Assembly: GCF_988243305.1 (NCBI RefSeq)
Contig: NZ_OZ547136.1
DNA: 64,000 bases
Strand: one strand, 5' to 3'
The notes under the pieces are model-generated. The model made no database searches and had not been told where the DNA came from. It was given only the letters and a program-made list of their open reading frames with translations. Positions 1 through 64,000 of the stretch are shown here, in pieces. Made by a program: the position numbers and the translations under genes. How positions within the stretch are numbered: position 1 is the first letter of the stretch; each line of letters begins with the position of its first letter.

Positions 1-49
1 CCGGTAACGATAGTTTGTGTCAGTACATTGTTGCTCATCACTAACCCCC

Positions 50-3000
50 TTAATACAACGTATCCGGTAAACGGAATTGGCTGAACAGACCACCGGTGAA
101 CGGGTTATCTTCGGTATCCACATGCACCCGATAAACCATCGCGCCGCCGTCCACGTTAAAGCGCACGTTAAAGGTGTCACTGGTCACGTTGGTCAACTGG
201 CCCGCGCCGAACAGGCGGAACTGCGCCCACGGTCCACTGAAAGCGATACTGCGCGGTGCTCCACCGCTGGTGCCAACCAGCGTCAGCTTGCTTTCATTGC
301 CTTCACGCATGTTGTTTGGCCAGACCAGATGGGCGGTATAGTTGCGTCCCTGGCTGTAGTCCACTAACTGGCCGTCCAGGTTAAGTACGCTGCGCCGTTT
401 ATTGCCGGAAAGCGACACCGTTTCCACGGCAAATTGTGTGCCCAGCCCGTTCTGCTGGCTGAAGAAGATGTCGCGGATTTTTTGCGCGGTATCCAGTTGT
501 TGTCGGATATCTTCACGGATCAGCACTCTGCCGTCGTCGCCAAAGGTCAGATCGTTTTCAAGGAACAGTCGCAGGTTGTCCTTATAGAAATTGTCCAGAA
601 TGCCATCCGGTTTAAAGAAACGTTCAAACGCATCCAGTGAGGCATCCTGTGAGGCGCGTGGATTAAACGGATAGTTACCGGCAAGCTGTTCGTTGAAGGG
701 TTTCACTACATTGTCGCGCCAGTCCACTTCCATGTAATGAACAGCTTCCACCATCACCACGTGCCAGGCCTGATCCGCCAGCTTGCCCACCCAGCGGTTA
801 AGCGGTGCAGGCAGGGTTTTTGCCATCTGGCGGGTGGCGAAGATTGGATCGCTGCTGTTTTGATCCAGGCGTAGCTGCACTGCTTTCAGCGCCGATTTTC
901 CCGGCACTGGCGAGTTCTGGATCGCCAGCAGGTAACGGTGCAGCTCGGTCAGTTGCTGGTACACGGCCTGTAGCGTACTCGCCTTGTCCTTTTGCTCCTC
1001 CAGTGCGCTGTTTTCCGGTGCGAACTCATGCCCCAGCCGGGACAACAGGCGGTAATCCATCTCATTTATCACCGCTTCCCGCGCCTTATCGTCCAGTTTG
1101 CCGGAGAGCGTCAGCGCGTGTGTATTATCGCGCAGCGCCGTCAGCGCACGCTGGAATGGCTGATCGCCGCTGATAATCTGCTCCAGCGCGTCGGTCAGCG
1201 CCGGCATGGCCTCATAGTCACGGACGTTGAGATTATCCATTCCGGCACGCCATGTAGCGGTATAGTCACTGAGGTACTGTTCAGTGATATGGCGCTGGAT
1301 CTCTTCACGGTCGGCCTCGCTGTAGGCGACGCTTTGCGTCAGGTTCAGCACCCACGAATCCAGCGCGGTCAACTCAACGAGACCGTCGTGTTGTTTGATA
1401 AAATAGCTTTGCAGGCCATAGCGGGTGAGAAACTGCGGGATCACCAGTTTTTCATCATTACCGGCGACGAACACGTTGTCGAAGGTGGGACCAACCTGGT
1501 CGCGCAAATTCAAATCGGCGGGCAACACGCTTAATGCTTTGGTGCGTAGGGTCTGGTAGACACGCTGGTATATCGGCAGTTTGCTCAGTTCATGTTGCGC
1601 ATTAATGACCGGTTTATCATAGGGTGTCCAGCGGCTGATGGCGTCGCTGTCGCCGCTCTGGCGCTGCGCGTGCCAGTCGGTGTGTTCCAGCGCATAGTCC
1701 AGATGTGCCATCAGTTGCGCCTGAATATCACGCTGGCCGTGAAATTCATTGCTCCAGCGCCGCGCCATGTACTGTTTTACCGCCTCGTTGTTGCGCCCAC
1801 TTTTGTCTTCCATCATGCGCACTACGCGCAGCACGGCGAGTTTTTCTTCACTCTCAGGCGGGGCATTGTTCAGATCCCGGATCAGGCCGTTCATTAACGA
1901 GGGGAGATAACGCTGCTCAAGAAGCTGAATGTAGGTTTGTTCCACATATGGCCCTACGCGGACGCCCTGGTACAATCCCATATCCGCCAGAAAACCGTGA
2001 TCGCGGTAATCGCCGTAGGCGAGGGTGGCATCGCGTACCGGGTTGAGTAACGGCAGTTGCAGATTGCCGAATTCATCCTTTCCCTGCGGTGGTGGTACGT
2101 CCATAAAGGCTTTAGCCTGTGCCAGTACGTTAACGCCGGACTGCCAGTTCTGGTTGTAATAATGGTGCCAGCTTCCGACCAGCAATGCCGCCAGTGCCGC
2201 GCCACAGGCGGAAAAGGCGGTCAGCCTGCGCCGGGAGCTGTTCAGCCAGACGCTGTTTTCACCTGCAAGGTTTGGCTCGGCTAGCAGGACTTCCGGGAAG
2301 AGGCGGCGGGTGAAATACGGCGTTGTTTCCACCAGGGGCCAGGTCGCCAGCGAGCTGTTGCCCAGCCCGTACTGGCGGGCGGCGGACTGCGTGAAAATAT
2401 CATCCACCTGGCCGCGCTGTAGCGAGGATGTGAGCCAGACGCCGCGCAGCATCACATCCATATTCTCGCCGTCCAGCAATGCGGCGAGCAGTGAAGTGAC
2501 GATTTCTCCCGTTCCCTGCATCTGACGGGAGAAGCTGAACACGGCGCTGCGTAGCGCAGCACCGGTCTGCACGAGCATCAGGTCTGACAGGGCCAGGTTC
2601 ATCTGTTGTCCCCAGGTCTGCCAGAAGGTGCTCAGCTCGCTGCGCCAGTCATCGTTTTCATGAGCGCGGCGGGTAAACGTGACGCCGAGGATCGCGTCGC
2701 GGTCTTTTTTATCCAGTGAATGGAACAGCGCGGCAAAGCCGGTCAGTAGATCCAGCCGGGTCAGCACCACATAAACGGGCAACCGGCAGTGCAGGCACTG
2801 GCGAATTTCCTGAAGTTGCTGACGCAGATTTTGTACCAGTGCTTCGCGACGGAGTTTATCCGCCGTCAGCAGTTCGGGAAGATCGAGCGTCAGGATCAGA
2901 CCATTGAGCGGCTGGCGTGCGCGCGTTTCCATCAGCCAGCCCAGCCAGTGTTCGCGCAGGCGGCGGTGGAGCAGATCATCCCCGCCGGGGGAGGTCAGTA

Positions 3001-3577
3001 CGCCGTCAACATCGAAAATTACTGCCTGGTTGCCCACTCGCGGTGTGATCAGCGGATGATATTCCACACCCCGGATGCTTTCCGGCATGTAAATAATGTC
3101 AGACGGAAAGCCCTCGCGCAGCAGCGTGCTTTTGCCGCTACCCGCAGGACCAATGACCATATACCACGGCAACTGCCACAGATAACTGCGGTTATCCAGA
3201 TGGCGGCGCAGGCGCAGCAGCCAGTGATCCAAATATTGCTGCTGGTGGTGGAGTTCCACGGTCAACGGATCTTTTTCTTCCTCCCGCTGCTGTTTCTGCT
3301 GTTTTTCCAGCTTTTGCAGACGCTTCATTACCCGCCAGGTGAGCCAGACCAGAGCGATAAGCCCCCAGACGGCGGTCGCCAGCCAGCGGTTTGCCAGCGG
3401 AGCCAGCCAGTGCTGCTCATAGAGCGTCCATTTTGGACCCTGCCACCAGATCCACACCAGCAGAAAAATCCATGCCAGCGCCAGCAGCCAGGCGGCGGAT
3501 ACCTTGAATCGCGGCATCGCTGGCCTGAGCGCAGATCTCAACGAGCTGAACAGTCGGGATGTGGGAAATTTGAACAC
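50..3577 (-). CDS. tssM: Type VI secretion membrane subunit TssM (IcmF family)
   Basis: 1175-aa ORF; N-terminal hydrophobic helices (AWLLALAWIFLLVWIWW); Walker A-like GPAGSGKST; size and position typical of TssM; last gene of the minus-strand T6SS operon. Confidence 0.9.
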   Translation of the reverse strand: MFKFPTSRLFSSLRSALRPAMPRFKVSAAWLLALAWIFLLVWIWWQGPKWTLYEQHWLAPLANRWLATAVWGLIALVWLTWRVMKRLQKLEKQQKQQREEEKDPLTVELHHQQQYLDHWLLRLRRHLDNRSYLWQLPWYMVIGPAGSGKSTLLREGFPSDIIYMPESIRGVEYHPLITPRVGNQAVIFDVDGVLTSPGGDDLLHRRLREHWLGWLMETRARQPLNGLILTLDLPELLTADKLRREALVQNLRQQLQEIRQCLHCRLPVYVVLTRLDLLTGFAALFHSLDKKDRDAILGVTFTRRAHENDDWRSELSTFWQTWGQQMNLALSDLMLVQTGAALRSAVFSFSRQMQGTGEIVTSLLAALLDGENMDVMLRGVWLTSSLQRGQVDDIFTQSAARQYGLGNSSLATWPLVETTPYFTRRLFPEVLLAEPNLAGENSVWLNSSRRRLTAFSACGAALAALLVGSWHHYYNQNWQSGVNVLAQAKAFMDVPPPQGKDEFGNLQLPLLNPVRDATLAYGDYRDHGFLADMGLYQGVRVGPYVEQTYIQLLEQRYLPSLMNGLIRDLNNAPPESEEKLAVLRVVRMMEDKSGRNNEAVKQYMARRWSNEFHGQRDIQAQLMAHLDYALEHTDWHAQRQSGDSDAISRWTPYDKPVINAQHELSKLPIYQRVYQTLRTKALSVLPADLNLRDQVGPTFDNVFVAGNDEKLVIPQFLTRYGLQSYFIKQHDGLVELTALDSWVLNLTQSVAYSEADREEIQRHITEQYLSDYTATWRAGMDNLNVRDYEAMPALTDALEQIISGDQPFQRALTALRDNTHALTLSGKLDDKAREAVINEMDYRLLSRLGHEFAPENSALEEQKDKASTLQAVYQQLTELHRYLLAIQNSPVPGKSALKAVQLRLDQNSSDPIFATRQMAKTLPAPLNRWVGKLADQAWHVVMVEAVHYMEVDWRDNVVKPFNEQLAGNYPFNPRASQDASLDAFERFFKPDGILDNFYKDNLRLFLENDLTFGDDGRVLIREDIRQQLDTAQKIRDIFFSQQNGLGTQFAVETVSLSGNKRRSVLNLDGQLVDYSQGRNYTAHLVWPNNMREGNESKLTLVGTSGGAPRSIAFSGPWAQFRLFGAGQLTNVTSDTFNVRFNVDGGAMVYRVHVDTEDNPFTGGLFSQFRLPDTLY

Positions 3578-3596
3578 AGTAACTCCTTGTTATCTT

Positions 3597-5039
3597 TTAC
3601 TGTTCTGCCGTGAATTTTTGTTCCAGTGCTTTCAGCAGGGAAGGCTCCCATTCGGGTAGCATCATGTGTAAGCCTGTTTTGAAGAGCATCCGGTACTGCT
3701 GTTGTGCAAGCTGAACCATACCGGCTTCTTCCAGTAACTGCGCGCCGAAAAATTGGCGATGAAACTGGTTACGGGGATCACCTTCGGGCAGGTTTTCCAG
3801 ATACCGCAGCGCGGTTTCCAGCCCGTTCTCATCGAAGCACGCCCTGGCCGCCTGTAATTCTTCATCGGTCTGTACAGCTGCTGCGGTTTGGTTGCCTGAG
3901 CCCGATGGTGCCAGCCACTGTTTCGTCTGTTCGGACACAAACGGAGTGCGGTCGTTAAACAACAGGTTGATCAGTGCGGGCAGGCGAGCAAGAAAACTGG
4001 TAACTTCATCACGGATAGCATCCGCCACCTGTATATAACCAAGGCGCAACGCGGTCTGTGCTGAGAGGTAATGGCCGTCCAGCCAGTACGGGGCCAGCAG
4101 CAGGCTTTTTTCCACCTGCTGCCAAAGCGCCATGTCGGCATTGTTCAGTCGCGCCAGATAGTCATCCATCATATCTACAGGGAAAGCAGCCAGAGGGGTC
4201 CGGCCATCGCTTTCTGCCTGCGGGGTACTGGTGATGGTCTGCCACAGCGCATGGCGGCGCAGGCGGTAACCCAGCGGTGACTCCGGCTGACGTTCACAGA
4301 GAATGGCGGCTACCTTCAACAGGGTGTCGCGCCATGCTTTATCATCGTGGCTGTCCACGGTGACCTGCGGGATTGGAGTGGCTGCAACAGGAGGCTGAGC
4401 GGAAACTGTGTGCGGTAACATATCCGGTGCAGATCCGGTCGTGGCCTGCGGCGCAATGGCGGCGGTTCGTGCAGATGATGGCATTTCAGGCGCTACATCA
4501 CGAAACGCGCGCTGAAACAGAGTAAATAAATCGTCTGTCGCCTTAGCCAGCTCAGGCGCGTTGTGCGCCTGCCAGCACAGTGCCAGTTTTGCCAGCTCTC
4601 CCAGCAAAGCATCGCGCTGTGTTGTCACAGCATTCCCGGCAAAGTCATGAATGGCCGACTCAAAGCGTTTTATCACTTGGGTGGCGAAGCGTTTTTTGTG
4701 GGCCATGTTCTGCGGCGCGGCGCATGTCCAGTAGTGCTCTGTATATTGTGTCAGTATCCTGGAGGCCAGCAGAATATCACCGGCATGTTGCAGGGTACGC
4801 AGCAGGTGGGCCAGCAGGCGAAAATCTTTGGTTTCTGAGGCCAGAAGCATCAGGCCCCGGCGCTGAAGTTCGGGGATATCAAGCTGGCTGTGCGCCAGTG
4901 AACCGAGCTTGACGATTTCGCTGTCGATAAACTCCCAGTCTGCATTGCCATCATCAAGCGCGGCGGACAGCTTATCTTCCGGCAGGTTTTCCAGCAGGTG
5001 TGCAAGCCATATATCAGGATTACGTAAGTCCATTGCCAT
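3597..5039 (-). CDS. tssA: Type VI secretion protein TssA (ImpA family)
   Basis: ORF track gives 3597..5105; preferred start is the ATG at 5039 (MAMDLRNPDIW...), which has an AGGAGA Shine-Dalgarno 8 nt upstream on the minus strand and avoids overlap with the upstream gene; about 480 aa. Confidence 0.8.
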   Translation of the reverse strand: MAMDLRNPDIWLAHLLENLPEDKLSAALDDGNADWEFIDSEIVKLGSLAHSQLDIPELQRRGLMLLASETKDFRLLAHLLRTLQHAGDILLASRILTQYTEHYWTCAAPQNMAHKKRFATQVIKRFESAIHDFAGNAVTTQRDALLGELAKLALCWQAHNAPELAKATDDLFTLFQRAFRDVAPEMPSSARTAAIAPQATTGSAPDMLPHTVSAQPPVAATPIPQVTVDSHDDKAWRDTLLKVAAILCERQPESPLGYRLRRHALWQTITSTPQAESDGRTPLAAFPVDMMDDYLARLNNADMALWQQVEKSLLLAPYWLDGHYLSAQTALRLGYIQVADAIRDEVTSFLARLPALINLLFNDRTPFVSEQTKQWLAPSGSGNQTAAAVQTDEELQAARACFDENGLETALRYLENLPEGDPRNQFHRQFFGAQLLEEAGMVQLAQQQYRMLFKTGLHMMLPEWEPSLLKALEQKFTAEQ

Positions 5040-5043
5040 ATTT

Positions 5044-5787
5044 TTATTCTCCTGCCCAGTGGCAGGCGTCGCGTAGCGGCGCAATAACCCGCGCCAGCCC
5101 GTCAATGTTAAAGGTCAGCTTTCCGGCAGCATTGTCTGTGCCGGTATCAACCGTCAGTGTTTTAGCAGCGAATAGTTGCTTAATTTCATCAATACCGGAT
5201 AACCCCCGGCTGGACTCCAGCAGGGTGCCGTTCTCGCGCACAAACCAGTGGCTGCGCAATGCCCGGCTGTCGGCATTCAGGGTGACGGCGATATCATGGA
5301 CATCCAGAGGATGCATCAGCGCCACCTGCATCCGGGTGATATTGTCCACGCAACTGAACATCAGCACCGGGCGCGGCGGAACATGACCGATAGCCGGGGT
5401 GGTTATCACTACCGTCGGGCGTTCACCCGGCACCTGCGTCACCAGCAGCTCTGTGGTGCTGCCCTGGCGGCGTTTTTCCTGCTCTGTGGCGCGGGTCCAG
5501 GCTTCGCCCACAAAGCTGGCTTTGACCAGTGCGGCGTTGCCGAAGCCGGGCTGTTCCGGTGCAAGAATGCGGTCATAACAGTCAAGCCGCTCCAGCGCCG
5601 CAGATTCCCGCCGACAGGACTGCATGGCCTGTAACGTGGCTGTCGCATCCGGCGGGGGCGTGGTGGCGACGGCGACCGCCGCACCGGCCATTGACGATGT
5701 TTCTGCGGGCGCGGCACTGGCGGGTAAGCCCGCCATCAGGCCCGCGATAAACCATCCTGCCTGCCGGAAAACGCGCAACCTGCTCAT
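5044..5787 (-). CDS. T6SS-associated exported protein (VasI/TagO-like); family assignment tentative
   Basis: 247-aa ORF embedded between clpV and tssA; N-terminal signal-peptide-like segment (FIAGLMAGLPASAAPA); 4-nt overlap with the clpV stop suggests translational coupling. Confidence 0.5.
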   Translation of the reverse strand: MSRLRVFRQAGWFIAGLMAGLPASAAPAETSSMAGAAVAVATTPPPDATATLQAMQSCRRESAALERLDCYDRILAPEQPGFGNAALVKASFVGEAWTRATEQEKRRQGSTTELLVTQVPGERPTVVITTPAIGHVPPRPVLMFSCVDNITRMQVALMHPLDVHDIAVTLNADSRALRSHWFVRENGTLLESSRGLSGIDEIKQLFAAKTLTVDTGTDNAAGKLTFNIDGLARVIAPLRDACHWAGE

Positions 5788-8516
5788 AAAACCGTTTCAT
5801 CCTTTGTGACAAACTCGTCGTCCTGAGCATCTTCCACGTCTGCCGTGAACGCGCCGTCTGCCGCCGACAGGCGGATACGGGCAATCGCCGTGTTGGCTGC
5901 CATTTTCTGCAACAGCAGCAGCGAGAGCGGCGGCAGCATGTCGCCATCGATGACCGATTCCAGCATCCTCGCGCCGTTTTCCGCGCGGGTGACGCGGCTC
6001 ATGATTTCGTCCGTCACTTCCGGCTCAATAATCACGTCCGCGCCAAAGCGGCTGCGCAGCACGTTATCCAGACGGGCCAGTTTCCCGGCAATAATGGTGG
6101 CGAGCGTCTCTTTCGACAGCGGCAGGTATGGCACCACTTCCATACGCGCCAGCAGCGCCGGTTTAAAGAAGTCCGCCAGCACCGGATAGAGCACTTCCTG
6201 CATGGTTTCCGGGTCATCGGCGTGTTCGACAATCACCTGATAACCAAGGTTGGAGGTGAGGAAGAAAACGATGTTTTTACAGTCAATCAGGCGGCCTTCG
6301 CCGTCTGCCATCTCGCCCTTGTCGAACGCCTGGTAGAACAGGTTGAGGACATCCGGGTGCGCTTTTTCCACTTCATCGAGCAGCACCACCGAGTAGGGTT
6401 TCTGGCGGATCGCTTCGGTCAGTACGCCGCCTTCGCCATAGCCGACATAGCCCGGAGGGGAGCCAATCAGCCGCGAGACGGTGTGTTTCTCCTGGAACTC
6501 GGACATATTGATGGTGGTCAGGTACTGGCGACCGCCGTAGAGCAGCTCTGCCAGTTGCAGGACGGTTTCGGTTTTACCCACGCCGCTGGGGCCAGCCAGC
6601 AGGAACGCGCCGAGCGGGCGTCCCGGACGGCGCAGGTCGGCGCGTGCGGTCAGCAGGTGTTTATGCAGGCTGGCAATTGCCAGGTCCTGGCCTTTGATGG
6701 TGTCACCAAGCCACTTCGGCAGGTCGGTGATGACCGACATTTCATTCTGCGACAGGCGGTTAAGCGGTACGCCGGTCCATTCGGCAATCACCGCCGCAAT
6801 CTGTTTTTTATCGACGTGCGGGGAAACCAGCAACCGGTCGTTATGCAGGGCGTCCAGTTCGGCAGTGAGTTGTACTAGCTGCTGCACCGGGGAAACTGTT
6901 TCAGCGGTCTCTTCCGGCTGTGTACTGCCCGCATCATCAGCCGGTGCGGTACCGGTATTATCCTGTTCTGACTCTGGCGGCGTATCCACTACGGCATCTG
7001 TGTCCTCTGTCACACCCAGCAATAGCTGGCGCAGCGCGATAATTTCCCGTACCAGCTTCTGCTGCTGGTGCCAGGCCGCTTCCAGTTCATCCAGCGCCGT
7101 CAGCGTTTCATCGTACTGCACCAGCACCTCAGTCATCCGTGAAGTGTCGGTACGCAGCCCGATGCGAAGCTCGCGCTCAAGCTGGCGAATTTCCGCCTCC
7201 TGCTGGTGGCTCAGGGTGGTCAGCGCCGAGATTTGCTTCGGTGGCGATGACAGGTTGATGGCCACACGGGCGCAGGCGGTATCCAGCACATCAATGGCTT
7301 TGTCCGGCAACTGACGCCCGGAGAGATAACGCTCGCTCAGCGTTGCTGCGGCCTGCAAGGCGTCATCATCAATCAGCACGCCGTGAGACTGTTCATAGAC
7401 CGCCGACAAACCGCGCAGAATAATGGTGGCTTCGGTGGCGTTGGGTTCGCTGATCTTCACTAACTGGAAGCGGCGCGACAAAGCTGCATCTTTCTCGAAG
7501 TATTTTTTGTATTCGCTCCAGGTTGTGGCGGCGATGGTTTTCAGTTCGCCACGCGCCAGCGCCGGTTTGAGCAGGTTGGAGATATCCAGCCCGCCCTGCT
7601 GGTTGCCCGCGCCAATCAGAGTATGTGCTTCGTCGATAAACAGAATGACTGGCACCGGAGAGGAAATGACCTCCGCCATCAGCCCCTTGAAGCGTTTTTC
7701 AAACTCACCTTTCACCGACGCACCGGCCTGTAATGCGCCCAGGTCAAGGGTCATAATATCGGTGTTTTTCAGCTTGTCCGGCACCTGGCCTGAGACAATA
7801 CGCAGCGCCAGCCCTTCGATTAAGGCACTTTTACCCACACCCGCTTCACCCACCACCACCGGATTGTTTTTACGACGGCGGCAGAGAATGTCGATCATCA
7901 GGTCGATTTCATGGTCACGGCACAGTACAGGGTCAAGTTTGCCGTTACGGGCATCTTCGGTCATGTTTTTGGCGTAGCGGGCAAGCCCGCTGTCGCCGGT
8001 TTCAGGCGTGCCGGGTGCCTGTCCGCCAACCTGGTTCACGGATTCGGCGGACTCTTTAGTCCATGACGCGAAATCCTGCTGTAACTGGTCGCGGTTTATG
8101 GCCGTCAGCAGACGGGCAGCAGCGGGTGGAATATAGCGCAGCGGTGAATGCAGCAGAGCCAGCAGCAGCACGCCGCCGCGTAGTTCGCTGTGCTGCATCT
8201 GGGCCGAGGCCAGCAGCCATGACTCCTTGAGCCATTCGACCAGCATCGGGGAGAAGCTGGGATAGCCTTCGGCGGAACGTCCGCTGGGATAACTCTCCAC
8301 GGTCAGCGCCTGGCGTAGCTCCTCCGCACTGATGCCTGTGCGTTCGGTAATTACCCTTACGTCGTTGCGCGGGATAGACAGCATCTGCAACAGCACATGG
8401 GCAACGGTGATCTCACTGGCCTGCTGGCTCATACACTCCGAGGCAGCCATTTCCAGCGCCTGTTTTGCAAAGGGGTTAAGCCGCTTTACCAGCGTGGCTA
8501 AATCAATCTGGATCAT
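5784..8516 (-). CDS. clpV: T6SS AAA+ ATPase ClpV (TssH)
   Basis: 910-aa ORF with two AAA+ modules: Walker A GEAGVGKS and GPSGVGKT; Clp N-domain-like N-terminus. Confidence 0.9.
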   Translation of the reverse strand: MIQIDLATLVKRLNPFAKQALEMAASECMSQQASEITVAHVLLQMLSIPRNDVRVITERTGISAEELRQALTVESYPSGRSAEGYPSFSPMLVEWLKESWLLASAQMQHSELRGGVLLLALLHSPLRYIPPAAARLLTAINRDQLQQDFASWTKESAESVNQVGGQAPGTPETGDSGLARYAKNMTEDARNGKLDPVLCRDHEIDLMIDILCRRRKNNPVVVGEAGVGKSALIEGLALRIVSGQVPDKLKNTDIMTLDLGALQAGASVKGEFEKRFKGLMAEVISSPVPVILFIDEAHTLIGAGNQQGGLDISNLLKPALARGELKTIAATTWSEYKKYFEKDAALSRRFQLVKISEPNATEATIILRGLSAVYEQSHGVLIDDDALQAAATLSERYLSGRQLPDKAIDVLDTACARVAINLSSPPKQISALTTLSHQQEAEIRQLERELRIGLRTDTSRMTEVLVQYDETLTALDELEAAWHQQQKLVREIIALRQLLLGVTEDTDAVVDTPPESEQDNTGTAPADDAGSTQPEETAETVSPVQQLVQLTAELDALHNDRLLVSPHVDKKQIAAVIAEWTGVPLNRLSQNEMSVITDLPKWLGDTIKGQDLAIASLHKHLLTARADLRRPGRPLGAFLLAGPSGVGKTETVLQLAELLYGGRQYLTTINMSEFQEKHTVSRLIGSPPGYVGYGEGGVLTEAIRQKPYSVVLLDEVEKAHPDVLNLFYQAFDKGEMADGEGRLIDCKNIVFFLTSNLGYQVIVEHADDPETMQEVLYPVLADFFKPALLARMEVVPYLPLSKETLATIIAGKLARLDNVLRSRFGADVIIEPEVTDEIMSRVTRAENGARMLESVIDGDMLPPLSLLLLQKMAANTAIARIRLSAADGAFTADVEDAQDDEFVTKDETVL

Positions 8517-8525
8517 AAGATGTCC

Positions 8526-9299
8526 TTATCGGAGTAATTTATTGAGCTGATGCAGAATATCCTGTGTCTGGCTGTCCAGACGCAGCAGATAAAACAGATA
8601 AAATACGGCCAGCACAACAAGACCGCCGCACATTACATGCCTGATGGTCAGCCGCCGGATTAACTGATAACGCCCGCCCTGTATGTTGTTCTTCTGGTGA
8701 AGCAGCGGAAATGGCGCGTCACCGCGCAGTTTGTGCAGGGCATGGTGCAGGCGCTGGTAGATCCGCTCAAATTCATCCTGTTGCTGAATGGCAACCTTGT
8801 AGCGCCCGCGAAAGCCGAGCGAAAAACAGAGATATAAAAATTCCAGCAGATCCTGGTAACGTACCGGCTCCCGGATCAGGCGTTCGAGCAGGATAAACAC
8901 TTTCTCGCCGCCCCAGGCTTCGTTATGAAAATGAACCAGCAGCGACTGTTTGATCCATTCGTTTTTGTTGGACCAGCCGTTGCCCAGCGCCGCTTCGTCA
9001 ATAAACGTGCAGAGAATGTAGCGGAACGAAACAATGACGCCCGGCTCGTAACCCTGCTCCTGGAGTAGTTGTTCCACAGCCTGGACATCGGTTACCACCT
9101 GGGCAAACAGATGTTCCGGCATGGCCTGGCTGTTCATGGTGGACAGACGCATCACCATGCCGAGCAACGGCGTGGCGGCGTCAATCATTGGGTTCAGGCT
9201 GTTGCCGCGAAGGGCGAGACGATACTGACGTCCTGATGTTCCGCTCTCCGGCTCCATGGGAAAAACCGACGGTTCACCCATATCGCTGATATCGCTCAT
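8526..9299 (-). CDS. tssL: T6SS membrane protein TssL (DotU family)
   Basis: 257 aa; C-terminal transmembrane helix (GGLVVLAVFYLFYLL); position between tssK and clpV. Confidence 0.85.
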   Translation of the reverse strand: MSDISDMGEPSVFPMEPESGTSGRQYRLALRGNSLNPMIDAATPLLGMVMRLSTMNSQAMPEHLFAQVVTDVQAVEQLLQEQGYEPGVIVSFRYILCTFIDEAALGNGWSNKNEWIKQSLLVHFHNEAWGGEKVFILLERLIREPVRYQDLLEFLYLCFSLGFRGRYKVAIQQQDEFERIYQRLHHALHKLRGDAPFPLLHQKNNIQGGRYQLIRRLTIRHVMCGGLVVLAVFYLFYLLRLDSQTQDILHQLNKLLR

Positions 9300-9303
9300 T
9301 CAC

Positions 9304-10650
9304 TTATCCCCTTATCGCCCAGAGCTGAAGGTTCAGATCGGGGAAGGTGCCGGAGATATGCAGCGCCAGCGCGCCCGCTTTTATCACGTCCTGCCAGGCT
9401 GGGGTGCCTTTTTCCAGTTCGAAGTAAACATAACCTTCATGCCAGGGCAACTGACGCGGCGCAGCGGTAAGCGTGTGCAGCGGAATACCCGGCACCTGCA
9501 CGCTGACCACGCTGCGGATTTTGTCGGTAGCGGCCACTTTCGACTGCTGGATGAACTGGCGCTGCACCTGGTCGTAGGGCATCCTGGCGCGCACTGCCAG
9601 TACCAGCTTGCAGGACTGCAACAGTGTGGGATCGCTGATGGTGGCGATCCAGGTCCCCTCTGAAAAGAACAGCGGCAGATTCTGCGCACGCGGTACCAGC
9701 ACGGTATTGAGTGCGCGCCGCAGTTCCGGAATTACTGTTCTGGTGAAGGTCGCGGTAAGATCCCGGTGATTATACGGCTCCACGGTGCAGGGCAGGCGAT
9801 TACCTTCGGTGAAGGTCATCAGTTCTCCCAGCAGCCCCACCAGATCCCGGTAGAAGGCTTCCGGATGCAGCGTGTGCAGTTGGGAACGATGCGTGAACTG
9901 CATTTGATGGCGGTTAAGCATCTGCAACATCATAAATTCGGCCACATCGGCGATCCCGCTCTGTTCAGGCGAACCGATGCGCCCGGCCAGGTCGGCGGCG
10001 CGGGTGGCAAGTAGCCCCTGCACCTCGCCGGAGAATGCCCCGAGCAACCCGCTGACACGGACGGCCTGAATGGTGGGAATAAAGGTGTTGTCCAGCACCA
10101 GTGCGCCGGTAGCATTTTTATTGAGGATACGGCACAGGGGGAGGGTCACCATCGCGCTGAGATCATCTGCGCCGCTGACTATCCTGGGGATCAACTGCCC
10201 CAGACCGACCGGCTGTTCGTCGCCTTCGTCAGTGTGAAAATCACGGACGCGGGTATGGGTGAGGCGGTAACGTTCCGTGCCCTGACCGGCGCTGTGCAAC
10301 CCCTGGATTTCATTGATCACGTCGCTGATTACAGGCAGTGCCAGATAAATATTGTGGCTCTCTTTCGATGAAAGGGTTCCCGGCTGGAAAGGTTCCGGCA
10401 GCAGATCCTGGTCGGGAATGCTGAATACGGTGCCGTCAGGCATACAGCCCGCCGCACGGTCAATCATGATTTTGCCCTGGGCAAGCAGTTCGGTATTGAT
10501 GGAGAGTTCTGTAAAGCCCCAGAAAAAATCACCCTGAGCATCCAGACGACGGGTCAGCAGGTACTCGCAGTGACGCTGCTGTTGCTGAAAATGCTGCGGC
10601 AGGGCAAACAGCCCTTCCTGCCAGATCACCTTGTTTTTCATTGTTGCCAT
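9304..10650 (-). CDS. tssK: T6SS baseplate protein TssK
   Basis: 448 aa; N-terminus VIWQEGLFALPQHFQQQ typical of TssK; start could instead be the ATG 9 nt downstream (MKNKV...). Confidence 0.85.
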   Translation of the reverse strand: MATMKNKVIWQEGLFALPQHFQQQQRHCEYLLTRRLDAQGDFFWGFTELSINTELLAQGKIMIDRAAGCMPDGTVFSIPDQDLLPEPFQPGTLSSKESHNIYLALPVISDVINEIQGLHSAGQGTERYRLTHTRVRDFHTDEGDEQPVGLGQLIPRIVSGADDLSAMVTLPLCRILNKNATGALVLDNTFIPTIQAVRVSGLLGAFSGEVQGLLATRAADLAGRIGSPEQSGIADVAEFMMLQMLNRHQMQFTHRSQLHTLHPEAFYRDLVGLLGELMTFTEGNRLPCTVEPYNHRDLTATFTRTVIPELRRALNTVLVPRAQNLPLFFSEGTWIATISDPTLLQSCKLVLAVRARMPYDQVQRQFIQQSKVAATDKIRSVVSVQVPGIPLHTLTAAPRQLPWHEGYVYFELEKGTPAWQDVIKAGALALHISGTFPDLNLQLWAIRG

Positions 10651-10652
10651 CG

Positions 10653-11177
10653 TCAGTTTTCCTCTTTTTTCATCTCAATCGCACTGGCGCGGATATGCAC
10701 CAGCAGGCGATAGTGGTGGCCGATACTTTCTACCGGCTCAATTTGTTTCCATTCTGTGGCCTGATCGTCTGAAAAATAGGCAATGACACCGATATAACCG
10801 GTTTTCTCATCCAGCTTGATCGGCGGCAGTGTTTTTACGGTGTCCGGCAACAGGTTGAAGTCCTGGTGATCGATATAGTTCTTCCCCAGCACGTCGGGCA
10901 GCGCGGTGGTGGCAATCTGATCGTAATCGGCGGCCTGGAATTTGGAGTCGTCGCTCAGATACACCAACTGGACATCCACCGGCGCGGCTTCGCCGTCCGC
11001 CGTCAGGTTGCTGTCCGGCTCGGTCAGCAGCGTGACGGTCAGTTCGGTTGACTGCTCCATCAGCTTTCCGACCTGAATATCCGGATTGCGGATCACTTGG
11101 CTGATTTTTTTCGCTGTTTCACAGCCAGTTAACACAACGCTCATCAGAACGCAGGCCAGAAACGCTTTGCCGTTCAT
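10653..11177 (-). CDS. tssJ: T6SS outer-membrane lipoprotein TssJ
   Basis: 174 aa; signal peptide with lipobox LTGC. Confidence 0.85.
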   Translation of the reverse strand: MNGKAFLACVLMSVVLTGCETAKKISQVIRNPDIQVGKLMEQSTELTVTLLTEPDSNLTADGEAAPVDVQLVYLSDDSKFQAADYDQIATTALPDVLGKNYIDHQDFNLLPDTVKTLPPIKLDEKTGYIGVIAYFSDDQATEWKQIEPVESIGHHYRLLVHIRASAIEMKKEEN

Positions 11178-12466
11178 GCTTCCGGCTCCCGCTGTTTTTC
11201 GCGCAGCACTCGGTCATAGACCTGGGCATAAACTTCATTGAACAGCATTTCAAATCCCTGCTGTCGGCTGGAGGCCAGTTCATCGTAATAGTTGCTGTAC
11301 ATCTGCCATGCCCAGGCGTTGTCCATTTTCTGGCGCAGCTCATGGCTGCGGCGGTATTGCGCAAAGCGGCGCATCAGGTTGCCCGGCGAGAAGGCGTCCA
11401 GCATGACACGCAACGCTTCCACAATCGCCGCCCGGTTGGCCTCTTCATGATGCCGGATGTTGCGCAGGCTTTCGGCGATGGCCGCAGGTGCTGCGAGATG
11501 TACCGGGCTTTTACCCTCGGCGAACATGACGTTCAGCGCGGTGGCATAGTCCATATCAAGGCGCAACGGGTTGTCTTCCAGTGGACGCAGGTGTTTATCC
11601 GACAGGCTGTTCTGTTGTTGTTGCAGACTCAGCAATCCCTTAATGGCGGCCTGCAACGCCCGTCCGGCCTCTTCGAGAAACTCATCCGCATCCTGAGAAT
11701 TGTGCAGCGTCAGCGGACACTCCATACCGCGCAGCAGCGGGGTTACGGCCAGGTGGTACTGCGCCATGGCAGAAAATTCATCGCCGTCCTCATGACGGGC
11801 ATTGCCGGGTGGCAGATCCATAAACGGCGTGTTGATCCCGTTTGCACCTGTCAGATCGGAGGCGGTGGCAACGGGCCGGGAAACGCGTGGGGCGATCGGA
11901 TCATCTGCCACCATCAGGCTTTCCGTCTGGAGTGCCTGGAGCGGATCGCTGGAAAAACCGTGCGCCACCGTGGGGGCAAGCTGATGCTGGAACGGCATTC
12001 CCGGATACGCCGGTTGTCCCTCGGTGGTCAACAGGGTGTCCGCCAGACTGTCGCGGTTCATTACAATCGTTTCCGGGGTCGCCATCCGCTCGTCATAGGT
12101 AACAGCTGCACCGTCATGCAGAAACACTTTCAGCGCCAGTGCGCCGAGCTGGATCTCATCCCCCTGGCGCAGGCGGATGAGCGCATCGGAAGAGACCGGG
12201 GCCAGATTAATCATCAGTCCCGGCGTCAGGCACCGCAGGCAATAGGCTCCGTCGTGCCGGATAACGGTACAGGCACGCGCAGCAATGCTTCCCGCCCGGT
12301 CCTGTACCTGCCAGTGACATTCCGGCGTATGGCCAATATCACCGCCGTTTTCGCTGAACAGGCATTTTGCGGCGCGTCCGCTTTCCAGTTCGTTGCCATT
12401 CATCACCTGTAAAGTCAGTGAGGCCTGGCGGGATTGCTGTTTTTCCTCAGCCATAAGTGGTTCCAT
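11174..12466 (-). CDS. tagH: T6SS-associated FHA-domain protein TagH (Fha)
   Basis: N-terminal FHA-like domain (...IGHTPECHWQVQD...CTVIRHDGAYCLRCL...GDEIQLGALALKV); ORF track start 12616 is probably too far upstream; preferred ATG at 12466 (MEPLMAEEKQQ) lies 5 nt from the tssG stop. Confidence 0.8.
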   Translation of the reverse strand: MEPLMAEEKQQSRQASLTLQVMNGNELESGRAAKCLFSENGGDIGHTPECHWQVQDRAGSIAARACTVIRHDGAYCLRCLTPGLMINLAPVSSDALIRLRQGDEIQLGALALKVFLHDGAAVTYDERMATPETIVMNRDSLADTLLTTEGQPAYPGMPFQHQLAPTVAHGFSSDPLQALQTESLMVADDPIAPRVSRPVATASDLTGANGINTPFMDLPPGNARHEDGDEFSAMAQYHLAVTPLLRGMECPLTLHNSQDADEFLEEAGRALQAAIKGLLSLQQQQNSLSDKHLRPLEDNPLRLDMDYATALNVMFAEGKSPVHLAAPAAIAESLRNIRHHEEANRAAIVEALRVMLDAFSPGNLMRRFAQYRRSHELRQKMDNAWAWQMYSNYYDELASSRQQGFEMLFNEVYAQVYDRVLREKQREPEA

Positions 12467-12470
12467 AGAA

Positions 12471-13520
12471 TTATTCCCTGATTCGGATTGTGATGGCGGG
12501 CGGTACTTTCGGCTGACCAATAAAGCTGGTTCTGCCGAGGCGGGAGCTGGCCGGATCGCCAAGGTGCATCCCTTTAGCCTGCTGTGGTGCCAGGCACAGC
12601 CGTAAATCCCAGGCAAACTGGTCGCGCAGAATAAAGGAAAGGAACATGGTCAGCGGCAGGTGATTTTCGCCATCGGGTAAAAATGAGAGATAACGCTCCC
12701 GCGACAGGCCGCCAATCTGCAACAGGAATTTTCCGCTGCGATCCGGCACCCGTGCGCCGAGGGTAAAATTAACGCCGAGTATGGAGCGTCCCGGAATATG
12801 TCCAGCCGTTTTTCCTTTCGGATTACGTACACCCAGCCGGTTCTGGTGTGCCGGATCAATGGCGACTTTACGCAGTTGCCAGCGTTCAATGGTGACATCC
12901 GGCAAATCAAAACAGTGCGACACAAGATTACAGATGACCTCCGGCGCGCGGCCTGGTGTTGCCAGAATTCCGGCGTAGGCCAGCATTTTGCTGTGGTTAA
13001 TGGCAAGCCTGTCACGCACGCTCTGATTACCCAGCCCGACCAGTGCGTACATGCGCTGTGAAAAGGTGTCAGTACCGCCGTTACGAAAGCAGATGTAGTA
13101 GCGGTATTTGCGCCAGGCATGATAGGCAAACTGTGTCCAGCGGTGGCTGAATAGATCGAGAAATTCTTTCAGGCCGTCTTCGTTCTGTGCGGACTCCTGC
13201 GCCATCTGATCCAGATAATAGCCCGGTAGCGGCGACTGGCTGCCGGAAAAACCCAGGAACCGGGTTTGCAGTACATACTGTCCGTTCTGGCTACGGGAAA
13301 GCGCACTCAGGTCCGTACCCGGAAAACCGATACTGGCGTCAGAGCTGAAACGCACGATCTCCCGGGCAGGCTCGGTACGCAGGGAAATGTCCTGGCCCGG
13401 CGTGCCATACCGACGGTACAGCGCCTCCATTAGCACATAGAAATTGCAGTTGCGCACATCCGCCGGTAACGGCGGTTTTGCCGCTATATCAGGGCGTGCT
13501 GGCCCATTTTCTCCTGCCAT
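12471..13520 (-). CDS. tssG: T6SS baseplate protein TssG
   Basis: 349 aa; operon position between tssF and tagH; the 37-nt overlap with tssF means the true start could be the internal ATG at 13430. Confidence 0.8.
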   Translation of the reverse strand: MAGENGPARPDIAAKPPLPADVRNCNFYVLMEALYRRYGTPGQDISLRTEPAREIVRFSSDASIGFPGTDLSALSRSQNGQYVLQTRFLGFSGSQSPLPGYYLDQMAQESAQNEDGLKEFLDLFSHRWTQFAYHAWRKYRYYICFRNGGTDTFSQRMYALVGLGNQSVRDRLAINHSKMLAYAGILATPGRAPEVICNLVSHCFDLPDVTIERWQLRKVAIDPAHQNRLGVRNPKGKTAGHIPGRSILGVNFTLGARVPDRSGKFLLQIGGLSRERYLSFLPDGENHLPLTMFLSFILRDQFAWDLRLCLAPQQAKGMHLGDPASSRLGRTSFIGQPKVPPAITIRIRE

Positions 13521-15343
13521 TCCCAGGACTCCTGACTTTCCGTGTTAATGATTTTCAGACAGTGATACGAATTGATGCTGGCGTAGAGGGCAAAAAAGTG
13601 CGAGAGCACGGTACCCAGAAGATAAATTTCACCTTCGCAGATAAACGGATCGGGACGTATCCACAGCGTGGTCGCCAGCCCGCGAACCGGTACGCCTTTA
13701 AACAACCTGTCAACAGGTTTGGTTTCGAGTTTTTCTATGGCATCCAGTTTCTGGCGTGACAGTCTGGCCCGCTGCGGATGGTGAGCACCCGGCAGGTCGA
13801 AGGTCCGCAGGATCTGGATCAGTGTCTCCCTGTCCAGCAGGGAGAGGTAGTTCAGGTTCATCGCGGAAATCAGCGACCAGTGCATGTCGCCGTCCGTGAC
13901 CGGCCAGAGCGGTTGTGTCGGGCGCGTAACATTATGAAATGAGGCCACCGCCGGGTTTTTGTTGACGGCCACGCAGATATCGCCGGTATGCAGCCGGGCA
14001 GGGATCATACGGTTGGTACAGATTAATGACGTGGTGATCACATCATCATTAAACCGTGAGCTGTCCGGAATGCTGCCGTCCGCATGGACAAAGGCGATGG
14101 AATGTTCAAGCCCATGGTGAAGCAGGGACGTTTTAGTCCGGTGATGCCAGTAGACGACTTCCCGCTGGCGGCTGTACTCCATCTGGTGCTGGAAACTTTC
14201 AAATTCGGGCCAGACACGCACCTGGCTGCCGGGGCTGGAATCAGTCCCTGAAACTTTGATTTTACTGGTGACTGTGCTGACCTGAAAAATGTCATAGGCG
14301 TCCGGATGCTTATGGCTGGCGCGCAGCGGGTATTCCGCCATCCGCCCATCCGGCCTGACGGGTTCCGCATAATGCGTAAACAGGTTAATGGCTGGCGTAC
14401 AGTGCAGACGCAGCGAATCCTGGCGCAGCTTGATGTCGGCAGGTAATGGGCGGTTAAAGTGCAGGCGCAGCGTAAACGCACTCACCGGGAAATCGTCTGG
14501 TAGCGGCGCAACATCGCGCAGATGGAAAAAGAAGAAGGCTTCGGGATAGCAGAAATACTCCTGAAGCACGCGGTAGCCGTTGTGGACATTTTTCGGCCAC
14601 GGCAGCAGGGCATCCTGGTTGTCAAAACCCGCAGCATCCAGCCACAGATCCGGCAGCGGCAGGCTGTGCTCTCCGGCAATCAGTTCCGCATCCATCAGGC
14701 ATTCGCAAAACCACAGATAAAGCTGGTGTCGGGTATAATCGTCTTCATTACCCAGCCAGAACGTGATTTTGTTCAGGTCAAGCATGGCGGGGGAGACATT
14801 GTTATCTGCGGTAAAACTGATATCTATGATGCCTTCTTTCAGACTGCTGGCGTTGCGGGTGTCGAGAATGCGCAGCGGTTGCAGCCAGATATCGCGCGCC
14901 AGCGTGAAATGGCAGGCTACGGAAGAAACGATTTTATCATGATTGTCAGCCAGCACCTTCTGAGCAGCCGGGGAGGACTTTTCTGATCGGCTTCTGATCA
15001 GTTCATTACGGCAGACCTGAACAGGGACTTTTAACTGATCGGTTTTGGGTTCATAGGCAATAACCGTCATGGCCGGAACCGGGCGTAAATAGTTTGCCCA
15101 CAGCATACGGATCAGCCCATGGGTGAATTCGGGAAATTCGTCTTCAAGTTTCTGGCGCAGGCTACCGGACATAAAGGCAAAGGCTTCCATCAGTCGCTCC
15201 ACATCCGGATCACCCTCTTTCTCGGCCAGAAAATGGGCCAGATGCGGTTTTTCCTGCGCCAACAGTTTGCCAAGCTGGCGCAGATAATCCAGTTCTTCGC
15301 GGTAGTAACGTTCTTCAAAAGCCACAGAGATCACTCCACACAA
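13484..15343 (-). CDS. tssF: T6SS baseplate protein TssF
   Basis: 619 aa; N-terminal EERYYREELDYLRQLG motif typical of TssF. Confidence 0.85.
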   Translation of the reverse strand: MCGVISVAFEERYYREELDYLRQLGKLLAQEKPHLAHFLAEKEGDPDVERLMEAFAFMSGSLRQKLEDEFPEFTHGLIRMLWANYLRPVPAMTVIAYEPKTDQLKVPVQVCRNELIRSRSEKSSPAAQKVLADNHDKIVSSVACHFTLARDIWLQPLRILDTRNASSLKEGIIDISFTADNNVSPAMLDLNKITFWLGNEDDYTRHQLYLWFCECLMDAELIAGEHSLPLPDLWLDAAGFDNQDALLPWPKNVHNGYRVLQEYFCYPEAFFFFHLRDVAPLPDDFPVSAFTLRLHFNRPLPADIKLRQDSLRLHCTPAINLFTHYAEPVRPDGRMAEYPLRASHKHPDAYDIFQVSTVTSKIKVSGTDSSPGSQVRVWPEFESFQHQMEYSRQREVVYWHHRTKTSLLHHGLEHSIAFVHADGSIPDSSRFNDDVITTSLICTNRMIPARLHTGDICVAVNKNPAVASFHNVTRPTQPLWPVTDGDMHWSLISAMNLNYLSLLDRETLIQILRTFDLPGAHHPQRARLSRQKLDAIEKLETKPVDRLFKGVPVRGLATTLWIRPDPFICEGEIYLLGTVLSHFFALYASINSYHCLKIINTESQESWEWQEKMGQHALI

Positions 15344-15756
15344 TAGCGTTGATGGTTGTCCAGCAAAATGTCAAATTCAAACACTCCCCTGGTCTCGCTG
15401 ACATCGATCGTAGCCACAATATGAAAACGCAGTTCCACAGGGGCGTATTCATCCGGTGCCGCAGCCGTAACAACAACATCGGTAATACGAGGTTCGTAAT
15501 GTAAAATGCACTGGCTAATGGACTTACGGATTTCTCGTCTGAAATCGCTGGAGGCCAGCGATTCATCATTTAAATCAGTAATCCCCAGCTCCGGTGAGCC
15601 ATAACAACTGCCGGAGCGGGTATTCAGGACCTGTCGCAGGTTACGTCTGATGGAACGTATCAGTGCTTCTTTTGGATTCTGATATGAAGGCGGATTTGCC
15701 GCCTCACGGATACGTTCAAAAAGACTGCCGGTTGGTCCTGAATCCCGTCTTTGCAC
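15331..15756 (-). CDS. tssE: T6SS baseplate protein TssE (gp25-like)
   Basis: 141 aa; gp25/GPW-like small baseplate protein downstream of tssC. Confidence 0.85.
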   Translation of the reverse strand: MQRRDSGPTGSLFERIREAANPPSYQNPKEALIRSIRRNLRQVLNTRSGSCYGSPELGITDLNDESLASSDFRREIRKSISQCILHYEPRITDVVVTAAAPDEYAPVELRFHIVATIDVSETRGVFEFDILLDNHQRYCVE

Positions 15757-15760
15757 CGGA

Positions 15761-17245
15761 TTATTCCTTATCCAGTCGTCCGACCAGGCTCAGGTCGAAA
15801 CTGGCACCCATGTATTTAAAATGCGGTCTGACAGAAATCGCGACCTGGTACCAGCCCGGCTCACCATCCACATCCAGTACCTCGATCTTAGCCTGACGCA
15901 AAGGCCGGTGGCTGCGGACTTCGGCAGGCGGATTTTCCTGGTCAGCAACATACTGGCGAATCCAGGTGTTCAGCTCACGCTCCAGGTCACTACGTTCTTT
16001 CCATGAGCCAAGCTGTTCGCGCTGAATTACCTTGATGTAATGCGCTAACCTGCTGATAACAAACAAGTATGGCAGCTGGGTGCCGAGTTTATAGTTGGTC
16101 TCCGCAGCCTTGCCTTCGGGGGTTTTGGGGAATGTTTTGGGTTTCTGCACCGAGTTGGCCGAGAAAAAGCACGCATTATCAGACCCTTTACGCATGGTCA
16201 GTGTGATAAAGCCCTCTTCCGCCAGCTCATACTCTCTCCGGTCAGTGATCAACACTTCAGTCGGAATTTTTGCCTGCATTTGCCCCATGGATTCATACAG
16301 ATGCACCGGGAGGTCTTTGACTGCGCCGCCGCTGGAAGGGCCAATAATATTTGGGCACCAGCGATACTTAGCAAAACTTTCCGCCAGGTTGGCGGCCAGT
16401 AAAAACGAGGTATTCCCCCACAGATAAGACTCATGACTCTGGCTGACATCTTCATGGTAACGGAAGGTTTTGACAGGGTTTTCATCCGGTGAGTAAGGGT
16501 GGCGCAGCAGGAACCGGGGGGCGGTCAGGCCCAGGTAACGGGAATCTTCCGATTCACGCAGGGCGCGCCAGCGGGAGTAGGCCGGGCCTTCAAAGATGGC
16601 ACCCGGTTCTTTGATCCCCGGTAACTCTGTCCATGAATCCAGACCGAAAAATTCGGATGATACTGACGACAGGAACGGGCTGTGCGCCATCGCGCTGACC
16701 TGGCTGATATATTTCAGCAACTTCATATCCGGCGTGGTGTTCTTAAAGGCAAAGTTGCCGATTACCGCCGCCACTGGCTCACCGCCAAATTGTCCGTAAC
16801 CGCTTGAATATACATGCTTGTAATACGCAGACTGCGTGATTTCAGGTGCAAATTCGAAATCATCCAGCAGTTCTTCCTGAGTGACATTCAGGAAATGGAC
16901 TTTGATGTTTTCCCGTGTATCCGCGCGTTCAACCAGCAGCTTCAGCGAGCGCAGCAGGGATTCCAGTTCCTGAAACTCCGGGGCATGAATAATGGCATCC
17001 ATCTGCCTGCTGGTTCGGGCATCAATATCAGCAATCATGGCGTCAACGGCCAGGATATTGATAGGTTCAGCGCTACTGTCGCCCTGTAACATGGCGGCAA
17101 TAAAGGCGCTCACGCCCTGGCGGGTGATATCGTAGCTTTCTGATTTAGGCTGGACGCGGGTTTGCGCCATGATTTCATCAAGCAGAGATGGGGGCGCGGC
17201 GGTTTGAGACGCGCTGACGGGAGCAATTTCTTCCTTTACTGACAT
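15761..17245 (-). CDS. tssC: T6SS contractile sheath large subunit TssC (VipB)
   Basis: 494 aa; size and sequence character of TssC; follows tssB. Confidence 0.9.
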   Translation of the reverse strand: MSVKEEIAPVSASQTAAPPSLLDEIMAQTRVQPKSESYDITRQGVSAFIAAMLQGDSSAEPINILAVDAMIADIDARTSRQMDAIIHAPEFQELESLLRSLKLLVERADTRENIKVHFLNVTQEELLDDFEFAPEITQSAYYKHVYSSGYGQFGGEPVAAVIGNFAFKNTTPDMKLLKYISQVSAMAHSPFLSSVSSEFFGLDSWTELPGIKEPGAIFEGPAYSRWRALRESEDSRYLGLTAPRFLLRHPYSPDENPVKTFRYHEDVSQSHESYLWGNTSFLLAANLAESFAKYRWCPNIIGPSSGGAVKDLPVHLYESMGQMQAKIPTEVLITDRREYELAEEGFITLTMRKGSDNACFFSANSVQKPKTFPKTPEGKAAETNYKLGTQLPYLFVISRLAHYIKVIQREQLGSWKERSDLERELNTWIRQYVADQENPPAEVRSHRPLRQAKIEVLDVDGEPGWYQVAISVRPHFKYMGASFDLSLVGRLDKE

Positions 17246-17267
17246 ACTGAAAATCCTTCTGTGAAAA

Positions 17268-17771
17268 TTATTTCTGAACGGCGATACCCAGTTCCTGGAT
17301 CAGCTGCTCGCGGCTGTCTTCGTTTTCCAGTAGCGCCTGAAGTTGTGCGCGGAAGGCCGGAATATTGCCTAGTGGAGACTTAAGTGCGACCAGTGCCTCA
17401 CGCAGCTCCAGCAGGCGCTTTATTTCCGGCACCTGACTGGCAATATGGTCAGGAGAAAGGTCATCCATAGATTTGACTTTCAGGTTGACGTACATTTGCT
17501 CATTGGGAGCGTCACTGAGTTCAGCCGGAACAACAAACTCCCGTTCAATGTCAGCTTCTGAAATGACTGCGTTGAGGTTATAGCGGTTGATAGCAATGGC
17601 AGTTCGCTCATCCAACGGCGTGTTATCTGGTTTCCCTTTCAGATTGCCGGTGATCAATAAATTCAGCGGCAATTCGATATCAGCAGCCACCCCATCAACT
17701 TTTGGTGTATACCGAACGCTGATTCTTTCTTTCGGCGCGACACTGCCGCCATTGTTGTTCATTTTGCTCAT
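17268..17771 (-). CDS. tssB: T6SS contractile sheath small subunit TssB (VipA)
   Basis: ORF track 17268..17822 starts at a TTG; preferred start is the ATG at 17771 (MSKMNNNGGSVAPKERISVRY...), giving about 167 aa; first gene of the operon. Confidence 0.85.
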   Translation of the reverse strand: MSKMNNNGGSVAPKERISVRYTPKVDGVAADIELPLNLLITGNLKGKPDNTPLDERTAIAINRYNLNAVISEADIEREFVVPAELSDAPNEQMYVNLKVKSMDDLSPDHIASQVPEIKRLLELREALVALKSPLGNIPAFRAQLQALLENEDSREQLIQELGIAVQK

Positions 17772-18474
17772 AAAAATGTTCCCGTTCAGGCCATGAGCAC
17801 AGCATTTTCGTACTGCATACAAATACCGACAATACCGTTTCAGTGGCAGTTAGATAATGTAACCTTCTTTCTGTTGTGATCGGTATTCTACTCATGAAAT
17901 AAAATATTAAAAGAACTATTTATATTTTTGAAAGAGATGTATCCTTCATTATTAATACATGATAGTGAAATCAATTTTGGTATTTATAGACTTGGTGAAT
18001 ATAATTTTACGGCCAATAAAGTGCAATAACACATTGATTTATATGTGTTTATTAAATTGATTAATAAGTTTTGTGTATGGTTTTATAAATTAGTTAATTG
18101 CTAGCAATACATCATAAGAAATTCCTTTAAGGAATATCTTAATTGCGTGCAGGAACGATGGTGAAGTAAGTGTTGTAATAATTTATTTTTGACGAAACTG
18201 TAGGTTTTTATGGGGATAAGGATACGTTATGGATAATTCTACTGTTGATGTTGATATATTTTTAGCTTATGTGACCGTGTTCTGAAATTGACTAAAAATA
18301 TATTTAAACACCATAAAAGAGTTTTTCGGTAGGTGCTAATTACGTGTGCCTGTAACTCGAATAAAGAAAAGGGTGTGGTTCCTGATGTGAGCCGCATCAC
18401 ACTCTAACCTGTCGGGGATTAACGACGGGTTGTTCGTAAAAACAGCAGTTGATAATTTCACAAGGAGTTCACAA
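17772..18474. promoter_or_regulatory. AT-rich divergent control region between tssB (minus) and hcp (plus)
   Basis: About 700 bp of non-coding, strongly AT-rich DNA between divergent operon starts; contains two short perfect or near-perfect palindromes at 18097-18108 and 18121-18135. Confidence 0.5.
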
Positions 18475-18993
18475 ATGCCAACCCCATGTTACATTTCTAT
18501 TACGGGCCAGACCCAGGGGAACATCACTGCCGGTGCTTTCACCGCGGATTCTGTCGGCAATATCTACGTGCAGGGGCACGAAGATGAAATGCTGGTGCAG
18601 GAGTTTTTGCACAACGTTACTGTTCCAACCGATCCGCAGTCTGGCCAGCCTTCCGGCCAGCGCGCGCACAAACCGTTCATTTTCACCGTGGCGCTGAACA
18701 AAGCCGTTCCGCTGCTGTACAACGCGCTGGCCTCCGGTGAAATGCTGCCGAAAGTGGAGCTGCACTGGTGGCGTACTTCAGTTGAAGGCAAGCAGGAGCA
18801 CTACTTCACCACACGTCTTACTGACGCGACGATTGTGGACATGAACCTGCACATGCCGCACTGCCAGGACCCTGCACAGCGTGAGTTTACGCAATTGCTC
18901 GCAGTATCACTGGCATACCGTAAGGTTGAGTGGGAGCACATCAAATCCGGTACTTCTGGTGCCGATGACTGGCGTGCACCGCTGGAAGCATAA
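18475..18993 (+). CDS. hcp: T6SS inner tube protein Hcp (TssD)
   Basis: ATG at 18475 (MPTPCYISITGQTQGNITAGAF...) preceded by AAGGAG 7 nt upstream; 172 aa; ORF track start 18430 is an upstream TTG. Confidence 0.9.
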   Translation: MPTPCYISITGQTQGNITAGAFTADSVGNIYVQGHEDEMLVQEFLHNVTVPTDPQSGQPSGQRAHKPFIFTVALNKAVPLLYNALASGEMLPKVELHWWRTSVEGKQEHYFTTRLTDATIVDMNLHMPHCQDPAQREFTQLLAVSLAYRKVEWEHIKSGTSGADDWRAPLEA

Positions 18994-19004
18994 ATCTGAG
19001 TCAA

Positions 19005-19038
19005 CAACATCCTGCCTTCGTGCAGGATGTTGTTTTTG
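19005..19038 (+). terminator. Rho-independent terminator/attenuator between hcp and vgrG
   Basis: 11-bp perfect stem (CAACATCCTGC / GCAGGATGTTG) with a 6-nt loop, followed by TTTTT, 12 nt after the hcp stop. Confidence 0.6.
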
Positions 19039-19213
19039 TACGTGTAAAAAATGAGTGTCAGTAAGGAGTTACGCTTTCATGAGGGAGATGGCGGATGCCG
19101 GAAACCCGGGCGGTAGCGTACCTGAAAATGTAAAGATGAGTGTAACGCTGCACTGGCACCCTTTGCTGCATGGTGAGAATCATTTGGTCCGTGAATAAAT
19201 CAGGGGGGTCATT

Positions 19214-21196
19214 ATGTCCTTAAAAGGTCTGCGCTTTACGCTGGAGGTTGACGGCCAGGAGCCGGACACCTTTGCAGTGGTGAATTTCAGGTTAATCCAG
19301 AACCAGTCATATCCGTTTGTGATGAGTGTGGATGTTGCCAGCGACTCTTTTATGCAGACGGCGGAGATGCTGCTGGAGAAGAAGGCGACACTGACCATCT
19401 GGCAGGGCGCAGTGGCGCAGCGTTATGTCACCGGCGTGGTGGCGGGTTTTGGCATGCAGGAGAATAACGGCTGGCAGATGCGTTATCACCTGCGTATTGA
19501 GCCGCCGTTATGGCGGTGCGGGCTGCGGCAGAACTTCCGTATCTTCCAGCAGCAGGATATCCGGACGATATCGGCCACGTTACTGAACGAGAACGGCGTC
19601 ACGGAGTGGACGCCGCTGTTTTATGAGGACCATCCGGCGCGGGAGTTCTGTGTCCAGTACGGGGAGTCGGACCTGGCGTTTCTGTCCCGGCTGTGGGCGG
19701 AGGAGGGAATTTTCTTCTTTGAGCGGTTTGCGGCGGACAGTCCGGAGCAGAAGCTGACGCTGTGCGACGATGTGGCGGGGCTGTCACAGGCGGGAGAGCT
19801 TCCGTTTAACCCGGACACATCGACAGGAGCGGAGACGGAGTGTGTCAGTATGTTCCGTTATGAGGCGCATGTCCGCCCGTCGTCGGTGCAGAGCCAGGAT
19901 TACACGTTTAAGGTGCCGGACTGGCCGGGGATGTATGAGCAGCAGGGTGAGAACCTGAACGGACAGCTGGCGCAGTATGAGATATTTGATTATCCGGGAA
20001 GGTTCAAGGACGAGCAGCACGGCAAGGATTTCACGCTGTACCAGATGGGCAGCCTGCGCAGTGATGCGGAAAAGGCCACAGGGCAGAGTAATTCACCGAA
20101 GCTGTGGCCGGGAACGCAGTTTACGCTGACGGGGCATCCGCAGAAGATGCTGAACCGTGAATGGCAGGTGGTACAGAGCATACTGTCAGGAAGCCAGCCG
20201 CAGGCGCTGCACGGCAGCCAGGGGAGAGGAACCACGCTGGGAAATCAGTTAGAGGTGATACCGGCAGACCGGACGTGGCGTCCACGGCTGCAAAGCAAAC
20301 CGAAGGTGGACGGGCCACAGAGCGCCATTGTCACCGGGCCTGCGGGAGAGGAAATCTTCTGCGACGAACATGGCCGGGTACGGGTGAAGTTCCACTGGGA
20401 CCGTTATCACGGGATGACGGAGGCGAGTTCATGCTGGGTGCGGGTATCGCAGGCGTGGGCGGGGCCGGGTTTCGGCAATCTGGCGATACCGCGGGTGGGT
20501 CAGGAGGTGATTGTTGATTTCCTGAACGGCGACCCGGACCAGCCGATAATCATGGGACGGACATACCATGAGGACAACCGTTCGCCGGGGAGTCTGCCGG
20601 GGACGAAGACGCAGATGACGATACGGTCGAAGACCTATAAAGGAAGCGGATTTAACGAACTGCGCTTTGAGGACGCCACAGATAAGGAACAGGTCTATAT
20701 TCACGCGCAGAAGAACATGGATACGGAAGTGCTGAATGACCGGACGACGGACGTGAAGCATGACCACACGGAAACCATTGGTAACGACCAGAAGATAACG
20801 GTGGGGTTGGGCCAGACGGTGAATGTGGGGAGCAAAAAGGAAGGTGGTCATGACCAGAAAGTGACGGTAGCGAACGATCAGCATCTCACGATAAAAAATG
20901 ACCGGCACAAGGTTGTAAATAACAACCAGACAAGCAAGGTGACGGGAACTGATACCGAAGAAGTCGTCAAAAAACAGAGTATTAAAATAGGTGATAATTA
21001 CGAACTGAAAGTTGAGCATGGTACAAAAATCATATCTGGGGACAGTATTGAGCTAATTTGTGGGCAGGGAGAGAGCGGGACTTGTTCCATAAAACTGGAG
21101 AAAACAGGAAAGATAATAATACGGGGGACGGAGTTTCTATTTGAGGCTACCGGTCCTGTAGATATTAAAGGAAAAGATATTCATCTGAACGGATAG
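19214..21196 (+). CDS. vgrG: T6SS spike protein VgrG (TssI), no C-terminal effector extension
   Basis: 660 aa; gp27/gp5-like organisation ending in beta-helix repeats; GGGGGG-type ribosome-binding site upstream. Confidence 0.9.
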   Translation: MSLKGLRFTLEVDGQEPDTFAVVNFRLIQNQSYPFVMSVDVASDSFMQTAEMLLEKKATLTIWQGAVAQRYVTGVVAGFGMQENNGWQMRYHLRIEPPLWRCGLRQNFRIFQQQDIRTISATLLNENGVTEWTPLFYEDHPAREFCVQYGESDLAFLSRLWAEEGIFFFERFAADSPEQKLTLCDDVAGLSQAGELPFNPDTSTGAETECVSMFRYEAHVRPSSVQSQDYTFKVPDWPGMYEQQGENLNGQLAQYEIFDYPGRFKDEQHGKDFTLYQMGSLRSDAEKATGQSNSPKLWPGTQFTLTGHPQKMLNREWQVVQSILSGSQPQALHGSQGRGTTLGNQLEVIPADRTWRPRLQSKPKVDGPQSAIVTGPAGEEIFCDEHGRVRVKFHWDRYHGMTEASSCWVRVSQAWAGPGFGNLAIPRVGQEVIVDFLNGDPDQPIIMGRTYHEDNRSPGSLPGTKTQMTIRSKTYKGSGFNELRFEDATDKEQVYIHAQKNMDTEVLNDRTTDVKHDHTETIGNDQKITVGLGQTVNVGSKKEGGHDQKVTVANDQHLTIKNDRHKVVNNNQTSKVTGTDTEEVVKKQSIKIGDNYELKVEHGTKIISGDSIELICGQGESGTCSIKLEKTGKIIIRGTEFLFEATGPVDIKGKDIHLNG

Positions 21197-21302
21197 TGCA
21201 GGATATAAAACATGGTGATTGTATTTGCTTTATACGCCTGTGAATCACCATTTGTGATTGTTTAAATTAATCATAGCATGACTTATTCAGGAATCAATAA
21301 GC

Positions 21303-22349
21303 ATGATAGAAATGAAAAATAACACACCATTTCCTTTGTTGTCATTTGAAAAATATGGTCGTTATGGTCTTTTGTTTGATGTTATTGCTATTAAAATGTC
21401 ATTGCGAATTAAAAATGGATTTTATGCTGATCTTGCTGAGTTTCAAAAAGAATTGTCCATGTCTGATGAATACTATGGGGAGTCTGAAACAAGTAGTCTA
21501 AAATCTGAAACAGACTTAGTTCTTTGTAAAAGAAATACAGATATTCACGTGACAGGTAGTGCTCATGCCCCTCCAGGGGATAAGTCTAAGTGGAAGGCTT
21601 GTGTGAGGGTTAATAGTTTTTCTAAAGAACTGAGTTTATCTGGTGTCCGCTACTTACAATATGAGCGAAATCGTTGGCAGATGAGCTTACCAGATAAAAT
21701 TATTAATGTTCCTCTACGCTATGAGCTTGCTTACGGTGGTATTTGGCAACCAGATGGTATGGAGAAATTGGTTTTTTCAGCAAACCCTGTAGGTTGTGGA
21801 TATTATCCTGATATTTCTCAACTTAATACAAGTTGTCAATATAAACTCCCACAAATAACCAGCTCTGCTTTGTCAGAAAACGCTACCATTTTTAATGGGG
21901 AATCTGACTTTTTTCAAGGTGTTGGCCCTGTATCTCGATGGTGGAAAAGTCGCCTCCAGTATGCAGGAACCTACAATGAAGTATGGCGTGAAAAGCGCTA
22001 TCCCTATTTGCCGGATGATTTTGATGAGCGGTTCTACAATAGTGCTCATCCGGATATGATATACACGGGGTTTCTCTCTGGCGATGAAAACATCTCTCTT
22101 GAAGGTTTTTTTAAATTTGAACAGGTTGTTAAGACAAAATTGCCAGGTATACGACCTGTACTTATATTAAAAACCAAGCATAATACATCACATATGTTCT
22201 TACCTGTTGCGGATACAATGGTTATCGATTTAAGTCGACAGGAAATATACCTTACCTGGAGATTAACAATACCTGATTTTTTTGGAATGAAAGAAGGAGT
22301 GCTGAGTTGTATTATTCCTGAATGTATAGGGAAAAAATATTATGGGTAA
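21303..22349 (+). CDS. T6SS adaptor-like protein (DUF2169-type suspected from context and size)
   Basis: 348-aa AT-rich ORF immediately downstream of vgrG; 8-nt overlap with the following PAAR-like gene; the family call rests on genomic context, not on a motif I can verify. Confidence 0.45.
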   Translation: MIEMKNNTPFPLLSFEKYGRYGLLFDVIAIKMSLRIKNGFYADLAEFQKELSMSDEYYGESETSSLKSETDLVLCKRNTDIHVTGSAHAPPGDKSKWKACVRVNSFSKELSLSGVRYLQYERNRWQMSLPDKIINVPLRYELAYGGIWQPDGMEKLVFSANPVGCGYYPDISQLNTSCQYKLPQITSSALSENATIFNGESDFFQGVGPVSRWWKSRLQYAGTYNEVWREKRYPYLPDDFDERFYNSAHPDMIYTGFLSGDENISLEGFFKFEQVVKTKLPGIRPVLILKTKHNTSHMFLPVADTMVIDLSRQEIYLTWRLTIPDFFGMKEGVLSCIIPECIGKKYYG

Positions 22350-23382
22350 CTATCATATCGGGGATGGTGAATGTAGATTTAGAGTCGTGTGTTCTTCACC
22401 AGATGTATGTGAAGTAGGAGGTTACAAGGTTCCTTTTGACAGTTACCAGACTTTAGATAGTGAAAGACAGTACAGTTCAACGGTATGGGCGCGTGGATGC
22501 AGAGCTTTAAATGTTGGTTCAGTGATTGCTGGAACTCAAAGTAATGCCGGTAAAGGTGTCATATCCGGTACATCTCAAGGAACGGGTGACTGTGTTATTT
22601 TAACGGGAAGTCCGACTGTAACAATAGAAGGGAAACCTGTTGCTTATCATGGTTCAGTTGTTGGGATTAATAACCATAACTGCCTTGGTAAATTGTATAC
22701 CAAAATAAAATCACCAATGATTTCTGTCATTGATAAAACTTTTAGTTATGAAAGGACTGCTGAAGTAATACACGATTTACTGCTTCTGAAGGATCTCCTT
22801 TCTGTTGGGAATATTTTGGGCGGAGATATTTCACCTGAGGTTAAAAATGATTTATTTCAAATAAAAGATCCTGACCAATCATGGGGGGAGTTTTTTTCAA
22901 TAAAGAATATCAGAGAATCTCTCAGGAATGGTATTGAAGGAGATAAATCTCAGATCAGAGAATGGTTTGGAGAGAACACACTTACTCAAATGGGCAATGG
23001 AGCAATCACCACTTTACATGGTGTGGCGGATTTAGCCTTAGTTACATTCGATGCTCTGTTAGATACGGCAACGGCAACGGTTGCTTGCCCGATAGGCGAA
23101 GATGGGTTATGTGAACAGGCAAATATAAATTTAAATGAAAAAGAACAGGCTTTATTTAATATTAGTAATTCATTGATAAATGGGCAAGCATGGGATGCAC
23201 TTAAAAAAATGATAATGGATACAAATAATGGTGATCAGATTGCTCTGGAGCATTTTGCCAGCTTTTTATGGGGCTTTATGATACCCGCAAAAATACCAGA
23301 AGAAAATATCTCTGGGAAAGTATTTGTAGAGCCAGTAGTTTTAGAAGGTGGTGCTGGTGGCAATTGGACAGTATTTGATTAG
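22342..23382 (+). CDS. PAAR-like (DUF4150-type) T6SS spike-tip protein with C-terminal extension
   Basis: N-terminus CRFRVVCSSPDVCEVGGYKVPFDSY...GDCVILTGSPTVTIEGKPVAYHGSVV resembles PAAR-like DUF4150 domains; 346 aa; ends at a TAG that is in frame with the next ORF. Confidence 0.65.
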   Translation: MGNYHIGDGECRFRVVCSSPDVCEVGGYKVPFDSYQTLDSERQYSSTVWARGCRALNVGSVIAGTQSNAGKGVISGTSQGTGDCVILTGSPTVTIEGKPVAYHGSVVGINNHNCLGKLYTKIKSPMISVIDKTFSYERTAEVIHDLLLLKDLLSVGNILGGDISPEVKNDLFQIKDPDQSWGEFFSIKNIRESLRNGIEGDKSQIREWFGENTLTQMGNGAITTLHGVADLALVTFDALLDTATATVACPIGEDGLCEQANINLNEKEQALFNISNSLINGQAWDALKKMIMDTNNGDQIALEHFASFLWGFMIPAKIPEENISGKVFVEPVVLEGGAGGNWTVFD

Positions 23383-23409
23383 GTTTTAGATTCAAATGTA
23401 ATAAAGCAA

Positions 23410-23781
23410 TTGACTTTAACAGGCTGTGGAGCGGCCTGTGGGGAAATGTTGCTTAGGGATAGGTATATTTTTGTCACGCAAAATGTAATTGGAACAGAAT
23501 TAACATCTATGACGTCGCTGGCAAACAAGCTTAATAAATTTGATGTCGGCTGGGAAGGGAATGAAGTGAGCGAATCTAGTTTATATGCCCTCAGTAATAC
23601 TGGTTCATGGGGAGCAATGATGTGGGATTCTGGAAGTAAAGTAGGGCATTGGGTACTTGTTAAGGGTGTTGATGATGCTGGGAATGTGATAATATATGAT
23701 CCATATCAAGGGAGTCGATATCTGATGACTGAACAGGAATTTAAGGAGGTATGGAATGGGCATAGTGTTTACAAACCATAA
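23410..23781 (+). CDS. Papain-fold (C39-like) cysteine peptidase domain, candidate toxin domain; possibly the 3' part of a disrupted PAAR-toxin fusion
   Basis: Candidate catalytic motifs CGAACGEM (Cys), GHWVLVKG (His), IIYDPYQG (Asp); same reading frame as 22342..23382 with only one TAG between them; ORF-track start is a TTG. Confidence 0.5.
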   Translation: MTLTGCGAACGEMLLRDRYIFVTQNVIGTELTSMTSLANKLNKFDVGWEGNEVSESSLYALSNTGSWGAMMWDSGSKVGHWVLVKGVDDAGNVIIYDPYQGSRYLMTEQEFKEVWNGHSVYKP

Positions 23782-24046
23782 TATTGATTTGTTATCGGTT
23801 GAATTTGATGAGATTACAAAAAATTGTAATTACACTTTTAGTGTAGATGGAGAGACGGCTATCTTTACTGCTAGAATATCAATAATAAGAAATATAAAGG
23901 GAATTAAATATAGCGAAGAACTTGATAAATTTATAATGTCAATAATGCCATTGCAGCCTAAAGTATCAAAAATTTTGGGAGGTGTTACTTGGGATTGTAT
24001 TTGTGGTAAGGAAGTTGGATTTCCTGTGAGATTAATTGGTAAGTGA
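23756..24046 (+). CDS. Small protein, candidate cognate immunity protein
   Basis: 96-aa ORF whose ATG overlaps the last 26 nt of the peptidase-domain ORF; no signal peptide; AT-rich. Confidence 0.35.
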   Translation: MGIVFTNHNIDLLSVEFDEITKNCNYTFSVDGETAIFTARISIIRNIKGIKYSEELDKFIMSIMPLQPKVSKILGGVTWDCICGKEVGFPVRLIGK

Positions 24047-24303
24047 AGGGTGGTGAGGTATTTCTATATTTTTTTTCGTGAAAGTCTTTAAAACTAAAAT
24101 TATCTTGTTGGGAGCCCAAGGTGAGATCATAAAACGTATTATTTTATAAATATTGTTATGCAGGGAAAGGTCAAGTAATGCTGCTTTTTTGTACTAAATA
24201 ATTCGCATTTTATGTTCAATAATTGAGGTGTTCCTTATTACCTAAAGCTGTTTTTCATTGCTTATACATGATCAAATACTCATTGCATAATTAAGGGGGC
24301 AAA

Positions 24304-25250
24304 ATGGAACTTAAAAAATTGATGGAACATATTTCTGTTATCCCCGATTACAGGCAAGCCTGGAAAGTGGAACATAAATTGCCAGATATTCTATCTGTTA
24401 ACTATTTGCGCCGTTATTTCTGGTGCATAAGGCTGGGAAGATATAGAGGATTTGGGGAAACACATCTCGATTTTTTGAAGTGATATGGTGATTTTGAAAA
24501 TGGTATTCCTGTTCACGATATCATTGCCAGAGTTGTATCCTGTATCAGTCCTGCAAAATTTTACGAGTGCTTTATTAACTGGATGCGTGACTGTCATTCT
24601 TCAGATGATAAAGACATCATCGCAATTGATGGAAAAACGCTCCGGCACTCTTATGATAAAAGTCGTCAAAAGGGAGCAATTTATGTCATTAAAATCCGTC
24701 TTCATATTGTTTGCATGTCTCTGATGAATTTATTGATTTTACGTTTGAATGGAAAGGGCTGAAGAAATTATGCATGGCAGTCTCATTTCGCTCAATAATA
24801 GCAGAACAAAAGAAAAATCCCGAAATGACGGTCAGATATTATAGCATTTCTGCTGATTTAACCGCAGAGAAGTTCGCCACAGCGAACCGAAATCACTGGC
24901 AAGTGGAGAATAAATTGCACTGGCATCTGGACGTGGTAATGAATAAAGACGACTTCAAAATAAGAAGAGGAAATGCAGCAGAATTATTTTCAGGGATACG
25001 GAAGATCGCTATTAATATTTTAACGAAAGATAAGATAATCAAGGCAGGGGCAAGATGTAAGATGTGAAAAGCAGCTGCGGACAGAGACTACCTCGCGTCA
25101 GTCCTTGCGGGGGCGGGCTTTCGTAATCTTGTTCTGCAAGGGATGATAAAAAGTGCAACTTTATTCCACGCAGCTATTTAGACAGCGTACAGTAAACAAA
25201 CGAAAGTTGTTATTTCAATGGTCAGGGCAAGAGCATGAAGTGTTTACTAC
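24304..25250 (+). mobile_element. Degenerate ISAs1-family (H-repeat) element with disrupted transposase
   Basis: N-terminus [26 protein letters not shown]... and C-terminal fragment ...[27 protein letters not shown]...[17 protein letters not shown]... match the ISAs1/H-repeat transposase from memory; frameshifts and an internal deletion are evident; right boundary approximate. Confidence 0.7.
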
Positions 25251-25295
25251 ACACTATGCTCTTGTCCTGGAGTCAGGTCTTGTCTGGAGGGATAA

Positions 25296-25799
25296 ATGGT
25301 AGATATTGTCGAGGCCGATAAAACGGATATTTATTTCATTCAGGAGAGTGTTTATGGCAAAATCGGGTTGCCAGCTTTGGGTAATACAATAGGACCATCC
25401 GCACAGCAAGTTGTTAAAAAGGTATTCGCTGTCGTTAAAGAACGAGATAAGACACATGCAAAACAGAGATTATTGTTGGAATATAATGGTAACAAACTCT
25501 GGATGAATGCTATTGATGGCAGTGAAGCTATCCTACCAACAGAATTTTCTAAGCGGTACGAACTTTCATTATTCAATACTACTAATTTTGGAGAAGATCC
25601 TTTTCCTGATGTTAATTTATATAATAATATGAAATCAAGTTTTTTTGTAAGGTTTGGTGGAACATCCCATCCCGAGGCTTGGGCTATTTATAATGCAAGT
25701 ACGAAAGAGGTTAAATATATAGAAACTGCAAGAGAAATTGATAAAATATTCAGTGATTTTAACTTGAGTGGTACATTGCCAATTCACATTGGTCAATGA
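25296..25799 (+). CDS. Hypothetical protein (cassette gene 1, unknown function)
   Basis: 167-aa ORF with GGAGGG ribosome-binding site 5-6 nt upstream of the ATG; no signal peptide; AT-rich; flanked by ISAs1 remnants. Confidence 0.4.
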   Translation: MVDIVEADKTDIYFIQESVYGKIGLPALGNTIGPSAQQVVKKVFAVVKERDKTHAKQRLLLEYNGNKLWMNAIDGSEAILPTEFSKRYELSLFNTTNFGEDPFPDVNLYNNMKSSFFVRFGGTSHPEAWAIYNASTKEVKYIETAREIDKIFSDFNLSGTLPIHIGQ

Positions 25800-25864
25800 T
25801 TTTTAAATTGTGTGATTAAATAATTGAACATTAATGATGATTTATAGCATCATTATTCTATAAC

Positions 25865-26377
25865 ATGAATAAACGGATTGAATGTGTTATGTTAAAAATG
25901 AGTTTATACGTAATAATATTGTTATTTTCCTTTCAGATTAGTGCAGCCATTACTAGCAAGGAAAGTGAGGTTGTTTCACCATTATTAATGGATGTTAATT
26001 CTTCACTAACAATGGAAAATATATCTGAATTATCCACATCATCGGAACCATCGCAACAGGGGGTATTTCCTGTAATATGTACTCGACTTCATCCTGGCTC
26101 CGTAATGAAACGCCAGTTATTAACCGGCTGGGGGCCTGTTTTTATAATTGGTGATGATCCTTTTTCTCTGCGCTGGATGAGTGAACATCTGGAGATCCTT
26201 AAATCGCTAAATGCCCTTGGTTTGGTTGTTAATGTTGAATCAGTAGAACGAATGGAGGTATTACAGCAGCGGGCTGATGGGTTATTGTTATTGCCAGTTA
26301 TCTGCGATAATTTCGTGCAAACTCTGCAATTAAATGCTTATCCGGTATTAATCACAGAGATGGAAATATCACAATGA
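25865..26377 (+). CDS. Hypothetical exported protein (cassette gene 2, unknown function)
   Basis: 170-aa ORF; signal-peptide-like segment MSLYVIILLFSFQISAAI; true start may be an internal ATG at 25889 or 25898. Confidence 0.4.
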   Translation: MNKRIECVMLKMSLYVIILLFSFQISAAITSKESEVVSPLLMDVNSSLTMENISELSTSSEPSQQGVFPVICTRLHPGSVMKRQLLTGWGPVFIIGDDPFSLRWMSEHLEILKSLNALGLVVNVESVERMEVLQQRADGLLLLPVICDNFVQTLQLNAYPVLITEMEISQ

Positions 26378-26409
26378 TTAATAACATAATTACTGCAAAT
26401 AATATCGTA

Positions 26410-26612
26410 ATTTTGAAAATGGTAATCCTGTTCACGACACCATAATTAGAGTTATGTCTTGTATCCGTTCAGTATAATTTCACGAATGCTTTATTAACTG
26501 GATGCGAGATTGCCATTCATCAAATGATAAAGACGTCATCGCAATTGATGGAAAAGCGCTTCCACACTCCTATGATAAAAGTGGTCGCAGGAGAGCGGGC
26601 TTTCGTAGTCAT
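26410..26612 (+). mobile_element. Second, shorter ISAs1 (H-repeat) transposase remnant
   Basis: About 180 bp at roughly 85% identity to 24491-24672 (encodes ...FENGNPVHDT...[29 protein letters not shown]...), joined directly to H-repeat 3'-end-like sequence (GGGCTTTCGTA). Confidence 0.6.
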
Positions 26613-26648
26613 ACCCCGACTCTCCCCAGCCCTAAACACAACCCCCAC

Positions 26649-27419
26649 TCACCACAACCTAAACTCATCCGCATCCCGCCATGCCGGAAACTTTTCTCTA
26701 TACTCCCGCAACGCCATCATCGACAGCTCCGCATCAATGCGCGTTGCCTGATGCGCGTCGGCAGTAGCGATAATCTCGCCTTGCGGATTAATCACCCGGC
26801 TGTCACCACGATAATGGCAGCCGTTGCCATCGCTGCCGACGCGATTGCATCCCGCCACATACGCCTGATTCTCAATCGCGCGGGCTGTCAGCAATGCCTG
26901 CCAGTGCAGAGAGCGCGGAGCAGGCCAGTTGGCGACGTACAGGGCGAGGTCATAATCGTTGAGATTGCGCGACCACACCGGAAAACGTAAGTCGTAGCAC
27001 ACCAGCGGCAAAATACGCCAGCCGCGCCATTCCACAATCACTCGCGCATTGCCCGCTTTATAATGTAGATGCTCATCTGCCATGCGGAACAGATGACGCT
27101 TATCATAAAAATGTACCGTGCCGCCCGGCTCAACCAGCAAAAAGCGGTTAACCGAACCAGACTCCGTTTGTAATGCAACACTGCCTGCAATCAGCGCATT
27201 GCACTGCTGCGCTTTGGCTGTCATCCAGTTCACTACGTCATCTTGTGCTAGCGACGAAGCTGCCGCTTCCATGGCAAAGCCGCTGGTAAACATCTCCGGT
27301 AGAACGATCACATCGCGTCCGGTAATACCTTCCAGTTGACGATCAAAATGACGCAGGTTGGCAGGACCATCCATCCACACCAGTGGTTGCTGCAAAAGCG
27401 TAATCTTCAAACCAGGCAC
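26649..27419 (-). CDS. yafV: Omega-amidase (nitrilase-family C-N hydrolase) YafV
   Basis: Protein matches E. coli YafV as recalled; ORF track start 27428; probable start 9 nt downstream. Confidence 0.85.
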
Positions 27420-27572
27420 GGTGTACAACTCCTTTATGCGAAGGGTTTTATAACTTTAACACCTTATCAGGCAGTTGCCTTAGCGCAGAATAAATTGATA
27501 ACAAATGCTGATATTGGAAATATCTGATTTGCAAATTATCGTGTTATCGCCAGGCTTTAGGAGGTTAATAAC

Positions 27573-28046
27573 ATGGGCAGGATAAGCTCGGGAGGAATGA
27601 TGTTTAAGGCAATAACGACAGTCGCCGCTCTGGTCATCGCCACCAGTGCAATGGCGCAGGATGATTTAACCATTAGCAGCCTTGCAAAGGGCGAAACCAC
27701 CAAAGCTGCGTTTAATCAGATGGTGCAAGGGCATAAGCTACCTGCATGGGTGATGAAAGGCGGTACTTATACTCCCGCACAAACCGTAACGTTGGGAGAT
27801 GAGACGTATCAGGTGATGAGCGCGTGCAAACCGCATGACTGTGGCTCGCAACGTATCGCTGTGATGTGGTCCGAGAAATCTAATCAGATGACGGGGCTGT
27901 TCTCGACTATTGATGAGAAAACGTCGCAAGAGAAACTCACCTGGTTGAATGTGAACGATGCGCTTTCGATTGATGGTAAAACGGTGCTGTTCGCGGCGTT
28001 GACCGGCAGCCTGGAAAACCATCCGGATGGCTTTAATTTTAAATAA
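27573..28046 (+). CDS. ivy: Inhibitor of vertebrate lysozyme Ivy
   Basis: 157 aa with signal peptide; matches Ivy (YkfE) as recalled. Confidence 0.85.
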   Translation: MGRISSGGMMFKAITTVAALVIATSAMAQDDLTISSLAKGETTKAAFNQMVQGHKLPAWVMKGGTYTPAQTVTLGDETYQVMSACKPHDCGSQRIAVMWSEKSNQMTGLFSTIDEKTSQEKLTWLNVNDALSIDGKTVLFAALTGSLENHPDGFNFK

Positions 28047-28060
28047 TTAGCGGATAAAGA

Positions 28061-28082
28061 AACGGAGCCTTTCGGCTCCGTT
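28061..28082. terminator. Bidirectional hairpin terminator between convergent ivy and fadE
   Basis: 9-bp perfect stem AACGGAGCC / GGCTCCGTT with TTTC loop between the two stop codons. Confidence 0.55.
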
Positions 28083-28088
28083 ATTCAA

Positions 28089-30533
28089 TTACGCGGCTTC
28101 AACTTTCCGCACTTTCTCCGGCAACTTTACCGGCTTCGTCGCCAGCTCTTCCGGATCAAAGTCATCAACGTTAATACTGCGCAGACGGCTTTCTTCAGCT
28201 TTCACCAGAATAGCGGCTTCATCTTTATCAATCAGCCCCTTCGCCAGCGCGTTATGCGCCAGTTCATCCAGACGGGTAAACGGCAGGTTTTTACCCAGCT
28301 CTTTACAGATCCGCTGATGAATTGGGTCGGCGGCAATCACATCCACCAGCGCCTCTTCCAGTAAGCCAACCGGGTTATGCTCGCTCGGCGTCAGGTACTG
28401 ACCGCGACCAATACGTGAACGGGTGGCGTTCGGCACTTGTAAAATCTTCGCCACCTTATGATCCAGCTTGTCAGAAGGTGCCAGATAATGACGTCCGGTC
28501 GGGAAGATCACCACATTCAGCAGCCCGGCAACCACGCGGTTCGGGAAGTTTTGCAGTAAATCATCCATCGCCTGTTCAGCCTGATACAGCGCATCCTGTA
28601 CGCCCCAGTGCACCAGCGGCAGGTCGGCTTCATTACGGCCTTCGTCGTCATAACGCTTCAGAACGGCAGAGGCGAGGTAAAGCTGGCTTAAAATATCCCC
28701 CAGACGTGCCGAGATACGCTCACGACGTTTCAGGCTGCCGCCCAGCACAGCCATCGAGACATCAGAAAGCAGGGCGAGGTTGGCGCTCAGGCGGTTCAGG
28801 TGCTGATAGTAGCGTTTAGTGGCATCGCCGGTTGGCGTGCTGCTGGTTAAACCGCGCGTCAGGCCCAGCCAGAAGCTGCGAACTTTGTTGCTACCGACGT
28901 GACCGATATGTTTAAACAGGAGTTTATCGAACGCGTTGACGTCATTGTTCTTCGCCGCTTCCATCTCTTCCAGCACGTACGGATGGCAACGAATCGCTCC
29001 TTGTCCGAAGATCATCATGCTGCGGGTCAGAATGTTAGCCCCTTCAACGGTGATGGCAATCGGCGCGCCCTGGTAAGCACGCGCCAGGAAGTTGCTCTGC
29101 CCGAGCATAATGCCTTTGCCACCAGTGATATCCATCGCATCAATAATCGACTGCTGCCCGCGGTGGGTACAGTGATACTTAACGATAGCCGACAGCACGG
29201 CAGGTTTTTCACCGAGCATAATGCCGTAGGTAATCAGCGATGCCGCAGCATCCATTACATAAGCGTTTCCGGCAATACGCGCCAGCGGCTCTTCAATCCC
29301 TTCCATCTTACCAATAGAGATTTTGAACTGACGGCGGATGTGCGCATACGCACCCGTTGCCAGCGCTACCGATTTCACGCCGCCGGTTGAGTTGGAAGGC
29401 AGGGTGATACCGCGGCCTACCGAGAGGCACTCCACCAGCATCCGCCAGCCTTGCCCGGCCATTTTTGGTCCGCCGATAATGTAATCGATCGGTACGAAGA
29501 CATCTTTACCGCGCGTCGGTCCGTTCTGGAACGGCACGTTCAGCGGGAAGTGGCGACGACCAATTTCCACGCCCGGCGTGGTAGTCGGGATCAGCGCACA
29601 GGTAATACCTAAATCTTCTGCACCGCCGAGTAATTTCTCCGGGTCGGAGAGTTTAAACGCCAGCCCAAGCACGGTCGCAATCGGTGCGAGCGTAATGTAA
29701 CGTTTGTTCCAGGTCAGACGCATCCCCAGCACCTGCTGGCCCTGCCATTCCCCCATGCAGACAATCCCGGTGTCCGGAATCGCGCCCGCATCGGAACCCG
29801 CTTCCGGGCTGGTCAGTGCAAAGCAAGGGATTTCCTGACCACGCGCCAGACGCGGCAGATAGTGATCTTTCTGCTCGTCAGTGCCGTAATGTTGCAGTAG
29901 CTCACCCGGGCCTAATGAGTTTGGCACGCCGACGGTAATCGCCAGGATCCCGCTCACGCCGGAGAGTTTTTGCAGCACGCGAGACTGGGCATAAGCCGAG
30001 AACTCCAGCCCGCCGTACTCTTTTTTGATGATCATCGCGAAGAAACGATGCTCTTTAAGGTACGCCCACAACTCCGGCGGCAAATCAGCCAGCTCATGAG
30101 TAATCTGGAAATCATTCGCCATCCGGCAGGCTTCTTCTACCGGGCCGTCGAGAAACGCTTGCTCTTCTGCGGTCAGGCGCGGCTGCGGATAGTTATGCAG
30201 CTTTTTCCAGTCCGGCTTGCCCTGGAACAAGTCGCCCTCCCACCATGTGGTGCCTGCGTCGATCGCTTCTTTCTCAGTGCGCGACATCGGCGGCATCACC
30301 TTACGGAAGCCGCGAAATACCGGCGCGGAAATCATCGACTTACGCATAGGCGCAAAGTTAAATGGCACGAGGATAATGGCCAGAGGCACCAGTACCCACG
30401 CCGACCACAGACCAGCAACGCCGAGGGCGGCTGTCCAGGCGAGCAAAATCAGACTGCTGATAAATAAGCTCACGCGGTGATAGAACAACGCGCCGAGCAG
30501 GACAACCGTAGCGAGAATACTCAAAATCATCAT
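28089..30533 (-). CDS. fadE: Acyl-CoA dehydrogenase FadE
   Basis: ORF track 28089..30611 (840 aa); start at internal ATG 30533 ([11 protein letters not shown]...) gives the 814 aa expected for FadE. Confidence 0.9.
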
Positions 30534-30772
30534 AACGAAAAGCCCCTTACTTGTAGGAGGTCTGACCACTTGTGATGATATGGTTGTAGTGGATGTAAAA
30601 ACATTTAGCAATGTGTTTACAATATAATTACAACAAAGCTCACATTGTTGCTGTTTTTATCCGCACTTCAGGTCAAAAAGTCCTGGTCATAGCACCTGCC
30701 CGTACTTCTCGCTTTTGGCGGTATCCGGTACACTGCATTTTGTCTATTACATTTATGCTGAAGGATATCCTC

Positions 30773-31351
30773 ATGTACCAGGATCTTATTCGTAACGAAC
30801 TGAACGAAGCGGCGGAAACGCTGGCTAACTTTTTAAAAGATGACGCCAATATTCACGCCATTCAGCGCGCGGCGGTCCTGTTAGCAGACAGCTTTAAAGC
30901 CGGTGGCAAAGTGCTTTCCTGCGGCAACGGCGGCTCCCATTGCGACGCTATGCACTTTGCCGAAGAGTTGACCGGTCGCTACCGTGAAAACCGTCCGGGC
31001 TACCCGGCGATTGCCATTTCTGACGTTAGTCATATTTCCTGCGTCGGTAACGATTTTGGTTTCAATGATATTTTCTCCCGTTACGTTGAAGCGGTAGGTC
31101 GCGAAGGCGATGTACTGCTGGGGATCTCCACCTCCGGTAACTCTGCAAACGTGATCAAAGCGATCGCGGCGGCGCGTGAGAAGGGGATGAAAGTGATCAC
31201 CCTGACCGGTAAAGACGGCGGTAAAATGGCTGGCACAGCGGATATCGAAATTCGCGTACCGCACTTTGGTTATGCCGACCGCATTCAGGAGATCCACATT
31301 AAAGTTATCCATATCCTGATCCAGTTAATTGAAAAAGAGATGGTTAAGTAA
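30773..31351 (+). CDS. gmhA: Sedoheptulose-7-phosphate isomerase GmhA (LpcA)
   Basis: ATG at 30773 ([17 protein letters not shown]...) with AAGGA ribosome-binding site; 192 aa; SIS domain. Confidence 0.9.
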
Positions 31352-31455
31352 GTCTGGCGTAGGCCGAATAATGCGTTTACGCCGCATCCGACCTGAAAAT
31401 ACTTAAATCAATCTTCGCCGGGGGCCATGCGCTCCCGCTGTTGTGGAGGTTACCC

Positions 31456-32223
31456 ATGTGCGAATTGCTCGGGATGAGCGCCAACGTCCCTACCGATATC
31501 TGCTTTAGTTTCACCGGTCTGGTGCAGCGTGGTGGTGGAACCGGGCCACATAAAGATGGCTGGGGCATTACCTTTTACGAAGGTAAAGGCTGTCGCACAT
31601 TTAAAGATCCGCAACCCAGCTTTAATTCCCCCATCGCCAAACTTGTCCAGGACTACCCGATAAAATCCTGTTCGGTGGTGGCTCATATTCGCCAGGCGAA
31701 TCGGGGCGAGGTGGCGCTGGAAAATACTCACCCGTTTACCCGCGAGTTATGGGGGCGTAACTGGACTTATGCCCATAACGGACAACTGACGGGGTACAAA
31801 TCACTGGAAACCGGCAACTTCCGCCCGGTCGGTGAAACCGACAGCGAAAAAGCCTTCTGCTGGCTCCTGCATAAATTAACGCAGCGTTACCCGCGCACAC
31901 CGGGCAACATGGCGGCAGTGTTTAAATATATCGCCTCACTGGCGGATGAACTGCGGCAGAAGGGCGTTTTCAACATGCTGCTTTCTGACGGGCGCTATGT
32001 AATGGCGTATTGCTCGACTAATTTACACTGGATCACCCGCCGCGCGCCGTTTGGCGTGGCAACGTTGCTGGATCAGGATGTGGAAATCGACTTCAGCTCG
32101 CAGACCACACCGAATGATGTGGTCACGGTGATTGCGACACAGCCCCTGACGGGCAATGAAACCTGGCAAAAGATTATACCAGGCGAATGGCGCTTATTTT
32201 GCCTCGGGGAGCGTGTAGTTTGA
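31456..32223 (+). CDS. yafJ: Class II glutamine amidotransferase YafJ
   Basis: [15 protein letters not shown]... with Cys2 nucleophile; GGAGG ribosome-binding site upstream; 255 aa. Confidence 0.85.
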
Positions 32224-32934
32224 TGCCAGCTGTGGTTGCACAACTTCGTGGCTTAACGGCTTGCTGACCACGTAACGGCCATTGACCACAGAAACGGTCG
32301 GTGGCTTACGGGTTTGCTCAAAGTAGTCGTAGCCCGGTTTCAGTTGCTCCCAGAAGTCCTTAAAGTTGGAATACTTATGGCGCTTCATATTGGCGTCGGT
32401 CATGCGGAACGGGTAAATACTCACTTGCACGCTCGGCTGACCAAACACCAGCGCACCAGTAACGAACTGGAAGATCTCATCAATACCCTGATTGGTCATC
32501 GCGTAGCAGCCGATGGAAACACAATCGCCGTGGATCATCAGGTATTTCCCTTCATAACCATGCGCACGGTCATAGGCATTGGGGAATCCAATATTAATCG
32601 CTTTGTAGTAACGGCTGTCTGGTTTTAACTGATTACGCTGGACGCTATAAAACCCTTCCGGGCTTTTGAAATCGCCCTGACGCTGTTTTGGCCCTAAACC
32701 GCCGGAATATTTACAGATTTTATAACTGTCGAGCAGCTGATATTGCTCGCCCATTTTGACGTAGAGATCGAGCGTACGTTCTTCCTTGAAGATCTGGATG
32801 TAGACAGGGGATCCCATCAACTGCTGCTTATACTCTTTGCTCACTGGCGTGGTTGAGCTACTGCTGCCCAGCAAACCGGCAAACGAAACGCACGGGATCA
32901 ACAACATCGCAAGAATTAATGCGATTTTACGCAT
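32194..32934 (-). CDS. yafK: L,D-transpeptidase family protein YafK
   Basis: 246 aa; signal peptide; catalytic [12 protein letters not shown] motif of the YkuD family. Confidence 0.85.
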
Positions 32935-33225
32935 ACTGCTTATTCCTTGATAAAACGGTTACACACGCCAGGACGGCAAAATGGATCCCAAATCGGAATA
33001 GTCTGGATTTGGAAGGCTCACATTATCACCAAAAGAGTTTTACGCAAGCCTGTCGGCGCAGGGTTTACAAATTTAGCACAGGGGCAGTTTTCAATAGTCC
33101 GAAAAGCGCATGTATCATTTATTTCCTAAGATTATGAAACCTCAATAGTAATATGCAAATAAGCAATTAATAATTCCGTTTACTCCTCCGGTCTTTTAAA
33201 ATTCTCACCTTCATTCAGCCGGTTT

Positions 33226-33984
33226 ATGTCCTTCATGTCTTCGTTCTTGCTCGGCAGATTTCTGCATCCAGGCGTGTTTTCGTTATGCGTTTTGCTCCCT
33301 TTACTCGCCAGCGCCACCACATCACATATCTCATTCAGCTACGCCGCCCGCCAGCGGATGCAAAACCGTGCGCGTTTATTAAAACAGTACCAAACCCATC
33401 TGAAAAAACAGGCCAGCTATATTGTGGAAGGCAATGCCGAAAGCAGAAAGGCGCTGCGCCAGCACAACCGCGAACAGATAAAACAGCATCCAGAATGGTT
33501 TCCTGCGCCGCTCAAGGCGAGTGACAGACGCTGGCAGGCGCTGGCGGAAAACAACCACTTTTTAAGCAGCGACCATCTGCATAACATCACCGAAGTGGCG
33601 ATCCACCGCCTGGAGCAGCAGCTTGGCAAGCCTTACATCTGGGGCGGCACGCGGCCTGATAAAGGCTTTGACTGTAGCGGGTTGGTTTTTTATGCCTACA
33701 ACAAGATCCTCGAGGCGAAACTCCCACGCACGGCTAATGAGATGTATCACTATCGCCGGGCAACCATTGTGGCGAATAACGACCTGCGCCGGGGAGATTT
33801 GCTGTTTTTTCATATCCACAGCCGCGAGATTGCCGACCATATGGGCGTGTATCTGGGCGATGGACAGTTTATTGAGTCGCCGCGCACCGGGGAAACCATA
33901 CGGGTAAGTCGGTTAGCTGAACCTTTCTGGCAGGATCATTTTTTAGGCGCGCGCAGGATTTTGACGGAAGAGACGATTTTGTAG
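33226..33984 (+). CDS. yafL: NlpC/P60-family lipoprotein YafL
   Basis: 252 aa; NlpC/P60 motif GFDCSGLVFYAY plus downstream His; matches YafL as recalled. Confidence 0.8.
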   Translation: MSFMSSFLLGRFLHPGVFSLCVLLPLLASATTSHISFSYAARQRMQNRARLLKQYQTHLKKQASYIVEGNAESRKALRQHNREQIKQHPEWFPAPLKASDRRWQALAENNHFLSSDHLHNITEVAIHRLEQQLGKPYIWGGTRPDKGFDCSGLVFYAYNKILEAKLPRTANEMYHYRRATIVANNDLRRGDLLFFHIHSREIADHMGVYLGDGQFIESPRTGETIRVSRLAEPFWQDHFLGARRILTEETIL

Positions 33985-34081
33985 GACGGCAATACTGCGA
34001 AAAAGTTAAAGTCGTACACGTTTTTCTCCCTCTCCCCAAAGGGGCGAGGGGACAGTCCGAGACCTTATATAGTCTCCCCCA

Positions 34082-35821
34082 TCAACTCAACGCCCCCATA
34101 ATCTTCAACTCCAGCTCGTCCGGCACTTCGTTATACGACAGCACATGCAGCCCCGGCGCAAACAACCTTGCATAACGCGCCAGCAAAGGACGCAACTGCG
34201 GCGGCACCAGCAGCACCGGGTCTTTCCCCGCCGCTTTCATCTGCTCTTTTACCTGCGGCATCGTACTCTGGAACTGGTTGAGCATATTCGGATCGACCGG
34301 CACGCTGTCGAGCATCACTTTCCCGCCCTGTTGCGCCTGATTCACCACGTTGGTCAGCAGATTTTCCAGTTCATTATTCAGCGTATACACCGCCAGCTCC
34401 TGCTTGCGAACGAACGGATGGGTAATGCTGCGCCGCAATGCCAGGCGCACATCGGCCGCCAGCAGGATATGATCTTTGGTCACTGTGCTACTGGCGACCA
34501 GCACGGTGGCGATGGTGACGATATCGCGCAGGGAAACGCCTTCGGTCAGCAGCGCCCGGTACACTTTCAACAACTGGCTGTAATTGAGTGCCGCGCTCAA
34601 ATCTTCCGCCAGCCGTGGTGCCATCGATGACAGGCGATTGTGTAACTGCGTGATGTCGTCATAGTTAAACAAATCAGGAATATAGCTGCGCACAATCTTG
34701 TTCACATGGGTGGCAATCACGCTGGCGCTGTCGATCACCTGATACCCCATATTCAGCGCCTTCGCCTTCTGCGCGGGCTGGATCCAGGTGACCGGCATCC
34801 CGTACGCCGGGTCGTTCCCCAGCACGCCGTCTATCTCGCCGTAGGTTTCGCTGGAGGGCAGCGCCATCAGTTTATCCGCCGGAATATCCGCTTCATCGGC
34901 CTTAATGCCGTTGATGAATATGGCGTACTGGCTGGGCTTGAGGCGGAAGTTTTCCCGAATGCGGATCTCCGGCAGCAGCACGCCGTTGCCGTCAGAAATC
35001 ACCTGCCGCACGCCGCGAATTCGCTGGGTGAGCGGGTTGCCCTGTGCTTTGTCCACCAACGCCACCAGCTTGTAGCCGAGACTTAAACTGATAGGCTCGA
35101 TCAGCGGAATGGTTTCCCAACTGACCTGTTGCTCGCTGGTTTCGGTGATAGTCCGGGTCAGCGTTTCGAGGCTTTTCTCTTCTGCCTCCGCCGCCTGCGG
35201 GCGTTTGCTCATCCGCCAGCCGGTAAAACCCAACAGGGCGCTGAACAGCAAAAACGGCAGATGCGGCATCCCCGGCACCACCGCCAGCACAAACATGATC
35301 CCGGTGGCGGTGTAGAGCACCGACGGGCTTGCCAGCAGCTGGTGGCGCACGTCATGGGCGATATCGCCGTTGTCGCTGACGCGGGTGACGATAATTGCCG
35401 CCGCGGTGGAGAGCAGCAGGGACGGGATCTGCGCCACCAGGCCGTCGCCGATGGTCATCAGCACATATTGCTGGAAGGCGGCATCGGCGCTCAGGTTGTA
35501 TTTGAAGATCCCGATACAGACGCCGCCGATCAGGTTGATCGCCAGAATCATCATCCCGGCGATGGCGTCCCCGCGCACAAACTTCGATGCCCCGTCCATT
35601 GCGCCGTAGAAATCAGCCTCGCTGGCAACATCTTTACGCCGGGTTTGCGCCTGCGCCTGGTTGATCAACCCGGCGTTAAGATCGGCGTCAATCGCCATCT
35701 GTTTGCCGGGCATCGCGTCCAGGGTAAAGCGGGCAGAAACCTCGGAAATACGCTCGGCCCCTTTGGTGACGACAATAAAGTTGATTGTCAACAGCGTCAG
35801 TAAATCCGAGCGTGAAAGCAT
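34082..35821 (-). pseudogene. lfhA: lfhA: 5'-truncated Flag-2 flhA homologue (promoterless fragment)
   Basis: 579-aa ORF homologous to FlhA from about residue 110 onward (...FIVVTKGAERISEVSARFTLDAMPGKQMAIDADLNAG...); lacks the FlhA N-terminal transmembrane region. Confidence 0.75.
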
Positions 35822-35825
35822 TATC

Positions 35826-36551
35826 GCCGCGCTGCACGGGCAGTCGATTTTTAACGGTGGCGGGCTGTCGCCGTTAAATAAAATCAGCCCGTCTCATCCG
35901 CCAAAACCTGCCACCGTGGCGGTGCCGGAAGAGACGGAGAAAAAAGCGCGTGACGTCAACGAGAAAACGGCGCTGCTGAAGAAGAAATCCGCTACTGAGC
36001 TTGGCGAGCTGGCGACCAGTATCAACACCATCGCCCGTGATGCACATATGGAAGCGAATCTGGAGATGGAGATTGTTCCCCAGGGACTGCGCGTGCTGAT
36101 TAAAGATGACCAGAACCGCAATATGTTTGAACGCGGCAGCGCGCAGATTATGCCGTTCTTTAAAACTTTGCTGGTGGAGTTAGCACTGGTTTTTGATTCG
36201 CTCGACAATAAGATCATCATCACCGGGCATACCGATGCGATGGCCTACAAAAACAATATTTACAACAACTGGAACCTTTCGGGCGATCGCGCGCTTTCGG
36301 CCCGTCGGGTGCTGGAAGAGGCCGGAATGCCGGAAGATAAAGTGATGCAGGTAAGCGCAATGGCGGACCAGATGCTGCTGGATGCCAAAAATCCGCAAAG
36401 CGCGGGCAACCGGCGCATTGAGATTATGGTGCTGACCAAAAGTGCGTCCGATACGCTGTATCAATACTTTGGTCAGCATGGGGATAAAGTGGTGCAGCCG
36501 CTGGTGCAAAAGCTGGATAAGCAGCAGGTGCTTTCGCAGCGAACGCGTTAA
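35826..36551 (+). pseudogene. lafU: lafU: 5'-truncated Flag-2 MotB-like gene (C-terminal OmpA-like domain only)
   Basis: C-terminal MotB/OmpA-like region (...NWNLSGDRALSARRVLEEAGMPEDKV...GNRRIEIMVL); N-terminal membrane anchor absent; 5' boundary approximate (ORF track 35661..36551 overlaps lfhA). Confidence 0.6.
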
Positions 36552-36621
36552 ATGCTGAATCTTTACGCATTTCTCAAACTCTGAAATCACTGTATACTTT
36601 ACCAGTGTTGAGAGGTGAGCA

Positions 36622-37677
36622 ATGCGTAAAATCATTCATGTGGATATGGACTGCTTTTTCGCCGCAGTGGAGATGCGCGACAATCCCGCCCTGCGCGATA
36701 TCCCTATTGCTATTGGCGGCAGCCGCGAACGTCGGGGGGTGATCAGCACCGCCAATTATCCCGCGCGTAAATTTGGCGTACGTAGCGCTATGCCTACTGG
36801 GATGGCGCTCAAATTATGCCCACATCTCACCTTGCTTCCGGGGCGCTTTGACGCTTACAAAGAAGCCTCAAATCATATCCGTGAAATCTTCTCGCGCTAC
36901 ACCTCGCGCATTGAACCGTTGTCACTGGATGAGGCCTATCTCGATGTCACTGATAGCGTCCATTGCCACGGTTCTGCGACCCTCATCGCCCAGGAAATCC
37001 GCCAGACAATCTTCAACGAGCTGCAACTGACGGCGTCTGCGGGCGTGGCACCAGTAAAGTTTCTCGCTAAAATCGCCTCCGACATGAATAAACCCAACGG
37101 CCAGTTTGTGATTACGCCGGCAGAAGTTCCGGCATTTCTGCAAACCTTACCGCTGGCAAAAATTCCCGGCGTCGGCAAAGTCTCGGCGGCAAAACTGGAA
37201 GCGATGGGGCTGCGGACCTGCGGTGATGTGCAAAAGTGTGATCTGGTGACTCTGCTCAAACGTTTTGGCAAATTTGGCCGCATTTTGTGGGAGCGTAGTC
37301 AGGGGATTGACGAGCGCGACGTTAACAGCGAACGGTTACGAAAATCCGTCGGCGTGGAACGCACGATGGCGGAAGATATTCATCACTGGTCTGAATGTGA
37401 AGCGATTATCGAGCGGCTGTATCCGGAACTTGAACGCCGTCTGGCAAAGGTGAAACCTGATTTACTGATTGCTCGCCAGGGGGTGAAATTAAAGTTCGAC
37501 GATTTTCAGCAAACCACTCAGGAGCACGTCTGGCCGCGGCTGAATAAAGCTGACTTAATTGCCACCGCGCGTAAAACCTGGGATGAACGTCGCGGCGGGC
37601 GCGGTGTGCGGCTGGTGGGGCTGCATGTGACGTTGCTTGACCCGCAAATGGAAAGACAACTGGTGCTGGGATTATGA
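36622..37677 (+). CDS. dinB: DNA polymerase IV DinB
   Basis: 351 aa; [26 protein letters not shown]... Y-family polymerase. Confidence 0.9.
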
Positions 37678-37728
37678 TGTATACTATTATGTCTATTCTG
37701 GTGTGCATTATTATGAGGGGATCACTGT

Positions 37729-38022
37729 ATGCATCGAATTCTCGCTGAAAAATCGGTCAATATCACTGAGTTACGTAAAAACCCAGCTAAATACTTTATT
37801 GATCAACCGGTTGCGGTTCTTTCTAATAATCGCCCCGCAGGATATCTCTTAAGTGCCAGCGCATTCGAAGCGTTAATGGACATGCTTGCAGAACAAGAGG
37901 AGAAAAAACTGGTGAAGGCGCGCTTCCGTCCGAGTGCCGCAAGATTAGAGGAAATTACACGCCGCGCTGAACAATATCTTAATGATATGACGGATGATGA
38001 TTTCAATGACTTTAAGGAATAA
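37729..38022 (+). CDS. yafN: Antitoxin YafN
   Basis: 97 aa; matches YafN as recalled; immediately upstream of yafO. Confidence 0.85.
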   Translation: MHRILAEKSVNITELRKNPAKYFIDQPVAVLSNNRPAGYLLSASAFEALMDMLAEQEEKKLVKARFRPSAARLEEITRRAEQYLNDMTDDDFNDFKE

Positions 38023-38024
38023 GG

Positions 38025-38423
38025 ATGCGGGTATTCAAAACAAAACTTATTCGCCTGCAACTTACAGCAGAGGAACTTGATGCGTTAACGGCGGATTTTA
38101 TTTCCTATAAGCGTGACGGTATTTTGCCAGATATATTTGGTCGCGATGCACTCTACGACGACTCGTTTACCTGGCCATTAATCAAATTTGAGCGAGTTGC
38201 TCATATTCATCTGGCAAATGTGAATAATCCATTTCCGCCACAGTTGCGCCAATTCAGCAGAACGAATGACGAAGCGCATTTGGTATATTGTCAGGGGGCG
38301 TTTGATGAGCAAGCATGGTTGCTCATTGCCATTCTGAAGCCTGAACCTCATAAACTGGCTCGAGATAACAACCAAATGCATAAAATTGGAAAAATGGCAG
38401 AAGCGTTTCGCATGCGTTTTTGA
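38025..38423 (+). CDS. yafO: Toxin YafO
   Basis: 132 aa; matches YafO as recalled; starts 3 nt after the yafN stop. Confidence 0.85.
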   Translation: MRVFKTKLIRLQLTAEELDALTADFISYKRDGILPDIFGRDALYDDSFTWPLIKFERVAHIHLANVNNPFPPQLRQFSRTNDEAHLVYCQGAFDEQAWLLIAILKPEPHKLARDNNQMHKIGKMAEAFRMRF

Positions 38424-38432
38424 ATTTATATT

Positions 38433-38846
38433 ATGAATAACATACAAATAAGAGATTATCAGCCTGGCGATTTTCAGCAACTATGCGCTATTTTCATTAG
38501 AGCGGTTACGATGACCGCCAGTCAGCATTATTCACCACAACAAATTGCCGCCTGGGCGCAGATTGACGAATCTCGCTGGAAGGAGAAACTCGCGAAATCA
38601 CAAGTGCGGGTTGCAGTCATTAATGCAAAACTGGTCGGCTTTATTACCTGCGTTGAACACTATATCGATATGTTATTTGTTGACCCTGAATACACCCGCC
38701 GTGGGGTTGCCAGCGCTTTGTTAAAACCTTTGATTAAGTCTGAATCCGAACTTACAGTGGACGCCAGCATAACCGCAAAACCCTTTTTTGAACGTTATGG
38801 TTTTCAGACAGTTAAGCAGCAGCGCGTTGAATGCAGGGGAGCGTGA
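38433..38846 (+). CDS. yafP: GNAT-family acetyltransferase YafP, apparently truncated by 13 codons
   Basis: 137-aa ORF ends at TGA (38844-38846); the next 12 in-frame sense codons (FTNFYMRYKPQH) then TAA would restore a 150-aa protein. Confidence 0.8.
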   Translation: MNNIQIRDYQPGDFQQLCAIFIRAVTMTASQHYSPQQIAAWAQIDESRWKEKLAKSQVRVAVINAKLVGFITCVEHYIDMLFVDPEYTRRGVASALLKPLIKSESELTVDASITAKPFFERYGFQTVKQQRVECRGA

Positions 38847-39129
38847 TTTACTAATTTTTATATGCGATATAAACCGCAACATTAAATTCAGCTTGCAATG
38901 AAAATAACACCCGCCTGGTATGTGCGCGTTTTCTTATTCCACAAACTGCAAGGAGGTAAATCATGACAAATCCTTTATCAATGACTCTTTGCAGACCTTT
39001 CCAGGATTAATTCTTTTTTCTTGCCCTGGATTCGTCTGCCATTTCCTGATTTTTATATTTATATACTCTAAATAATTCGAGTCGCAGTACATGCAACTTG
39101 AAGTATGACGAGTATAAATGGAATGATAC

Positions 39130-39684
39130 ATGGGCAAATATATTCGTCCCTTATCCGATGCGGTATTTACCATCGCATCTGATGACCTGTGGATCGAGAG
39201 TTTAGCGATTCAACAATTACACACCACGGCAAATTTACCCAACATGCAGCGCGTAGTAGGGATGCCAGATTTACACCCCGGACGCGGCTACCCGATTGGC
39301 GCAGCGTTATTCTCTGTTGGTCGTTTTTACCCGGCAAGACGTCGCGGTAACGGTGCTGGAAACAGAAACGGGCCGCTACTCTGACACGCTGCGTTCGGCG
39401 CTGATTTCTCTGGATGGCGATAACGCATGGGCATTAAGCGAAAGTTGGTGCGGCACTATTCAGTGGATTTGTCCGAGTCCGTATCGGCCTCATCATGGGC
39501 GCAAAAACTTGTTTCTGGGCATGCTAACAAGCGGCTGGCGCGATTGCTGATTGCCTGGAAGCTGGAACAACAGCAACAGGAAAATAGCGCGGTGCTGAAA
39601 TCGCGGCGGCGAATGTTCCATCACCAGATTGAACGTGGCAACCCGAGACGGACATTTACAGGGATGGCTTTTATCGAAGGATAA
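39130..39684 (+). pseudogene. ykfJ'/prfH' remnant: RtcB N-terminal fragment followed by fragmented release-factor-H homologue
   Basis: Three short overlapping ORFs in different frames: RtcB-like N-terminus (...[25 protein letters not shown]) and PrfH-like pieces (...[48 protein letters not shown]). Confidence 0.5.
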
Positions 39685-39740
39685 TGAAGGATGAAACTGC
39701 CGGAAGGCGATTAAACGCCATCCGGCAGCAAATCAAATAA

Positions 39741-41198
39741 TTACTTCGCCGGAATTTCTTTCAGCAGCTCAGTCAGCAGTGTCCAGTAATGACCTACGCT
39801 TTCGATGTGAACTTGCTCATCCGGAGAGTGTGGACCGGTGATTGTTGGCCCGATAGAAACCATGTCCATTTCCGGATACGGTTTTTTGAACAGACCACAT
39901 TCCAGGCCCGCGTGGATAATCTGGATGTTCGGCGTCTTGTTGAACAGACGCTGATAAGTTTCACGTACCAGATGCATCACCGGAGAATTAGCGTCCGGCT
40001 GCCAGCCAGGATATGCGCCTTTCGCTTCGGTTTTCGCGCCAGCCAGTTTACCCAGCGAATCCAGCATGCTCACCACGTAGTCTTTACCGCTGTCGATCAG
40101 AGAACGGATCAGGCAGTGAATTTCTACGTTATTGTCAGTCATGGTCACCACACCGACGTTCAGGGAGGTTTCGACCACACCTTTTGCCACGTCGGAGTTG
40201 CGGATCACACCGTTCGGGGTGGCGTTCAGCAGACGAATAAAGGTATCGCGAGATTTCGCAATCAGAGCTGCTTTATCGTTCGCTACAGAGTCCAGCAACA
40301 AGGCCAGATTCTTCTCTTTCTCTGCCAGCTCGTTTTTCAGGATCTCCTGATAGGTATTCACCAGAGATTTCAGGGCGTCGACTTTATCAGCTGCGACAGC
40401 AATGGTCGCAAAGGCTTCACGCGGGATGGCGTTACGCAGTGTGCCGCCGTTGAAATCAATAAGACGCAGGTCCAGTTCTTCTGCATGACCCGCCAGGAAG
40501 CGCACCAGCAGTTTGTTCGCGTTACCCAGGCCAACGTGGATTTCACCGCCGGAGTGACCGCCTTTCAGACCTTTTAAGGTTAACTTGAAGGTTTCAAAAC
40601 CAGCTGGAACTGCTTCACGATCTAAATGCAGGTTGGAGGTGAAGTCGATACCCCCCGCGCAACCCATGTAGATTTCACCTTCTTCTTCGGAGTCGGTGTT
40701 AATCAGAATATCAGCCTGCAACCAGTTGCTTTGTAAGCCAAAAGCACCGTCCATACCGGCTTCTTCGGTCATGGTCAGCAGCACTTCCAGCGGGCCGTGA
40801 ACCACGTTTTCGTCAGCCAGAACCGCCAGTGCAGAGGCCATACCAATGCCGTTATCCGCACCCAGCGTGGTGCCGCGCGCTTTAACCCATTCGCCATCAA
40901 TATAAGGCTGGATAGGATCTTTCGTGAAGTCATGCACGGTGTCGTTATTTTTCTGCGGCACCATATCGAGGTGGGCCTGCAAGACGACCGGTTTACGATT
41001 TTCCATACCTGCGGTAGCAGGTTTACGAATCAGGATATTACCTACCTGATCGCGTTCGACATGGAAACCTTTCTCTTTTGCCCAACCAACAATGTATTCA
41101 GCGAGTTGCTCTTCATGATAGGACGGGTGAGGAATAGAACAGATTTTGGCAAAAATATCCCACAGCGGCTGTGGAGATAATTGAGACAGTTCAGACAC
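39741..41198 (-). CDS. pepD: Cytosol non-specific dipeptidase PepD
   Basis: 485 aa; M20-family dipeptidase matching PepD. Confidence 0.9.
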   Translation of the reverse strand: MSELSQLSPQPLWDIFAKICSIPHPSYHEEQLAEYIVGWAKEKGFHVERDQVGNILIRKPATAGMENRKPVVLQAHLDMVPQKNNDTVHDFTKDPIQPYIDGEWVKARGTTLGADNGIGMASALAVLADENVVHGPLEVLLTMTEEAGMDGAFGLQSNWLQADILINTDSEEEGEIYMGCAGGIDFTSNLHLDREAVPAGFETFKLTLKGLKGGHSGGEIHVGLGNANKLLVRFLAGHAEELDLRLIDFNGGTLRNAIPREAFATIAVAADKVDALKSLVNTYQEILKNELAEKEKNLALLLDSVANDKAALIAKSRDTFIRLLNATPNGVIRNSDVAKGVVETSLNVGVVTMTDNNVEIHCLIRSLIDSGKDYVVSMLDSLGKLAGAKTEAKGAYPGWQPDANSPVMHLVRETYQRLFNKTPNIQIIHAGLECGLFKKPYPEMDMVSIGPTITGPHSPDEQVHIESVGHYWTLLTELLKEIPAK

Positions 41199-41458
41199 GT
41201 TAAGTCTCCTTGTCGATCACCCGCAAAACAGTATTGCAGGTCACAGGGTTAGCAGAAAATGTTGTCAACACAAGATAGGCTTGCGAGATATGTTTGAGAA
41301 TACCACTTTATCCCGCGTCAGGGAGAGGCAGTGCGTAAAAAGACGCGGACTCATGTGAAATACTGGTTTTTAGTGCGCCAGATCTCTATAATCTCGCGCA
41401 ACCTATTTTCCCCTCGAACACTTTTTAAGCCGTAGATAAACAGGCTGGGACACTTCAC

Positions 41459-41917
41459 ATGAGCGAAAAATACATCGTCACCTGGGACATGTTGCAGATC
41501 CATGCACGTAAACTCGCAAGCCGACTGATGCCTTCTGAACAATGGAAAGGCATTATTGCCGTAAGCCGTGGCGGTCTGGTACCGGGTGCGTTACTGGCGC
41601 GTGAACTGGGTATTCGTCATGTCGATACCGTTTGTATTTCCAGCTATGATCACGACAACCAGCGCGAGCTTAAAGTGCTGAAACGCGCAGAAGGCGATGG
41701 CGAAGGCTTCATCGTTATTGATGACCTGGTGGATACCGGTGGCACTGCGGTTGCGATTCGTGAAATGTATCCAAAAGCGCACTTTGTCACCATCTTCGCA
41801 AAACCGGCTGGTCGTCCGCTGGTTGATGATTATGTTGTTGATATCCCGCAAGATACCTGGATCGAACAACCGTGGGATATGGGCGTCGTATTCGTCCCGC
41901 CAATCTCCGGTCGCTAA
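41459..41917 (+). CDS. gpt: Xanthine-guanine phosphoribosyltransferase Gpt
   Basis: 152 aa; PRTase motif [11 protein letters not shown]. Confidence 0.9.
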
Positions 41918-42008
41918 TCTTTTCAACGCCTGGCACTGCCGGGCGTTGTTCTTTTTAACTTCAGGCGGGTTACAATAGTTTCCAGTAAGTATTCTGGAGG
42001 CTGCATCC

Positions 42009-43253
42009 ATGACACAGGCAAACCTGAGCGAAACCCTGTTCAAACCCCGCTTTAAACATCCTGAAACCTCGACGCTAGTCCGCCGCTTTAATCACGGCGC
42101 ACAACCGCCTGTGCAGTCGGCCCTTGATGGTAAAACCATCCCTCACTGGTATCGCATGATTAACCGTCTGATGTGGATCTGGCGCGGCATTGACCCACGT
42201 GAAATCCTCGACGTCCAGGCACGTATTGTGATGAGCGATGCCGAACGTACCGACGATGATTTATACGATACGGTGATTGGCTACCGTGGTGGCAACTGGA
42301 TTTATGAGTGGGCCACCCAGGCGATGGTGTGGCAACAAAAAGCCTGTGCGGAAGAAGATCCGCAACTCAGTGGTCGTCACTGGCTGCATGCGGCTACGTT
42401 GTACAACATTGCCGCCTATCCTCATCTGAAAGGAGATGACCTGGCCGAGCAAGCGCAGGCTTTGTCAAACCGCGCCTATGAAGAGGCCGCTCAGCGTCTG
42501 CCGGGCACCATGCGGCAGATGGAGTTTACCGTACCCGGCGGTGCGCCCATCACCGGCTTTTTGCATATGCCGAAAGGCGATGGCCCGTTCCCGACAGTAT
42601 TAATGTGTGGTGGTCTGGATGCGATGCAGACGGACTATTACAGCCTGTATGAACGTTATTTTGCGCCGCGCGGCATTGCGATGCTGACTATTGATATGCC
42701 GTCGGTGGGCTTTTCTTCAAAATGGAAGCTCACCCAGGACTCCAGCCTGTTGCATCAGCACGTCTTAAAGGCGCTGCCTAACGTACCGTGGGTAGATCAC
42801 ACTCGCGTCGCGGCCTTTGGTTTCCGTTTCGGCGCTAACGTTGCCGTACGTCTGGCATACCTTGAATCGCCGCGTCTGAAAGCGGTTGCCTGTCTTGGTC
42901 CGGTAGTTCATACCCTGTTGAGTGATTTTAAGTGCCAGCAACAGGTGCCGGAAATGTATCTTGACGTTCTGGCGAGTCGTTTGGGGATGCATGATGCTTC
43001 CGACGAAGCGTTACGCGTGGAGTTGAATCGCTATTCATTAAAAGTGCAAGGATTGCTGGGACGTCGTTGCCCAACGCCAATGTTATCAGGCTACTGGAAG
43101 AACGATCCGTTCAGCCCGGAAGAGGACTCACGCTTAATCACCTCATCATCTGCTGACGGTAAATTGTTAGAGATCCCATTTAACCCGGTGTATCGGAATT
43201 TTGACAAAGGTCTTCAGGAAATCACCGACTGGATCGAAAAACGATTGTGTTAA
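42009..43253 (+). CDS. frsA: Esterase FrsA (fermentation/respiration switch protein)
   Basis: 414 aa; alpha/beta hydrolase matching FrsA. Confidence 0.85.
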
Positions 43254-43712
<459 letters not shown>

Positions 43713-43721
43713 GTGAAATGT

Positions 43722-43742
43722 GCCGGATGCATCACATCCGGC
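43722..43742. terminator. Bidirectional hairpin between convergent crl and phoE
   Basis: 8-bp perfect stem GCCGGATG / CATCCGGC with 5-nt loop, between the two stop codons. Confidence 0.5.
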
Positions 43743-43750
43743 AATATCCA

Positions 43751-44806
43751 TTAAAACTGATAGGTCATGCCAACCGCGACAATATCATCATTATTGATGT
43801 TCAGCTTATTATCGCTATCCAGTTGGTTTATTTTATAATCAACAAATGCCGACATATTTTTGTTGAAATAATACGTAGCACCAACATCGATATAATTGAC
43901 CAGATCTTCATCACCGATGCCTTCAATATCTTTCCCTTTCGATAAGACATAACCCAGCGACGGACGCAGACCAAAGTCAAACTGGTATTGGGCGACCGCT
44001 TCAAAGTTCTGTGTCTTATTGGCAAAGCCGCCAGTTATTGGCGTCATTTTGCGTGTTTCAGAATAGAAAGTTGCCAGATAAATATTATTGGCATCGTATT
44101 TCAGACCTGTTGCCCATGCTTCTGCACGCTTGCCTGTGCCACGGCTTTGCAGGTTCTGCTCGTTAGTGCGATCGGAGTTGGTATAGGCCCCACTGATGGC
44201 GAAATCGCTGCCACCAAAGTCATATGTCAATGACGTACCGAAGCCATCGCCGTTTTGCTTTTTAACGTCGCGGTTTTCGTTTTTCCCTTGATATTGCAGG
44301 GTTAAGTTCAGGCCATCGATAACGCCGAAGAAGTCAGTGTTACGGTAAGTGGCCAGACCGCTGGCGCGTTTGGTCATAAAGTTGTCGGTCTGCGCCGAGG
44401 AGTCGCCACCAAATTCCGGGAACATATCGGTCCAGGCTTCCACGTCATACAGCGCGCCCAGGTTACGACCATAATCGAAAGAACCCAAATCTTTATATTT
44501 CAACCCGGCAAAAGCGAGACGCGTTTTTTGCTGTGCAGTATCACTCTCCGCTTTATTATCGGCAAACTCCGCTTCCCACCGACCATAACCCGTCAGTTGA
44601 TCGTTAATTTGTGTTTCGCCTTTAAAACCAAAACGGATATAACTCTGGTCGCCATCTTTACTGTCGTTATCACTCATATAATGCATGGCTTTAACTTTGC
44701 CATAGACATCCAGTTTATTACCGTCTTTGTTATATATTTCTGCGGCCTGTACGGATGCAGATGCCACAATGCCCATCACCACTAATGCCAGAGTGCTCTT
44801 TTTCAT
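43751..44806 (-). CDS. phoE: Outer membrane phosphoporin PhoE
   Basis: ORF track 43751..44812; start at [21 protein letters not shown] gives 351 aa; porin C-terminal F. Confidence 0.9.
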
Positions 44807-45093
44807 TTTCATTCCTGATTTTAATTAACGCGCGAATATTCAGCGGGAGAGTCCCGTTGAAAACAGGAAAGTTTTTAACCTGAGATTGTTAAAGATATAT
44901 TACAGATTAATAATATTCTTAAAATGTGGTAATTTATTAAATCTGTAATAAAAGCGTAAACAACTGCCGCTACGCTTGCTGATCCCGCGCAACAAAACAC
45001 CATGCTTTGCTCGCAGATGGTTGGCAACCGACGACAGTCCTGCTAAAACGTTCGTTTGATATCATTTTTCCTAAAATTGAATGGCAGAGAATC

Positions 45094-46197
45094 ATGAGTG
45101 ACAGCCAGACGCTGGTGGTAAAACTCGGCACCAGTGTGCTAACAGGCGGATCGCGCCGCCTGAACCGTGCCCATATCGTTGAACTTGTTCGCCAGTGCGC
45201 GCAGTTACATGCCGCCGGGCATCGGATTGTTATTGTGACGTCGGGCGCGATCGCCGCCGGACGTGAGCACCTGGGTTACCCGGAACTGCCAGCGACTATC
45301 GCCTCGAAACAACTGCTGGCGGCGGTAGGGCAGAGTCGACTGATTCAACTGTGGGAACAGCTGTTTTCGATTTATGGCATTCACGTCGGGCAGATGCTGC
45401 TGACCCGTGCTGATATGGAAGACCGTGAACGCTTCCTGAACGCCCGCGACACCCTGCGTGCGTTGCTCGATAACAATATCGTTCCGGTAATCAATGAGAA
45501 CGATGCTGTCGCTACTGCAGAGATTAAGGTCGGCGATAACGATAACCTTTCTGCGCTGGCGGCGATTCTGGCGGGTGCCGATAAACTGTTGCTGCTGACC
45601 GATCAAAAAGGTTTGTACACCGCTGACCCGCGCAGCAATCCGCAGGCAGAACTGATTAAAGATGTTTACGGCATTGATGACGCACTGCGCGCGATTGCTG
45701 GCGACAGCGTTTCAGGCCTCGGAACTGGCGGCATGAGTACCAAATTGCAGGCCGCAGACGTGGCTTGCCGTGCGGGTATCGACACCATTATTGCCGCGGG
45801 CAGCAAGCCGGGCGTTATTGGTGATGTGATGGAAGGCATTTCCGTCGGTACGCTGTTCCATGCCCAGGCGACTCCGCTTGAAAACCGTAAACGCTGGATT
45901 TTCGGTGCGCCACCGGCGGGTGAAATCACGGTAGATGAAGGGGCAACCGCCGCCATTCTTGAACGCGGTAGCTCCCTGTTGCCGAAAGGCATTAAGAGCG
46001 TAACTGGCAACTTCTCGCGTGGTGAAGTCATCCGCATTTGTAACCTCGAAGGTCGCGATATCGCCCACGGCGTCAGTCGTTATAACAGCGATGCATTACG
46101 CCGTATTGCCGGACACCACTCGCAAGAAATTGATGCAATACTGGGATATGAATACGGCCCGGTTGCCGTTCACCGTGATGACATGATTACCCGTTAA
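45094..46197 (+). CDS. proB: Glutamate 5-kinase ProB
   Basis: Start at ATG 45094 ([16 protein letters not shown]...) gives 367 aa; ORF track start 45007 is upstream. Confidence 0.9.
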
Positions 46198-46208
46198 GGA
46201 GCTGGCCG

Positions 46209-47462
46209 ATGCTGGAACAAATGGGCATTGCCGCGAAGCAAGCCTCGTATAAATTAGCGCAACTCTCCAGCCGCGAAAAAAATCGCGTGCTGGAAAAAAT
46301 CGCCGATGAACTGGAAGCACAAAGCGAAATCATCCTCAACGCTAACGCCCAGGATGTTGCTGACGCGCGTGCCAATGGCCTTAGCGAAGCGATGCTTGAC
46401 CGTCTGGCACTGACGCCCGCACGGCTGAAAGGCATCGCCGACGATGTGCGTCAGGTGTGTAATCTCGCCGATCCGGTGGGGCAGGTAATCGATGGCGGCG
46501 TACTGGACAGTGGTCTGCGTCTGGAGCGCCGTCGCGTGCCGCTGGGGGTGATTGGCGTGATTTATGAAGCGCGCCCGAACGTGACGGTAGATGTCGCTTC
46601 GCTGTGCCTGAAAACAGGTAACGCGGTGATCCTGCGCGGCGGCAAAGAAACGTGTCGCACTAACGCTGCAACGGTGGCGGTGATTCAGGACGCCCTGAAA
46701 TCCTGCGGCTTACCGGCGGGTGCCGTGCAGGCGATTGATAATCCTGACCGTGCGCTGGTCAGTGAAATGCTGCGTATGGATAAATACATCGACATGCTGA
46801 TCCCGCGTGGTGGCGCTGGCCTGCATAAACTGTGCCGCGAACAGTCGACGATCCCGGTGATCACAGGTGGTATAGGCGTATGCCATATTTATGTTGATGA
46901 AAGTGCAGAGATCGCTGAAGCCCTGAAAGTAATCGTCAACGCGAAAACTCAGCGTCCGAGCACATGTAATACGGTAGAAACGTTGCTGGTGAATAAAAAC
47001 ATCGCCGATAGCTTCCTGCCAGCATTAAGCAAGCAAATGGCGGAAAGCGGCGTGACATTACACGCAGATATAGCTGCGCTGGCGCAGTTGCAGGCAGGCC
47101 CCGCGAAGGTGGTGGCTGTTAAAGCCGAAGAGTATGACGATGAGTTTCTGTCATTAGATTTGAACGTCAAAATCGTCAGCGATCTTGACGATGCCATCGC
47201 CCATATTCGTGAACACGGCACGCAACACTCCGATGCGATCCTGACCCGCGATATGCGCAACGCCCAGCGTTTTGTTAACGAAGTGGATTCGTCCGCTGTT
47301 TACGTTAACGCCTCTACGCGTTTTACCGACGGCGGCCAGTTTGGACTGGGTGCGGAAGTGGCGGTAAGCACACAAAAACTCCACGCGCGTGGCCCAATGG
47401 GGCTGGAAGCACTGACCACTTACAAGTGGATCGGCATTGGTGATTACACCATTCGTGCGTAA
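46209..47462 (+). CDS. proA: Gamma-glutamyl phosphate reductase ProA
   Basis: 417 aa; starts 12 nt after the proB stop. Confidence 0.9.
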
Positions 47463-47576
47463 ATAAAACCGGGTGATGCAAAAGTAGCCATTTGATTCAC
47501 AAGGCCATTGACGCATCGCCCGGTTAGTTTTAACCTTGTCCACCGTGATTCACGTTCGTGAACATGTCCTTTCAGG

Positions 47577-47652
47577 GCCGATATAGCTCAGTTGGTAGAG
47601 CAGCGCATTCGTAATGCGAAGGTCGTAGGTTCGACTCCTATTATCGGCACCA
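47577..47652 (+). tRNA. thrW: tRNA-Thr (anticodon CGU)
   Basis: 76-nt sequence GCCGATATAGCTCAGTTGGTAGAGCAGCGCATTCGTAATGCGAAGGTCGTAGGTTCGACTCCTATTATCGGCACCA with D-loop, CGT anticodon in ATTCGTAAT loop, T-loop GGTTCGACTCC and encoded CCA. Confidence 0.9.
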
Positions 47653-47665
47653 TTAAATCAATAAG

Positions 47666-47830
47666 TTACACATAATTAGTACCTTCCTTTTTTTTTGACT
47701 GGGACAAATTTGGGACCGATGGGTTCAGGACTGAGTCTATTTGCCGTGCGTGTTCGGTAAGGTGATTAGGCGCGAGGTGAGCATATCGACGAACCATTTC
47801 GATAGACTCCCAGCCTCCCATTTCTGAAAA
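47666..47830 (-). pseudogene. 3'-terminal remnant of a tyrosine-recombinase (phage/island integrase) gene
   Basis: Only about 55 C-terminal codons with integrase-like ...[28 protein letters not shown]...; stop is 14 nt from the thrW 3' end; upstream boundary approximate. Confidence 0.65.
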
Positions 47831-47836
47831 TGCAAG

Positions 47837-48388
47837 TTGGATGTCACAGACCGACAGTCCATGGCAGATTTCGTGCAAGCAGCGCTGGATAGCTGGGGGC
47901 GAGTTGATGTTCTTATCAATAATGCGGGCGTTATGCCGCTTTCACCGCTTGCAGCAGGAAAACAAGATGAATGGGAACTCACTATTGACGTGAATATCAA
48001 AGGCGTACTTTGGGGAATTGGCGCTGTACTTCCGGTGATGGAAGCACAGGGTTCCGGTCAGATAATCAATCTTGGTTCTATTGGTGCCCTTTCTGTTGTG
48101 CCCACAGGCGCAGTCTATTGTGCATCAAAATTTGCAGTACGGGCTATTTCGGATGGCTTACGGCAGGAAAGCTCGAAAATCCGTGTGACCTGCGTAAATC
48201 CTGGGGTTGTAGAAAGTGAACTGGCTTCAACCATTACCCATGTGGAAACCATGAAGTCAATGGACGCCTACCGTTCTGTTGCACTTCAACCCGCGGATAT
48301 TGCCCGTGCTGTAAGGCATATTATTGAGTCTCCCGAAAGCGTTGATACAACCGAAATTACCATCAGACCTACTGCATCTGCAAACTGA
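47837..48388 (+). pseudogene. 5'-truncated short-chain dehydrogenase/reductase (SDR) gene
   Basis: Homology starts within the SDR fold (...DVLINNAGV...; catalytic YCASK) but the N-terminal Rossmann TGxxxGIG segment is absent; overlaps the integrase remnant at a probable deletion junction. Confidence 0.6.
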
Positions 48389-48603
48389 AGAATAACTTTT
48401 ATATTCACGTTTTATTAAATAGGTCGGAAGGAAAATTTATATCCACTGTTTTGAATAGCAAGATGCATTATATTATGCATTGCTCACTCCGAAGGAGATG
48501 AAGGTTTAATTACAGTAAGATTATTTTCACAGGGAGTAAACATGACTCATATTTAATGCCTTTGTATATAAAACTCATCCTCTCAATTGTCAGGAGAATT
48601 AGC

Positions 48604-48834
48604 GTGAATACTATCTGTTCTTTAATTGTTGTTGTTACACTGTCTTTATTATCATTCAGTAGCGTCGCCAAAACGATTACTGCCGTCGGTTCAACCATCG
48701 ACAGCACTGAAAAAGAAATTTCTTTACAGGCAGCAAAACAAGGAAAATCATATAAAATTCTGGGCGCGTTTTTTAAGAACAGAGTTTATATGATAGCAAA
48801 GTTAATACCAGTCAGTAAAAATGATGCTTCGTAA
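48604..48834 (+). CDS. Small exported protein, DUF1471 (YdgH/BhsA/McbA)-like
   Basis: GTG at 48604 with AGGAGA 6 nt upstream; signal-peptide-like N-terminus followed by ...ITAVGSTIDSTEKEISLQAAKQGKSYKILGA...; about 76 aa; family call tentative. Confidence 0.45.
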   Translation: MNTICSLIVVVTLSLLSFSSVAKTITAVGSTIDSTEKEISLQAAKQGKSYKILGAFFKNRVYMIAKLIPVSKNDAS

Positions 48835-49535
48835 GGCTCATGGTCTAATTTTTAAGACATGATCAAGAAGCATGTCTATTGATTCAAAATTGTCATTATT
48901 ATGGCAATGGAATGCCCGACAAATGACGCTATACCATCCTTCTGTACCAGTCGTCCTGCTAATCCCACCGATGCTTCGGTCTGGAGTGGTAAATTAATAT
49001 TGGACACAGTTTTATTTTCTCTCTTTTTCGAGGGGGGGATATCAACAGGAAGAATACATCCCTAAGCGGTTAATGCTGGCGTAATCAATAGACCAACATT
49101 AATCACGGATGATTACCAATCAGACTGAAATGGTTAAATCGTCGAATTCATATTTAATACGTTTTCTTTCGCCGCTGAACAACTTGAAAAGGATACATAT
49201 TTTAAATATCAGTGAAGTGAACAGTTTATTGCCATTATTAATAGAGATGGAGGAATAAATACGCGTATTCGACTATTGCAACAAAAACAACGATGATGAT
49301 CAGTTTTCATAATGAAGTAACCTGACAGATATAAAAATGTTGATTGAGGCTAAATGCCCGGATGAAGGTTGTCGAGGGAGCCAGGTGGTTTTTTCTTTTG
49401 GGTGATCTCCATTGCTGGATAGTCCCCTTGTACAGATAAGCCTGCTCTTTCTCGCTCAAAGCAGACCCTGGAATTGAACGCAGAGGGACTACCTGACACA
49501 ATTTTGCACAGTGAAGAGTCGGTCGTTATTAACGT

Positions 49536-50420
49536 TCAGATTTTCAATGTATCAATGACCATCCGCAGGGCGGGGGAGACGTTGCGATGAGGGTAATAGA
49601 GAAACAATCCCTCCATTCGCAGGCTGTAACGCTGCAACACCCTGATAAGCTTACCGTGTTCTAAATCATCCGCGACCAGTTCAACAGGAACATAGGCCAA
49701 TCCGAGGCCCAGCCGGGCGGCTTCTGCTTCCATATAGCTGTCGGATAGGGCCCATTGCCCTTCAGGGCGATGAGTGATTTTTTTATCATCCTGATTGAGT
49801 TCCCACTGGTATACGCTGCCGTCGGCAAACTGATAGGCGATACAGGGATGCGCCTTTAAATCCGCCGGGGTTTGCGGAAAACCATAGCGACGAAAATGTT
49901 CCGGAGTCCCCACAATTGCCATCTCCATATCGGGCGTGATGCGTACCGCGACCATACCCTGGCCGACTTCAGGCCCCAGGCGGACACCTGCATCGAATCT
50001 TTCCTCGATGATATCGACGAACCGGCTCTCATTTATCAGTTCAAGCCGGATATCAGGATATCTCTGTTTAAATACCGCCAGCTTTGGCAGCAGGCATTTA
50101 TCAATCGCGTGCTGGCTGGCATTGATACGCACCGTGCCGGAGGGCGTCTCTCGATAGTGCGCCAGCGTGGCAAGCCCAAGATCTAACATTTCAAATCCAG
50201 ATGCCGTCTTCTGGTAGAGCTGCTCGCCTGCTTGTGTCAGCGACAGTTTACGCGTGGTGCGCACTAGCAGCTGGACGCCCAGCCTTTCTTCAAGCTCGCG
50301 AACAGAACGGCTGACTCCTGACTGAGCAAGACCCAGCCGCTGAGCCGCTGCGGTAAAGCTGCCTTCCCGCACCACCTGCATAAACAGGTACAGCTCGTTG
50401 TAGTTCTCCCTTTTCGCCAT
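49536..50420 (-). CDS. LysR-family transcriptional regulator
   Basis: 294 aa; N-terminal helix-turn-helix FTAAAQRLGLAQSGVSRSVRELEERLGVQLL; divergent from the hydrolase gene. Confidence 0.8.
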   Translation of the reverse strand: MAKRENYNELYLFMQVVREGSFTAAAQRLGLAQSGVSRSVRELEERLGVQLLVRTTRKLSLTQAGEQLYQKTASGFEMLDLGLATLAHYRETPSGTVRINASQHAIDKCLLPKLAVFKQRYPDIRLELINESRFVDIIEERFDAGVRLGPEVGQGMVAVRITPDMEMAIVGTPEHFRRYGFPQTPADLKAHPCIAYQFADGSVYQWELNQDDKKITHRPEGQWALSDSYMEAEAARLGLGLAYVPVELVADDLEHGKLIRVLQRYSLRMEGLFLYYPHRNVSPALRMVIDTLKI

Positions 50421-50606
50421 TGAAACATCCCCCCTTCATGCCGGCAATCTCCGCATTAATTTATAACAATATGGTATTAATCTTAGCATTAATCGCCCCC
50501 TAATCAGCACTAATTCTGCTCACTATAATGACCCCATCAAAGTAAAGCACCGCAGCGTTGTCCGTCGGAAACCTGTATCTCTCTGTTGTTTTTTATGGGG
50601 ATTTTT

Positions 50607-51743
50607 ATGAAAGCCTTCACCCGCACGCTAAAAACCGCGATGCCGACCATGCTGCTTTTCGCATCATTAAGTGGAGTCACGACAATGAGTTATGCTGATT
50701 CAACCAATCCTAATGCCCCTGTGTCCATGACAGATAAATGGGATAAAACGTTCGCCGAGAGCCAGAAAGTCGATCACCGTAAAGTCTCGTTCCCGAACCG
50801 ATATGGCATCACCTTAGTGGGCGATCTTTACCTGCCTAAAGACCGTGGCGATCGCAAGCTGGCGGCGATTGCGGTCAGTGGGCCATTTGGCGCGGTGAAA
50901 GAGCAATCCAGCGGCTTGTATGCGCAGACGCTGGCGGAACGAGGGTTTGTTACCCTGGCGTTCGATCCTTCTTACACCGGGGAAAGCGGCGGCTATCCGC
51001 GAAACGTCGCCTCACCGGATATCAACACTGAAGATTTCAGCGCGGCGGTGGATTTCTTAGGGCTGCAAAAAGAGGTAGATCGCAACCGTATCGGGCTGCT
51101 CGGTATTTGTGGCTGGGGCGGCATGGCGCTGAACGACGTGGCGATGGATACCCGCGTTAAAGCGGTAGCTACCAGCGTGATGTATGACATGAGCCGGGCG
51201 ATGGGTCATGGTGTGGGGGATGGCAAAGACCGTTATTCTACCGCCGACCGTCGTGCCGTTCTGCAATATCTGAATGAACAGCGCTGGCAGGATGCGCAGA
51301 GCGGAACGTTCGCTCACGGTGGTCATGATATTAATGTCGATAGCAACGGCAAGGTCAGTGCGGGCGAGCGCATTCTGCCAGAAACGCTGCCGGCAAATCC
51401 TCATCCGGTACTGAAAGAGTTCTTTGACTACTATCGCATGCCGCGCGGCTTCCACGAACGTTCCGTTAACTCTACCGGGGCGTGGACGGCAACGATGCCG
51501 CTGTCATTTATGAATATGCCGCTGTTGAGCTACGCCAGTGAAATCACCATTCCGACGCTGATTGTGACCGGTGAGAAAGCACATTCACGCTATTTTGCTG
51601 AAGATGCTTACAAGGCGGTTGGCAGTAAAGACAAAGAGTTGGTGGTGGTACCAGGGGCAAATCACGTGGACCTGTACGATAACGTGGCCGGAAAAATACC
51701 TTTCGCGAAGTTCGAACAATTTTTCCAGACCAAACTGAAATAA
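50607..51743 (+). CDS. Secreted alpha/beta hydrolase (dienelactone-hydrolase-like)
   Basis: ORF track 50586..51743; start at ATG 50607 (MKAFTRTLK...) preceded by GGGGA; signal peptide; nucleophile-elbow-like GICGWGG. Confidence 0.65.
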   Translation: MKAFTRTLKTAMPTMLLFASLSGVTTMSYADSTNPNAPVSMTDKWDKTFAESQKVDHRKVSFPNRYGITLVGDLYLPKDRGDRKLAAIAVSGPFGAVKEQSSGLYAQTLAERGFVTLAFDPSYTGESGGYPRNVASPDINTEDFSAAVDFLGLQKEVDRNRIGLLGICGWGGMALNDVAMDTRVKAVATSVMYDMSRAMGHGVGDGKDRYSTADRRAVLQYLNEQRWQDAQSGTFAHGGHDINVDSNGKVSAGERILPETLPANPHPVLKEFFDYYRMPRGFHERSVNSTGAWTATMPLSFMNMPLLSYASEITIPTLIVTGEKAHSRYFAEDAYKAVGSKDKELVVVPGANHVDLYDNVAGKIPFAKFEQFFQTKLK

Positions 51744-51818
51744 AACCTCTCCTGAATTGATGCAAAGCCACCGGCCATAGGCTGGTGGCTTTTATCCTGA
51801 TCTTTGTGAAATTTCACT

Positions 51819-53012
51819 ATGTCGACACTAAGCCAAACACTATCACCTCATCATCAGCGCGCATACTGGGGCGGTATTTTTGCCATGACCCTGTGCGTGT
51901 TTGTGCTGATTGCTTCTGAATTTATGCCCGTCAGCCTGCTCACGCCGATTACCCGCGATTTAGGCGTGACGGAGGGGCTTGCAGGGCAGGGGATTGCTAT
52001 CTCCGGCGCGCTGGCGGTTCTGACCAGCCTGACGCTTTCAACGCTAGCTGGAAAGATGAATCGTAAGTTCCTGCTGCTGGGGATGACGGTTCTGATGGCC
52101 GTATCGGGGCTTATTATTGCGCTGGCTTCCAGTTATCTGATGTATATGGTCGGTCGTGCGATGATTGGTGTGGCTATTGGCGGATTCTGGTCGATGTCAG
52201 CGGCAACGGCGATTCGTCTGGTGCCGCAGCATCAGGTCACGCGTGCGCTGGCAATTTTCAACGCCGGTAATGCGCTGGCGACGGTCGTGGCCGCACCGCT
52301 GGGAAGCTATCTGGGGGCTACGGTCGGATGGCGAGGCGCTTTCTTGTGCCTGGTGCCCATCGCGGTTGTCGCCTTTATCTGGCAGTGCATCAGCCTGCCA
52401 AGCATGGATGCGAATAAAAGCCACACTTCATGTGGCGCGGTATTCCGCTTATTTAGCCGCCGCATGGTTGTGGTCGGCATGATAGCTTGTGGCCTGTTTT
52501 TCATGGGGCAGTTTGCGCTATTCACCTATGTGCGCCCGTTTCTGGAGTCGGTGACACGGGTTAATTCCTTAGGCTTGTCGTCGATTTTGCTGATTATCGG
52601 CGTGGCCGGTTTTATTGGCACGCTGGTTGTTTCGGCATTTCTCAACAGAAAATTCTACCCCACGCTGATGGCCATACCCGGACTGATGGCCGTCATTGCC
52701 ATCGGTCTGATGCTTACCGGGCATCACGTCTGGACGGTCTCGCTGCTGTTAGGACTCTGGGGCATGCTGGCCACCGCCGCGCCAACCGGATGGTGGACAT
52801 GGATTGCGCGTACGTTGCCTGACAACGCCGAAGCTGGAGGCGGGCTCATGGTCGCGGTGATTCAGCTCGCCATCGCCCTTGGATCAACGGCAGGAGGCAT
52901 TGTGTTTGACCGCCTTGGCTGGCAGAGCACGTTTGCTATGAGTAGCGTGCTGCTCCTTTGCGCTGGCGTACTGACCTTTGTTACCGCACGCCAGAAGGCC
53001 GGTGCGCTTTAG
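51819..53012 (+). CDS. MFS-family transporter
   Basis: 397 aa; about 12 predicted hydrophobic helices. Confidence 0.75.
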   Translation: MSTLSQTLSPHHQRAYWGGIFAMTLCVFVLIASEFMPVSLLTPITRDLGVTEGLAGQGIAISGALAVLTSLTLSTLAGKMNRKFLLLGMTVLMAVSGLIIALASSYLMYMVGRAMIGVAIGGFWSMSAATAIRLVPQHQVTRALAIFNAGNALATVVAAPLGSYLGATVGWRGAFLCLVPIAVVAFIWQCISLPSMDANKSHTSCGAVFRLFSRRMVVVGMIACGLFFMGQFALFTYVRPFLESVTRVNSLGLSSILLIIGVAGFIGTLVVSAFLNRKFYPTLMAIPGLMAVIAIGLMLTGHHVWTVSLLLGLWGMLATAAPTGWWTWIARTLPDNAEAGGGLMVAVIQLAIALGSTAGGIVFDRLGWQSTFAMSSVLLLCAGVLTFVTARQKAGAL

Positions 53013-53055
53013 TCCGGCGAGGGCGCGCGTTGCTGAATAAGTTACACAAGGCGAT

Positions 53056-53088
53056 GAGCGCCCACTATGGGTTGGGCGCTCTTTTAAA
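53056..53088 (+). terminator. Rho-independent terminator after the MFS transporter gene
   Basis: 9-bp stem GAGCGCCCA / TGGGCGCTC with 8-nt loop, followed by TTTTAAA. Confidence 0.55.
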
Positions 53089-53192
53089 CGATTTAGGTGA
53101 TTTTCTAAAACGGCTACTGCAGATTTTTTCTCTTAATTTATGGGTATTTCCCCCGGAGGCGAGAAAGCGCTCTCCACGCCCGGCCGCAAGGA

Positions 53193-54149
53193 TCAGGACG
53201 ACGGGGGCAGGCATGAATCCTCATCCTGATGGAGACGTACAGAGGCGACTTCTGCCAGCACGGAGAGTGCCAGAGTATGCGCATCCCGGGCTTTGGGGAA
53301 TATCCCGACGGGTGCCCGGATTTGCGCTGTCTCCTCCCTGGACCATCCCAGCTCGTGGAGCTTTTGCAGACGTAAAGTGTGGGTTCGATAGCTGCCCAAT
53401 GCGCCGAGATAAAAGGGTTTTGCTTCTCGCGCGGCCTGCAACACTGGCAGCTCCCGGTTGAGATCATGGCACAGCAAAATGACCGCCGTATCGGTATCGA
53501 TCTGAGCGCTGGCTGAGGCCGGAAAAAGATCGAAGATATGGCTGTCATAGCCTGTGGCTGCTGCAAGACTCGCGGTTGCCTGCGCTTCAAGAGAACGTCC
53601 GTAAATCATCAGCCTGACGCATGGCCTGAACCCCACCTCAAAGCCATTGAGATTCCAGCCCGTCCGGGTTTGCGTGGGCAGGCACACCAGCGATTGAGCT
53701 TGCGGATCGTAGCGCAGACCCGCCGGTTTTCTCTGTTCCAGGCGGTTCAGCACGGCGAGCAGAGGCTGTGCCGAGCGTAGTTTATGGAGCGTCAGCGTGA
53801 TCCCACCGCCGCAGGGCAGAACGATGTCAAACCACGGCGAACCTTCGCCATAGCGAATTTCGCGATCGCGGTCTGAGCCCATCATCTCCAGCGCTTCAAA
53901 AGCGGCAGCGGCCTCCACGCAGCCGCCAGAGACAAAACCGCAATAACGACCATCTTCGCGCACCACCATCTGTGCCCCGAGCGGGCGCGCCGCGCCGCCG
54001 CGTATTTCCACCAGCGTCACCAGCACCGCTCCTTTACCGGACATTAGCGCCTCTACGGCGAAGCGCAGAATGGTCCGGTGGTCATCGGTGAGAAACGCCT
54101 GCTCTGGCTTATGCCAGTGCTCGTCTTTGTCAAAAAGCGAGTATGACAT
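53193..54149 (-). CDS. paoD: Molybdenum cofactor insertion chaperone PaoD (XdhC family)
   Basis: 318 aa; matches YagQ/PaoD as recalled. Confidence 0.85.
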   Translation of the reverse strand: MSYSLFDKDEHWHKPEQAFLTDDHRTILRFAVEALMSGKGAVLVTLVEIRGGAARPLGAQMVVREDGRYCGFVSGGCVEAAAAFEALEMMGSDRDREIRYGEGSPWFDIVLPCGGGITLTLHKLRSAQPLLAVLNRLEQRKPAGLRYDPQAQSLVCLPTQTRTGWNLNGFEVGFRPCVRLMIYGRSLEAQATASLAAATGYDSHIFDLFPASASAQIDTDTAVILLCHDLNRELPVLQAAREAKPFYLGALGSYRTHTLRLQKLHELGWSREETAQIRAPVGIFPKARDAHTLALSVLAEVASVRLHQDEDSCLPPSS

Positions 54150-54158
54150 TGTTCCTCC

Positions 54159-56357
54159 TTAAACCACATCCGGCAGTTTATCGAGCAGCTTATCCAGAGT
54201 GATGGGATAATCCCGTACCCGAATACCGGTGGCGTTATACACCGCGTTGGCGATAGCCGCGCTCACGCCGCACAGGCCCAGCTCACCGACACCTTTGGCC
54301 TTCATCGGGGAGGATATGGGGTCGGTATCATCCAGGAAAATCACCTCCTGTTTTGGGATATCCGCATGGACCGGCACCTCATACCCCGCCATATCGTGAT
54401 TAACGAAGTAGCCCAAACGGTCATCTACCGCCAGCTCCTCCATCAGTGCCGCGCCCATGCCCATAGTCATCGCGCCAATGACCTGGCTGCGTGCAGTTTT
54501 CGGATTCAGGATGCGTCCTGCAGCACACACAGCGAGCATACGCCGGACCCGAACTTCTCCCGTCGCGCTATGCACGCCGACCTCCACAAAATGCCCGGCA
54601 AAGGTCGATTGCTGGTACTCCTTGCTCAGTGTTCCGAATTCAATGCTCTCTTCCGCTGTCAGTCTGCCGCCTGCGGTGGCCTCATGTAGCATGGCGCTTC
54701 GGGTACCGTTGGTAATCTTGCCGTCGGCAAACTGCGACTGCTCAGGATCAAACCCGACTGCCGAGGCAATCATTTCGCGAAGCTTCACACAGGCGGCGTA
54801 AACGCCGGAGGTGGAGGTATTCGCGCCCCATTGTCCACCAGAACCCGCAGAAACCGGGAAACTGGAATCGCCGAGGTGAACCGCAACCTGCTCCAGCGGT
54901 ACGCCAAGCATTTCCGCTGCCGTCTGGGCCAGAATGGTGTAGCTGCCAGTGCCAATATCGGTCATGTCCGTTTCCACGGTAACGGTGCCGTTTTGTTCTA
55001 GGTGAACCCGCGCACCCGATTTTTCCAGCAGATTATTGCGAAAGCCCGCCGCAACACCGTGGCCGACTAGCCACTCCCCGTCGCGTACCTGTCCGGGTGT
55101 GGCGTTGCGCAGCTTCCAGCCAAATTTATCCGCTCCGGTGCGCAAGCACTCGATAAGCTGACGGCGAGAGAAGCGGCGCGTCGGGTCGGCGGGGTCAACC
55201 TGAGTGTCATTCAGGATGCGAAACTCGACGGGATCGATGCCCGCTTTTTCCGCCAGTTCGTCGATCGCGATTTCGAGCGCCATCAGACCGGGGGCTTCGC
55301 CGGGCGCACGCATGGCGTTCCCTTCCGGCAAATCAAGCGTGGCGAGCCGCAGGCCGGTATGACGATTCGCCCCTGCGTAAAGAAATTCGCTTTGCTGTAC
55401 CGCCGTTTCCGGCGTGCCGCCGGGCAGGTTTCCGGACCAGCTTTCATGTGAGATAGCGGTGATTTTCCCGCTCTGGTCGGCACCGATACGCAGGTGCTGA
55501 AGGGTGGCGGGGCGGTGCGTGGTGTTATTGGGAATAGTGGGGCGGGGGAGCATCACTTTAACCGGACGTTTCACCGCACGGGCGGCGAGGGCCGCCAGCA
55601 GCGCATCGCTTCTCAGGAACAGCTTGCCGCCAAACCCTCCACCGATATACGGGGAGATAATACGCACATTCTCCACGGGCACTTTCAGCGTTTTTGCCAG
55701 ATCGGTGCGGCACCAGTCAATCATCTGATTTGAGGTCCAGAGGGTAAGCTTATTTCCATCCCAGACGGCCATCGAGGCATGCGGCTCCATCGCCATATGG
55801 CTCTGGTCCGGGGTCGTGTAGGTAGCATCAATCTTCACCGCAGCGGAGGTGAAAGCCCCGTCAAAGTCACCAACATTTTTATCGGGCGTGTCTTCCGGCG
55901 GCTGACTGACGGCCTGTTTCTCGTCCGCCAGGGAGTAAGCTCCTTTATTACGGCGATAGTGCGCCTGCACCAGCGAGGCCGCCGCTCGCGCCTGTTCGAA
56001 GGTCTCGGCCACTACCAGCGCAATGGCCTGATGATAGTGCTCAATAGTGGGGCCGGCTAACAGCCTGGCGGTGTTTTTGTCGCCTTTGCCGAGTGCCCCA
56101 GCGTTACTGGCGGTAATGACAGCCAGTACGCCCGGCGCTTTTTGCGCGGCGTCCGTATCAAGGGCGGTGAGGCGTCCTTTGGCAATGGCAGAACTGACGA
56201 TATAACCATAGGCGGCGTTGGGGGCTTCTTCATGCCATTCGTAGGCGTAGCGTGCCGTGCCGGTAGTTTTCAGCGGTCCGTCGATGCGGTCATGGGGACG
56301 ACCGACAACCTTCAGCTGATCGATCGGGTTTTCCCCTGCGGGTTTATCAAATTTCAT
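54159..56357 (-). CDS. paoC: Periplasmic aldehyde oxidoreductase molybdopterin subunit PaoC
   Basis: 732 aa; xanthine-dehydrogenase-family molybdopterin subunit. Confidence 0.9.
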
Positions 56358-57310
56358 GCCTGTGCCCTCGCTTCAGCCAGTACGGAGGCAAGCGTTCGCT
56401 TCGCCAACAGGAGTTTAAAGGTGTTTTCAGCGGTGGGATGGGCGCTGGCGAACAGCGCGTCATACACGGCCTGCGCCCCCTGGGATAGCTGAGCATCCGC
56501 AGCCTCAATGCGCCAGGGCTTATGTGCTACTCCGCCCAGCGCGACGCGCCCGCTGCCGTCAGGCTGAATAATCGCCGCGACCGATACCAGGGCAAAGGCG
56601 TAGGAGGCGCGATCGCGCACCTTGCGGTAGATATGTTTTCCGCCGAGCGGCGGAGGTAACGTCACCGCAACGATAAGCTCACCGGGAAGCAGGGCGGTTT
56701 CAATGTGCGGCGTTTTTCCCGGAGGGTGATAAAAATCAGCCAGTGTGATACTGCGAGTCTTTCCCTCCGGCGTGATGGTTTCCACCACCGCATCCAGCAA
56801 CCGCATTGCGACCGCCATATCGCTCGGATGGGTGGCAATGCAGGCTTCGCTTACGCCTACCACCGCGTGCTGACGGCTAAAGCCTTCAAGTGCCGCGCAG
56901 CCGCTCCCGGGCAGGCGCTTATTGCAGGGCTGATTGGTGTCGTAAAAATAGGGGCAGCGCGTGCGCTGGAGCAGATTACCTGCGGTGGTTGCCTGATTAC
57001 GTAACTGACCAGACGCGCCAGCGAGCAGGGCGCGGGAGAGTACCGCGTAATCACGACGAACGCGCTCGTGAGCTGCCAGGTCGGTGTTCCGTACCAGTGC
57101 GCCGATGCGCAGCCCACCCGCGTCGGTCACTTCAATCTTATCGAGCCCGAGCCCGTTCACATCGATAAGGTGGGTTGGCGTTTCAATTTCCAGCTTCATC
57201 AGGTCCAGCAGATTGGTCCCGCCCGCGATAAATTTTGCGCCGGGTACGCGCTGAGCGCTAAGTGCCGCCTCGGCAGGGGTGTTCACACGTTCATAGGTAA
57301 ACGCCTTCAT
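56354..57310 (-). CDS. paoB: Aldehyde oxidoreductase FAD-binding subunit PaoB
   Basis: 318 aa; overlaps paoC start by 4 nt. Confidence 0.9.
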
Positions 57311-57996
57311 GATTTTATCTCCCCCGCAGCGTCTTCAATGGCGGCAAGGATGTTAGCGTATGCACCACAGCGACAGATGTTGCCGCTCATACGTTCACGG
57401 ATCTCATCGGCAGTTCTTTCTGGAGGGGAAACCAAATCGACCGTGACGTGACTGGGAATGCCGTCCTGAATCTCTTTTAGCACCGCTACTGATGAGCAAA
57501 TTTGCCCGGAGGTGCAGTAGCCGCACTGGAAGCCATCATGCTTGATAAAGGCCGCCTGCATGGGGTGAAGATTCTCTGGTGAACCCAGGCCTTCAATGGT
57601 GGTGATCTCGGCCCCCTGATGCATGACTGCAAGCGTCAGGCAGGCATTAAGCCTGCGACCATTGACCAGCACGGTACAGGCTCCGCACTGCCCGTGATCG
57701 CAACCTTTCTTGGTACCGATCAGATGCAGATTTTCACGCAAAGCGTCCAGTAGCGTGGTTCGGGTATCAACGTCCAACTGCTCGGTTTTGCCGTTCACCT
57801 TAAGTGTCAGGGGCATTATCTCTGGCGCGGGTGTAGCTGCCGGAACGCTTGCTGCAAGCGTAGAATGAGGATAAACCACGGCGGTCGCCGCCGTTGCGGC
57901 GCTGACTTTAATCAGATCGCGACGGGTCAAACTAAAATCGTGCGGCTCGTGCTTCCCAACCCGATTATCTTCGGGGTATTCGCCTTGGTTGCTCAT
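57307..57996 (-). CDS. paoA: Aldehyde oxidoreductase 2Fe-2S subunit PaoA (Tat-exported)
   Basis: 229 aa; twin-arginine signal ([18 protein letters not shown]); ferredoxin-type Cys clusters. Confidence 0.9.
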
Positions 57997-58402
57997 ACCA
58001 GGCCTCCGGTATTCTAAAGGGGAAAATAAGAGAGCGTTGCGAGAGTTCTGATGCTTTTTTAAACGTTAAGCATAGTCGGTGAGAGCAGGAGGATTATTCT
58101 TAAAACGCGAATGCAGCTATGAGCCCGGCTAATTAATTCATATTCGCCGATGACGGGAGCTCGTTTATTGCTTTAGTTGTGCGATGCAAAAACCGATAAG
58201 GAAACCTGTGATTGTCAGCTCAGCATCACCCTACAAATCTTTGTCACTTTTAACATAAAAATAGGGAGAAATGATGGTGCTTATATTCATTGGCGATTAG
58301 GAAACTATTTTGTTATACAAAACAATACAGTTCTTTACATTTGTCTTGTTTTATGAATACTCCTGAAGAGGTGTATAACATAATGGTACAAGCAGGGTAG
58401 AT

Positions 58403-59017
58403 ATGAATATATTTGAACAAACTCCACCGAACCGCAGACGTTATGGTCTTGCTGCATTCATTGGGCTGATTGCTGGCGTTGTTTCCGCATTTGTGAAGTG
58501 GGGGGCTGAAGTTCCATTGCCGCCACGTAGCCCGGTGGATATGTTTAATGCAGCGTGTGGCCCGGAATCATTAATCAGGGCTGCTGGGCAAATTGATTGC
58601 TCCCGTAATTTTCTCAATCCTCCGTATATTTTTCTTCGAGACTGGCTAGGGCTGACAGATCCCAATGCGGCTGTTTATACCTTTGCCGGGCATGTCTTTA
58701 ACTGGGTTGGCGTTACGCACATTATCTTTTCGATAGTGTTTGCCGTTGGTTACTGTGTGGTCGCTGAAGTATTTCCAAAAATTAAACTCTGGCAGGGCTT
58801 ACTGGCAGGTGCTTTAGCCCAACTTTTTGTTCATATGATTTCATTCCCTCTCATGGGACTGACGCCACCTCTGTTTGATCTCCCTTGGTATGAGAATGTT
58901 TCTGAAATTTTTGGACATTTAGTCTGGTTCTGGTCCATTGAAATTATTCGCAGAGATTTACGAAACAGAATTACTCATGAGCCAGACCCTGAGATCCCTT
59001 TAGGCTCAAACAGATAA
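58403..59017 (+). CDS. yagU: Inner membrane protein YagU (DUF1440)
   Basis: 204 aa; matches YagU as recalled. Confidence 0.85.
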
Positions 59018-59265
59018 TGCATTGAATAATAAAAATGGCGCAAATGCAGCGCCATTTTTATAGGTTAAAAACATTGCTTTTTACTTTCTGAAGCAGATAG
59101 CCAGTGAGTACATCACGCTACTTCAGGATGCTGTAGATCCGGAGAACACTATAGAGGAAGAGGCATTGTTGCTGGCAGATGGAAGAAGTTTCGGGTTTTG
59201 TTATCCCTGAAAAACGAAGCCCCGCGATTATAGCTGGCGGGGCAGTGCAATTAATTATTGCATAT

Positions 59266-59595
59266 TTATAACGGTGTCAGCCCGTATTTAGCTCTTGCAC
59301 GATTGCAAGCCTCATTGACGACTCCGTTCTCACCAGACATGGCGAATTCTCTGCACGTGGACGATCGATTTTTATATATCGTGCAGCAGGCATTTTTGCC
59401 CGGTGTTCCTGCAAGGGCAATACATCGGGGATTTTTCTGATTGGTACCGCTCATGCATCGGTGAAAAGGGGATATTTGTTCAGTGAGCCTGGCGGGAATG
59501 GTACCGCCAGCATCGTCGGCTTCGGCCCAGTAAAAAGAGACGCGGAAAAATGCACAACAGGCACCACACGTCATGCATGGATTCAGATTGCTCAT
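59266..59595 (-). CDS. ykgJ: Cys-rich YkgJ-family protein
   Basis: 109 aa; [11 protein letters not shown] motif. Confidence 0.8.
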
Positions 59596-59908
59596 AATTC
59601 ACCAGTACAGCTTTAAATCGTAAAGAGAACAGCGGTACATCGTATGTAAGAACGTACCGCGGTTGGCTGGTGTACTTTCGATAGTGTGAGTATTGAATGA
59701 TTTCCAGCCTTTACCGATTTTACGTACTAATTCGTGAATAAACCACTCGTTAGCAGGCTGCCTGGTACCTTTCCGTGTCTCCTGAACACTATGGTGTGCA
59801 TATGAGAAAGCCCATCGTTACAGGTGATATTGACGATCGCGTCCACATCATTTAAACGATTATTTGAGTCTCTGAGGTGGAGTTCTTCCCTCGACCGATG
59901 GATAAGTC

Positions 59909-60619
59909 TTAGTCCGCCGAAGGGGGCTTAGCCGGACAGGAATCGCTAATCTTAATGAATTTGTCGTTATAGACCAGATAATGATTCCCCGGCTGACGTA
60001 ACTCAGGCTGATGAACAACGTCTCCCGGACGTAGGTACCAGGCATCGCCTTCCTCTTCGGTCGAATCACATCCTGGCTTAATCAGTAGCTTAAACCATGT
60101 GTTGCCAGTGTTACTTACCGTTCCTGTCACCTGGTCGAAGGACCATTTAAACTGAACCTGACGTGGTCGTACTACCAGAATGGTATCCATCACCACCACC
60201 GGCTCCGTGCTGACCTCGCCGCCGGTTGGGCTGCGTCTTGTCTGGTTGCGAGTGGGGACCTCGCGAAATGAGACCCGGTAGTAGCGCTCGCGGTTATCCT
60301 GTGGACCATGATAGTAAAATTTAAAATACTCGCTCTCACCAGCCTGCAACGCCAGCTGGCGGGGGGCGAAAAGCAGTTCACCATCCACCGGTCGGGTGCG
60401 TAATTCACTGCTGCCCGGGCTATCGATAGCACTGATGGCAATACGGTATATCCGCGCGCTTTTGTTGTTATTCACTACACGTTTGCTGACAAAGTCAGTC
60501 TCGGACGGCAGCGAAAATGTCAGATTGCCGACCGAAATCGCCTGTGTCAAAGGTGCCGCCAGCATACAGACCGCTGTCAGCAGGGCCTTAGTTAATGTTA
60601 CGCCACGTCGCCTGAACAT
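59909..60619 (-). CDS. ecpE: E. coli common pilus chaperone EcpE
   Basis: ORF track 59909..60664; start at [14 protein letters not shown]... gives 236 aa with signal peptide. Confidence 0.8.
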
Positions 60620-62231
60620 GAATTTCTCCTGAAGCGCTGACTTCGCCAAACCAGCCGTTATCATCTACCGTACGCAGCGAAATGGCGTTATCCATTGGAA
60701 TCGAAAATTTGACTGTGGTCTTATCCATCTGCCCCACTTCGCCAGAGATATCAGTCCACGGTGTGGTCAGCCACAGCGCATCGGTCATATCCCGCCAGCT
60801 ATCATCGCACCCGGCATCGTAGGTTTTTGTAGCTCCGTTGCGGGTAATAAAGGAAAGTGTCGCCGGGAACGGTACTTTCGCCTTACCGTCATCGGAGCTG
60901 AAGACACAATAGGAGCGCCCGCCAATCACCTGCGCGGGTCCGGTCACCTTGATCAGCACTTCGTCGGCAGCTGTTTTACCGCTGGTGGTTACGATATAGC
61001 CGAAATCGAGTGCCGACTCGCCGCTGCCAACATATCCCTCCCGCGACGGTGTCTGAGTATATTCATCGGAGATAATACTGATGCTGAAATCACGGGGTTT
61101 GATAATCAGCGTGTTGGAGGTAGAAAATTCATACCAGCCAGACTCCGGTGATGTGGTGTTCTGAAAGCGAAAGTTGAATAGATCTTTAGTGTTGATATCG
61201 CTGATCCCGAGGTTCACCATCTGCTTAAAGAAGTTGCTCGAGAAGAAAACATAGATCGAGTCTGCGCTCTTCATCTCGTTGAAGGTGTAGTAATAGGCAG
61301 TATTGCTCACCGGTTTCCATGAACTGCCATTCAGACTGAACTGCATATCGTACGCCCCGACGGCCGAGGCTAACGACGAGTTGGCGATCGCCGGGAATAT
61401 ATGGATTGAGGTGTTGCTGAGTCCGTTTGTTTGCAGGGTATAGTTAACCATCTTACAACTTAATCCTGAACGGCTGCCGATGGTTTGCGTCCGGCAGTCG
61501 GCGTTCCCTTCGCCCAGAGTCGGTACTCCGTCGCTGTTGATAAACACCTCCGCCAGCGAGTGGGTATTTATCAACCGTAGATTTGCTGCTTTCGTATGGG
61601 TGACGTTGCGAACATACCAGTTGCCGGAGGCCTGATCCTTACAGCGTGCGCCGCTGCTGGCGTCATAGTTCACAGAGGTCTGGCAGGCATTGATGGTCAT
61701 TGTAAAGCTGCTGCCGACGGGCATTTGTTGCAGATACTGGTAAAACGCGTCTGACAACATGCCGTGCATCCACTTCGCGCCGCCGCTGGTCACCGTCGCG
61801 CCATAAAATCCACTGGCGTCGGTGGTTTGCGGCAGGATAAGACTGGTGGTCATATTACACCCAGCGTACCAGTTGATGCAGCGCAAGCCAGTTAAAGGAG
61901 ATGAAACTGGTGAATTTTCCAGCCACATATCAAACTTCCAGTTGGTATAAAGGCCGGTGTTGTAACCGTTATCAATGTAGCCGAGGCTTTGCTGATAGAT
62001 GGTTCCTGAACCATTGTATTTTAAACCGGTCCAGCGGTTGGCACCGGTCAGGCGCGGATCCAGCGCCCCGCCAGGAGTGACGAAAAAGTTGTCGTCTGAG
62101 TTGTTTTCGACAAACACAAACTCGCGTGCCGGAGCATCCGCCCAGGTTGTTTTGCTCACTGCCGCTCTGAGCGCGGTTGCAGGCCAGATTAGCGCAAAGA
62201 TTATCATCGCTATCAGTAGGTTAACTCTCAT
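60588..62231 (-). CDS. ecpD: E. coli common pilus tip adhesin EcpD
   Basis: 547 aa with signal peptide; matches EcpD/YagW. Confidence 0.8.
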
Positions 62232-64000
62232 TCTCTTCTCCTGTCTGCGTCACCGCCGCCCACGATGAGAGGCCGCTGCAGACCACATCACCGACCCAGA
62301 CGGCACCGCGCGCCTGGTTGAGTTCCAGTGCCACTTCGCAGGTTTTATTGCCACTGTAGCGAAAATCGATAGTGGGGTATTTCTTATCTACGTCCATGAC
62401 AAACTCGCCGTTTTCATCGGTTCGGGTTCGGCCGATATGGTTGTTAATCCGTGCGTTAGCCAGCAGTGTGCCGTCTTCCGCACGGATACGACCGGAGACG
62501 GTAACCATCTGCTTCACCTCTGGCTCAATGACAGCGACATTGCCTGGATAGAGAGTCAGATGGCTTTTGCGACCGCTGACGATATCGTAACTGTCGAGTG
62601 AGTTTTTGCTGTTCTGCAACTCCACCTCATATCTTCCATAGGGAGAGAGCGGGAGATAGTTACGCTTGCCGTTAAGCGTGAAAATCCGCCCGTTGATTTT
62701 GGCGCTGATCTGACCATCGTTCTCCAGGCCAGTGTCGAATATCACCCCAGCGTTGCCATCGGTCCGCCCGCTGGCAGCGATGTTTTTACCCTGCCAGCCG
62801 ACGCTGCCGTTGGCGGTCAAATTGGTATTGATGTAGCCGTCCGCCGCGCTATTAACGTTCAGCGTTCCGCTGGCGTAACGAGCGTCGAACTGTGCATACG
62901 CCCCACCGCTGAGGGTTTTGTCATCACCGGTATCGCCGGAGATGGCTCGTGACAGATTGGCACCAACAGTGCGAATGGTCCCTTCATCAAACTGCTTGCG
63001 TGCTGACAGGTTTGCCATGGTGTAGCCGTTTTGATGAGTCATCCCTGCGCTAAACCAGTTGCCCAGTGGTAGCGAGAGATCGAGAGCGATATATTTCCCT
63101 GTATTGGCGTTGCTGTCGCCGTTGTTATAGCGCTGAATACCGGCCCGCAGGCCAAGCGAACCAAAGGTACCGCTGTAGACATTTTGATAGTAATCTGCCG
63201 TGTAATAATGGCTGTTGTAACGGCGGTCATCATTGTAGCTGATGCTGAATGTGCCCAGCTTCGACCACAGTGAGTTCAGGTTGAGTGTGCCGCCGATAGC
63301 ACGGTTGTCGGCATCGCTACGTCGCAATTGATTGCCAATGCGGGTTTTTTCCTGGTTAACCCACAGCGAACTAAAGCCTCCCGGTAGAGTGGCGCTGATG
63401 CTGCCGATGCTGCTCCATGAGCTGTCACTGGCCAGCATATTTTGCAGGTTAACGTTGATCGCCCCCCCAAGCGGCAGCGTCAGACGGGTTTCACCCACCG
63501 CCTGATTATCGTATCCATATCCCGTTGCCGCCCAGCTAAACGTACTCAGTGAGCCGGAGGTCGAGGCACCTGCCAGCCAACTCTCTTTAGCTGGTCGCGT
63601 CTTTTTCCCGTTTTCCGACCAGCGATCCATATGAAAGCTACCGCCCCATATCTGCCACGCCAGTGGTGCACCGACGCCGCGCCCCCGGCTAAACAGCTTA
63701 TTGACCCGTTGAGTGCGTTTGCTGATCACGCGACCGTTAACGATGACCTCAACTTCCACATCGTAAATACCGTACGGTAGACCCCGGGTATCCACTTCAT
63801 GATTGCCCATGGTGAAGTTCTGAACGCTTAGTAGCCGCCCATCACGGGTGAGATGTACTTCGCCCGCCGCCGGTAAAAAGGCGATCACTGGCGTGGCTGA
63901 ATGGCTGCTGTCGAAGATGGTGGAGCTGGCCTGGTTTCCCCAGGAAAGGCCGTAAATCTTCCCTGCTGAAATGGCGGTCATCGGCCCTAAGGACTGCAAG
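62221..64000 (-). CDS. ecpC: E. coli common pilus usher EcpC (partial; 5' end beyond window)
   Basis: 592 codons of an open frame running to the window edge; C-terminal portion of an outer-membrane usher. Confidence 0.8.

Follow-up and report, generated by a model that had tools for sequence, protein, structure and literature searches.

The interval at positions 39130-39684 of the DNA analysed here (the window, a stretch of 64,000 nucleotides) appears, with a probability that we put at roughly 96%, to be a relic, no longer functional, of the ribosome-repair operon rtcB2-prfH, located at its usual site between yafP and pepD on an Escherichia coli chromosome. This reading is favored because of the homology and gene order, the precisely mapped lesions and the distribution among genomes described below. 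Homology at the orthologous site together with disabling lesions classes the stretch as a pseudogene, and the RefSeq pseudogene call agrees. Such a pseudogene is already known, since it is annotated and widespread; a paper of 2006 described its first lesion, and work of 2022 explained what the parent operon does. The modest addition made here is the exact map and the frequency of a second deletion, which removes the GGQ motif.

The neighborhood of the relic was assigned from the open reading frames (ORFs) of the window (Table 1). The gene order dinB, yafN, yafO, yafP, relic, pepD and gpt was the same as in annotated genomes. When positions 38900-39760 were compared with 5426 complete E. coli genomes by megablast, 5417 of them gave a match at 90% identity or more. 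The top match was strain 7/2 (NZ_CP023820), which was 99.8% identical over all 861 bp and gapless. In RefSeq, strain 7/2 carries an incomplete 'RNA ligase RtcB family protein' pseudogene at 3231-3437 of the extracted locus, equivalent to 39130-39336 of the window, and a prfH pseudogene described as 'frameshifted; incomplete; missing N-terminus' at 3433-3785, equivalent to 39332-39684. The two ends of the relic, an ATG at 39130 and a TAA at 39682-39684, are equal to the ends of these pseudogenes in this near-identical strain, and the same limits had been given in the initial annotation.

Table 1. Features of the relic and of its surroundings, in positions of the window.
Feature	Position	Strand	Frame	Description or basis
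dinB	36622-37677			ORF identification
yafN	37729-38022			ORF identification
yafO	38025-38423			ORF identification
yafP	38433-38846			ORF identification
Intergenic region, yafP stop to rtcB' ATG	38847-39129	+		From 38886 on, homologous to the upstream region of the intact operon
rtcB2' (K-12 name ykfJ')	39130-39336	+	1	Codons 1-69 of a 379-codon RNA ligase gene
Deletion 1 junction	39330-39336			1027 bp removed; alignment to intact operon
prfH' piece A	39337-39518 (to ~39520)	+	2	Codons ~32-94, part of the rRNA-recognition domain; tblastn
Deletion 2 junction	39519-39522			169 bp removed; 4-bp GCAT microhomology
prfH' piece B	39520-39684	+	1	Codons 151-204 and TAA
Hairpin	39697-39728			Intact; between the prfH' stop and the convergent pepD stop
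pepD	39741-41198	-		Convergent with prfH'; ORF identification
gpt	41459-41917			ORF identification

The interval was aligned to an intact operon. Strain 2013C-4225 (NZ_CP027577) served as the intact reference, with rtcB at 3774-4913 (379 aa) and prfH at 4910-5524 (204 aa) in coordinates of the extracted locus, where the end of rtcB and the start of prfH share a stop/start overlap. The comparison consisted of pairwise blastn and a MAFFT alignment of 7 alleles. The sole large differences from the intact operon were a gap of 1027 bp (deletion 1) and a gap of 169 bp (deletion 2), and the flanking DNA was 94-98% identical; blastn of 38886-39336 against the intact operon locus gave 93.8% identity. 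The initial annotation, made from the sequence of the window, had proposed a pseudogene relic of an RtcB-PrfH module with an internal deletion, and had named alignment to intact rtcB-prfH operons as the way to check it. This alignment mapped the deletions and supported the relic through two disabling lesions. The internal deletion was present as proposed; the number had to be revised to two, and the last ~310 codons of rtcB and the first ~30 codons of prfH proved to be lost as well. The shifting frames that had been noticed were also found, with the three pieces lying in frames 1, 2 and 1. They arise from the two clean deletions and not from small frameshift indels, because 1027 and 169 each exceed a multiple of 3 by 1. 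In total, the window keeps 18% of rtcB and 57% of prfH, and the catalytic parts are gone. A continuous intact ORF, which the initial annotation had named as the finding that would speak against a relic, was not found in the interval, where the longest plus-strand ORFs were 84, 84 and 85 aa. Searches for the deleted DNA and protein segments, tblastn among them, gave no match elsewhere in the 64-kb window. A rearrangement instead of deletion was therefore rejected. Substitutions in the remnant numbered 16 synonymous to 10 non-synonymous among 5 alleles, numbers that are too small to reveal relaxed selection directly and are confounded by the history before the deletions.

The first piece was 97.1% identical to residues 1-69 of intact RtcB2 (BLASTP, E 4e-47) and occupies the same yafP-pepD interval as the intact member, indicating orthology. 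The RtcB-like N-terminus claimed earlier was thus correct in identity, and its length was corrected from about 60 to 69 residues. TIGR03073 (release_rtcB) matched the piece with E 3e-28. The piece scored below the curated cut-offs of NF007153 (106.5 versus 407 bits), TIGR03073 (99 versus 271.8) and Pfam PF01139 (23.4 versus 27), and the intact RtcB2 orthologue reached 642.8 bits with NF007153, 618 with TIGR03073 and 252.1 with Pfam RtcB. Past 39336 the frame is no longer that of rtcB, and the ORF, of 84 aa in all, terminates at 39384. The catalytic core is missing from the piece, which holds residues 1-69 only; the intact protein goes on with ...LVGNDIGCGM... for 310 further residues. The metal-binding and guanylylated-histidine region of RtcB lies downstream of residue ~70.

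Deletion 1 takes rtcB codons 70-379 and prfH codons 1-30, and imperfect microhomology (CCGGCA/CCGACA) was observed at its junction. The overlap of the rtcB stop and the prfH start falls within the 1027 bp. In the alignment, the junction was common to the window and to the K-12, O157:H7, H5 and C122 alleles. A deletion of ~1000 nt, which takes the C-terminal portion of the upstream gene together with the N-terminal portion of RFH, has been described in K12 MG1655, W3110 and O157:H7 Sakai and EDL933, and the region is uninterrupted in CFT073, 042 and UTI89 (Baranov 2006, PMC1586002). By alignment, the 1027-bp deletion of the window is this known K-12/O157:H7 lesion.

The other two pieces derive from prfH. 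Piece A was 96.8% identical to PrfH residues 32-94 (E 2e-46) and piece B was 98.1% identical to residues 151-204 (E 3e-37), both by BLASTP. On TIGR03072 (release_prfH), piece A covered profile positions 31-93 (85 bits, E 5e-24) and piece B positions 150-200 (56.1 bits, E 4e-15), each under the cut-off of 166.65, with intact PrfH at 325.7. For all three pieces of the relic, E values of this size leave no room for a chance match. The Pfam PF00472 RF-1 domain gave no match in the window pieces and 85.1 bits in intact PrfH. Deletion 2 takes PrfH codons ~95-150, that is, linker 1 and most of the GGQ (peptide-hydrolase) domain. The GGQ domain of PrfH comprises residues 108-161, and Q122 is required (Tian et al., PMC9304027). 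The GGQ motif is at residues 120-122 of intact PrfH, inside the 169-bp gap, and a GGQ-bearing match was found nowhere in the window, so the earlier claim that the GGQ-bearing center is missing was borne out. In addition, prfH' is without the first ~30 codons, the start codon and the translational coupling to rtcB. Judged from their sequences, the pieces are fragments of RtcB and PrfH family orthologues and would functionally not be members of these families.

The DNA on both sides of the relic was also compared. A 72-bp insert between the positions equivalent to 39079 and 39080 was observed in K-12-type alleles (3182-3253 of the extracted K-12-type locus) and C122-type alleles, and was absent from the window, from strain H5 and from the intact reference. 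Copies of this insert occur at a median of 5 places in a genome; it contains AAGTAAGTGACTGGGGTGAACG, which matches the ERIC2 primer / ERIC (IRU) repeat. Downstream of the relic, the hairpin has a stem of 12 bp (CTGCCGGA.GGCG / CGCC.TCCGGCAG) and a folding energy of -25.2 kcal/mol (z = -6.3), and none of 200 shuffles was as stable. It was missed by a simple terminator scan because it has no T-run, and is probably a shared, bidirectional terminator or a REP-like element. No RNA gene was found in 38000-40500 with Rfam at E up to 1, the sole match being a chance one to sR28 snoRNA (15.4 bits versus a gathering score of 39).

Two differences in the genes upstream were observed along with these. In the window, yafP stops early at a TGA (38844-38846, codon 138), giving a protein of 137 aa; six of the six compared alleles have TGG at codon 138 and a protein of 150 aa. 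The exact 35-mer with the A of this TGA occurred in 0 of 5426 complete genomes, and the control with G in 1782. Either the acetyltransferase gene of the dinB operon has acquired a private nonsense mutation, or the TGA is a sequencing error. The yafNO toxin-antitoxin pair (37729-38423) was present in the window, K-12, 7/2 and H5. It was missing in 2013C-4225, MEW and C122, in which dinB and yafP overlap with no gene between them. Whether a strain has the pair does not depend on its rtcB-prfH allele.

The distribution of the alleles was measured in the 5426 complete E. coli genomes. The intact operon, at 80% or more of its length, was present in ~2675 of them, and the contiguous deleted form in ~2672 by whole-interval match. 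With an 81-bp probe, the deletion-1 junction was detected in at least 1931 genomes, which is an undercount, as SNPs of the H5 type leave no exact 28-mer. For deletion 2, junction-specific 50-mers, which seed solely across the junction, were used; the count from an 81-bp probe was discarded because the search bridged the 169-bp gap and merged the two prfH pieces into one match. The exact deletion-2 junction haplotype of the window was found in 267 genomes and the C122-type haplotype in 344, and each of the two 50-mer searches gave 47 genomes that were 1-2 mismatches off. Provided that both sets of 47 coincide, the total for deletion 2 is ~658 genomes (~12%). An even-step sample, in which 7 of 60 rows had 32% coverage, roughly agrees with this frequency.

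Deletion 2 sits on two haplotypes. Some of its carriers have the 72-bp insert and others do not, which holds for yafNO as well, and the 50-mer searches showed that an intermediate junction haplotype exists. Four-gamete conflicts with deletion 2 were observed for the common SNPs at 39404, 39531, 39570, 39593 and 39646, which are ~10-130 bp from the junction. In the 7-allele sample, 39451C was carried by 3 of 3 deletion-2 alleles and by no other allele. These patterns suggest that deletion 2 had one origin and was then distributed by ordinary E. coli recombination; a single origin is favored over recurrence because 39451C is exclusive to the deletion-2 alleles sampled. The two haplotypes, the conflicts so near the junction and the occurrence in ~12% of genomes also give a hint of a different history, in which the 169-bp deletion was favored rather than neutral and either spread by recombination or recurred at the GCAT microhomology. 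Selection of this kind is conceivable because the free-standing GGQ fragment of the K-12-type remnant could be mildly harmful if expressed. We consider this history quite unlikely.

We were also interested in whether the remnant had been co-opted as a small functional protein, encoded either by the 84-aa ORF at 39130-39384 or by the 85-aa ORF at 39427-39684. Both ORFs start with ATG and are uninterrupted in the window, and the allele has become fixed in several hundred genomes. The 84-aa ORF consists of RtcB residues 1-69 and a 15-aa novel tail, and the last 54 residues of the 85-aa ORF are the PrfH C-terminus. However, all catalytic elements are missing (GGQ, the RF-1 domain and RtcB beyond residue 69), and the limits of the ORFs are accidents of deletions that vary between alleles. 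PrfH residues 180-204, at the C-terminus, make up part of a split rRNA-recognition domain (PMC9304027). No sigma-70-like plus-strand site was found upstream of rtcB' in a scan of 38700-39900, in which the counts of promoters and terminators did not exceed those of shuffles. Moreover, knocking out the truncated genes of K-12 gave no colicin E3 phenotype (PMC9223846). A co-opted small protein is thus very improbable.

That the deletions are artefacts of assembly or sequencing and the true genome is intact has nothing specific in its favor, although the allele alignment did show a few SNPs that the window does not share with its nearest relatives. The identical deletion-2 junction in 267 independent complete genomes, the deletion-1 junction in at least 1931 and the gapless full-length match of strain 7/2 all stand against it. 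With the same junctions recurring in independent complete genomes, an assembly artefact was rejected as having a negligible chance. Release factor 2 genes use +1 frameshifting, and the pieces do occupy different frames, as would be seen if the frame changes were programmed recoding, as in prfB, toward a full-length release-factor-like product. This possibility is equally negligible and is refuted by the alignment to the intact gene, as the frame changes fall exactly at the 1027-bp and 169-bp gaps and even perfect recoding would still omit PrfH residues 1-30 and 95-150, GGQ included.

For the relic of the rtcB2-prfH operon, the following course of decay is proposed. Two microhomology-flanked deletions generated it. 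Deletion 1, carried by about half of sequenced E. coli including K-12 and O157:H7, placed prfH from codon ~31 on, in another frame, directly behind rtcB codon 69. The catalytic core of the ligase and the stop of rtcB went with it, as did the start of prfH and the translational coupling there. Deletion 2 presumably came later, in a subset of deletion-1 strains, and removed the GGQ peptide-hydrolase center. The remnant would then contain neither an RNA-ligating nor a peptidyl-tRNA-hydrolysing part, and the DNA would be a decaying spacer. The relic could be transcribed via read-through from dinB-yafNOP or from the old operon promoter.

In the intact module, PrfH binds in the A site of a ribosome after colicin E3 or CdiA-CT has cut its 16S rRNA, and frees the nascent peptide; once the 30S subunit has been released, RtcB2 joins the cut 16S rRNA on it again (PMC9304027). 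In ATCC 25922, loss of either gene led to sensitization to colicin E3, and the truncated operon of BW25113 gave no protection against colicin E3 (PMC9223846). By analogy with the K-12 allele, loss of this function would be expected to result in sensitivity to colicin-E3-type cleavage of 16S rRNA. The source strain presumably lacks RtcB2-PrfH ribosome repair, and full sensitivity to colicin E3 and to CdiA-CT-type 16S rRNA nucleases is thus predicted unless it is otherwise protected. The locus also illustrates the stepwise decay of a conflict-system operon that has been lost in about half of the species, and it is a handy multi-allelic E. coli marker, with intact, deletion 1, deletion 1+2 and 1644-bp deletion forms. 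Beyond correct annotation, its importance is small.

One of the closest known relatives is the ykfJ'/prfH' pair of K-12, an rtcB2-prfH operon with a deletion of ~1 kb (Pel 1992; Baranov 2006). The K-12 pair occupies the same chromosomal site and has the identical 1027-bp junction and the same 69 rtcB codons, so that the ykfJ'/prfH' naming of the initial annotation fits. The K-12 allele differs in retaining prfH codons ~36-204 as one ORF of 168 codons including GGQ, whereas the window has lost a further 169 bp and with them GGQ; K-12 also has the 72-bp ERIC-like upstream insert, which the window is without. On alignment, the window allele can be described as a further-decayed form of the K-12 allele. 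Compared with the intact RtcB2-PrfH of ATCC 25922 and CFT073 (Tian 2022; Maviza 2022), the relic is orthologous and syntenic, and its kept parts are 94-98% identical at the DNA level. However, the genes of the intact system, whose stop and start overlap, code for a ligase of 379 aa and a release-factor homologue of 204 aa, and in the window the catalytic parts of both are gone.

Strains 7/2 and C122 (NZ_CP170128) share the boundaries of both deletions with the window and are likewise annotated as pseudogenes. The C122-type haplotype has the ERIC-like insert, no yafNO and SNP differences in the flanks, whereas the window is of the 7/2 type. Strain MEW (NZ_CM192120) has a fourth allele, with a single 1644-bp deletion by which the whole of rtcB is gone and prfH has lost its 5' part. 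At 2983-3396 of its extracted locus, MEW holds a 137-aa ORF with a new MKITPA start and with GGQ kept, and in RefSeq this ORF is an intact 'prfH' CDS (WP_025210216.1), although the gene is truncated and has probably been over-annotated.

Follow-up and report, generated by a model that had tools for sequence, protein, structure and literature searches.

A probable prophage deletion scar at the thrW attachment site of Escherichia coli, joining an integrase remnant to a truncated SDR gene

The window, by which we mean the whole 64-kb stretch of DNA that was analysed, contains the proB-proA-thrW region of E. coli: proB and proA end at 47462 and are followed by thrW, which is the sole tRNA gene in the window; the only Rfam match in the region is this tRNA. 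Downstream of thrW lie two gene remnants on opposite strands. The features are, by position:

47577-47652, plus strand: thrW, an intact gene for tRNA-Thr with anticodon CGT (ARAGORN; Rfam tRNA, 71.8 bits)
47607-47652, plus strand: 46-nt attachment (att) core in the 3' half of thrW, ATTCGTAATGCGAAGGTCGTAGGTTCGACTCCTATTATCGGCACCA, as in the SfI/SfII/SfV/SfX/P22 phage group
47653-47665, no strand: 13-nt phage-derived spacer between the 3' end of the tRNA and the stop codon of int (match to SfIV attP and to the E105 prophage)
47666-47836, minus strand: integrase pseudogene, consisting of the last 56 codons and the stop codon (BLASTP against the E105 integrase; PHROG; PGAP)
47835-47836, no strand: putative deletion junction, an AG dinucleotide common to both parental sequences (2-nt microhomology; BLASTN against 06-00048)
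47835-48388, plus strand: pseudogene of an SDR-family oxidoreductase, without the first 56-57 codons (ortholog alignment; NCBIfam; PGAP)

The att core of the window is identical to the 46-nt sequence quoted for thrW-integrating phages (PMC3636060), and phages of the SfI/SfII/SfIV/SfV/P22 type are documented to integrate via this core into thrW, beside proA (PMC3636060, PMC2629481). Among the tRNA genes of E. coli, thrW is one of those targeted most often (PMC7545054), and P22/SfV-type integrase stubs or intact integrases beside thrW are very common in E. coli genomes. When the window is aligned with SfIV attP and with attB from the empty site of an O145 strain, the identity spans exactly 47607-47652, with phage-type sequence to the right; the 13-nt spacer differs from the empty-site sequence. 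Judged from these alignments, the core is attL, the left junction of a former element. The original prediction had looked to a further copy of the thrW 3' end as the mark of the other boundary (attR). The window holds only one copy of this end (25 nt, up to 3 mismatches, whole 64 kb), and nothing relevant was found when 47500-64000 was searched for a delimiting direct repeat; this is as expected from a deletion that extends past the boundary of the element. The pair of flanking repeats, attL and attR, that frames an intact element is therefore not found in the window.

The minus-strand stub had been described as the last ~55 codons of a tyrosine recombinase, ending 14 nt from the tRNA, with a lack of similarity to tyrosine recombinases named beforehand as the result that would speak against it. 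The comparison came out in favour: the stub, 56 codons and a stop, aligns with the extreme C-terminus of the intact, thrW-adjacent integrase of E105 (372 aa) with 49/54 identities (91%, E = 6e-34, BLASTP) and matches the integrase PHROGs phrog_1 (2.9e-08) and phrog_216 (6.4e-06). The Pfam model Phage_integrase (PF00589) gives a marginal match (E = 0.012) and the NCBIfam search of the stub gave none; as the piece is too short for profiles of either kind, the pairwise and PHROG comparisons are decisive. The stop codon lies at 47666-47668 on the minus strand. The integrase end is therefore adjacent to the tRNA as predicted, but the gap between them is 13 nt; the figure of 14 is the difference between 47666 and 47652.

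Over its last 52 codons the stub is nearly identical to the E105 integrase, and the four codons at its truncated, N-terminal-proximal end are those of a diverged allele. A megablast search of complete E. coli genomes for a full-length integrase with this allele returned only stubs, or SfV-type integrases that match up to the point of divergence. The stub keeps the stretch RRYAHL, which we take to be the site of the catalytic tyrosine in this integrase family, and lacks the HDLRHTWAS box and everything upstream of it that the intact protein has: the remaining catalytic domain and both DNA-binding domains are gone and no domain is complete. The stub is thus a gene fragment derived from the tyrosine recombinase family and no functional member of it.

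P4-family and CP4-type integrases had been proposed as the relatives to compare, but the affinities of the stub, traced through the E105 integrase, are of the P22/SfV type. The intact protein of E105 shares 98-99.5% identity with the Int proteins of SfI, SfII, SfIV and SfV and ~89% with integrases from P22-like Salmonella phages (L, ST64T, BTP1), and with these as its closest kin the P4/CP4 assignment was rejected. DNA of CP4-6 in K-12 departs from the window 9 nt past thrW (the K-12 match ends at 47661), which shows that another element lies to the right in K-12. Z1323HEC0462 has a P4-like satellite at thrW, but the integrase of this satellite is a different gene, located upstream of the same stub. 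On sequence grounds, the stub is the 3' end of the int gene of a P22/SfV-type, thrW-specific lambdoid element, standing at the attL of this element.

The prediction that the SDR gene lacks its N-terminal, cofactor-binding segment was borne out. From 47837 onwards, 183 residues can be aligned to residues 58-240 of an intact 240-aa ortholog with 181/183 identities (99%); the intact gene is present in O145:H28, in the O157-like strain M7638 and in 06-00048. The N-terminus that is missing from the window (MDKVILITGASSGIGEG...) carries TGASSGIG at residues 8-15 of the intact ortholog; the classical N-terminal dinucleotide-binding motif of SDR proteins, TGxxxGxG, is accordingly absent from the window copy, and alignment to the NCBIfam SDR models starts only at model positions ~50-71. 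Retained are NNAG, GSIGA...S and YCASK, with the catalytic residues (Ser and YxxxK). The plus-strand ORF 47837-48388 is an open frame of 183 codons that starts with a TTG at 47837; an in-frame TGA is found just upstream, at 47825-47827, and no ribosome-binding site is evident before the fragment. A promoter and terminator scan of 47400-48700 gave nothing attributable to the remnants, and nothing promoter-like or terminator-like within 47653-48500. Both remnants would be non-functional pseudogenes, the stub being predicted to be incapable of catalysing recombination, and neither ORF should be called a gene.

Among complete genomes, the best matches to the region reach only ~98.5% identity but are fully collinear over 24 kb, which places the source in an E. 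coli lineage near to, yet distinct from, those with complete RefSeq genomes. Other genomes carry the locus in different states. At the empty site of O145:H28 strain RM12581, 127 nt separate thrW from a minus-strand LysR gene, next to which stands the intact SDR gene; further on come a DUF1471-like ORF, a fragment of ykgR, another LysR gene and genes for a hydrolase and an MFS transporter. E105 has an occupied site, with thrW, an intact int on the opposite strand whose stop codon, like that in SfIV attP, is 13 nt past the tRNA, and then prophage genes. In 06-00048 the site is partly decayed: thrW is followed by an int stub of 68 codons and a broken HTH gene; then come a hypothetical gene, the gene of a 1069-aa reverse transcriptase, the AbiEi/AbiEii pair and a second, unrelated integrase stub, a C-terminal piece that abuts the LysR gene, with the intact SDR gene next to it. 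A 68-codon stub is present in 15.TR.026 too; here the right end of the island is at ykgR and not at the LysR-SDR pair. There are 260 complete genomes in which the longer stub stands directly before a broken HTH gene. According to the original prediction, thrW was once occupied by a tRNA-targeting element of which most has been deleted, and a comparison with a strain that carries an intact prophage there was proposed; E105 is such a strain, and when the locus is compared in its occupied, empty and partly decayed forms the claim is upheld.

Some further observations concern these relatives. Both 15.TR.026 (L006 8130-14460) and 06-00048 (L008 2960-9540) have an island of ~6.5 kb after the HTH gene, with the 1069-aa reverse transcriptase and AbiEi/AbiEii; relative to 06-00048, the window is without this island and without the second integrase stub. 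In an ST131 relative (L007 6381-8070), an 87%-identical stub adjoins another integrase pseudogene directly before yagU, and the LysR-SDR...pao block is absent from the 16-kb stretch that was read; here, deletion at the locus has had a different result.

The comparison with 06-00048 defines the junction. BLASTN aligns window 47400-47836 to positions 2489-2926 of the 06-00048 locus (L008) and window 47835-48886 to positions 10707-11754 of the same locus, that is, in two collinear blocks that overlap by 2 nt and between which 7,780 bp are missing from the window. The 12 nt at 47825-47836 match the diverged int allele of the longer stubs in 15.TR.026 and 06-00048; since these 68-codon stubs carry the same bases, the stub of the window runs to 47836. 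A breakpoint within int at 47824, followed by 10 nt of filler (47825-47834), had been read from the alignment with E105 and was rejected, as the longer stubs show the diverged allele at these positions. With a query that spans the junction, many genomes match the window perfectly through 47836 and then continue differently. The predicted range for the junction, 47830-47880, includes the true site, 47835-47836, at its low edge. The predicted overlap of stub and SDR gene on opposite strands was not confirmed: the minus-strand ORF 47666-47878 (70 aa) extends 14 codons (42 nt) into SDR antisense sequence, but the segments with homology share just 2 nt and the remainder is ORF run-on.

Very probably, then, the window carries the deletion scar of a prophage or related element at thrW, an attachment site of phages and islands. 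An element with a P22/SfV-type, thrW-specific integrase once integrated into the 3' half of thrW by recombination at the 46-nt core, and this left phage DNA including the 3' end of int directly downstream of the tRNA. In an ancestor of the window lineage, one illegitimate deletion of ~7.8 kb, of the microhomology-mediated, RecA-independent type, then probably joined the int codon that is 57th from the end to codon 57 of the SDR gene at the AG common to both. This deletion would have taken the rest of the element, any attR, the LysR gene, the LysR-SDR intergenic region with its promoter and 56-57 codons of SDR; the window has no attR because the deletion would have run through the position of attR and the LysR gene into the SDR gene. 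The junction bears no IS element, and for this reason a microhomology-mediated illegitimate deletion is the most likely mechanism, although a microhomology of 2 nt is weak evidence for any particular mechanism. Deletions of the illegitimate type commonly over-run the boundary of an element into chromosomal genes. If the ancestor resembled 06-00048, the reverse transcriptase/AbiE defence island would have been lost in the same event.

The single 7.8-kb step would be the most parsimonious path from one extant relative, and several smaller deletions could lead to the same state. The scar may have formed stepwise, with int truncated first inside the element and the island, the LysR gene and the 5' end of SDR removed by later deletions or by recombination between strains. 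We consider this possible but the less likely course. It draws on the 260 genomes in which the longer stub adjoins the broken HTH gene, which indicate that int was truncated once before the junction of the window was formed, and on 15.TR.026, where the island ending at ykgR shows that independent deletions do happen at the thrW locus. However, the window maps to 06-00048 in just two collinear blocks, and the final junction at 47835-47836 is a single breakpoint that is identical in all carriers read, so that a stepwise origin refines the single deletion rather than competes with it.

The distribution of the junction was assessed with a 181-nt query in 5,426 complete E. coli genomes, with a genome counted as a carrier when at least 80% of the query was covered. 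Carriers are rare (19/5,426), and the scar marks a minority lineage of E. coli that has lost a LysR-regulated SDR gene. The junction string is identical base for base in eight carriers, each an independent complete genome that was read directly. Carriers differ from the window by up to ~3% over 2.2 kb, and therefore the scar is either not recent or has been moved by recombination. In RefSeq genomes with the same junction, both remnants are PGAP pseudogenes, described as 'incomplete; missing N-terminus' (the integrase in L001 and L011-L015). A scar of this kind is an ordinary feature at a classic hotspot, and public annotation already lists both pieces as pseudogenes.

Polymorphism among nine scar-bearing SDR fragments comprises 8 nonsynonymous sites, one of them nonsense, and 7 synonymous sites; the premature stop is found in the fragment of one carrier, NY1601. 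Fixed differences to intact SDR orthologs number 1 nonsynonymous and 5 synonymous. The pN/pS of ~0.4 is based on only 15 polymorphic sites and is not significantly different from either neutrality or mild constraint. Although the sample is small, the presence of a nonsense allele and the change in ratio from 1:5 to 8:7 fit constraint before the deletion and relaxation after it.

These data bear on whether the remnants have been kept for a function, either because the phage-derived flank holds termination or processing signals for thrW or because a truncated SDR protein is made from the TTG at 47837. A run of T after the tRNA (47690-47698), the frequency with which P22/SfV-type stubs or intact integrases are found beside thrW, and an SDR frame that is still open over 183 codons with 99% protein identity to the intact ortholog could all be read in this way. 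We nevertheless regard a retained function as very unlikely: no site in 47653-48500 resembles a terminator or promoter and strains with an empty site have an intact thrW without any phage flank, while the SDR fragment is without the glycine-rich motif for dinucleotide binding on which SDR enzymes depend, follows immediately on an in-frame stop with no evident ribosome-binding site, contains a nonsense mutation in one carrier and shows a polymorphism among carriers that is relaxed in comparison with the pattern before the deletion. There is likewise only a slight chance that the 184 nt of phage DNA influence which thrW-targeting elements integrate or form tandem arrays, or supply signals to the 3' flank of thrW; an active flank of this kind could explain the persistence of P22/SfV-type stubs in many lineages, as well as the stacking of an ICE and of a P4-like satellite before the scar in two relatives. 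A misassembly or a chance ORF, which the 42-nt run of ORF 47666-47878 into SDR antisense (as in ORF noise) and the weak Pfam support of the stub might suggest, is refuted by the presence of the junction in 19 independently sequenced complete genomes, eight of them read directly, and by highly significant similarity to intact genes on both sides.

As the scar of a thrW element, the locus can be compared with known systems. The phages SfI, SfII, SfIV, SfV, SfX, P22, L and ST64T have the same 46-nt att core in thrW as the window, and thrW lambdoid phages have the same order, with thrW followed by int on the opposite strand and the int stop ~13 nt past the tRNA; the window differs in that it has only 56 codons of int and is without xis, attR and phage genes. 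CP4-6 of K-12, PAI III536 and the vat/tsh islands occupy the same thrW hotspot and are, like the element of the window, decayed or fixed integrative elements; their integrases are presumably of the P4/CP4 type, unlike the stub. In contrast to CP4-6 and the PAI islands, only 184 nt of element DNA are left in the window (47653-47836). The thrW islands CP4-6, PAI III536 and vat/tsh measure 20-77 kb (PMC7545054). There is no material difference between the window and the prophage remnants that PGAP annotates at tRNA hotspots, which likewise consist of a partial integrase and a partial flanking gene.

The remnant cannot excise because it has no integrase, no excisionase and no attR. Both thrW and the att core are untouched, and the locus therefore continues to serve both as a tRNA gene and as a place where new elements can land. 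Two relatives have made use of the scarred site. One is 19KM1776, where an ICE that carries Trb transfer genes and an integrase of its own lies between thrW and the scar, and where a 49-nt copy of the thrW 3' end directly before the stub is the attR of this ICE. In Z1323HEC0462, thrW and the scar are separated by a P4-like satellite with genes for an integrase, AlpA, an Icd-like protein, a DUF927 primase and ogr/Delta; the copy of the thrW 3' end used by this satellite is an imperfect one of 17 nt. With thrW and the 46-nt core intact, the site in the window should still be usable, as it has been in these relatives. The scar is a small and clean example of how deletions that erase a prophage may over-run into chromosomal genes while the tRNA attachment site stays re-usable.

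The new elements were read in 19KM1776 at L005 1-5050 and in Z1323HEC0462 at L010 3130-14900. The ICE of 19KM1776 carries TrbJ/TrbL, and the same strain also gives a match to PtuA of retron Ec78; the satellite of Z1323HEC0462 carries a YefM/YoeB pair. The 112-nt segment of 19KM1776 that contains the 49-nt copy of the thrW 3' end is labelled 'tRNA-Ser' by PGAP, apparently in error.

The DNA past the SDR fragment, at 48400-49500, has a GC content of 36-39% and is mostly non-coding. It includes a 92-aa ORF (48556-48834) with a weak match of the BhsA/DUF1471 type, which is frameshifted in strain 18KM2445; in near-identical genomes, the counterpart of 48400-49500 contains a 69-nt fragment of ykgR that is annotated by PGAP as a pseudogene.

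Elsewhere in the window, positions ~50-23400 are occupied by a type VI secretion cluster, with TssM, TssA, ClpV/TssH, TssK, TssF, the large sheath subunit and VgrG all above the NCBIfam cut-offs. A minus-strand FlhA-like ORF of 579 aa (34082-35821) aligns to the FlhA model from position ~114 and scores 594 bits against a curated cut-off of 772 bits; it is probably an N-terminally truncated, lfhA-like relic of a second flagellar system. On the plus strand, 59023-59223 is a full-length match to the Rfam IS009 RNA family, with 189.8 bits at a gathering score of 117.

What the first reader, a model, noticed from the sequence alone, without database searches (positions are those of the whole stretch)
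50455..50493. Three ATTAAT hexamers in the LysR/hydrolase divergent region
ATTAAT occurs at 50455-50460, 50476-50481 and 50488-50493, starting 35 bp upstream of the LysR start codon and between the two divergent genes. The outer two motifs fit T-N11-A-like spacing expected for LysR-type regulator recognition and auto-regulatory sites.
Basis: seen in the sequence. Interest (0 to 1): 0.3.

Follow-up and report, generated by a model that had tools for sequence, protein, structure and literature searches.

The report
OvrB regulator's operator, one conserved hexamer
The three ATTAAT copies lie in the control region between the E. coli virulence-regulator gene ovrB and a neighbouring hydrolase gene, but comparison with about 50 related bacteria shows that only the middle copy is conserved, as one arm of an ordinary-looking LysR-type binding site.

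Summary
ATTAAT occurs at 50455, 50476 and 50488 in the 186-bp region between a LysR gene (49536-50420, minus strand) and a divergent hydrolase-MFS pair. The LysR protein is 98% identical to O157 Z0346/ECs_0309, the published LEE1 activator OvrB. No paper I found describes its DNA motif or tests its own intergenic region.

Footprinting across 53 distinct orthologous intergenic regions changes the interpretation:
- Hexamer 2 is nearly invariant (within one mismatch in 53/53).
- Hexamer 1 is exact in 5/53.
- Hexamer 3 is exact only in the E. coli sequence.
- The outer two hexamers start 33 bp apart, so they are not T-N11-A.

What is conserved is an indel-free block, 50459-50529. It holds three dyads:
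- ATTTATA-N9-TATTAAT, centre 50470; it contains T50464-N11-A50476, and hexamer 2 is its right arm.
- TTAG-N13-CTAA, centre 50493.
- AGCA-N7-TGCT, centre 50513.

An invariant TATAAT follows at 50524-50529. From the predicted start site, the dyads lie at -66, -43 and -23, the classical LysR RBS/ABS layout. Dyad 1 also covers a putative extended -10 for ovrB, which suggests autorepression.

Binding, start sites and the inducer are inferred, not shown. This is an ordinary operator of a known kind, newly delineated for OvrB. The LEE1 promoter has no match to it.

The parts
49536..50420 (-). LysR-family regulator gene, ortholog of O157 Z0346/ECs_0309 (OvrB)
   Evidence: Pfam HTH_1 plus LysR_substrate. 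289/294 identical to Sakai ECs_0309. Same OI-9 gene order as in PMC6768210. The MAKRENYN start is conserved in about 50 species.
50607..51743 (+). Divergent alpha/beta-hydrolase gene (Z0347 homolog), with a signal-peptide-like N-terminus; the presumed regulated target
   Evidence: Weak Pfam alpha/beta-hydrolase hits. tblastn aligns from residue 1 of the ATG-50607 product in 50 species. RefSeq starts the gene at 50685.
51819..53012 (+). MFS transporter gene (Z0348 homolog), downstream of the hydrolase on the same strand; probably the same operon
   Evidence: Pfam MFS_1. Nearest NCBIfam model is NepI, below its cutoff. Syntenic in most orthologous loci.
50455..50460 (.). ATTAAT hexamer 1: lineage-specific; only its last two bases (A50459, T50460) belong to the conserved block
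   Evidence: Exact in 5/53 orthologous regions. Column identity to the window is 13-21/53 for the first four bases.
50476..50481 (.). ATTAAT hexamer 2: conserved; the right arm of dyad 1
   Evidence: Five of six bases are kept in at least 52/53; the third base varies (T in 34/53). Within one mismatch in 53/53.
50488..50493 (.). ATTAAT hexamer 3: specific to the E. coli sequence, in the variable linker inside dyad 2
   Evidence: Exact in 1/53. Closest relatives have AGTAAT. Linker 50489-50495 has mean identity 0.51. Also present in O157.
50459..50481 (.). Dyad 1, ATTTATA-N9-TATTAAT, containing T50464-N11-A50476; candidate high-affinity recognition site (RBS), centre 50470, about -66 from the predicted hydrolase start site
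   Evidence: 0.80 of arm cells are complementary over 53 sequences, the best of 704 arm-7 geometries. z=3.7 against the same geometry elsewhere; slid arms fall to 0.16-0.38. Block identity 0.90 against 0.44 at synonymous sites.
50483..50503 (.). Dyad 2, TTAG-N13-CTAA, centre 50493 (about -43); candidate activation subsite. Includes the invariant TAGCA and CTAAT
   Evidence: 0.86 complementary, z=3.7. TAGCA 50484-50488 is kept in 52-53/53 and CTAAT 50500-50504 in 53/53.
50506..50520 (.). Dyad 3, AGCA-N7-TGCT, centre 50513 (about -23), in the spacer of the hydrolase promoter; candidate second activation/repression subsite
   Evidence: 0.93 complementary, z=3.7; slid arms fall to 0.01-0.66.
50524..50529 (+). 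Predicted -10 hexamer TATAAT of the hydrolase promoter; predicted start site at A50536. The -35 position (TAATCA, 50501-50506) is a poor match
   Evidence: TATAAT is kept in 48-53/53 per base. The consensus scan reports no full sigma-70 promoter because the -35 is weak. The start site is inferred, not mapped.
50460..50468 (-). Putative extended -10 (TGTTATAAA on the minus strand) of the ovrB promoter, inside the left half of dyad 1
   Evidence: Read from the sequence. Columns 50460-50468 are kept in 45-53/53. Promoter function is inferred.

Best explanation
The hexamers sit in the divergent control region of the ovrB (Z0346-type LysR) gene and the hydrolase-MFS pair.

The functional unit is not the ATTAAT word. 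It is a roughly 70-bp conserved, indel-free block (50459-50529) built like a classical LysR-type operator:
- A high-affinity T-N11-A dyad, ATTTATA-N9-TATTAAT, at about -66. Hexamer 2 is its right arm.
- Two further dyads at about -43 and -23.
- A perfect -10 preceded by a poor -35.

Inferred mechanism:
- An OvrB tetramer holds dyad 1 constantly. This occludes the extended -10 of its own promoter on the other strand, giving negative autoregulation.
- Its second DNA-binding pair contacts the -23 site without inducer and the -43 site with an unknown inducer. That shift would allow RNA polymerase to use the weak -35 promoter of the hydrolase-transporter genes.

Hexamers 1 and 3 are recent, lineage-specific sequence with no evidence of constraint.

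Shown here: sequence, conservation, symmetry, fixed spacing, and the identity of the regulator. Inferred: binding by OvrB, both start sites, the direction of regulation, and the inducer-driven shift.
For: - Regulator identity: LysR domains; 98% identical to Sakai ECs_0309 in OI-9; OvrB is Z0346 (PMC6768210).
- The LysR-hydrolase(-MFS) cassette is syntenic in about 50 Enterobacterales species. It sits in 43 different neighbour contexts, so the operator travels with this regulator.
- Conservation: block A 0.90 and block B 0.86 identity to the window. This compares with 0.44 at four-fold synonymous sites of lysR and 0.24 in the lysR-proximal part of the intergenic region. There are no gaps in columns 50450-50541.
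- Three symmetry centres at 50470, 50493 and 50513, each about 3.7 sd above the same geometry elsewhere, and collapsing when an arm is slid.
- T50464-N11-A50476 is kept in 46/53.
- Positions -66, -43 and -23 from the predicted start site match the published layout. The RBS with T-N11-A lies near -65 and the ABS near -35 (PMC5603801). There are two ABS subsites with an effector-driven shift (PMC11739112). IR1 is at -65 and IR2 at -43 for GcvA, and the extended motif is CTATA-n9-TATAG (PMC5002191).
- No other site in the 64-kb window scores above 8.7 bits for dyad 1, against 37.1 for the site itself.
Against: - No binding, footprint or start-site data exist for this region. The searched literature tested only LEE promoters.
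- The start site is predicted from an invariant TATAAT alone, and the consensus promoter scan found no complete promoter. The -66/-43/-23 positions could be off by a few bases, or wrong.
- The arms of the three dyads differ in sequence (ATTTATA/TATTAAT, TTAG/CTAA, AGCA/TGCT). One regulator usually recognises related half-sites, so dyads 2 and 3 could belong to another protein.
- An overlapping alternative dyad, TGGTA-N7-TAGCA (centre 50480), scores 0.79.
- Part of the conservation can be explained by core promoter elements of two back-to-back promoters.
- The only experimentally known OvrB target, the LEE1 promoter, has no match to any of these matrices.
- The 53 sequences are phylogenetically related, so the counts are not independent.
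Confidence: 0.62

Rival explanations
1. One reading: the ATTAAT hexamers themselves are the recognition units of the LysR protein. Three copies would form the regulatory and autoregulatory sites, with the outer pair in T-N11-A-like register.
For: The cluster is improbable for this word (P=0.0012). All three copies are retained in O157 strains. In the window and its closest clade, TAAT cores at 50457, 50478, 50490, 50501 and 50511 are in helical phase. GcvA, a related LysR protein, recognises CTAAT / ATTA-n7-TAAT (PMC5002191).
Against: Hexamers 1 and 3 are exact in 5/53 and 1/53 orthologs, although the regulator is 80-98% identical. The hexamer pairs are poor dyads (0.41-0.56). The outer pair starts 33 bp apart, and no pair gives T-N11-A. 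ATTAAT is not enriched in the LEE1 promoter that OvrB binds: 1 in 500 bp against 0.8 expected.
Confidence: 0.08
2. The conserved block reflects the core elements of two back-to-back promoters, and/or the site of a different protein (a global regulator or nucleoid protein), rather than OvrB. The hexamers would then be incidental AT-rich promoter sequence.
For: The invariant TATAAT, the TGTTATAAA on the other strand, and TAGCA/CTAATCA at -35-like distances could all be promoter elements. The dyad arms are heterogeneous. The island is horizontally acquired, and ATAAATT-like sequence around 50459-50466 resembles H-NS nucleation sequence (this resemblance is from my own knowledge and was not tested). 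The LEE1 promoter lacks the motif although OvrB binds it.
Against: Conservation extends through both promoter spacers (50470-50482 and 50507-50523), which are normally free to vary. The spacing is rigid and indel-free over about 90 bp. The block co-occurs with this LysR gene in 43 different genomic contexts and many genera, which favours the co-travelling regulator. Geometry at -66/-43/-23 fits a LysR tetramer.
Confidence: 0.2
3. Hexamers 1 and 3 are functional gains specific to the E. coli/Citrobacter/Kluyvera clade. They would be extra TAAT-core contacts, phased with the conserved ones, that alter OvrB occupancy or recruit another factor.
For: The five phased TAAT cores are retained, in whole or in large part, in the closest clade (L002-L005, L071). 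The exact 7-mer ATTAATC is duplicated 12 bp apart (50476-50482 and 50488-50494).
Against: That clade is 95-98% identical in the regulator, so shared ancestry explains the retention. Hexamer 3 differs even within the clade (AGTAAT, AATTAT, AGTTAT). Neither extra hexamer forms a dyad with the geometry of dyad 1.
Confidence: 0.1

Closest known systems
Classical LysR-type (LTTR) divergent promoter with RBS and ABS sites (for example GcvA at gcvA-gcvB, OccR at occR-occQ, BenM, CatR)
   Same: Regulator gene transcribed divergently from its target. An interrupted T-N11-A dyad near -65 that matches the core of the extended motif CTATA-n9-TATAG (here TTATA-n9-TATTA). Further dyads near -43 and -23, about two helical turns apart. 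A weak -35. The regulator's own promoter overlaps the high-affinity site (PMC5603801, PMC5002191, PMC11739112).
   Different: Nothing here has been shown by binding or start-site mapping. The three dyads have dissimilar arms. The conserved arms of dyad 1 are unusually long (7 bp, 23 bp overall).
GcvA binding sites (CTAAT motif; ATTA-n7-TAAT / ATTAG-n5-CTAAT inverted repeats)
   Same: An invariant CTAAT (50500-50504) and TAAT-core arms. The regulator belongs to the same broad LysR subgroup: GcvA is among the top NCBIfam hits, well below its cutoff.
   Different: No ATTA-n7-TAAT or ATTAG-n5-CTAAT repeat is present; hexamers 2 and 3 give ATTA-N10-TAAT. The protein is not GcvA (125.6 bits against a cutoff of 288).
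OvrB (Z0346) acting at the LEE1 promoter of EHEC O157:H7
   Same: Same protein family member (98% identity) and same island, OI-9.
   Different: The published target is LEE1, shown by EMSA at 0.1-2 uM and by ChIP-qPCR, with no motif defined. The LEE1 regulatory region has no match to the conserved operator found here: best score -5.6 bits against 37.1. This E. coli window is not shown to carry LEE, and most cassette-bearing species are not known LEE carriers.

Membership tests
LTTR-regulated divergent promoter (RBS/ABS operator) | Adjacent regulator has an N-terminal LysR HTH and a LysR substrate-binding domain | tested here: met
   PF00126 E=1.4e-23 and PF03466 E=4.7e-35
LTTR-regulated divergent promoter (RBS/ABS operator) | Target gene transcribed divergently from the regulator gene | tested here: met
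   LysR on the minus strand ends at 50420 and the hydrolase on the plus strand starts at 50607. The arrangement is kept in about 50 species.
LTTR-regulated divergent promoter (RBS/ABS operator) | Interrupted dyad containing T-N11-A | tested here: met
   T50464-N11-A50476 lies within ATTTATA-N9-TATTAAT; kept in 46/53, arms 0.80 complementary. This is not met by any pair of the ATTAAT hexamers (0.41-0.56).
LTTR-regulated divergent promoter (RBS/ABS operator) | High-affinity site centred near -65 of the activated promoter, with an activation site near -35 | tested here: inconclusive
   Centres fall at -66, -43 and -23 only if the start site is A50536, predicted from the invariant TATAAT 50524-50529. 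No start site has been mapped, and the consensus scan found no complete promoter.
LTTR-regulated divergent promoter (RBS/ABS operator) | The regulator binds and protects the region, and an inducer changes the footprint | not testable with these tools
   Needs EMSA or DNase I footprinting. The searched literature reports only LEE promoter EMSAs.
LTTR-regulated divergent promoter (RBS/ABS operator) | Negative autoregulation of the regulator gene | not testable with these tools
   Only the overlap of dyad 1 with a putative extended -10, TGTTATAAA (50468-50460, minus strand), is seen.
GcvA-type sites | Inverted repeat ATTA-n7-TAAT / ATTAG-n5-CTAAT | tested here: not met
   Not present in 50421-50606. 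Hexamers 2 and 3 give ATTA-N10-TAAT, and TAATC recurs as direct repeats rather than inverted ones.
GcvA-type sites | Regulator is GcvA | tested here: not met
   NF008352 scores 125.6 bits against a cutoff of 288. The best model, YafC, scores 192 against 470.
OvrB (Z0346) of O island 9 | Orthology to O157 Z0346/ECs_0309 by sequence and synteny | tested here: met
   289/294 identical. The window is collinear with Sakai OI-9 at 97% from 47835 to 54500. Gene order matches PMC6768210.

The most novel reading that the evidence does not exclude
The conserved 70-bp block is the ancestral, cognate OvrB operator, controlling a mobile hydrolase-exporter cassette found across Enterobacterales. The published LEE1 activation in EHEC would then be a secondary, low-specificity or indirect interaction, because LEE1 has no such site. 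In addition, the extra phased ATTAAT(C) copies in the E. coli lineage (hexamers 1 and 3) would have rewired OvrB occupancy, for example through higher basal occupancy or altered autorepression, which helps this lineage's OvrB reach non-cognate AT-rich targets such as LEE1.
Probability: 0.12. Interest if true: 0.45.

Novelty: new member of a known kind. Interest (0 to 1): 0.3.

Why it matters
OvrB is a published activator of the LEE virulence island in EHEC O157:H7. Even so, its DNA motif, its inducer and its local regulon are undescribed in the literature I could search.

The comparative footprint gives a precise, testable operator (50459-50523, with T50464/A50476 as key bases). It points to the adjacent secreted hydrolase and MFS transporter as the ancestral regulated genes. 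It also shows that the LEE1 promoter lacks this site, so it is unclear how OvrB reaches LEE1.

For the scan itself, the lesson is methodological. A striking repeated word was two-thirds lineage-specific noise around one truly conserved half-site.

Tried and rejected
- Consensus promoter/terminator scan of 50300-50750: nothing passed the thresholds. The promoters are therefore inferred from conserved -10 elements only.
- Rfam scan of 50380-50700 at E<=1: no hit.
- Folding of the conserved hydrolase leader: no structure signal, with z=+0.66 and only a 4-bp consensus stem. I dropped a riboswitch or attenuator reading.
- Weight-matrix scan of the Sakai LEE locus for five operator matrices: no credible match upstream of ler. 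An ATTTAT-N8-ATTAAT at L083 30346-30368 has the wrong spacing, and I treated it as chance in 66-69% AT DNA.
- ATTAAT enrichment in the LEE1 promoter: none.
- GcvA-type ATTA-n7-TAAT repeats: absent.
- Curated family naming of the three proteins: none reaches a cutoff. The nearest models are YafC, a UilS lactonase fragment, and NepI, so no inducer could be inferred.
- Allele counting of the hexamers in E. coli by BLAST identity bands was too coarse. It shows only that 330 of 913 records are identical over 50445-50505, and that the O157 group differs by one base outside the hexamers.
- My first leader-extraction regex failed and was redone from alignment columns.

Full report
OBSERVATION

ATTAAT occurs at 50455-50460, 50476-50481 and 50488-50493. 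All three copies lie in the 186-bp region between two genes. One is a LysR-family gene on the minus strand (49536-50420). The other is a divergent alpha/beta-hydrolase gene on the plus strand, followed by an MFS transporter gene. The first hexamer begins 35 bp upstream of the LysR start codon, as stated.

The window contains 33 ATTAAT against 17.8 expected. This is by far the tightest triple in the window (33 bp between the first and third start positions; the next tightest triple spans 244 bp). In dinucleotide shuffles of the intergenic region, three or more ATTAAT arise with P=0.0012. Any hexamer occurring three times arises with P=0.13.

The spacing claim fails. The outer hexamers start 33 bp apart. 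Hexamers 2 and 3 are direct copies 12 bp apart. No pair gives a T opposite an A at +12.

WHAT THE LOCUS IS

The segment is an E. coli accessory region present in about 17% of complete genomes (941 of 5426). It lies between the thrW-side island and paoD. It is collinear with O island 9 of O157:H7 Sakai at 97% identity, from window 47835 to at least 54500, the end of the segment compared. The LysR protein is 289/294 identical to ECs_0309.

In Sakai, OI-9 contains, in order: yagP (LysR), an oxidoreductase, hypothetical genes, ECs_0309, ECs_0310 (the hydrolase homolog, annotated as hypothetical in Sakai) and ECs_0311 (the MFS transporter homolog). Its coordinates match those the literature gives for EDL933 OI-9, z0342-z0348.

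Z0346 was named OvrB. By EMSA and ChIP-qPCR it binds the LEE1 promoter and activates ler (PMC6768210). That paper reports no motif, no footprint, and no autoregulation or own-promoter test. A 2024 review states that other roles of OvrB remain unclear (PMC10877973). Deleting z0347 or z0348 had no virulence phenotype.

PHYLOGENETIC FOOTPRINT

A scan of one genome per species returned about 52 loci with an OvrB ortholog at 80-98% identity. In all of these that are complete, the same hydrolase is divergent from the regulator, and usually the MFS gene follows. The DNA beyond the regulator differs almost everywhere, with 43 neighbour-gene families. One copy lies on a Pantoea plasmid. The three-gene cassette is therefore mobile and carries its control region with it.

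I aligned the 53 distinct intergenic regions. The part next to the LysR start is unalignable (mean identity to the window 0.24). Four-fold synonymous sites in lysR match the window at 0.44. By contrast, the rest of the region behaves as follows:
- 50459-50488 matches at 0.90.
- 50496-50529 matches at 0.86.
- The linker between them, 50489-50495, matches at only 0.51.
- No indel occurs anywhere between columns 50450 and 50541.

The three hexamers fare differently:
- Hexamer 2 keeps five of six bases in at least 52/53. It is exact in 33/53 and within one mismatch in 53/53.
- Hexamer 1 is exact in 5/53. Only its last two bases belong to the conserved block.
- Hexamer 3 is exact only in the E. coli sequence. 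It sits in the variable linker and differs by one base from the AGTAAT of the closest relatives.
- O157 strains keep all three. A 73%-identity E. coli variant of the cassette keeps only hexamer 2 and the core.

ANATOMY OF THE CONSERVED BLOCK

I ran a symmetry scan over all centres and arm/gap geometries, scored on all 53 sequences. It finds three centres:
- 50470: ATTTATA-N9-TATTAAT, 50459-50481. 0.80 of arm cells are complementary, the best of 704 arm-7 geometries.
- 50493: TTAG-N13-CTAA, 0.86.
- 50513: AGCA-N7-TGCT, 0.93.

Each is about 3.7 sd above the same geometry at other positions. Each collapses when one arm is slid by 1-3 bp.

Dyad 1 contains T50464-N11-A50476, kept in 46/53. Its core, TTATA-n9-TATTA, resembles the extended LysR motif CTATA-n9-TATAG (PMC5002191). 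Hexamer 2 is its right arm. The partner arm is the degenerate ATTTAT at 50459, which is within one mismatch of ATTAAT in 36/53.

An invariant TATAAT lies at 50524-50529. The -35 position reads TAATCA, a poor match, which is why the consensus scan reported no promoter. If transcription starts at the conserved CA at 50535-50536, the three centres lie at -66, -43 and -23.

This is the published LysR layout:
- The RBS with T-N11-A lies near -65 and the ABS near -35 (PMC5603801).
- There are two ABS subsites, between which the tetramer shifts on effector binding (PMC11739112).
- For GcvA, IR1 is at -65 and IR2 at -43 (PMC5002191).

On the other strand, 50468-50460 reads TGTTATAAA, an extended -10. 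It lies inside the left half of dyad 1, so occupancy of dyad 1 would repress ovrB. Hexamer 1 would then fall between that -10 and the ovrB start site, a position with no sequence constraint in the orthologs.

MECHANISM

Most likely, OvrB binds dyad 1 as its recognition site and autorepresses. It contacts the -23 and -43 sites to repress or activate the weak -35 promoter of the hydrolase-transporter genes, in response to an unknown inducer.

Shown here:
- the sequence, its conservation, its symmetry and its rigid spacing;
- the co-travelling regulator;
- the identity of that regulator.

Inferred:
- binding by OvrB;
- both start sites;
- the direction of regulation;
- the inducer-driven shift.

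Weak points:
- The dyad arms are heterogeneous, so dyads 2 and 3 might serve another protein.
- An overlapping dyad centred at 50480 scores 0.79.
- Some of the conservation may be due to core promoter elements.
- The start site is only predicted.

TEST AGAINST THE KNOWN OvrB TARGET

I fetched the Sakai LEE locus. I scanned it with weight matrices built from the 53 operators. The best dyad-1 score within 700 bp upstream of ler is -5.6 bits, against 37.1 for the window site. No other matrix does better. ATTAAT is not enriched there either: 1 in 500 bp, with 0.8 expected.

So neither the hexamer model nor the conserved operator explains the published LEE1 binding. The site found here looks like the cognate one. 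Nothing else in the 64-kb window scores above 8.7 bits for dyad 1.

COMPARISON AND NOVELTY

The region works like a classical LysR divergent operator and meets the features that can be tested by sequence: regulator domains, divergent target, and a T-N11-A dyad. The position criterion rests on a predicted start site. Binding cannot be tested here.

It is not a GcvA-type site. It has an invariant CTAAT, but no ATTA-n7-TAAT repeat, and the protein is far below the GcvA and YafC model cutoffs.

This is a new member of a known kind: an apparently undescribed operator for a named regulator, of ordinary design.

VERDICT

The type of region is right, but the elements and the spacing are wrong.
- Interest is modest. 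The most useful products are a precise testable OvrB box and the finding that LEE1 lacks it.

Noticed in passing
window 50541-50580: A sequence block in the predicted hydrolase leader (AAAGCACmGCAGCGTTGTCCGT..GAAACCTGTA) is conserved in 39 of 53 orthologs and deleted in the Enterobacter group with short intergenic regions. It has no Rfam hit and no RNA-structure signal (z=+0.66; 4-bp consensus stem). Its function is unexplained; it may be a further protein site, since it contains another AGCAC.
   Followed up: partly
window 50607-50687: RefSeq starts the hydrolase at ATG 50685. Orthologs in 50 species align from the ATG at 50607, which adds a signal-peptide-like N-terminus (MKAFTRTLKTAMPTMLLFASLSGVTTMSYA). 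The annotated start probably removes the export signal.
   Followed up: partly
window 47666-47878 and 47835: OI-9 is truncated in this strain. Collinearity with Sakai begins at 47835, inside the oxidoreductase (Z0343 homolog, 183-aa remnant). The second LysR gene, yagP/Z0342, is missing. A weak integrase C-terminal remnant abuts the junction.
   Followed up: partly
L084 9400-9430 (Sakai); window 50421-50439: O157 ovrB is annotated as 300 aa rather than 294. A 1-nt shorter C-run puts an upstream ATG in frame. The extra six residues lie in non-conserved sequence, so the longer start is probably an annotation artefact.
   Followed up: partly
L083 30284-31596 (Sakai ler upstream region): The LEE1 regulatory region, the only published OvrB target, has no match to any conserved OvrB-operator matrix. 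Only an ATTTAT-N8-ATTAAT at 30346-30368 occurs, with the wrong spacing. How OvrB recognises LEE1 is unexplained.
   Followed up: yes
L081 (E. coli Br_112_kylling): A different LysR gene is joined to the right half of the operator (from about window 50503 onward), and the hydrolase is a pseudogene. This looks like a recombination or deletion junction inside the control region.
   Followed up: no
L082 (E. coli O170:H18): A second version of the cassette, about 73% identical, exists in a few dozen E. coli genomes, and some genomes carry two copies. In it, dyad 3 is a near-perfect palindrome, TAGCACTATTAATGCTA, which itself contains an ATTAAT.
   Followed up: no
window 50457-50514: TAAT cores at 50457, 50478, 50490, 50501 and 50511 are spaced 21, 12, 11 and 10 bp apart, which keeps them in helical phase. 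All or most of them are retained in the closest clade (L002-L005, L071). Only those at 50478 and 50501 are conserved family-wide.
   Followed up: partly
whole window: ATTAAT is about twice as frequent as expected across the 64-kb window (33 against 17.8; none of 100 shuffles reached 33). This generally raises the chance of local clusters in AT-rich intergenic DNA.
   Followed up: no
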